Source of the DNA: Neophaeotheca triangularis
Taxonomy: Eukaryota
Length of the DNA: 36,074 bases
Direction: 5' to 3'
Assembly (NCBI GenBank): GCA_054600435.1
Contig: BAAIJX010000106.1
Location: 1 to 36,074, forward strand
Every line of letters begins with the position of its first letter. Positions within the stretch are counted from its first letter, which is position 1. The notes beneath the pieces are model-generated. The model saw only the letters and a list, made by a program, of their open reading frames with translations, was not told the origin of the DNA and searched no databases. A program made the position numbers and the translations under genes. This document shows, piece after piece, positions 1-36,074 of this stretch.

Positions 1-106
1 CTAACCCTAACCCTAACCCTAACCCTAACCCTAACCCTAACCCTAACCCTAACCCTAACCCTAACCCTAACCCTAACCCTAACCCTAACCCTAACCCTAA
101 CCCTAA
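1..106. repeat. Telomeric repeat (CCCTAA)n, ~17.7 units; left chromosome end
   Basis: Perfect CCCTAA tandem array from position 1, C-rich strand at the 5' end; canonical TTAGGG telomere of filamentous fungi. Confidence 0.99.
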
Positions 107-720
107 CTAGCTAGAAGTCCCTAGAAACTTCCTACAACCTTTACTAATTCTTATTATCCTAGGTTTATAGTAAGCTCTATAATTAATTTATATAGAGAGC
201 TATAGATTTACTAGATATTAGCTAGTAGTTTCTATAGGTCTTCTTAAGTATAGTAAAGTCTATAAAACTAGCTAGAGCTCCCTAGAAACTTCCTAGTACC
301 TTTACTAATTCTAAATACTAAGAGTCTATAATAAGCTTTAAGTCGATTTATATAGAAAGCTATAGATTTACTAGACCTTAACTAGTAGTTTCTATAGGTC
401 TCTATAGATATACTAAAGTCTATAAAACTATCTAGAAGTCTATAGAAACTTCCTAATATCTTTTATATCTAATTCTTCCTAGAACCCTCTTATAAAAAGT
501 GTTACTAGGATTTATAGAGAGTTCTATAGATTTACATTAGATACTAGCTCATTTTCTATAGACTCTATAAACCCTATAGATCCTAGTAAAGCTAACTAGA
601 AGTCCTAGGAAACTTCCTAGCTCTTATAAAAACTAATTTTCTAAATTTTGCTAGTAAAACAGAGTTATACTACTAGAGTGGTTATACTAGAAGATGTCTA
701 TAGAAAGCTAGCTAAAGAAA
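107..720. repeat. Subtelomeric AT-rich tandem repeat, ~160-bp unit, ~3.7 diverged copies, RIP-like
   Basis: Variants of the unit start motif ctagctagaagtccctagaaacttcct recur at 107, 268, 428 and 592 (periods 161, 160, 164). The tract is saturated in TpA and almost lacks CpA/TpG. Confidence 0.9.
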
Positions 721-955
721 GGTGGTGATGCATGCATGCACGGGCCTAGGGCCTAGTGCCACGTCACGGTGTCACGTGACGTCCCCTCGACGCCTTCCGC
801 ATCAAGGTTCGTGACAAGAAATCGATCGCTCCGTACGAGATAGGTCGTTTCCTGGCTACTCGGTATAGGTGTCAAGGCTTCCTTGATTTATCGTTGCCTT
901 ACCTTCTCGCTTTTAGGAGAGTCGACCACCATTTCCACATCCGGAAGTCATCAGC

Positions 956-2856
956 ATGCGAGGTCTGAGGAAATGGACAATACTTGGGCTTCTACTCTTC
1001 GGGCCCCCTATGTGCTTCGGGCACCCTGCTGAAAAATAGCCTTATGATTTCGTAAGAGAGAACAAGCAGGAACCCCCTTGAGCCAAGTTCCAAGTCTCGC
1101 TGACAAACCACGGCAGGTCGTAGTTGGAGGTGGCACAGCCGGCATCGCCGTCGCCGCCCGCCTCAGCGAGCGCCTCCCACATGCCTCCGTTCTGGTCATC
1201 GAAGCTGGCCCCGACGCACGAGAAGACCTAAGGGTTACCGTTCCGCAACGTAAAGGCTCCCTACTCGGATCCGACCTCGATTGGGCTTTCCGAACGCTAC
1301 CCCAGCCCTCGGCGGACAACCGCACTCTCACAATGAACCGTGGCAAGGTACTTGGGGGCAGCTCTGCTCTCAATCTTCTCAGCTATGACCGGGGAGTTCC
1401 AGCTGACTACGATGCCTGGGAGGCTTTCGGTAACGACGGCTGGAACTGGGAGTCCATGCATGCCGCTATGCAGCAGGCTGAATCTTTCCAAGTTACCACC
1501 GTGCCCGGCTCCACTGCGATTGCGACCCGGGGAGGCTCTGGACATGATGGGCCTATTCGTGCGCTGGTGAACCGTTTGAATCCTCCACAGCAGCAAGCTT
1601 TCTTTCCCACCATGGCGGAACTTGGTCTCCAGGAAACTTCAGGCTTTTTAAACGGCGAGCTGCTTGGCTATATGCGGCACACGAGTGCTATCGATAATTT
1701 CAATTACACACGAAGCTACAGCCCGGACTATCTCGATAGAGCTGAGTGCAACGTTGATCTGCTGCTGAGCACGCAAGTTGCGAAAGTACAGCTTGAGAGA
1801 GATCACCCAAAGCCCGCCGCAAAGGGTGTCATTTTGACTGATGGGACGGCTATCAGGGCGAGAAAGGAGGTCATTCTTGCTGCCGGCTCCGTTCAGTCTC
1901 CCCAGCTACTTGAGCTATCTGGGATAGGCAGTAAAGAGGTCCTATCTGCTGCCGGTATCGAGCAAGTGGTGGATCTACCCGGGGTTGGCAATAACCTCCA
2001 AGATCATCTACGCATTGTCAATTCTTACATCTTAAAGGACGGATATACAACGGTGGATGACCTTCAGCTCAACAGTGCTCTCGCTGAACAACAGCTCCAG
2101 CGTTACCGTCGCAACGAGACAAGTTTCTACGACAGTGCCAGCGTCGGTTATGCCTATCTACAATGGTCACAAGCCGGGTACGACCAAGCAGCTTTCATCG
2201 ACCTCGCCTCACAGTCAGCCGAGCCACACAATGCCATCGATCAGTCCAAGCTTAACAGCCTCAAGAACATTACTCTTGCTGTTCCGCAGCTAGAAATTCT
2301 ATTCAACGACGGCTATCTCGGAGCGCGAGGTTACCCGGCAGAGAACGCCACCAACTATGGCTCCCGCTTCTTCGCCCTCATCGCCGTAGTCCAACACCCA
2401 TATGCCCGCGGCAGCACGCACGTCACCAGCTCCAATGCCACCGCGCCGCCAAGTCTCAACCCATCCTATCTCAGCGGACCCTATGACCTCCACGCCGTTG
2501 CCATGGGAGCCAAGTACCTGCGCCGGATTGCTCAAACGCCGCCCATGCGCGACATGTGGAGCGAAGAGTACGAGCCGGGTTTCGACAACATTCCCAAGAG
2601 CGGTAACGACGACGCGGCCTGGGAGGCGTATGCACGCTCCAACTTCTTTACCATCTGGCACCCGCTGGGTACCTGCGCCATGCTGCCGAGGGCCGAGGAT
2701 GGAGTAGTGGATCCGTCATTGAGGGTTTATGGTGTCGAGGGCCTTCGTGTGGTTGATGCTAGCATCATGCCTTCGTTGGTCTCGGGGCATATTCAGACTG
2801 CAGTTTATGGTATTGCTGAGAGGGCTGCCAAGATCATTGCTGATGCGTATAAATAA
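956..2856 (+). pseudogene. Secreted GMC (AA3-type) oxidoreductase, 2 exons (956-1051, 1117-2856), with a single in-frame TAG at 1037-1039
   Basis: Exon 1 reads MRGLRKWTILGLLLFGPPMCFGHPAEK*PYDF (signal-peptide-like). The intron is gtaaga...gctgac...cag (1052-1116). Splicing gives YDF-VVVGGGTAG (FAD GxGxxG). Also present: RGKVLGGSSALN, GVGNNLQDH, TIWHPLGTC, GLRVVDASIMP and SGHIQ. The product would be 611 aa if the stop were sense. Confidence 0.88.
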
Positions 2857-3420
2857 CCGCACGTAAACCAGAACGGAAACATACAGACGATATTTGCATC
2901 ATGGGAAGCGACTGGCACCTTGGAACTGTGAGACTTGACATAACCCTGAGGACTAACGCAACCCCAATTGGATTTCCGGCTCATTATGCAGGTATCCTTT
3001 GGATGTTTCGACACTCGATTCAGCTTTCGAAAGTGTTGAATGCTGCTGTAAGCTTGCCCAGTAGTAAGCCGGCGTACGATATTGCAGAGATATTGATCTT
3101 TCACCCAAACTCTGTCATCTTGCGATCCATAAACTGGATATCAGGGCTCGGCCTTGTATTAAGCTGCGATTTTCTCCGCTTTCGCAAGCGGAACCATGCG
3201 TTGCATTCGCAAGGCTCACGGCGAACCCCTCTATGCTCCCTTTGAAACGGACTTCACTACGTCAACTAATTCGTTTGTTGGCCAGGTGTCGTCTCCGAGT
3301 AGATCGTAACCTGCAGGATGTTCAGGCTGTGAGAGTCTAGCGATGGTCATCATTTCAATACCCTGTGACAGTACTTGCTAACTTCTCTTCTCGTTCTTCG
3401 TTTCCCGTTCTATTCGTTCC

Positions 3421-3700
3421 AAAAGAGCCGCAGCAACGACTCGTCCAATCCACTCGTCGCACTACCTTCACCGCTCGCACCCTCGACAGCATGCCTCTCG
3501 GCGCCCCCAATCTCGGCAACTACCTCAAGAATCCTGGTCAATTTGGCCTCGTAGTCATGTACCACCCTAACTAAGACAGCTCTACACCCAAGATTGAGCA
3601 GGCCACAATCGCTATGCCCTTCAGCACCATGAATATGGCCAAACCCGCCAATCCCATCGTGGAGGACCTCCCGGTCGCTACCACCTTGGAATAGACCTAG
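3421..3700 (+). pseudogene. Possible degenerate coding fragment, product unknown
   Basis: Coding-like codon usage continues past the TAA at 3572-3574 (YHPN*DSSTPKIEQATIAMPFST...). It is preceded by gctaac plus a pyrimidine tract and AAG, resembling an intron 3' end. Confidence 0.3.
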
Positions 3701-5534
3701 TCTATGTCACACAATCCTAGGGTCTCGGTTTATAGCGCTTATAAATTTAGTAACGCGTTAAAGTTCGCTTTACATTTTAGGGTCGGTAGTAGGAAGAATA
3801 GATATGAGGTCGCTTAAGGCAGTCAGGCTAATATCAATTGAGTTTTGGCGCGGTTAGGTAGTAAAAGAGATATGCTATTACATAGACATGCGGAGGTGTA
3901 CGCGGAGGTCTAAGACAAAGTCAGCTCGGCGGATCTCCGAGCTGTGACTAACTAATGAGAGTACGATGATAAACCCCGATAAGCGCTAGGGTCAAAGTCC
4001 TGTTTATAGTTCAGCAACTTTCACCCAAACACATCAGTCACATGACCCGATCAAGCCTTGCAAACCTTCCCTAGTTGATCTACGCTATGGTCAAATTGCC
4101 CTTGGTTTGGTGCCGGAAACAAGTCAATTCACCGCGCGACTTGACCTTGATTTGATTCAGCTTGGTTTTGGTGACGACTCTTGAAAGCTATTGTATCTTT
4201 GAATAGATCTGGACGAGGCGCACACTAGGCGAGAAACATTATAGGCCCCCGCAAGCCTTATCGAGGTTTGCTTTAACTTAATCATCGGCATCCAGATATA
4301 GACGGAAGTGTCATTAAAATCTATCATTTTACCATGGAAGCTGAGACTGGGAATCTTCTAGGATCGTGCGGCTACTAGTTCCGCCGCGATCGTGCAGGAA
4401 ATCGTTCGATCGGCATGATAGGGCGCGTAGCAAGTCGTTGAATACATGGCTAAACTCTTGAGTGCGTTTGGTTTGCTTCAATCAACGATCGCTTCACAAC
4501 CCTGCGGGTTGCCAGTGTGGTCTAAGCACTGGAGCTGAGCAACAACAGGCGCAAGTCAAGACGCGGACCATCTCTGGTTCTCTAAACTCCAACTCTCGCA
4601 TTCTGCGATCTTCCTGGAGAACCATTCCTCCTGTCATTAGAGACTCTGGCCCCGCTGCCAAACCTTTAGAGCCAAATTTGGCTGCCGCCGGCTCGTTCCG
4701 ACACTCTGCCAACCGTTACTATGTCGGCGTCCACCATCGACACAGACTCATCCATTCTTATCGACAAGCCGAAAGATTCGGCGTCACCATTCTCTTCGGA
4801 CCTAAGGATCCTAGCAGCTCGGTCGTCGAGAAGGTCTACGCATTGATCCTTCTGAACACCCTTCCGAAGCCAGAGCCCCTGTGGCAGCCCCTCCCCATCG
4901 TCGCCCGCCTCTAGTAGGTCCGGATATCATCATACCTAAGCAATGTGACCATCTACTCTTTCATGCGGGTGATGCAGCGTTCGGGAGCAGACTCAACGAG
5001 ACGCTAGAGATTCTCACTAGGGATTGCGAGGAGCAAGCCGACTAAGTCGATTTAGGTGCCAGCACTATCCAAGTTCTCGGGCGAGGATGCCATGGTGAAG
5101 ACGAAAAACCCTTAGGAGGCGATCGAGAAGTTTCTCGTTCTGGGCGGTATATGAAGGGGAGTATGCTGCTTTGAAGTCGATGTACCTTTAGGAAGGTCAT
5201 CTTTTAATCGGACAGCGGCTGATATTCGCTTCCACGATTGCTAGCGACTTGGTCGGGTCTCGCTTCGGTAAGGCAATCATTTACTTGCAGGACTAGATAT
5301 CAACATACATGGTCGCTAGTCTCTCGCAATGTCCCTTCGCGCTATTAGACCTACATTAGTAGGAATGGGTTGAGGCAGGGAGCTCCTTCAGCCACTAGCC
5401 CGTGGCGGCGGCTTTCTCCTGGCGACGTTAACAGGGCAGTCGTATGCATGGTCAGCATCGTTCCGGTTCGTTACGGGTAGAGGAGGAGGCTCCCACCGCT
5501 GTGTTGCCGCCATCTGACCTTCTAGGAGGATAGT

Positions 5535-5855
5535 TCCCGGGATTGCTCAGGACCCATGCACCTATTGCTAGGGACCGTTAGTGGGACCGTTACTCCTTCG
5601 CAAAATGAGTGCTTTTGAGTGCTTTTGAGTGCTGTCTTGGAGGTGCCCGCTACGCATGGCTGAGAATATCTCTATTTCCTTTTCGAAACGGGTGGTGCCT
5701 CGCGCGCTCAAGACATCGTACCACCCTCCCTTCGGGGGGTTCCGGTACTCATTCGCTTGCCTACAACTAGTGTAATATCTTTCCAAAGTCCTTATTGGTA
5801 AGGATCCCGATAACGGTCCCCAGCAGTACGAGTAACGGTCCTGAGCAATCCAGGA
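5535..5855. mobile_element. Putative MITE / non-autonomous DNA transposon with ~57-bp imperfect terminal inverted repeats
   Basis: 5537-5593 is an imperfect reverse complement of 5798-5854, with a 15-bp perfect core ggattgctcaggacc. GGACCGTTA recurs in both arms. AGGATAGT occurs at both flanks (5527-5534 and 5852-5859). No credible coding capacity. Confidence 0.6.
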
Positions 5856-6239
5856 TAGTCCCATGTAAACACGGTGAACTTTGATTGAGGCATTCTCTAT
5901 TGAGTCTTCCCGGACCCTGCAACTGCGCAGCGGGAGACGCTAGGCCAGCATTCGATCTGTCCACGTGGACTCGGAGGATTCTTGCCTTGCCAGTAGCCAC
6001 ACATCGGGGTCGCATTCGCCGCCTTCTTCTGGGGAATACCATATGGAGTGAAGCCTCTACACAGGATGCCTGTGAAGAGTAGGGAAGATGCGTAGTAGCA
6101 CTTGCAAGTCGGTGATCGCAACAATCTGACACGCTCTCACATCCTCATACTTGTTTGGTCGTCCCTTGGGCAGTTACACTCAACTGTGACCGGTACCTGT
6201 CCTCGTGGAAGTCCAAGGAGCGATCGAAACGCGCCTTCC

Positions 6240-6956
6240 TCACGCATCATTCTTAGGAACATCCTCCCATTTCTCATAGAACTTCCCTCCAAGCATCTCA
6301 ATCGCCTTGCACCTTTCCTCCATGTTGTGCGCATTTCTAATCCGCGTAACACCCAAATTTGACCCTTTCACCTCGTCAACCCGCAAAGCCCATACCCCTC
6401 CACCAGACGGCCACCCATACCACAACTCCAAAGTCCAAGGCGCGCCCCACATACTCGTGTACTCCTTTTCATCCTCTACGAAATGCGCACCTATTCGCTC
6501 CAGACGGCTGCAGAACTCGTCTTCTTCTAGGGAATATCTCTGTGTAGGCGTAACTTCAAAGCGTGACAAATTCAGGTAGTCGAGCTCAACGCCATAGCAG
6601 CTGTCGTGGATCCACACGCCACCAGTTGATGGCCAGCCGTATACGAGGGTCCCGTAGCCATTGAACGCCGTCCGCGTAGCCGGTAGAGGCTGGTCGAATA
6701 CATCACCTGGGGGACACGATTCGCTATCGTTATCGCTCATGATGGAATCTGTCAGAGGATCTTCGTTCCGTGTTTGGAACCTATGTAGGTATGGCCTGGC
6801 CGAGGTTCTGACGCCGTAAAGAAGGCCGCCTGGCTTCGTATAGCTTCGCGTCGTAAGGTACGTGGTGGCGATGGCAAGCGCAAGGGCAACAATGCACTTC
6901 CGCAGGTTGGGATTTTTCCAGATCGGTACGTGTGGTGATTTGTTGACAGGATCCAT
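6240..6956 (-). CDS. Hypothetical protein (238 aa) with N-terminal hydrophobic segment and an internally duplicated YGWPxxGGVW...EExCxxxExxGxxF module
   Basis: Uninterrupted ATG-initiated ORF. Hydrophobic stretch CIVALALAIATTYL. Two similar modules: YGWPSTGGVWI...EEDEFCSRLERIGAHF and YGWPSGGGVWA...MEERCKAIEMLGGKFY. Confidence 0.8.
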   Translation of the reverse strand: MDPVNKSPHVPIWKNPNLRKCIVALALAIATTYLTTRSYTKPGGLLYGVRTSARPYLHRFQTRNEDPLTDSIMSDNDSESCPPGDVFDQPLPATRTAFNGYGTLVYGWPSTGGVWIHDSCYGVELDYLNLSRFEVTPTQRYSLEEDEFCSRLERIGAHFVEDEKEYTSMWGAPWTLELWYGWPSGGGVWALRVDEVKGSNLGVTRIRNAHNMEERCKAIEMLGGKFYEKWEDVPKNDA

Positions 6957-7458
6957 TCCCGGGCTCCCAGAAGGTTGAACTAATACTCCTTGATGTATGC
7001 GTAGCTACGAGAACACAGTCGCATTGGTCCTAGGCAGTAGTTGAGTAGTAATAGCAATGAGGCGAGTCAGGGAAGTCGACAAAGCGAAGGAGCAGGGCTG
7101 GGACACACTAAGTACCCATAGCAGCCAGCCTAGGACATCGGCACGTGCACACGAAAAGTGGTAGGTATTGTGACGTAAGATGATATAGATTGACTTGGTA
7201 GAAGGAAGCTATCTGCTATCTGCTACTGACTGGCTGCGAAACCGAGGTAGTCTGCAACGTCTTAGGGTTCACAGACAGGATGACGGCGCGCTATCGGCGA
7301 CTCTTGGTAGGCAGTCGCCCCGCAAGCCCGATGCACCAGAAAGCTTTTCTGGCGCTTACGATTACGTATAGCGATTAAGAACTTGACCATCGACGGCCCG
7401 AGAACGTATGTAGGGTGTCCCTTTTGCCGCAGTGAACCTTCAGAACCTACTTTCAACT

Positions 7459-7740
7459 TCATCGATGCAGTTCACCCATTACAGTTATGTTTTCTCGCTG
7501 ATGGATTGCTGCAAGTAGGCGCTGCCTCGCGCCCTCGTATCTCTCTCCGTAGTTCGCACCTAGCGTCACACTAAGTATGCCGTACAGGGTGCAAGACATG
7601 TCTTCCTGTCTTGCAGTGGTGCGGCCCTCTATCCACTTCAACTTTTCCTCGGTACTTGAGTTGGCGCTTGCTGCGTAATCGTGCAATACTTAGACAGGTA
7701 TACCTGTGATTCGGTAGATCGTTTCTTCAAGATCGCGCCC
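7459..7740 (-). pseudogene. Relic of a HET (heterokaryon incompatibility) domain protein, C-terminal part of the HET region
   Basis: Translates to GRDLEETIYRITGIPV*VLHDY...EEKLKWIEGRTTARQEDMSCTLYGILSVTLGANYGERYEGARQRLLAAI, matching the ITGIP...W...R.T.R.ED..Y.L.GI.....YGE...A..RL pattern of HET-E-like proteins. In-frame TAA at 7690-7692. Confidence 0.75.
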
Positions 7741-9088
7741 GCTAATAGCCTAGCAGTCGCCTGACATGATAGTCCCTTTGTAGGTTAACCGTCGACCATC
7801 TTCCAAGCTCCGCAAAGACTAGCTACACATTGCATCTAAGTGGTGTTTTGTAAGCGAAGAACCGCAAGCACCCCAGTTTTCGATTTTGACAAACGGGAGT
7901 CATCTGACCGAGTGCGATGCCTTCACCGCAAACACGTTGCAAGGTGGATAAGATTTCCCCGACCTGCTCTCTTAATGCTTTCAGATCTGTGCCTATGGCA
8001 CGGTCTGCGCTGCGAGATCGAACTAAATTTCGTGGACTTATGAATAGCGGTTGACCTCTTACCGTGACATCGTGGGCGTGTTCTCTCTCGCGCTGCCGCC
8101 TATCTCTTCGAGTTACGACAGAGCCTTCTCGATCCTTGTTACTATGTGGCTGCATGCTCGATCGATGCGTTGCTAGATCGACCGGTTTTGGATGTGCGCC
8201 TTGGTAGAATCGTTCGTGTTATGGGTTACATAACCTCCGATGCGTAAAAACGCCTCGGTTCCAGAAAGAAGGCCTGTTGGCTATATGGCTAGGGCAATCG
8301 GCAAGCCGGTCGAGTTTATTAATGTGAAGTTACCGTCGCTGAATTGTTGCTTGTGCACTTGGTCTCGTACATACATTGCAATTAATGGTTTAACGATCTT
8401 AGATACTTTGTTAATGATTTTATCTACACTCGTCCGATCTAGTAGCTCACTTACTTCCCAGGATGTATATCGCTGCCAGGTCAAACATCACTTCTCTCTA
8501 AAAGGCATGACGAGCGTCAAGATATCCATTTTAAGGCTGCGAAAGACCTTGGGTCCCAAGGAAAGCACATCATAGTCGCCTGGCAATCGGGACGGACAGT
8601 GGGATCGCTGCACTCTTATACCAACAGACTTGTGCTTCGCATCGAAGCTGTGGCACGTTAGATTAGCACGGGTGCCTTGTCTGGCTGTCTACGCGAAGTC
8701 CTTCCAAGTGCTGCCTTGCCGTTATGCAGAAGGTGCACTAACTGTAGGTGTATTGGCCCCACGAGTCAAGGGATTTTTCGCTCGCCGGTTGCAGTGAAGA
8801 TATGGTCGATCTGTGGCACTAACGTGGCGATGTGTAATTCGATGATCTGTCTAACGAACCCGACTAGCCGGCGGCAAGAGTAATATAGGGCTATCTCGGC
8901 GCTTTGTTAAGGCGCTAAGGAAGAGACATGTTCGGTTCGATAATGGCATGCAGGCGTACATTGAACCCTGCCATGATCCTCGATAGAGCACAGGGGAGTT
9001 TGCCGAACGCAAGGCAGAGCTCCCTATCGAGGGATAGCTGCGGTCCGCATCGATTGTGGCACCAAGTACTGGCGTTCAGACCTGCTGA

Positions 9089-9591
9089 GCCGAAGACGAG
9101 GCCTCCTACCGTGCGATCTCCGTAGCCGGAATCGTCGACGCCCCAATGCTACTCGTGCACATGTCGTCCGAAGTCGCCGTCGCGCCCGTCCACGAAGCCC
9201 AGCGGCGCCTCCTCCCCGTCCACGCCGAAACCTGCCCGCACTACTTATAGCTACTGTCGGAGAAGATCAAAGCCGAACCCCACGACCACTTCTCCGGAGT
9301 TAAACACGTCTGCTCGCCACCCCTGTGTAACGAGCCCAATGACCTCGGTCCTCGAAACCCTGTGGCAGAACGTGGCGAACGGGACGTTTACGACCGTGTC
9401 GAGCGACCACGCGTCGAGCGAGTACGAGCACCCCGGCGGCAAGATACTGGGGCTGGTCGATGGAATCCCGCGGTTCTCGAAAATCCCCTATGGATTGCCT
9501 GGGCTGGGGACTCGGTTGCCGCTGCTGTTTTCGCAGATGCCGGCTTCTCGGCCGATGGGGGAGACGAAGCTGTCGCTACCGCGCTTTGTGG
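9089..9591 (+). pseudogene. Internal fragment of dihydropyrimidinase / D-hydantoinase (amidohydrolase)
   Basis: AEDEASYRAI...LLVHMSS...HAETCPHYL*...VCSPPL...(frameshift ~9345-9353)...LWQNVANGTFTTVSSDHA...KIPYGLPGLGTRLPLLF. TAG at 9248-9250. No N- or C-terminal parts are visible nearby. Confidence 0.88.
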
Positions 9592-9744
9592 TCTTTTGTC
9601 GGATGCGCTTCGCGCGGTCAAATCCGCATCGGCGATAATATGGTCTCGCTGCCGTTGAGCCCAATCTCTTGCGTTTCAGAACCGGTAGCTGTTGAGATTG
9701 CCGGTAACCCCATACGAATTCAGTTGGGTCATGATATTTCGGCC

Positions 9745-9873
9745 TGTCGGTTAGTAGTAGATAGGCTTGTGGTTCCCGGGGGCTCGTTATTGCGTAGCAA
9801 TACACGGGCTCAAGTTTGCGACATTTGATTGAACCTCTATTTACAAATGCTCGTAACGACTTGGTCCCACCAC
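9745..9873 (+). repeat. Direct repeat copy 1 (~129 bp), paired with 12913-13039
   Basis: tgtcggttagtagtagataggcttgt...cccaccac aligns by eye to 12913-13039 with about 13 differences (~90% identity). Confidence 0.95.
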
Positions 9874-10628
9874 AGAATTCGTAGAACAGGGTGCGCTATG
9901 TCGATAGAAGAGCGGCGTTACTTAACCCTACTAATACGGCTACGTAGCAGTGCCTGCTCCGTTTCGAGTGTCCGGGTGCTGCTTCATCTGCCTAGTCTCC
10001 TGCTCTGTAGTAGTACCGACTACCGAATATAGTATTCTGATCGCTTTGCTAGTATGAGAGTAGCCTTTTAAAGAATATAGGTTGATTCTTAGATATGCTA
10101 AGACCCCACGCGGGGTGCTACAGACTTTCCCCGGGTTAACTGTATACAACAAACGTCACAACCCCATCATAACTCGTCCGTCAACTATCGCATCACGGCA
10201 TCCTGATGCTAAACTCACTAGAGAGTTGCGAGCACATGCTGTCATAACGACGACTGGGAACTCAATGTTTGCGCGGTAAAGGGCTAGACTATACCGACCA
10301 GAATTGATCGCAATTCCTATTAAATTACAATATCTCAATCATTTTCCCGCTTTCTTTACTACAAGCTATCTGATTACGACGTTTAATGCCCGAGCGCATC
10401 TATGATTACCGCGACCGACTGACTGCAGATTTTCCGTAAGAGGACTTAAAACGAATATCACAGACTCACTGCCGCCGGTTTGATACGGAAAGAAGAAAGA
10501 CAGGAAACAGAACGAAAAAAGCTTTTACCACGCCCGCAACAGAAACCCTCCATCGGACGTAGCCCAGCAGGAAAAACCTCCGATAAGGAAACCAGTCAAA
10601 TCATTCATCCCTCGACCACCCGCCCAAA

Positions 10629-12410
10629 ATGCCCAAATCCTCGCAATCCAGCAGCACGAGCCCCAACAAGGAGGGCCTGCGCAACCGCCGCACCAACACA
10701 ACCACAGGCTCCACGCTCTCCCGCGTACCCACCAACGCTACAACCACAACCACACCCAACGAAAACACCGTCCTACCACAACACTCGGCAGGCTACCTAA
10801 AGGATATCCGCCCACGGCGTGAAAGGACCCGACAAGACGACTACCTCTACTACTCGCTCGCCGGCCCACCCGCTCCACCGCCACGCTATGATCAGCACCA
10901 GACATATTTCGATCCGGGGTATCTGGAGAGTAATCCTTGGATGCAGCAGGAAGATGACGGGCCGAGTTTTACGCTGGCGAGGAATTTTCCTAGGACGGTG
11001 CGTTGGAAGGGCAGGGATGGGGACAAGGAAAGCAGGGTGAGGCCGGATCAGAAAGGGGAGAGTGAAGCCGCGCCGCAGGTTGAGGCGGCGGAAGAGTTTG
11101 GTAGTGAGGTCGAGAATGGTGGAGAGGGTCGTGGTGAGTACTGTAGACCTGCGGCTTGTGGCTGTCCGGTTCGGCGAGAGATTTGCTGATATTTGAGATC
11201 GCAAGATTCCGTCGAAGAAGCGCAAACAGTGGAGGGAGAAGAAGCCGCCAAAGCCCGGCGGCGTAATCGGCAGTATCAGCACCAGCAGCAATCCATGGAA
11301 AACGGGAATCTAACCAGAAGCGGGTCGGCGAATTCTTTTGAGCCACCAAAGCCCACGGAGCAGGAACGCAATCCACAGAAACCGTTCAATGTATGGGCTG
11401 TGGTGAGAATGAAAGCGCAGAGACCGCTGGGAGAATGGCTTGGAGTGGTGATATATTCGTTCATTGGAATTAGCGCGAATCTGGCGGTGGTGACGAGTGA
11501 GAATGAGGCTGGGACGCTTAGCACGGGGTACTGGACTTGGGGGTTTGCGACTATGATTGGTAAGTTTCGTTGAACGGCGCGCGGGGTGGACTTGTTGGTG
11601 GAAGCTGTCCCTGCGAATGAAGACGTCTTACGCCAGAGCCACGAACTGATTTACCTTCTATCAGGCGTCTACGTATCTGGTGGGAGTTCAGGCGGCTTCC
11701 TAAACCCAGTCATCATCATTGCACTCACCTTCTACCGCGGGTTTCCCTGGCGGCGCGTCCCACAATACATCCTCGTACAAGTCTTTGGGGCATTCGTGGG
11801 CGCATTGCTCGCCTTAGCAGTCTACTACGACAGCATCATATACCTCGACGGCGCTCTACTGCCCGAATCGACAGGAGTGAGCATATACACACAGCCGCGA
11901 GACTGGGTACGAAACTCGACAGCATTCTTTTGCGAGCTCCTTGGGAGCGCAGTCATCACCTGCACCATCATAGCGCTGGGCGACAGTGGCAACTCACCTC
12001 CCGGCGCAGGTATGCACGCATTCATCATAGGTCTGGTAATTACCGCAACAACCATGGGTCTGTCTTGGCCGACACGCGGCTGCTTCAATCCGGCGCGCGA
12101 CCTGGGCCCTCGCCTCGCAGCTCTTGTAGTCGGGTATCCAACCTCCATCTTCAACGCAAGAGACTCATTCTGGATCTGGGGTGCGTGGGTGGCCACGATT
12201 CTCGGCGGATTGATTGGCGGGCTGGCGTATGATCTGTGTATTTTCAAGGGCGGCGAGAGTCCGGTGAATTTCAGCTTTGGCCGGTGGAGGAATAAGACGC
12301 TGAAGGGGGAGAGTAATGTGCTGAAGAAGGCGTTGAGGTCGAAAAGGCACGAGGCTATTGATCAGAGGCTGGAGAGTGGCGCATTCACGGCGAGTGAGGA
12401 CAGAAGGTGA
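10629..12410 (+). CDS. Aquaglyceroporin (MIP family) with long N-terminal extension; exons 10629-11133, 11206-11559, 11665-12410; ~534 aa
   Basis: Introns gtgagt...gctgat...aag (11134-11205) and gtaagt...actgat...cag (11560-11664) preserve frame. Motifs GVYVSGGSSGGFLNPV, FPWRRVPQYILVQVFGAF and CFNPARDLGPRL; the D after NPAR indicates the glyceroporin class. Confidence 0.93.
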
Positions 12411-12912
12411 CGTGGAGTGGTATGGTGGTATGTCGTGGTGTTGGTGGTGGTTATGGTGAGGAGAGGAGGACTGGGTTGTGCCTTAGGCTGTCAGGCAGCT
12501 TCAAGCCAAGCCATACGTGACTGGCATCCACAGATAGATTGATGCAACACTCCAAGTCCTGTCGCCCTGCTCACAAACAAGACAAACACATGCACCAACC
12601 CACCGATCTGAAAATGAAAGATCCAGATGACGCCGAGGCAACCCTCGCCTGTAAGCGATAAATCGCCTATAAGCAACAAATCACAAACGCTTCATTGGCG
12701 TCCGGAGAGGCAACGCTCACGGTAAGGCTAACGGTAAAAGCAAGTGCTAGTGTTGCAAATTCGCTGCCACATGGTCGTTGAGATCGGAGCAAGATCTCTA
12801 CGAAGGTTCACGTCCGAGCGCGTCATGCTTACTGTTCATGGCGGCGTTATTATTTGGGACTAGGTTCGGTGTTAGGCGGCGGTAGATGGGCTCGTGATGC
12901 TCGTGGGCTCGT

Positions 12913-13039
12913 TGTCGGTTAGTAGTAGATAGGCTTGTAGTTCCCGGGGGCTCGTTATTGGGTAGCACTATACGGACTCAAGTTTCCGACGTTTGATTGC
13001 AGCTATTTACAAATGCTCGTAACGATTTGCTCCCACCAC
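12913..13039 (+). repeat. Direct repeat copy 2 (~127 bp), paired with 9745-9873
   Basis: Same orientation as copy 1; lies 130-260 bp beyond the BYE1 stop codon. Confidence 0.95.
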
Positions 13040-13170
13040 GTAATAAGAGTGGCTACTCAAGTATCTTTAACGCCGCAAGTGGAAAGTTCGACGAGCGGGT
13101 TCTCGTATAAACGAACTCCCCATTTTCCCTTCCCTACATGACCCCCCCTTCTACCCCTTCACTCTCTGTT

Positions 13171-15858
13171 TTAAACCCCCAGTTCCTCCATCAAAACTCG
13201 AATCTCCGTCCGAGCGGGAACGCTCCTCTCCAGAATATTCCGCAAATGCTGCAGTTTATGCGGCTGAATGGACGGGTCCGCGGCGACAATCTGCTGAGCC
13301 GTGGGGGTGTTGAGGAAGGGTCCGAGAATTTGCGTGATGGTTGGACTGTAAGCTTGCTGGGGCTGTTGTGGTTGTTCGGTGGGTGGGAGAGGTGGTTGTG
13401 TTTCGGCGGGGAGCGGTGTGTACGGGTTGGGCGGGAAGGGTGGCGCGGTGGAGGTGGTTGCGGCCGGCGGGAAAGCAGTGGAGTTGGCGGTATTGGCCAT
13501 AGGGGAGCCGGAAGGACCTTGGGCGGAGATTGAAGCGCGTAGATGCGGGGGCAAGTGGCCGTTTGTGTTGCCCGTCTCGGATTTTGCGGATTTTCCGCCG
13601 TCTTGCTGCTCAGCCACGGTGCCCGCTCTCGCCAGCACAAAAGTGGCGAGGAACATTCTCTTTCCCACGGGTTTTGAGAGCAGGCACTGCTCCAGCATCT
13701 CGACGTGCGGGGGGAGTTCGCCCGCCCCGGCTTCCACAGGGATGAGGTAGCAGTCTTTAACCAAGACTGGCTTCTCCCGCGCTACGACGGCATACCGCTC
13801 CCTGCTACGGAAATACTCCCACACCTCGTCGAAAGCTTTTTGCTCGCCGGGGTTGCTGGGGTGGAGAGCCAGCACTGCCACGTCCGACGTCGAACTCCAT
13901 TGCAGACCGCATAGATACTCCTCTGCTTTGTTCACACCGAGACGGCCTTCAATTGTCAGTTGGCCAGGGGGCAAGAGGTTGCGCCAGGCTTGAGCACCAA
14001 CATCACGTCCGGCGGCGAAGCTGGCGGAGATGGTAGGAGTGACGTCGGTGCTGGAAGCGATGATTTTGCTGTGGTAGGAGAGAGTATTGGAGTCGAGGTC
14101 CTCTTTTGGAGAGTATGGCTCGTCGTCATCGTCGTCTCGTAACAGTCTGTCAACATCTGCGTCCTCGCGCGTGCCGTCTTCTTGCTGTTTGTTGACGGGG
14201 ATGGAACTGCGGCGGCGGGGAGCTTGTTGAAGGGGTCGCGGTTGAGCAGTAGACTGAGTAGGTGACTGCGCAGTTTTCGCCCAGATATCGCTCATGTTGA
14301 ATTGCTGGTCGGAAGCTCGTCTTGGATCTGCAGGACGAGCCGTGTCGGTTTTCGGTGTCGGGGCATCTTTAGGCGGACTCATCCCGGTCACCTCATTATC
14401 GCCGTCCTCTCGATCTCTGATTGGTGCTGCAACGGGAGCGTCTTCGAATTTCGTGTTGTTCTCGTCTTCGATGACTTCATCGCCCTTGTGGGTGCGACGC
14501 ATGCGAGGGCCTTCGACTTCTCCCTCGAGAGTGGCCAGTCTGTCGCTTTCGGCTTTCATGGCGGCTCGCTCTCTCTGCAAGTCCTCACTCGCCATGTCAG
14601 CGCTGCTCATTGTGCTCAACTCATCAGCGGTGAGGCTGCCCTGCAAAAGGCGCTCGATAAGAAGCTTGTTCCGCTTAAGATTGCTGAAAATGGATCTGAA
14701 CTGCTCGCTGTACTTTGTTTGCCCGCCGTGGTTCATTTGTAGAGCATACTCGATACGAGCGGCATGATGATCGCCGACTGAATTTGGAGTCTGATCCTTC
14801 TGCATTTTGTAACCTCCTTTGACACGCTCTTGGACATCGGCAGTAACAATCTTGCTGATGCTTTCGGCGACCTTTCTCCGTTCTGTCGGGAGTTGATCGA
14901 TTTCGACGAGAGCAGTCTCTGGATCTTCAGTAGGCTCAGCCTTGCGACGCTTGTCCGACCTTTGAGCTTGATTGTCACCCTGCTTGACGGTAGAAGGCGT
15001 CCTCTCGGTCTTTTGTACAGGCTTGAGGAATCTCGTCGTCAGTATGGCTCCAAATCCAGCATCAATAACGACACGTTCATAACTCACAGTGTCAGCTTCT
15101 TCTTTGACCTCATCTCTCTTCCTCTTACTGCCAGTCGTCTCGACGCTCTCCGCAGCCTCCTCGACAGGCGCAGCACTTTCCGCAGCAGCATTCCCCGCAC
15201 CCTCCGCACCCTCGGCAACCGCCTCCTCCCCACTCTCGGCCTCCTGAATCTTAGTCTCCTCCTCCTCCTGCGGAGCCAGCACCTCCTTCTTCAACCACCC
15301 GGGCGGGCCCTTGCTCTTTCTCTTCCGACTCTTCTTCTCGTTTTTCATAATCTTCAACCTTGTCTCCCAGATCTTCTCTCCCCTAGCCATAGCCTGCAGC
15401 GTCTCTTGATGCTCTTCTGGCCTACATTCCTCGCAGAAGTAATGCTCCGGGGTATCGTCATCCTCATCCGTAATCCCCATGCATACATTGTGCTGCCAGA
15501 CGAGACACGCATCGCAGCTGATGAACGTACGGTTGTCTTCTGGGTCGTCATTGCCGCAGACGCAGCGGATCTTCTCATCGTCTTCGTCGTTGTCGGCTGA
15601 GGGGGAGGGGGCGGACTTCGCTGCGGCTGCTGCTGCAGCTTTGCTTTTTTTGGAGGTGGTTGTTTTGGCTTTAGCGGCGGGCTTGGGGTTCGGCGCTGGA
15701 GAGGAGGAGGCGAGTTTGTTGTGTTGGCCTTTGGTCGCGCGGCCGGAACGGCGGATTTCTTCTGAGACACGCGAGTGTTAGTTACGGACCTTTTCGAGTC
15801 GTGTGCTTGTCACGACATGCTGACCGCCTCTGGGGTGGTCATATAGCTTACCTGCCAT
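13171..15858 (-). CDS. BYE1: Transcription factor Bye1 (PHD finger + TFIIS central domain + SPOC); exons 15858-15852, 15761-15088, 15021-13171; ~843 aa
   Basis: Spliced N-terminus MAEEIRRSGRATKGQH. PHD finger IRCVCG...CDACLVWQHNVCMG...YFCEEC. TFIIS_M YSEQFRSIFSNLKRN...LSTMSSADMASEDL. SPOC LTIEGRL...AEEYL...YFRSRERYAV...VKDCYLIP. Confidence 0.93.
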
Positions 15859-16799
15859 GCTTTAGACGTCTCAGCGCCTCGACTGAGCTATTCGCTGTCA
15901 CGTTACGTCGACGGCGCTTCGTTGGACGGCGCTTCGTTGAGTGTCTGCCGGATGGCTGTCTGACTGGCTTGGCTGTCTGACTGGCTGACTTGGGTGATGT
16001 CTGCAACGACAGATTTGGTTTTTTGGAAGAAAAGGACGGACGTGAGAGCACACGAAACGAAGCACTTCTATAGACAATGCGCTGCCGAGCAGCCTTTGAT
16101 CTCAAGGGTTCCAAAGCTTTCCCTCAACAAACACTCCAATCCTCCTGCTGACGACAATGGCGACGAGCAACGTCCTGACAGGTTGTCGGTGACTATCTGT
16201 AGTCGCGTCGCGTTGCCGTGGGTATTCACTGAGGGATTGCCAGGTTAGTCAAGTTTCTCCGTCGTCGTAAGGCTTTGTGCGCGACTGGGAAGAGGCGCGA
16301 GTGTCACGTATCGTTGTGCTCGTAACGGTGGTCTTCGAGACCGGTCGCCTGGGTATAGCGCGTAATTCGAGATCACAATCTATTCCTGATGGCCCTCGAG
16401 TTCTATACGCATGTGTTGTGTTCCCTTGTCGCACGCAGTTCCCTCCCAGTCGCATGTAGGATCGCGTGCGCGTGTGGGGTCGTTCTGCTCACCTGTGCAG
16501 TGCGCGGAGCGCAATTGATCCGATCGCTGGTTGATGGCCAAAAGGTGGCGGTGACGTTTGCGCGCAGAGTTGTGATGGTAATGTCGTTGTTGTTGTGGGC
16601 ACGAGAAGGTTGGTAGGTAGAATGAGGTAGAGTAACAACAGAAGGAGGGGTGAAGATAGCTAACTCGGCAAGCGTGTACACCTACTCCTTGGCATAACAT
16701 TAGTAAGCATTCATCAAACATCAAACCTCCACCTAAGGAACCTTGAATTCAATAAATTGCCTTGTCTTCAACATCGTGTCAAACATCTTTCTCAACGCA

Positions 16800-17666
16800 A
16801 TGGCCCCGATAGCCACCGAACCAGCAAGTGGTGCCCGCGCCCTCCTCCGCGCAGCCCGAACTGAGCGCCAAATAAAACACCCCCATGCGACCTATACATC
16901 CAGCGGCTCTCTGACATGTAACCTCTGTGAATTACCCATCAAGTCTGAAAGCGGCTGGAAAGCGCACCTGCATTCGACGCAACATACTCTGCGGTTGAGT
17001 CGGGTGAGGGAGGCTGCAGAGGAAGAGCTTAGGGTTGGGAGTAAGAAGAGGAAGCTGGACCTTGAGCCTGAGGATGGGCAAGGGGAAGCAGGGGAACCGA
17101 ATACAGCAGGCGGGGGAAAGAGAGTAAAGGAGGATGAAGAGGAGAAAGTGAGAGAAGAAGCACCTCTGCCCCGGGAACCAGTCGCTCAGCCAGCATCAAC
17201 AACGCCCACCGCGCCACCCACCAACCATGCCAACGCTGATGCAGACTATGCCGCCCTCATGGGCGAACTCGACGACCTCGAACAGCAACCTCCCGCACAG
17301 CCAAACCCTCCAAGCAGAACTTCAATGGCCACAGCAACATATTCCTCTGCTCCCATGACTGCCGAGCAGCTCGCTGCCACTTCTGCTGCTGGATCCGCAG
17401 GCTCGGGAAACACTAAAAAGGATACGGAGGCTGACGAGAAGGTGGAGGCGAGTGCCGCGCTTGCGGGGGAGTTTGAGTTGATGGAGGGGTTGGAGGCCAG
17501 GTTGAGACGGTTGAGGGAGAGGAAAGAGGGGATGGGTAATGTCGATGGAGTTGTTAGGGAAGATGTGACGGCGGTGAGTGAGAAGGCGTTGGCGAATGGG
17601 GATGAAGCGGAAGAAGATGATGATGATGACGACGAGTACGAAGACGATTGGGGTTTTGGCAGTTGA
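16800..17666 (+). CDS. ZNF830/CCDC16-like C2H2 (matrin-type) zinc finger protein, 288 aa
   Basis: ARALLRAARTERQIKHPHATYTSSGSLTCNLCELPIKSESGWKAHLHSTQH, a C-terminal coiled coil EFELMEGLEARLRRLRERKE and an acidic tail ending DDWGFGS. ATG 16800 has a good context (cgcaATG). Confidence 0.85.
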   Translation: MAPIATEPASGARALLRAARTERQIKHPHATYTSSGSLTCNLCELPIKSESGWKAHLHSTQHTLRLSRVREAAEEELRVGSKKRKLDLEPEDGQGEAGEPNTAGGGKRVKEDEEEKVREEAPLPREPVAQPASTTPTAPPTNHANADADYAALMGELDDLEQQPPAQPNPPSRTSMATATYSSAPMTAEQLAATSAAGSAGSGNTKKDTEADEKVEASAALAGEFELMEGLEARLRRLRERKEGMGNVDGVVREDVTAVSEKALANGDEAEEDDDDDDEYEDDWGFGS

Positions 17667-19729
17667 GCCTGATGCTATTCAGGCGGCTGGCGGCAGTGGA
17701 CGTTCGAGAGGGAGTTTTACGGAAGGAACGTATGGCGAATGATACCCAAGACCCAACAAACAGTTCGAGATCTGGCTTTGCAGCCAATCAGAGGCTGCTG
17801 ATAATTCTAATCAAACCCATTCTCAGGAATCGTTTGCCTTGAGCATCTGTCTAGGGACTTGCAACTTAGTCCCCGGCGGCTACAATCGTTACTCCCACGT
17901 CAACACGTCCAACAAGCTCGCAATCTTCGCAATCGCTGTTGGTCGACGTAAACTCTTATGACAGCAGGCTCACCCGTCTCAGGTAACGACTACGTATTAT
18001 TGTATCGTCAAAATGAGCGATTGGGGGGAGGGGCGATGCTGGGTGCTGACACGTGCTCGGGATGAGCAACTTCCATTTCAACTCTGCGGCGATGTCGTGT
18101 GCGCGTTGTAGTACGCTTTGCTGGTTTAGATGATGGCTATTTGACTCTTTCTTGCTCTGCCCCTGCCACGAAATTAATTGGCGAAGCCCGCCGGGAGAGA
18201 ATGGGCGATGTGTGAATGGGCTACTTTGTTATACTCTCGGCGAGCTTGACCGAACAGTCTTCTTTCGTAATTAAATCACTTGCCTGTCAGGATAGGAGCG
18301 TCCCTGATCTGTCAAGTCGCCCGAAACCTGTCTTGGCGTGCAGGTCTATACAGGATCAAATGCCCCTTGCGATGAACAATTCTACCGAAATCATACCCAG
18401 GCTGTGCTATTTGGGCCCTCCAGCACAAAGAAATCACTAATCGGCCGTTAGTACGAACCCCCAATCCTCCGACCCTGCGAACATTCTCGATGGCAGAGAC
18501 ATCGATGGCTTCGATTTAAAGCACGGTGTCTGGCAAGGGCGATGATTCCTTGCGTGTGATCGCCACCACGAAATATAAGTCCCAGCCCTTCAGCTCTCTC
18601 AACTCCTCCCGGTCAAGCCAGGCGTGAATCAGGGAAAGAATCACGCCCACTGGATTGGCCCTAAAAGAAGCCGTACTCGAACAGCGAAACCTGCCGGCAG
18701 CTGCTACATTCTGCCCCCAAAAATTCCAGGGCCGCCGAGAACCTATGTTCTTAGAGCAATTCGCAAGGGCAACACATCCCCGGCACATTTCTGGTCTGCT
18801 GTCGAGCCCGCAACGCCTTCAGGTGCCATACCACGAGATTCATCCGTGTGTTGCTCGCCGATTGTACTCATCGTGTCTGGATTTCGAGGCTGAACCGGGA
18901 GCCGAGATCGATCACAAGTCCAGACGGGACGACACCCCTCCTCCTCCCCCCCAGTCACGACTAGCTCCTAGCCCCAAACTGCAAGCAAAACTACCCAACG
19001 CTACTCACACGAATTCCCAGTTGACTTTCCCAATGGGCTCCCGCCTCAGTTCCACGGGCTGCGTTTTAGGTAATCGAAGGGTGGGATTGCAAACGCCGGT
19101 CTGCTGGCAGGATCGATCAAGCCATTCCTCGCCGTGTTATCACAAACTCACTTGTATTGAGGACGAACGCAATGCCTCAACACATGTGATCGATTTGTGC
19201 GCCAGACTCTTCATTAAGTGGCATATGACAAAATTAAACGCTAACAAAAGGCCACAAGCCACCACCGTTTGGATCCCTTCTCTTACAAGCCAAGCGTGAA
19301 CCAGGGAAAGAGTCACTGCCCTGGGGCGGATCCCCTTCTTACCCCGAGCGGAATACTGATCTTATTGAAAAGCAAGCCCGAACAGCAGCAATTCAAACCT
19401 TTACCAAAGCGGCAGGAAACTCCCGCCTTCCGCCGGGGAGCTTTTGCTAGTAGCCGTCACGATAGCTTTCCTGCGATCCGGGCGCGCACAGTTTACAGAC
19501 CGCGAATCTTATGTCTAGCCTAGCAACTCCAGGGGAAGGGTTACCGCAGTAGGAAGGGGGCGAGGTACTGTGTTTCGCAAATGGGTAGGCGCCCAAGGAA
19601 ATGCGGGCTCCGCCACGCCAGCAACTCTGGATCTTATACCTAGAGTAAGCGAATCGGTACATGGGACTTTCAGATGGCGTTTGGACGTCTTGTAGATGGA
19701 GGACAGGCTTCAAGTCTTGATCACAACGG

Positions 19730-21962
19730 TTAAATGTCCAAAGCCCCGCCTAAGCGACTGGCTCCTCGCCCGCCCATTCCAGGTCGTTGACTACTACCGT
19801 CTTCTTTCCCTCTTCCCATGACCAGACTCAACAAATCTTCATCACCGCCCTCACTGCCAGCCTCACTACCACTGTCGCCGCCCATTCCATCCTCATCGTC
19901 CCGATCGCCATCAACCCCATCATCCTTCCTGCGATCTTTCCCAGCCACAGCCAAAAGGCACCCCCCGAAAAACGTCTCCAGCCCCTCGATCCCGATGCCT
20001 TCCTCCCCATCCATCGGCCAAACCCCAGCAACATACTGATCCGGTCTTACCACCACAAGACAGCCGGCCTCCTCACTAACCCCCCTGTCCGCAAAAAACG
20101 TCCCACCGCCAAAATTATAACTAACCTCATCCGTGAATACCTTTTCAAAATCTTTCAACCCATACTTCCCTTTCCGCGGGAACAGTATTGACGGGAATTC
20201 TGTAATGGCGTAATTCAACCTGCTATGTTCTTTAGACAAGATGCAGCGGACGTCGAGGACGGAGTCGGGGTCGCGGTCGCGTGGGGTATAGCGGGGGACC
20301 AGAGTGCGGTTCAGCCAGGTGCAGGTTTTGTATAAGGGTCCGCTTGGGTCGGTGGGGGGGGAAGAGGCCGGGCTGAAAAGGAGGATGCGCCACCGGCCGT
20401 CGGCTTTGAGGATGTGACCCAGTTGGAGGGGTTTGGCGTCTGCGAGGCGCAGGACTTGGGCCGAGTGGAAACGTTGGCCGATTGGGATGCCAGTAGCGAG
20501 ATGTTGGTGGGTTGTTGTTGCAGAGGTTAGGCGGGAGGGTGGGTAGACTGTTTCTAGACCGGCCATGAAGCGGCCTTGGCGGGTAAAGTAGGTTTGAAAG
20601 AGGGCTGGATCGATGGCCTGTTCTTCTTTTTCTTTCTTGTGGGCAGTGCTACTGGGCTTGGCCGCAAACATGGAAGAAATTTCGCGGTCAAAGTCGATGA
20701 GGGTTTTGGCTATTGATTGCCGTTCGGTTGTGTATGTGTGGAGGAGGGAGGGAGGGGATGTGCCGTGGAGTACGGAGGCTAGTTTCCATCCCAGATTGTA
20801 GGTATCGTTCATGCTCACGTTCATCCCTTGGCCGGCTTTTGCCGAGTGAGTGTGGCATGCATCTCCAGCTATAAAGACTCGAGGATCACGAGTGGCCTTT
20901 TCTTCCAATGGGACATCATCGAAGCGGTTGGTGAGGCGTTGACCCACTTCGTAAAACGACCAGTGGCAGACCTCTTTGACGTCTAGGGTGTAAGGGTGAA
21001 AGATGCGTTGAGCGCGGTCGATTAGGATGTCTGGGGTAATATTTTTGCTGGCGATTCGTTCGTTTTGTTGGAGTTTGTCGAGTTCGATGTACAGGCGTAT
21101 CATGTAGCCGCCTTCTCGGGGGATGATCAAAATACTGCCTTCGTTGGCGGAGTGTATAGCGCTTTTCAGTCGCAAATCGGGAAAGTCCGACACGACCAGG
21201 CAATCCATTACTCCCCAGCCTTGATTCGCGGCATCCCCTTTTAATTCTAATCCGAGTGATTGTCGTACTTTCGACCGTGCTCCATCGCAGCCTACTACGT
21301 ACTTTGCGTGGACGACCTCTTCTTCCCCACCTTTTTTCTTCACCCTTACCTCAACTGGCTCGGCTTCGCTTGATGGCACTTTCAACCCAACCATACTCCT
21401 ACCGTACGTCGGCTCCAGCCTTGTCGGACTCCACTTCATAGCCTCGAGCTAGAATAACCACAGAGTCAGCAACCACACACTCCAACCCCTTCCCAACCAT
21501 GGGAGGTCAAGCCATACTCACCCAAAAATCATGCAACCTAGCCTGATTAAGGATGACATGAGGAAATTCACTCAACCCATCCTCGGTATCCCTTATCCTC
21601 CCCGACCTCCTCAGCTCACCATCCTCACCAGGACTCCAGAATGTCGTCTCGTTCACCCAATACGCCTCTTTAAGCACCTTGTCAGCAAAGCCAAAAGCCT
21701 CGAAGATTTCCACAGTCCGGCATTGGAGACCGTCCGCTTGGCCTTGTTCAAGACGACCGGGTTTACTTTCGATGATGCGGGTGGTGATGTCGGGGAACTG
21801 GGCGAGTTGAGAGGCGAGTAAGAGGCCGGCGGGGCCTGAGCCGATTACTAGGACGTCGACGGTTTCAGGTAGGGAGGTCTGGAAGTCGGGCTCGCTGGCG
21901 TGCGGGTATTGCAGTTTGAGCGGGTCGCTGGAACCGAGGAAGCCGTTGAGGTGGAATTGCAT
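19730..21962 (-). CDS. FAD-dependent phenol/3-hydroxybenzoate hydroxylase (PheA/MobA family); exons 21962-21522, 21448-19730; ~719 aa
   Basis: DVLVIGSGPAGL, GQADGLQCRT, YVVGCDGARS, RVFIAGDACHTHSAKAGQGMNVSMNDTYNLGWKL and the C-terminal dimerisation-domain motif LVVVRPDQYV. A 73-nt phase-0 intron gtgagt...gctgac...tag (21521-21449). Confidence 0.95.
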
Positions 21963-22055
21963 TTTGGGGGCGGTGGTTGTAATTGTCGAGGGAATACTGA
22001 CAAACGGGGAAGAACGAGGGTGAAGTTGATATGGGCTGCTAATAGGTGAGGTCGC

Positions 22056-22065
22056 TTATATATAT
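22056..22065 (-). promoter_or_regulatory. Candidate TATA box for the hydroxylase gene
   Basis: ATATATATAA on the minus strand ~95 bp upstream of ATG 21962, in the divergent intergenic region. Confidence 0.45.
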
Positions 22066-22453
22066 GCATTCGCCGGAAGGTGCTCGATAGGCTTTTGGTC
22101 GTACCTGCCTCTGCATTATGGTCTTGTTCGGCGACTGCTTGGGATAACGTTACGTGTTGAGGCTCTAGGTACGATCCAAGTGCCTACATGTGTATACCTT
22201 GTCGACACCAACGTGCGCGTCCTACCTAACTCGACGTTGAAATGCGGCGACTTAGCGAATGCATTGTTCATTATTGGATTTGACCGACGATGTCTTCGGT
22301 TCGGATGTTGTTGGAGACAAGTCCGACGCCAGCGTGGAAAGCTCCCCGATATGGTCGAGTGGGGGCGGGGGGAAAGAACAGCTTCAAGACAGCGACAGCA
22401 AGACTTAGGTACCTTAGTTATACCACCGACCTTCCCCAGCCAAACCCACAACC

Positions 22454-23149
22454 ATGGCGCCGACCGAGCCACACCCTTCCACCAACAACACCTCCATCCT
22501 CTCGCCTACCCTCGCCCCCCTAAAACCCGCCTTCCCGTCTCCAACCCCCAAGCCCAACGACCCAACAACGCTCGAAACCCCCGCGATCCAATCCCTCATC
22601 ACCTCCCTCTCCCTAACCCCACACATCGAAGGCGGCTACTTTGTCGAAACCGACCGCGATCCGCAACGCGTACCCAACCCCTTCACCACCGACGCCTCCA
22701 ACAGCAGCTCCCCCTCCTCAACCCGCGCAGCCTCAACCTCAATCCACTACCTCCTAACCCCGGCCTCGCCCCTGGGTCACTTCCACTCCAACCGCGCCCG
22801 CACAGTGCACACCCTACACAAAGGCCGCGGGCGGTACGTACTAATCCACCCGCCTTGGACGCAAGCCGACGGCAGAACCCGCGTGGAAACTTTTCTCGTC
22901 GGCCAAGACGTCGCGGCGGGAGAGAAGCTGCAGTGGGTTGTCGAGGGCGGGGTTTGGAAAGCGACGTTCTTGCTTCCCGATGAGGCTGGGATTGAAGGGA
23001 GTGGGAGCGGGGAGGGCTTGTTGATTTCTGAGACGGTGGTGCCCGGGTTTGAGTACGAGGACCATGATTTCTTGAGTGAGGGGGGGATGAGGGAGTTGGT
23101 CGGGGAGGACGGGGTGGGGGAGTTGGGGTGGTTGGTTAGGAGGGACTGA
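22454..23149 (+). CDS. DUF985 / Cupin_5 family protein (YML079W-like), 231 aa
   Basis: LSLTPHIEGGYFVETDR, STSIHYLLT...GHFHSN..RTVHTLHKG, GEKLQWVVEGGVWKA, LISETVVPGFEYEDHDF. Confidence 0.92.
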   Translation: MAPTEPHPSTNNTSILSPTLAPLKPAFPSPTPKPNDPTTLETPAIQSLITSLSLTPHIEGGYFVETDRDPQRVPNPFTTDASNSSSPSSTRAASTSIHYLLTPASPLGHFHSNRARTVHTLHKGRGRYVLIHPPWTQADGRTRVETFLVGQDVAAGEKLQWVVEGGVWKATFLLPDEAGIEGSGSGEGLLISETVVPGFEYEDHDFLSEGGMRELVGEDGVGELGWLVRRD

Positions 23150-23640
23150 GGTCGGAGACGAAGGTGGAAGGGTTTGGCTTTTTGTTGGAATGATCTACGC
23201 GTGTTGATGAACCGATTCGCGTTCGAGGGACAGGAGCTGGAATCTCGGTGGTGCATTGAAATGGGCAGTGCTTCGTTGCTTTGGACGGGGAATAGCAAGG
23301 GATAGAACGCCGCGGTTACAACGATAGATGGCTAGAAGATACAGACGTGGAAACTTAAATGCGATGATAAGGTATTCCAGCTGTGGAATCAATACGTGGC
23401 AATATTGTGCCGTTCAAAGGGTATCTATAAGTCGTCGTCTGCCAACTCTGCAGCAGGCCATGACAATGGTGTGTCCAGCCCTTCTAACAATCATTATCAC
23501 ACGCTGCATGCAAGCGCCGGCCCGTTGCCCCAAAACGCCATTTCAATGCATGTCCAAACACCCAAACGCTAAATGCCAGACAGTTTCTCTCCTCGGATTC
23601 CCATTCAACGTCCGTTCTCGGTCTCATTTCTCTTTCTCAT

Positions 23641-23784
23641 TCAAACATCCTCCCCACTGGTCGAGCTAGCTCCATTCTTTCTCCTCCGAAACCCGTTCTG
23701 TGCCCAGTAGATGAGAAACCCTATTATCGCTAGGACGATGAAGAGGACGAGGATGATGACGAAGATGACGATGTTGCGTTCCAT
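23641..23784 (-). CDS. Small single-pass membrane protein, 47 aa (below the ORF-track cutoff)
   Basis: MERNIVIFVIILVLFIVLAIIGFLIYWAQNGFRRRKNGASSTSGEDV*. A-rich start context (acacaaagATG), C-ending codon bias, and a ~23-residue hydrophobic helix followed by a basic cluster. Confidence 0.7.
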   Translation of the reverse strand: MERNIVIFVIILVLFIVLAIIGFLIYWAQNGFRRRKNGASSTSGEDV

Positions 23785-26364
23785 CTTTGTGTCGCGGTTT
23801 GTGTCTGCGTCTGGTCGGGGAGATTGTTTGTGGTGGTGTGGTAGGGTGGTGGTTGCTTGGAGTTTGGGAAAGCTGGGGGAGGGATTCGGTCCGCCGGTGG
23901 TCGCAGAGGGTTGGCTGCGTCGGTGATGGGTGGTGGAGAGGTGGGAGCTTGGTTACGGTGGTTCGCTGGGTTTGGAATCGATGCGATGTTGCTCAGAGTG
24001 GTTGTCCTGGCTTCAAGGTCGTGATTGAGTTGGGTCTTTGCGAAGGGTTCGACCGGGTTGTTGCCTCTCCGTCGCTATGCTTCCTCCGTCGAAGGAGTCG
24101 CAGCAGTCGATAGAACTGGGATAGATCTCGACTGATACAATGCTGCAATTCTGCAATGCTGATGCCAGCAAAAGTATAGTACGTCCAAACAATCAAGGAT
24201 ATGTACAACAGCGTCCTCTAGTGATGATGGTTTATGACGATGAGGATGCCGACGAGTGATGAGGTGAAAGCTAAAAGAGAGAAGACGAGCAAAGAGAAGT
24301 GCAAGTTGCGGGCGGGTACTTGGGTTTTTGTCGTATCTCGTCGTGGTCTATGCATGAAGAAGGTGCCCGTGTGGTGTGTAATAACTTAGGCATACTGCGT
24401 GGTTGGGGATTTGCTGATGTGGCAGAAGCTGGGAGGAGGCTGGGGGATGGATGGCTGGGCGAGCGGGAAAGGAGTTTGTAGCATCATCGTCATGTTTCAT
24501 TTGACGAGCATTTTCTTGCCTGATTCTGGTTTGAAATGTGCTTATTACTGCGTTTCTCCCGGCCTGGGATAGGAGGTACAATCCGACTTGAATTCCAATG
24601 TCATGCTGTGTTTGATCTTAACAACCTGAAGACGGGGAGGGTAAGGTATCTACCTTGACCTTGAGGTGGGAAGCGTTGCGGGGTGCAGCAAACGGCTTTC
24701 TCTTGGCATAAGGTACTGCCCCTAAAGGTTCTTCTTCCCTGTCATTCCCCGAGCTCGACCATTCCAAATGACCGACATCGACACTTCTCTCGACCATTTC
24801 ATCTGTACAAACTGATTATTCCCCGGCCTTGAAGCTGGTCGACATCCATCGTAGGCATTTATGGCTCGAGCGAAGACTCCTTGGAACAGTTGTCTACCCA
24901 CCAGGATCTGGGCTTGATTTTCCACCTCAATGAAGGCGAACCCTCCGACAGAGGTACTGGCCAAGGCATCTTATCCTTGCCCGAGATGCGATTCACCTCG
25001 CAACGCATAAGCCACCATTCGAATCGCCACTTGTCGAGATATCTCGGCTGAAGTTTCCGTTCGCCAACAGAATCCATCTTCACCACACCAGCCCACTTCC
25101 AAAGCATGGGCCGGACGACTCATCTGTAGTTCGGCTGTCCTGCTCATGGCATGGACGCAACGCAAGCGTGACCGACCTCGTCACTGGGTTCTGCAGCTTT
25201 GAACGATGGGGATATGTCGTCTTTTTGCTGTGGGCGAGCCTTGCGCCGTTCCACGCCGCGTCTTACCATCTGCTTCTTCGTTGAAAGCTGACTTTGCTCT
25301 GGATTCTCGGCCTGTGCGGTTCTTGGGACATCGAAAGCTGTGATTGCTCATGAAGTGGGGAATACAAGTCGTGTCGAAACTAGGACTCACGTTGAACTCG
25401 GATAGCTCGTGGGAGACCTCTCTCTTCAAACACAACCCCTAGCACGAGCGCATCGCTGCCTCTACAAGGTAAATGTAGCATTACATGGCTCATCCGAGTA
25501 ATGGAATGCTGTTCTTCCATTCTTCGAGACCTTTGTCGTGAGGTTTAAGAACGCCGCTCGACCCGTCAGATTAGTATGTGTAGATTCGTGCACTTTGAAA
25601 GGATTTTCATATCAGCCGTAAGTTCTCCATGGCGTTGCTCCTCTTCAAATCATGAGGCCTTCAGCCTTCAGCATCAGCAAGCCTGGTCTTGGGTTCCTAC
25701 TTTGCGACGACCAACGGCCTACAAAATGGGGCAATGATCTCGTTCGACAAGCACCCAGGCCATGGCATCCAAAGCTAACGACAAGCAATTAAAGAAGCCT
25801 CACAAGCCGCTCGCACGCCGAGGCTTGAAGATGCATTTCTTTACGAAATGTTACTGCGGGTCCTTTTCACTTTCCCATTCCGCCGAAGACTAAGCTTCCG
25901 GTCTATCTTTGCTTGTTACGGTAGGCAAGCTCAAATAAGGTTGACCAAGCGCGTCCTTCTCCGCAGAGACTCTCCTTCTACCCCACGGCTCCTCCACAAT
26001 TGATCAACCAAGTGGACGAGTCACCTCTCTTTGCACTTGTTCGTATCAGAGTCTTACACCAAATCTGCTTCGGCATCTCGCATTTGGGGAACTAAGTGTC
26101 CGCGAGGCCTCCGGCTTAATACTCTCTGTACCTCTTACAGTTTGATGATGCTGCCTAGAGAAGCGGATCTGTGAGTTTCCTCCTGGGACGACACCAGCTG
26201 ACGATCTCGTCTTTCTAAAGACAACGCTTTCCGCTCCCCCATTGGCGCTTCCTGTCGTGCGTTACCTACCCTCTCCCACCCTTCCCTCGTCGCCTTTCTC
26301 TCTCAATCTCTCTCCTCCGTCTCTACCACCCGTCACTCACCCCTCGAACTTCTACTCGCTCACT

Positions 26365-27404
26365 ATGGCCGCCTCATCATCCTCCTCCCCGTCGGCCTCC
26401 CACAAAGACCCAGACCCAGCCGACAGCCACAAAGAAGACCAAGACATTGGCCCCTACGGCTACGGCGGCTATCCACTCTACGCACCGGCCACAAATGAAA
26501 CCACCTCAACGCGCCTACCAGCTTATGGCAGCGCATTGCAACCGGGTCTCTACACACCCTCGCCGCGAAAAATCGGCAACCCCGTACCCCTAGGTCTCTC
26601 AGGCTTCGCACTGACAACCTTCCTCCTCTCCTGCGTCAACCTCGGCGTCATCAACGAACCCTACATCGTCGTCGCGCCCTCCTACGCCTACGGAGGTCTC
26701 GTACAACTCCTAGCCGGGATGTGGGAATTTGCTCTGGGCAACACTTTCGGCGCGACAGCTCTATCTTCCTACGGCGGTTTCTGGATCAGCATCGGCATCA
26801 TCCTCCAACCAGGCGGGGGCTTCCAAATCGCGCAGAGTTATACTGGGACAGATTTCGATACGGCTTTTGGTTTGTACATTTTCGGCTGGTTCATCTTCAC
26901 TTTTATGCTTTGGTTGATGACGCTGAGAAGTACGGTCTTTTTTTCGAGTCTTTTTGGTACGGTGTGGATTGCTTTCATCTGTCTTGGGGCCGCGTATCTC
27001 GATGCGGCAAATAATGAGACTGGGGCGCCGAATGTGCCGCTTACGAGGGCTGGAGGGGCGTTTGGTATGATTGCGGCTTTTATTGCAGTGAGTTGCATCT
27101 TATTTTCTCCCCTTTTCTTGTTCGGGATGTCGTTTTGCTTGGAGATGAAGCGAGATGGCTGCCATCCTTACACCCGTCCCCCTCTTCTCTTCCTTCTTCT
27201 ATTCCCGCTCTGTCGCGGTTAAGACATTCTCGTCAACTGTACTAATACCTGAGCTTTCAGTGGTACCTCTGCCTCGCGGGTCTCCTCGACGACGGCAACA
27301 GCTTCTTCACGATACCCGTGTTTCACTTTCCGTGGAGCGAGAAGGGCAGGGAGAGCAGGAACAAGAAGAGGGAGGCTAAAGAGGAGAATGGACACAATGT
27401 TTGA
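26365..27404 (+). CDS. GPR1/FUN34/YaaH (Ady2/AcpA-like) acetate transporter; exons 26365-27087, 27261-27404; 288 aa
   Basis: Signature GNPVPLGLSGFALTTF, YGGLVQLLAGMWE, NTFGATALSSYGGFW. Intron gtgagt...actaat...cag (27088-27260), then WYLCLAGLLDDGNSFFTIPVFHFPWSEKG. Confidence 0.94.
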
Positions 27405-28181
27405 GGTCTTGCTTTCCATGAATTTTGAGAGTGTGCAATCTCTCTGGCGTGGACTACTTCCTGGTTTGAGGGTAAGAGCCGCTTGTTATGCTCGGCCTTG
27501 TTGACCTAAGGTACCCTTGAGATGGGACACGTATGTATACGAAATTTGTCATTGCTTCAAGGCATCATTGTCTCTGTAGAAAGGCTACGCTCGGAAGACG
27601 AGGCAGACAATACCAGAGACTGTTGATACTGGGAACCTTGGGACTAATACACGCACTTGGCTGCCTCAGGCATCAAAGACTATTCAGCCGCCACAACTCT
27701 TCACTCATCAAACCCCCCGATAGTCACTGTCAGGGTGTCGACAGTCCATCAAACCTCATCAATCGCATCCCCCGAACCCAACTAACAATGTCGATGATCC
27801 GATAATGAATACAGCCCAAACAAAAGCTACTGTCACCGCCAATCCGGTAACTCCAGACAAATCATGACGCCAATGACGCCCTCCGTCTCGTTCCAGCTTC
27901 CACTCGTTCATCGAAGCTTGGGCCGTTTTCGTTCCATCATGTGGTAGTCCAAGAATCAATGTCTTGAGATCATCATCGTGCGTAATGTAGGTACGTTCAA
28001 GGCGGTTGTTGTGGTTGATGATGACGATGCTGGGTGTTTGGCGTACCGTATAGCAGAGTTGGTATAAGTAGAAATGTAGGTCCACGACAACCACTCGACT
28101 CCCATATCATCAGCAAACCTATTCAGCCCTCCAAACCCACCCAAAACAAGTAGAAGCAAAACAAGAGCAAAGAAAGAAAAC

Positions 28182-28694
28182 ATGGACGGTGATTCCTCCC
28201 ACAAAACCATGACAGCCGGCGCCAGCGCGTAAGCTCCTACCATACCTGCCCATTCTCATACCTCTCTCTCCTCTCAGGATACACCACTGACCGCGTCTTC
28301 GCCGTTTCTGACAGCGCCACCCGCGCCACCGACTTGACCGACGGCATCCACGAGGACGCTAAGAAAGATTTGGGCGGTGCGCCCGCGGGCGAGAAGACTA
28401 CGGGCACTGGCACGAGTGTTTTCGACAAGGGGGGGGCCGTTGGCAGTGCTTTCAAATGTATGTGGTCCTTTCAGCTCGGATGACTAGTGGCGGGAGAGCC
28501 TGGTTCAGGTTGCTGACGCTGAGGTACTCATAGCGGACGGGGCTATTGGCGGTACGGCGGAAAAGGTTGGCGGGCCTTTCTCTTCGTCGGGCGCGGTAGG
28601 GAAGCAGTTCACTGAGCAAGGTGGTATTGGGGGGAGCGTGCAGAGTATGCTTGGACAGGGGGAGAAGAACACTTTTCAAGGGGAGAATAAGTGA
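28182..28694 (+). CDS. Small Gly-rich repeat protein (~116 aa); exons 28182-28228, 28315-28457, 28534-28694
   Basis: Two canonical introns (gtaagc...ctgac...cag; gtatgt...gctgac...tag) join into one frame: ...SVFDKGGAVGSAFKSDGAIGGTAEKVGGPFSSSGAVGKQFTEQGGIGGSVQSMLG.... Not present in the ORF track. Confidence 0.82.
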
Positions 28695-29296
28695 GGGAGT
28701 TTAAGCTTGATATGAAAGTGTACGATTAACGGCAGAATCCGAGGTTTACGTCCTTTATTTACGTCCTTTATTTATTACCTGAATCCTAGCTTGACGGTTT
28801 CGTTCGCTTTTCGCTCCTGAATGATGATTATCTTGGGTTGCCGGTGAGATCTCGCCAGCGAGACTGTCTTGGTCCGGGTCTCCATCTCTACGCTTGAGTG
28901 GCTTTTCTTTGTGTTTCCGACATTTCAATGGCGCGTGGCATCTTCGATTTTTGGTTGCAAGTTCGAAGTTGTCGAGTTACCAGGCAATGGGCGATTGCTC
29001 CTAATACCATAGGCGAGAGATCGCTATACGTGCCAAGACTTGGGATAGCTCCTCCCAGCTGTAGCTCGTAAAAGATTGCGACTTCACAATCTCCAGCTCT
29101 TGTCTCCTCGCTACGCCAATCTTCGGATCTCTTCAGATTCACGTCGCTACAATCTCGGAATGCCTGCCAACTAGAGAGAGCTCCTTCAAAGTCCCATCGC
29201 CACGCATAGACTGCTGCATTGCAACAGGCGCATTTCGAACCGAGGACTCCTCACCACCATTACCCGAAGCGTCTTCGAGAGCGTTCGAGGACAAAC

Positions 29297-31369
29297 ATGG
29301 CCGACACAGCGACACAACACATCAGAGACGACAATAGCAACAATAACAACAATACCAACAACCCAAACAGCAATGCCACTGCCGCCTCAACCCCCGGCTC
29401 TGACGGTGGTGGGCCAGGCGGCACCAAAGTCGCCAAAGATCGCAACTGTCCTTTCTGTGGACAAGCCTTCACCTCAAGCAGTCTCGGTCGCCACCTAGAC
29501 CTCTACATCAAACCAAAGAACCCAAAACCACCGGACGGCGTTCACGACTTGGCTGAGATTCGCAAGCTGCGCGGCGGCATCACGCGCAGACAGCCACGCG
29601 CGAGCTTGAGGGCAGCAGGGACTAGCGACGATGGCGAGGTGACGGCTGGTGGGACCCCTAAGAGTGCATCCCTGCAGTCAGGGAAGAGAACGTGGGAGCA
29701 GCGATGGAGCGACAGCGGGAATGCAATGCCTTCACCTGAACCGCAAAGCGCGAGGGAACAGACGGCGCCCCGGTACAACAATGTGAATGCGCCCAACTGG
29801 CAGGCTACAGGGGTGATCAACAATCTCCCACCAAGAGCGCCTTCGAGGAGTAATGGAAACACACCTGCACCTCAGCAACAGAGTAGTCAGGCGCAGAGGA
29901 TTCAAGACATGCGCCGCGATGGTGCTGGGAACAGGACACAGCGACCTGGCGAATTTGAGCGTGACGATACGCGTAAATTGCAAGAGTCGGTCGAGACTGG
30001 TCGTGCGGCGGAGTTGGCTTTGCGGGAGGTGTTGGGTAGCTTGGATGCAGCAAGGACTCGCACGCAGCCAAAGTTACTTTTCGAGAACTTCGACTTCTTC
30101 TCCCTGACCTTTGGCGGTCTATGCTTGGCCATTTTGCCACAACCGAGCACCCTCTTCAGCGCAACGCCTTTTGCCTCGCCAGACTCTTGCACCATCCAAC
30201 CTCCCGGCAAAATGCAGCTCGACGTGCTCACGCGTCTAGTATGGGAGCGTGTTGTCCAGCGAAGGAACGGCTCGCACGAGAATCGCCACCTCTACAGCAA
30301 CTCGGACGTCTTCAAACATCAGACTCACGTCCAAGGCGCTTGGGAACATTGGGCCAACATGGGAGAAAGCCAGCGTCACGAAGCCTGGACAATCGAGTGC
30401 CTGCGCGCCTTCTCTCAATCTCAACAACACGTCGCCCGCTTGCAAACCCAACTAGCCGAAAGCGAACAACGCGTTGTACATCTCGAAGCCGAATACGACC
30501 GACTAAGCAAATGCCAACTCCCACGCGAAAACCTTCTCGGCCTTCCCCAAACAACCTTCATCTCCGACCCCTTTGTGCGCGAACTCAACAAAGCCAACCG
30601 CCCAGTACCACGAACGTCAAATCAAATCCCCAACCCCTCCGACACCACTCCAACTTCCTTCGACCCCGAAGCTCTCCTGACAAAATGGCGCAACATCGTC
30701 CGCACATCCTCGCGCCACCACCAACAACCCCACCTCAACAACCCAGCCTCCACGCGCTCCCACGCTTGGAACTCCCCAATTCCTTCCGCCTCGAACCCGC
30801 CCAAGAACCGCGCTCCTGCTGAAGAAATCGGTGGGGCGATGATCATGTCTGGCAGCATTTTCAATGTCAATGGCGCCATGCCGAGGCAGGGTGATGATGC
30901 CGTTAACCCTGGGACTGACAATTATCAGTCTCATGGCCGTGATTACGGGAGAAGAGCGATTGGTGCTGCTGCTAGGGGAGGTAATTGGGGAGGTGGCTCG
31001 GGTTGGGGGAATGAGATTGTCGATTATCAGACTCCCGTTAATCCTGGGACTGTTGTGGGTTCTGTGGGAGATCCTGAAGGGGAAGGGGAGGAAGATGACC
31101 TGGCTGGTGGAGGAGCAAGGAAAGGACGTGGGTTTGCTGGAGGACGTGGGGCGGGTGAGAATGGTGGAAATGGCGGTGGGGTTAATGTTGGTGCTGACGA
31201 GGACGATGATGAGGATGCTGAGGGTGAGGAGGAGGACGGTGATGGTAGTGGTCCTTTTGATGAGTACCTTGGGAGGAGAAATGGGAGTGCCGCTGCTAAT
31301 GCCAATGGCAAAAGGCCTTTAAGTGGGGATATGAGGGGTAGAGGTTCGAAGGTTGCGAGGGAGAGGTAG
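29297..31369 (+). CDS. Conserved fungal hypothetical protein (~690 aa) with N-terminal CPFC...H zinc-finger-like motif and a coiled coil
   Basis: Long intact ORF; ATG 29297 in acaaacATG context. Motif KDRNCPFCGQAFTSSSLGRHLDLYIKPKNPKPPDGVHD...IRKLRGGITRRQ, then NWQATGVIN, GRAAELALREV and a coiled coil near HLEAEYDRLS. Confidence 0.85.
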   Translation: MADTATQHIRDDNSNNNNNTNNPNSNATAASTPGSDGGGPGGTKVAKDRNCPFCGQAFTSSSLGRHLDLYIKPKNPKPPDGVHDLAEIRKLRGGITRRQPRASLRAAGTSDDGEVTAGGTPKSASLQSGKRTWEQRWSDSGNAMPSPEPQSAREQTAPRYNNVNAPNWQATGVINNLPPRAPSRSNGNTPAPQQQSSQAQRIQDMRRDGAGNRTQRPGEFERDDTRKLQESVETGRAAELALREVLGSLDAARTRTQPKLLFENFDFFSLTFGGLCLAILPQPSTLFSATPFASPDSCTIQPPGKMQLDVLTRLVWERVVQRRNGSHENRHLYSNSDVFKHQTHVQGAWEHWANMGESQRHEAWTIECLRAFSQSQQHVARLQTQLAESEQRVVHLEAEYDRLSKCQLPRENLLGLPQTTFISDPFVRELNKANRPVPRTSNQIPNPSDTTPTSFDPEALLTKWRNIVRTSSRHHQQPHLNNPASTRSHAWNSPIPSASNPPKNRAPAEEIGGAMIMSGSIFNVNGAMPRQGDDAVNPGTDNYQSHGRDYGRRAIGAAARGGNWGGGSGWGNEIVDYQTPVNPGTVVGSVGDPEGEGEEDDLAGGGARKGRGFAGGRGAGENGGNGGGVNVGADEDDDEDAEGEEEDGDGSGPFDEYLGRRNGSAAANANGKRPLSGDMRGRGSKVARER

Positions 31370-32031
31370 AGGATGTTGTTGAGGGGGATGTTGATTAGAA
31401 GACGAATGACCACGACTAGAGCATGGGTCTGATAAGGCTACTCCCTTTTGAACGACACACCGGTGAATTGGGCGACCCGCGAAGATCCCCTTACTATCGG
31501 ATCAATCGTAAAATGGAATGTCTCACTATCCATATCTCGTTAGTTGGCAGCAGTGATCGCTTTGAACATTCGGGATCCCTTGGGAACTTGGCAGGTATGC
31601 TGGATCTTGTCCCTGGCGACGCCGTCCTGTGATCACGCGTGTCGTTTCGATCACTCTGGGGCACTTTGAAATCAGCAGTGCAACGATAACTCTACTACGA
31701 GTGTTGTTGAATTGTGAATATGACCTCTTGTTGCAAAACCCCTACGTAACGCAAAGTCAAGAGTGTCACAACTTCAAAGCAGTCGCGTCGTAACAACAAT
31801 GTAATTGTGCCGCATTCCTCCACCCACGCGCTCGGGACCGCTTCAAAAACAACACTGGCAAGTTCAAACCTCCCTTCCCGATATCTTGGAAGCTTCTTCT
31901 CCTCTAAATCGCATCTCGCCCCTCAACTTTCGAGCGAACAACTTGTTTCCCAAGTTCAACATTTCACCCTACCACTGACGAAGAAAGTCACCAATCACCC
32001 ACCCACAAACTTCCTCTCAACCACCATAATC

Positions 32032-33620
32032 ATGCCCAGCAACTCTATCCTCTCAACCGCTTTCCTCGCCCTCTTAACCCTCCCCTCCCTCCCCGTTCCC
32101 GTCCTCGCGGATTTCCCGAAAAACTTCGCCTCCTTCACCGTCAGCCGACTACCCGTCCCCGGCGACAAGAGCCCACCCGCCGACCTGAAAGTTGTCGACA
32201 ATGTGATTGGGCTCAAGAGGGGTAAGGGCAAGGGGACAACGCCTAGTGCTGAGATTGTCGAGGCTATGCGGAGGGGCAAGGATTTGAGGGGGATTTATAA
32301 TCGGGTCGCTGTGAGTTTGCTCTTCTTGAGTTACAATTTTATAGGGGTGGTTAGAGTTGTGATTGGATTGTGGGGTTTCCGGGGCTAGGGATAGAAGATG
32401 AGCTGGAGATGGGCTTGTCGTTGCGTTTGAGATACCGTTGCTGCCCAGAGCTTGCCAGCTGACATTGCTTTAATCAGTACGCCGAAGCTCCTCTTATCAG
32501 CGTGCAAGCGGGGTCTATCTTTCTGGCCGAAGCGACAATAGGAGGCAACGAGTACTCTTTCGTTGTCGACACCGGCTCTTCAGACCCTTGGGTTGTACGC
32601 AACGATTTCACCTGCCTCGATGTCACCAACGATGCCGAGCTCGACCCTGAACTCTGCTACTTCGGTCCTACATACGACCCAACCCTCTCTCCTACTTACC
32701 GACCCTTTCCTGACCACAACTTCAACATCTCCTACGCTGCTGGTGAAAGGCTCAACGGTATCATGGGCTATGAAGAGTTCACCATGGCAGGCATTACCGT
32801 CCCAAACCAAGCCTTTGGCATCGTCGACCAAGCAGCCTGGTACGGTGACGACGTTTCCTCCGGGCTCATCGGTCTTGCCTACCGTGCCCTGACAAACGCC
32901 TACCCAGCTGCCAACCCCTTCCGCACGGGTGCCTCTCTCTACAATCCTCTCTTCACCAACATGTACGAACTCGGCCTCACGGCACCAATTTTCAGCCTAG
33001 CAATCTCTCGCGACGAATCCGAAGGCGGCATCCTAGCCTTGGGCGGAATCCCCTCGATTCCACACTCTTCAACCTTCATCCCAACCCCCATAGTCCCCGT
33101 CGGGATCAACGCCAGCGACGGCACTCTCGTCTACGAATTCTACACCATCACCATCGACGGCTTCGCCTACAGCCGCAACCGCTTCGAGTCGTTCAACCCA
33201 ACCTCTGTCCCCAACGCCCGTCAACGCAGCGTCGTCGGAAACAACACAGCCGTCATCGTCGACAGCGGCACCACTCTCCTCTACGCCCCCGACGACATCG
33301 CCGAAGAAATCATCGCACTCTTCGATCCCCCGGGCTACTTCGACAGCGACTACGACATCTGGTTTGTAGATTGCGACTCGCGGCCACCCAACTTCGGCGT
33401 CATGATTGGTGGCAAAGTCTTTTACGTCAACCCGCTGGATTTGATCTTGCAGATTGGGCCTGGCCAGTGTATTAGTGGCGTGCAGCCGAGTTTTGGAGGG
33501 TATGTGATTTTGGGCGATGTCTGGATGAAGAATGTTTTGGCGGTTTTTGATCTCGGGGCGCAGGAGTTGAGGGTTGCTGCTAGGAGGAATTATCCGCTTG
33601 CTTGGCCTAGTGGGACTTGA
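32032..33620 (+). CDS. Secreted pepsin-like aspartic protease (family A1); exons 32032-32310, 32478-33620; ~473 aa
   Basis: Signal peptide MPSNSILSTAFLALLTLPSLPVPVLA. Catalytic motifs VVDTGSSD and IVDSGTT, plus FNISY, SGLIGLAY and ILGDVWMKN. Intron gtgagt...gctgac...cag (32311-32477). Confidence 0.95.
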
Positions 33621-34169
33621 GTGATTGCCTATTGCTATGTCGCCCTTTCGAGGGAAGAGAAAAGTCCTTAGGGGAAGCGGGATAGGGGGGTTGACGGTAA
33701 AGCAATGGGTGCAGAAAGGCACATGGGAGATTCTCAACGTTACATGTATCGTCCGCGCATTCACGGTCCACAGTAATGTTTGGTGCTCTAGCATTCGGTT
33801 CTAGGAGAATATGGATTTGCCGTTGGCCATAAATACCAAAAGCCCCTGAAGTTCGATTTACAATGGCAGTGTCGCAACATCGTTCTTCTAAGCCACTATA
33901 AAAGAGCACTCACGGGTCCGCACCCCCTTGAACCGATACAACACAACCCTCGGCTCCCCCCGTCGTCCAAAGCACGAAATCGCCCATCTACGCCACGCTC
34001 AAGCTCACGTAAATCCACCAACGACAACCCCCAAGAACACTGCCATCGCCAAAGCACCCCACACTCTCACACCCCAAGCCAGCAACACCAAACCCCTAAT
34101 CTCAAAAGCGTCCGCTCCCCACCATCATCAGGAACACGCAAACAAGAGGGCTAAGACCTCCGGCTCCTC

Positions 34170-35620
34170 ATAATCATTGCCATCACACACTACACGAACT
34201 AGAGAAGAAACCCCAGACCGGCCACGGCCACTATAATCTCCTACCGCCGAGCCACCCCCCATCCCCTAAGCGCAATCCCTCCACTAGTATAGCCCAAGCC
34301 AAGTTCCTTAAAATCCCTAGCAGTCTCGCTACCTACTAGCAAAACCGACCCAGCAACCGCTGTCGTCGTCGCAATGCTAGCGAGTCGAGCAAATAAGAGT
34401 TTAAGCGTCTATACTTGCCAGGCGGGAGGGCGATAGCGGCGCGTATCTATTACGTTAGCTAGATTTCTCGAGGAACTAGTCGTTGGATACATTTCTTTTC
34501 TTTTTGCCTAGGGGACTCGCCGAGGGTTTAGGCGGGTAGTGGATGTATGTTGTTATTGTTTTTGTTATCGCTAGGTCTTACGTAGGTAGGTATGTTATAG
34601 TTACGGATAGTGTTACGTGATGTTCCGAAGTAGGTAGAGGTTCCGAGGCGTATAGTTTGTCTTTTTTCGAGTCTAAGGAGGAGGAAGAGGAGGAGGGGGA
34701 AGTCGATATCTAGGCTTAGTTTTAGATGAGGAGCGAGCAGTCTAGTAGTTACGAGGAGAGGTCCGTGTCTTCGGGTACGCTTATGTAGAGGCCTAGGGAG
34801 GGGAATAACATGAGGTCTAGTTTTTATAGGTATATACTCCATTCTTCGCCGTTTTATTAAGAATAGGGTGTACTAGATACTAATTCCCGAGTCTAGGAGA
34901 ACAATAGCTCGCGAGGCAATACACCGACTCTATAGACGATTATCTCCTAAGTCTCACGGAGCGTAAAGCGTTAGTCTTTCATTATAGGGAAGAGCGCTAC
35001 GTGTCAAAATCTCTATTTCAGGGGTCAGACCTTCGTTACTTTAGGCGGTACTAACTAAGTACTACGAAGGTAGATACTAGGGGTAGTAGTGAAGGTGCCT
35101 CTTCGATGTATTAACTAAGGGGGTAGAGATTTGTAAAGAGTAAACAACGAGCGCTTTATACTAACTTACGTATAACTCGAGGGGTAAGGAGATCACGGGA
35201 TACTATAGGTTAAATGAGCTATTTACTCACCATCCCTACACTCTCTTATAATGACGTTAAATCACTCCTAACTCTCTATTACAACGACGTCAAGATCAAG
35301 TAAAAGTAGTAGGTAGGTAGGCGGGCGACACGATATAACGACGTTTAGATCAAACATTTATAAGGTAGTACCTACCTACCTACCTACCTAGGGCCAACAC
35401 ATCTAACATCAACCCTCCTCCTTTTTCTACGACGGCTACCCAACCTAGCGCGGCACAGACGTAAAGAAGCAAGAGAGGTAGAAGCTAATAGGTACGCTTC
35501 CGAGACAGCGTTCAAGTACTAAGTACCCTATACCTCTCTTGGGTAGAGGTTGTGAAAGACGCTTATATATTAGTAGAAAACGATCGACAGCTTGCTAGGT
35601 ACCGTCTTGAATTGTTGTAG
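34170..35620. other. TpA-rich, CpA/TpG-poor degenerate tract (RIP-like), including short (TAGG)n/(CCTA)n runs
   Basis: Dense cta/tag/tat motifs and frequent stops. (TAGG)n near 35306-35321 and (CCTA)n near 35369-35390. No identifiable protein. Confidence 0.6.
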
Positions 35621-36021
35621 CTAGCTGTTCTTCGTCAGCCAAGGTGAGAGAGAATTTCAGAATCGGTCTGGGGATCATCTACCACTCTACTCTGTAGGGA
35701 TGGGTATATGTCGACTTCGTGACAAGGGAAGCGGGAGTGGAGGGAAGATCGTGTGATCCGAAACCATTGATCCAGTATCTTAGGCGTACAGAACTATCCG
35801 ATAGCACAAGGTCGAACTAACGTGAATAATTTGTTCGTTTTCCGAAAGTCTAAGATCTATCATTGGGAAATTTCTATCCTTGTATCCGCTTTGCTCCCTC
35901 AAAAGTAACCCAATGGCAGCTCCCCGAGCGGCATGTATAGAGCAAGCAGCAGTTCGCATCACCATATATATCCAATGGCACGTATAGTAGCCTGGCGTCC
36001 GCGCGGAAAATCAGAAGGTGA

Positions 36022-36027
<6 letters not shown>

Positions 36028-36071
<44 letters not shown>
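36028..36071. repeat. Poly-G run (44 nt) at window end
   Basis: Directly visible homopolymer; may be a sequencing or assembly artefact. Confidence 0.9.
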
Positions 36072-36072
<1 letters not shown>

Positions 36073-36074
36073 GA

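Follow-up and report, generated by a model that had tools for sequence, protein, structure and literature searches.

A MobA-type hydroxylase gene with a spliceosomal intron in Neophaeotheca triangularis and an old transfer between bacteria and fungi

The mobA-like locus

The window analysed here is the whole of contig BAAIJX010000106.1 of the Neophaeotheca triangularis assembly GCA_054600435.1, a stretch of 36,074 nucleotides. It carries a mobA-like gene of two exons on its minus strand, running from an ATG at 21962-21960 to a stop codon at 19732-19730, exactly the bounds placed on it in the preliminary description. Exon 1 (21522-21962, minus strand) comprises 147 codons ending in ...LHDFW and encodes the N-terminus MQFHLNGF, the GxGxxG FAD fold (VIGSGPAG) and the equivalents of MobA Asp75 and His135; its translation matches the Pfam domain FAD_binding_3 over residues 35-105 and scores 181 bits against residues 1-145 of MobA (2dkh). 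Exon 2 (19730-21448, minus strand; 572 codons plus the stop codon at 19730-19732) contributes the remaining FAD-binding domain (FAD_binding_3, residues 32-253), the equivalents of Lys247, Leu258, Ile260 and Tyr271, the GDACHTHS motif and a C-terminal thioredoxin-like domain, with Phe_hydrox_dim at residues 301-499 and a score of 491 bits against 2dkh.

Between the exons lies a predicted spliceosomal intron of 73 nt (21449-21521, minus strand, phase 0) with a GTGAGT donor, a CTGAC branch-like site (as GCTGAC) and a TAG acceptor. Its length is not a multiple of three, and the unspliced reading would meet a stop codon after VSMA. Removal of the intron creates the junction HDFW/LEAMKW, which is gap-free against every fungal and bacterial homologue compared and colinear with MobA residues 144-151. 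The spliced product of 719 amino acids has the same length as the N. triangularis database protein P0003, which is annotated as hypothetical and is 100% identical to exon 2 in the comparison of the two. Judged from sequence and colinearity, we regard the splice at 21521-21449 as real, in agreement with the canonical fungal intron that had been proposed for this gene. At five related fungal loci, representing four distinct genes, the coding sequence is wholly intronless, and it is plausible that the intron was gained, rather than lost elsewhere, and in this lineage only. The initial suggestion that the gene had been domesticated by intron gain would hold for the lineage to Neophaeotheca and not for these relatives.

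The homologues compared all stop 5-20 residues past their FFxGF motif, whereas the Neophaeotheca protein is predicted to run on from there as AVAGKDRRKDDGVDG... up to residue 719. This putative C-terminal extension of about 73 residues (19733-19951, minus strand), rich in Gly, Asp and Glu, is absent from all of those homologues, and Pfam and PDB searches gave no match over the segment.

Upstream of the gene, a spacer of about 450 bp is common to the mobA-like gene and a divergent Cupin_5 reading frame (22418-23149). It contains the TATA-like run TATATATAT (22057-22065, unstranded), the box noticed in the preliminary description, which lies about 95-100 nt 5' of the ATG and may act in the promoter. 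The neighbours on the 36-kb contig are typically eukaryotic (PHD-TFIIS_M-SPOC, aspartyl protease, GPR1/FUN34 and MIP) and GC content is even across the region. GC3 of the gene is 0.58-0.64, inside the range of eight neighbouring frames (0.57-0.76), whereas three bacterial homologues have values of 0.82-0.91; the codon style is thus host-like, as had been claimed. The intron, the eukaryotic neighbours, the even GC and the host-like GC3 together exclude contamination, which bears out the earlier view. Bacterial contamination of the assembly, or a recent transfer private to Neophaeotheca, would explain the resemblance to MobA and nothing further. The closest listed relatives (58-66% identity) comprise 37 proteins that carry the names of other fungi, and the best full-length bacterial match reaches 58%. 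Given these fungal relatives, the neighbours, the GC3 and the position of the protein in the trees described below, we rejected both possibilities and consider them vanishingly improbable.

Family, substrate pocket and relatives

The domain order of the predicted product is that of MobA. FAD_binding_3 (PF01494; E 1.4e-13 in exon 1 and 1.3e-46 in exon 2) is followed by the C-terminal dimerisation domain Phe_hydrox_dim (PF07976; 19952-20548, minus strand; E 6.8e-52), and exon 2 by itself reaches 657.6 bits with the NCBIfam model PRK08294, whose cut-off is 560. MobA is the best relative with a solved structure. Its scores, given above for each exon, compare with 314 bits (exon 2) and 91 bits (exon 1) for the Trichosporon phenol hydroxylase (1pn0), so that the much better match to MobA than to the Trichosporon type, first put forward from the bare sequence, is borne out; E-values of 1e-146 and lower exclude a match by chance. 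The translation also contains every motif on which that proposal had been based, namely MQFHLNGF, DTEDGLSEFPHVILNQARLHD, SPTRLEPTY, GDAANQGWGVMD, LIIPREGG, LIDFDREISSMF, FQTYFTRQGRFMAG, GQRFHSAQVLRLADAKPLQLGHILKADGRWR and KGKYGLKDFEKVF. We conclude that the predicted product is a class A flavoprotein monooxygenase of the MobA type.

An alignment with 2dkh and homologues, in which MobA residues were numbered through the proxy L193 (a 639-aa Pseudomonadota protein whose first 20 residues are those of 2dkh), showed that all six substrate-contact residues of MobA are kept, i.e., Asp75, His135, Lys247, Leu258, Ile260 and Tyr271. The stacking residue Tyr317 is identical as well. The parts played by the ring-contact residues Asp75, Leu258, Ile260 and Tyr271 and by the stacking Tyr317 are described in passages of PMC3546652 and PMC9304392, which likewise present His135 and Lys247 as salt-bridge anchors for the substrate carboxylate that are absent in phenol hydroxylase. 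In our alignment all 45 MobA-like rows have both anchors, whereas the eight outgroup rows vary at these positions. The enzyme is most likely an NAD(P)H- and FAD-dependent 3-hydroxybenzoate 4-hydroxylase, with the substrate deduced from the pocket, and would make protocatechuate for ring cleavage.

Relatives of the gene are narrowly distributed among named fungi. In three lists of the best 120 matches each, where most matches are nameless, the fungal-named matches are all Dothideomycetes and the next named matches are bacteria; named fungi from outside the Dothideomycetes do not occur among the matches listed. Taxonomy places 14 of 15 fungal-named matches in the Dothideomycetidae, the remaining one, Peltaster, being incertae sedis. 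The same gene type is found in three order-level clades, Capnodiales sensu lato (A), Myriangiales (M) and Dothideales (D).

Searches of prokaryote genomes yielded 461 candidate stretches, 405 of which encode relatives. Compared over its full length with 80 bacterial genome loci, the Neophaeotheca protein is 52-58% identical, and its identity to the nearest other family member is 39-45%. For Neodothiora and the slow-evolving protein P0099, which is taken as fungal, identity to bacterial proteins is 61-64%, equal to the identities between fungal orders. Three loci from metagenome-assembled genomes (L013, L043 and L061; 59-61% best-segment identity) were considered as closer bacterial relatives and discarded as frameshifted bacterial contigs. 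Bacterial holders of the MobA type come from the Alpha-, Beta- and Gammaproteobacteria and the Actinomycetota. Their core proteins are 71-76% mutually identical across phyla and form a tree that ignores taxonomy; a divergent bacterial clade has 45-50% identity. For the cluster representative P0128, the best match in 301 Actinomycetota genomes was only 51% identical. PF07976 occurs, as a single type, in 24 of 401 bacterial genomes in one sample and in 10 of 301 in another, and the 30 full-length bacterial members recovered from 702 genomes are all MobA-like, with none of PHHY type. According to Table 1 of PMC12420386, 232 of 317 fungal genomes contain PF07976, with about four copies per genome, and 5 of 255 bacterial genomes contain it. 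The wider PF07976 family thus looks mainly fungal.

Phylogenetic position and direction of transfer

For the phylogenetic analysis, bacterial reading frames were extracted under tblastn guidance, and bacterial proteins came from evenly drawn genomes. A fungal or bacterial origin was inferred for 150 representatives of 50% clusters, and the PHHY-type group served as the outgroup, its representatives being presumed fungal on an Atlas lead and the literature. The MobA-like group, with the Neophaeotheca protein in it, stood apart from the PHHY-type group in three trees (SH-aLRT 98, 99 and 96). Clade A (Capnodiales sensu lato) held the Neophaeotheca protein with SH-aLRT 99-100 in three trees, and there it grouped with Piedraia and Polychaeton of the Capnodiales (95-98), separate from the Mycosphaerellales. 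Because of the support for clade A, the grouping with Piedraia and Polychaeton and a composition that matches the neighbouring genes, we conclude that Neophaeotheca evidently inherited the gene vertically and did not acquire it privately. The preliminary description had set descent within a fungal clade that mirrors the species tree against a place within or beside bacterial sequences, and elements of both were found: the fungal clade broadly tracks taxonomy (SH-aLRT 99-100), but its next relatives are bacterial.

Full-length identities of 52-58% to bacterial MobA are too high for vertical descent from an ancestor shared by bacteria and fungi, so that an interdomain transfer is needed, and we consider that such a transfer did occur and is old. 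We also weighed a history in which no transfer affected the Neophaeotheca gene, which would instead be an ancient, slow paralogue of fungal phenol hydroxylase, lost outside the Dothideomycetidae and similar to MobA through an older link. When the best tree is left unrooted, a single branch does part all bacteria from all fungal sequences, the outgroup included. Yet this history requires many independent losses in fungi, fungal-bacterial identities of 61-64% that equal those between orders are much greater than an ancient split would leave, and an interdomain transfer would still be required somewhere; we consider it highly improbable.

The reading to which we give first place, at about an even chance, is that a bacterial mobA-like gene passed to fungi, where both the single event and its direction are what we infer. 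The gene would have entered the stem lineage of the Dothideomycetidae once, long ago, and would then have taken on the host composition, with rates diverging strongly among the three orders; the single intron would have been acquired only on the lineage to Neophaeotheca. Transfers from bacteria to fungi are far commoner than the reverse, and those from fungus to bacterium are very rare. The wide bacterial range of the gene, across three classes of Proteobacteria and the Actinomycetota, also favours a bacterial source, as does the lack of introns at the five related fungal loci, which is expected for a gene of bacterial origin. In addition, fungal monophyly is not rejected (delta lnL 6.3, p-AU 0.30), and a contrary tree shape is what long-branch attraction would be expected to yield. 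The outgroup, the Myriangiales and clade A have long branches and the Dothideales and the bacteria short ones, and attraction among the three long ones could be the source of trees with the bacteria inside the fungal grade.

Other features of the trees sit less well with a bacterial donor. All 30 bacterial proteins fall into one clade (SH-aLRT 94). Arrangements that place the deep bacterial lineages outside the fungi plus the core bacteria, a grouping defined after the tree had been seen, were 17.4 lnL worse (p-AU 0.042), and fungi nested inside bacterial diversity are marginally rejected, contrary to the expectation that the fungal proteins would lie within it. As bacteria form one clade and fungi are not nested in it, the bacterium-to-fungus direction is an assumption and not a result. 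The best trees place the bacteria beside the Dothideales, and under LG+C20+F+G4 PMSF the arrangement ((A,(M,D)),bacteria), which one ancestral transfer and the species tree would predict, receives a p value of 0.041; with this model fungal monophyly survives solely as (((A,M),D),bacteria) (p 0.128). The mainly fungal occurrence of PF07976 and the restriction of the sampled bacteria to MobA-like members count against a bacterial source too, and the two key basal rows in the trees, P0099 and P0284, are nameless. The claim of an old bacteria-to-fungus transfer thus stands as regards an old interdomain event, but the best trees under two models put the bacteria in a fungal grade and do not bear out its direction.

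Several of these features fit a transfer in the opposite direction, which we hold to be possible but doubtful. In that case the large fungal phenol-hydroxylase family would have given rise to the MobA type, a branch able to bind a carboxylate, no later than the ancestor of the Dothideomycetidae, and a donor near the Dothideales would have passed it once to a bacterium; gene exchange among bacteria would have spread the copy through Proteobacteria and Actinomycetota, and the Neophaeotheca gene would be native. The arrangement (A,(M,(D,bacteria))) is the best under both models (p-AU 0.79 under LG+F+G4 and 0.936 under LG+C20+F+G4 PMSF), with the monophyletic bacteria sister to the Dothideales at SH-aLRT 82 in one tree and 89 in another. 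The fungal backbone of this tree matches the order-level species tree, in which Capnodiales are followed by Myriangiales plus Dothideales. A bacterial core that is only 71-76% identical across phyla, with a tree that ignores taxonomy, is as expected of a horizontally spreading gene, and the sparse, single-type occurrence of PF07976 in bacteria is set against its abundance in fungal genomes. A single transfer suffices for a fungal origin, whereas with a bacterial origin the MobA type and the PHHY type each need a transfer of their own. Against a fungal donor stand the rarity of such transfers, the failure of two tests (p 0.30 and 0.128) to reject fungal monophyly and the shortness of the decisive internal branches (0.07-0.09), which have SH-aLRT of only 82-94. 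The combination of long and short branches described above is the classic setting for a false tree of just this shape, the divergent bacterial clade would need to have accelerated strongly, and the fungal nature of the outgroup representatives is itself presumed. As the matches listed show the MobA type in no named fungus beyond the Dothideomycetes, a fungal paralogue must on this reading be of recent origin or have undergone widespread loss.

Several independent transfers from bacteria, with Capnodiales sensu lato, Myriangiales and Dothideales each receiving the gene from a different donor, would agree with the failure of the three fungal clades to group in the best trees and with the identities of Neodothiora, which are 61-65% to bacteria but 53-55% to clade A. 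However, the recipients all belong to one subclass and no other named fungi occur among the matches listed, so that coincidence is unlikely; none of the three clades is nested inside the sampled bacteria, and rate differences alone can explain the identities. We regard repeated transfer as improbable, and a single passage from bacteria to fungi as the leading account.

The gene offers a definite candidate for the enzyme behind 3-hydroxybenzoate 4-hydroxylation in fungi, a reaction known there since 1969, and Zymoseptoria is one of the tractable relatives in which it could be studied. Among named records, the MobA-type subfamily is confined to one fungal subclass rich in rock-inhabiting, halotolerant and plant-pathogenic black fungi, in which the breakdown of aromatics from plants and pollutants is ecologically relevant. 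The case also offers a clean test for the direction of interdomain transfer, as the usual bacterium-to-fungus reading differs from the best trees. It is tempting to speculate, with more doubt than for a bacterial origin, that the textbook bacterial MobA descends from a fungal gene donated once by a fungus close to the Dothideales, and this would then be among very few well-documented fungus-to-bacteria transfers of a catabolic gene. In the literature listings searched, neither this transfer nor a mobA gene in fungi had been described.

Comparison with known enzymes

The closest characterized counterpart is MobA (MHBH) of Comamonas testosteroni (2dkh, 2dki), which has the same two-domain architecture and the same MQFHLNGF start, is colinear over residues 1-626 and shares the six substrate-contact residues, the carboxylate anchors His135 and Lys247 among them. 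Identity of the Neophaeotheca protein to the MobA proxy L193 is about 52%. In contrast to MobA, the Neophaeotheca gene is eukaryotic with one intron and has the predicted low-complexity C-terminal extension of about 73 residues. At the position of His120, for which the section of PMC3546652 on MobA proposes a role as a substrate site on the surface, the Neophaeotheca protein has Ser, and bacteria vary here too.

The phenol 2-monooxygenase PHHY of Trichosporon cutaneum (1pn0, 1foh) has the same Pfam architecture, and the Asp and Tyr that contact the phenolic ring are conserved in it, but Gln and Arg stand at the positions of His135 and Lys247 in MobA and the Neophaeotheca protein, and no tree places the Neophaeotheca protein in the PHHY-type group (SH-aLRT 96-99). 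A name of this kind is a poor guide to activity, since the 3HB4H of Pseudarthrobacter phenanthrenivorans Sphe3, annotated as phenol 2-monooxygenase, is reported in part of PMC13653839 to hydroxylate 3-hydroxybenzoate and not phenol, which makes the annotation unreliable in the MobA-type subfamily. This actinobacterial, MobA-type enzyme, which we liken to the Neophaeotheca protein from its description, is 49-52% identical to Comamonas MobA (PMC13653839).

Within fungi, an FAD/NADPH-dependent m-hydroxybenzoate 4-hydroxylase activity was partially purified from Aspergillus niger (Premkumar et al. 1969, as entered in Table 1 of PMC13653839), and the available portion of a 2025 A. niger review names no gene for 3-hydroxybenzoate 4-hydroxylation. 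Since no Aspergillus protein occurs among the named MobA-type matches listed (three lists, best 120 each), the A. niger activity probably belongs to another protein. HxnV of Aspergillus nidulans, a 2,5-dihydroxypyridine monooxygenase with the PRK08294 domain, has been modelled on MobA with its ring contacts conserved, according to the account of it in PMC9304392. Going by that description, HxnV has Ile at the position of His135 and takes a pyridine as its substrate, which sets it apart from the Neophaeotheca protein with both of its carboxylate anchors kept.

Gene structure and genomic setting

The gene for the MobA-type hydroxylase lies on the minus strand and is split into two exons. Exon 1 (21962..21522) opens with the ATG at 21962 and comprises 147 codons, from MQFHLNGF to LHDFW. 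It is followed directly by a 73-base intron that starts with GTGAGT and carries GCTGAC ahead of its terminal TAG (21451-21449), and exon 2, which begins LEAMKW, continues for 572 codons to the stop at 19732-19730. Reading through the intron gives VSMA and then a stop, and removal of the 73 bases yields a product of 719 residues. At the junction HDFW/LEAMKW no gap opened in the alignment with any of the fungal and bacterial homologues compared, nor with the solved structure of MobA (3-hydroxybenzoate 4-hydroxylase of Comamonas testosteroni), where it falls on residues 144-151. A hypothetical protein annotated in Neophaeotheca triangularis has the same length (719) and is 100% identical to exon 2. 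From the sequence we infer a splice at this site; the reading frames and the gap-free junction bear out the intron-split MobA-like frame of the preliminary description, all of whose quoted motifs were found in the translated exons. A TATATATAT run lies approximately 95-100 nt upstream of the ATG. The product ends in a Gly/Asp/Glu-rich tail of about 73 residues (19733-19951, minus strand) that is absent from all homologues in the alignment. This tail may have arisen as a genuine extension once the ancestral stop was lost, or may be an artefact of annotation in which a short terminal intron goes unrecognised.

Neighbouring frames encode, according to Pfam, a PHD-TFIIS_M-SPOC protein, an aspartyl protease, GPR1/FUN34, an aquaporin-like MIP, a GMC oxidoreductase and a Cupin_5 protein, which are typical of eukaryotes. 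The Cupin_5 (DUF985) frame (22418-23149, plus strand) is divergent from the hydroxylase gene, with approximately 450 bp from open frame to ATG. Pfam (E <= 0.001) returned no match for a 719-codon open frame at 29210-31369 (plus), nor for the frames at 6240-7004 (minus), 16737-17666 (plus) and 31750-32388 (plus). The contig ends are AT-richer, with a GC of 0.38 at 1-1000 and 0.44 at 35001-36000 versus 0.49-0.58 elsewhere.

Across the gene region GC is even, and the GC3 of the gene (0.58-0.64) falls within that of its neighbours (0.57-0.76), three bacterial homologues having values of 0.82-0.91. Contamination was excluded on the basis of the eukaryotic neighbours, even GC and host-like GC3, so the earlier argument against it from host-like codon style and a fungal intron holds; we regard a recent transfer or contamination as scarcely credible.

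Protein family and substrate pocket

The product contains FAD_binding_3 and C-terminal Phe_hydrox_dim domains (Pfam), and exon 2 alone scores 657.6 bits against NCBIfam PRK08294 (cut-off 560). The best solved structure is MobA itself (PDB 2dkh), with 491 bits for exon 2 and 181 bits for exon 1, compared with 314 and 91 bits for Trichosporon phenol hydroxylase (1pn0), in agreement with the initial proposal that the protein is closer to MobA. According to a review devoted to class A flavoprotein monooxygenases (PMC3546652) and a paper on Aspergillus HxnV (PMC9304392), the phenolic substrate is contacted by Asp75 and Tyr271 (MobA numbering), Leu258 and Ile260 stack on it, and His135 and Lys247 provide extra salt-bridge anchors for the carboxylate that set the enzyme apart from phenol hydroxylase. 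Each of the six is conserved in the query. His135 and Lys247 are invariant in each of the 45 MobA-like alignment rows (9 Capnodiales-type, 4 Myriangiales-type, 2 Dothideales-type and 30 bacterial) and variable in the 8 outgroup rows. According to PMC13653839, the substrate hydroxylated by an actinobacterial member that bears the annotation phenol 2-monooxygenase is 3-hydroxybenzoate, not phenol. Taken with the kept pocket residues, this activity suggests that the fungal protein is probably a 3-hydroxybenzoate 4-hydroxylase. Orthologues from Hortaea werneckii (P0078, P0084) and Polychaeton citri (P0097) are annotated as 'tetracycline 6-hydroxylase protein' and others as 'phenol 2-monooxygenase', names that are probably wrong for the MobA-type subfamily.

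Distribution and intron history

Neophaeotheca triangularis belongs to the Neophaeothecales (Dothideomycetes, Dothideomycetidae). We searched proteins with exon 2, with P0099 (the basal member of the fungal clade with the shortest branch) and with P0125 (an Elsinoe fawcettii protein at the base of the group), 120 matches being listed for each. Those for exon 2 include at least 37 proteins named from other fungi at 58-66% identity, among them Meristemomyces, Neohortaea, Acidomyces, Zymoseptoria, Friedmanniomyces, Hortaea, Baudoinia, Dothistroma, Cercospora, Polychaeton, Piedraia and Peltaster, together with two proteins labelled Quercus suber and one from a Rhodovulum MAG (57%). Among the matches listed for P0099, the same fungi, at 64-70%, are directly followed by bacteria such as Sinorhizobium, Pigmentiphaga and Marinobacter at 62-64%; those for P0125 comprise other Elsinoe, Sphaceloma and Myriangium (Myriangiales), 'Dothideomycetidae sp. 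11243' and Neodothiora populina (Dothideales), and then bacteria. Taxonomy placed 14 of 15 named fungal holders in Dothideomycetidae, with Peltaster in Dothideomycetes incertae sedis, and the remaining genus names are presumably Dothideomycetidae as well. Among the named matches listed, the MobA type occurs in three order-level groups of one fungal subclass and in bacteria. The two proteins labelled '3-hydroxybenzoate 4-monooxygenase [Quercus suber]' (P0012 and P0037) lie inside the fungal clade adjoining the query (SH-aLRT 98), and are most likely not plant genes but come from a contaminating or endophytic fungus picked up in the cork-oak assembly.

When one genome was scanned for each prokaryote species, relatives proved to be encoded in 405 of the 461 candidate stretches; the best 80 share 52-58% full-length identity with the query and come mostly from Alphaproteobacteria, but also from Beta- and Gammaproteobacteria and Actinomycetota. 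To avoid a query-biased bacterial sample, PF07976 was searched in evenly drawn genomes and scored above cut-off in 10 of 301 Actinomycetota (one flagged unpublished) and 24 of 401 Pseudomonadota. All 30 full-length proteins from these sampled genomes are MobA-like and none is of the phenol-hydroxylase type; seven from Actinomycetota are 45-57% identical to the query and 23 from Pseudomonadota 48-73% identical to the Sinorhizobium protein P0279. The bacterial tree departs from taxonomy, which points to frequent exchange among bacteria: three Actinomycetota loci (L029, L161, L163) nest among Proteobacteria at 71-76% identity, and a Pseudomonadota genome contributes one protein (L205) to a divergent, otherwise actinobacterial clade starting MQFHHHGY. 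Homologues in six MAG or metagenome contigs (L013, L043, L061, L121, L136, L137) span two to three frames with a gapless protein match, and resemble frameshifted assemblies or pseudogenes rather than intron-bearing genes.

In the metagenome loci L081-L085, five loci that represent four distinct genes, the match to the query (64-67% identity) is a single uninterrupted frame covering residue 1 to residues 648-673. The products of three match proteins of named Mycosphaerellales (Oleoguttula, Meristemomyces, Vermiconidia) at 82-85% identity, those of the other two match another member of the fungal clade at 91%, and the flanking DNA is gene-poor. These uninterrupted frames indicate that part of the clade lacks the intron at codon 147/148. 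Given an intronless ancestor, it is simpler to assume that the Neophaeotheca lineage gained it, loss elsewhere in the clade being possible. Of the suggested domestication by intron gain, the gain therefore survives on that premise, and not as a clade-wide event.

Interdomain transfer and its direction

Fungal and bacterial MobA-type proteins are 52-64% identical, as close as fungal orders are to one another, and the nearest other family member stands at 39-45%; judged by these identities, an interdomain transfer is required, and we consider an ancient paralogue with losses improbable. Three maximum-likelihood trees (LG+C20+F+G4 by PMSF, short search, SH-aLRT support) split the MobA-like group from other family members at 96-99 and support the Capnodiales-type clade at 99-100. 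The query groups (95-98) with Piedraia and Polychaeton, joined in one tree by a 'Quercus suber' protein, and stands apart from the sequences of Mycosphaerellales, so that the gene tree broadly follows taxonomy. The preliminary view of a foreign gene was thus right in kind, with the correction that the gene is a long-standing, vertically inherited resident of the fungal lineage. The transfer is old, as had been claimed: it took place before Capnodiales sensu lato radiated and, read most simply, before the entire subclass Dothideomycetidae.

With evenly sampled bacteria and distant FAD monooxygenases as outgroup, the bacteria group in a single clade (94) whose sister is the Dothideales pair (82), and the base is an unresolved node common to the Myriangiales (100) and Capnodiales-type (99) clades. 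Constraining the three fungal clades together cost 6.3 lnL (PMSF, p-AU 0.30). Placing deep bacterial lineages outside fungi plus core bacteria, the classical nested signature in a grouping picked after the tree was seen, cost 17.4 lnL (PMSF, p-AU 0.042). We then compared arrangements of the Capnodiales-type (A), Myriangiales (M), Dothideales (D) and bacterial (B) groups with within-group topologies fixed. Under LG+F+G4, the best of 105 five-group arrangements was (A,(M,(D,(Bcore,Bdeep)))) (p 0.79), fungal monophyly reached at best p 0.0625, and 28 of the 105 survived. Under LG+C20+F+G4 PMSF, the best of 15 four-group arrangements rooted by phenol-hydroxylase-type rows was (A,(M,(D,B))) (p 0.936); p was 0.128 for (((A,M),D),B) and 0.041 for ((A,(M,D)),B). 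The transfer proposed from bacteria to fungus stands as a transfer that may have gone either way: the best trees under both models speak for the reverse, and fungal monophyly is retained in the constraint test.

We give a single bacteria-to-fungus transfer about an even chance. It has a strong prior, a broad range of bacterial holders, a narrow fungal range and fungal relatives without introns in its favour, and the observed tree could be the long-branch attraction product of a true tree with fungi monophyletic and bacteria sister, as it brings together the long branches (outgroup, Myriangiales, Capnodiales-type) and the short ones (Dothideales, bacterial). Several transfers in this direction seem unlikely. 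A single fungus-to-bacterium transfer is a tentative alternative, possible but less probable. It agrees with the best trees, whose fungal backbone fits what we take to be the order of the subclass, and with bacteria that are monophyletic and ignore taxonomy among themselves. The wider family also looks mostly fungal in range, the sampled bacteria having the MobA type only. In Table 1 of PMC12420386 the phenol-hydroxylase domain is listed for 232 of 317 fungal genomes, at a mean of 3.96 genes, versus 5 of 255 bacterial ones. The nearest cluster of the database protein P0131 is 95% Eukaryota (an Atlas lead), from which, with the solved Trichosporon enzyme and the literature, we infer that the outgroup representatives are fungal.

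No published account of the interdomain transfer or of a fungal mobA gene was found in the literature searched. The enzyme family and its reaction are already known; modestly new are a fungal subfamily of MobA type that is defined and taxonomically confined, a candidate gene for 3-hydroxybenzoate 4-hydroxylase in fungi, and an interdomain transfer of non-obvious direction, and a fungus-to-bacterium origin, if true, would be of much greater weight.
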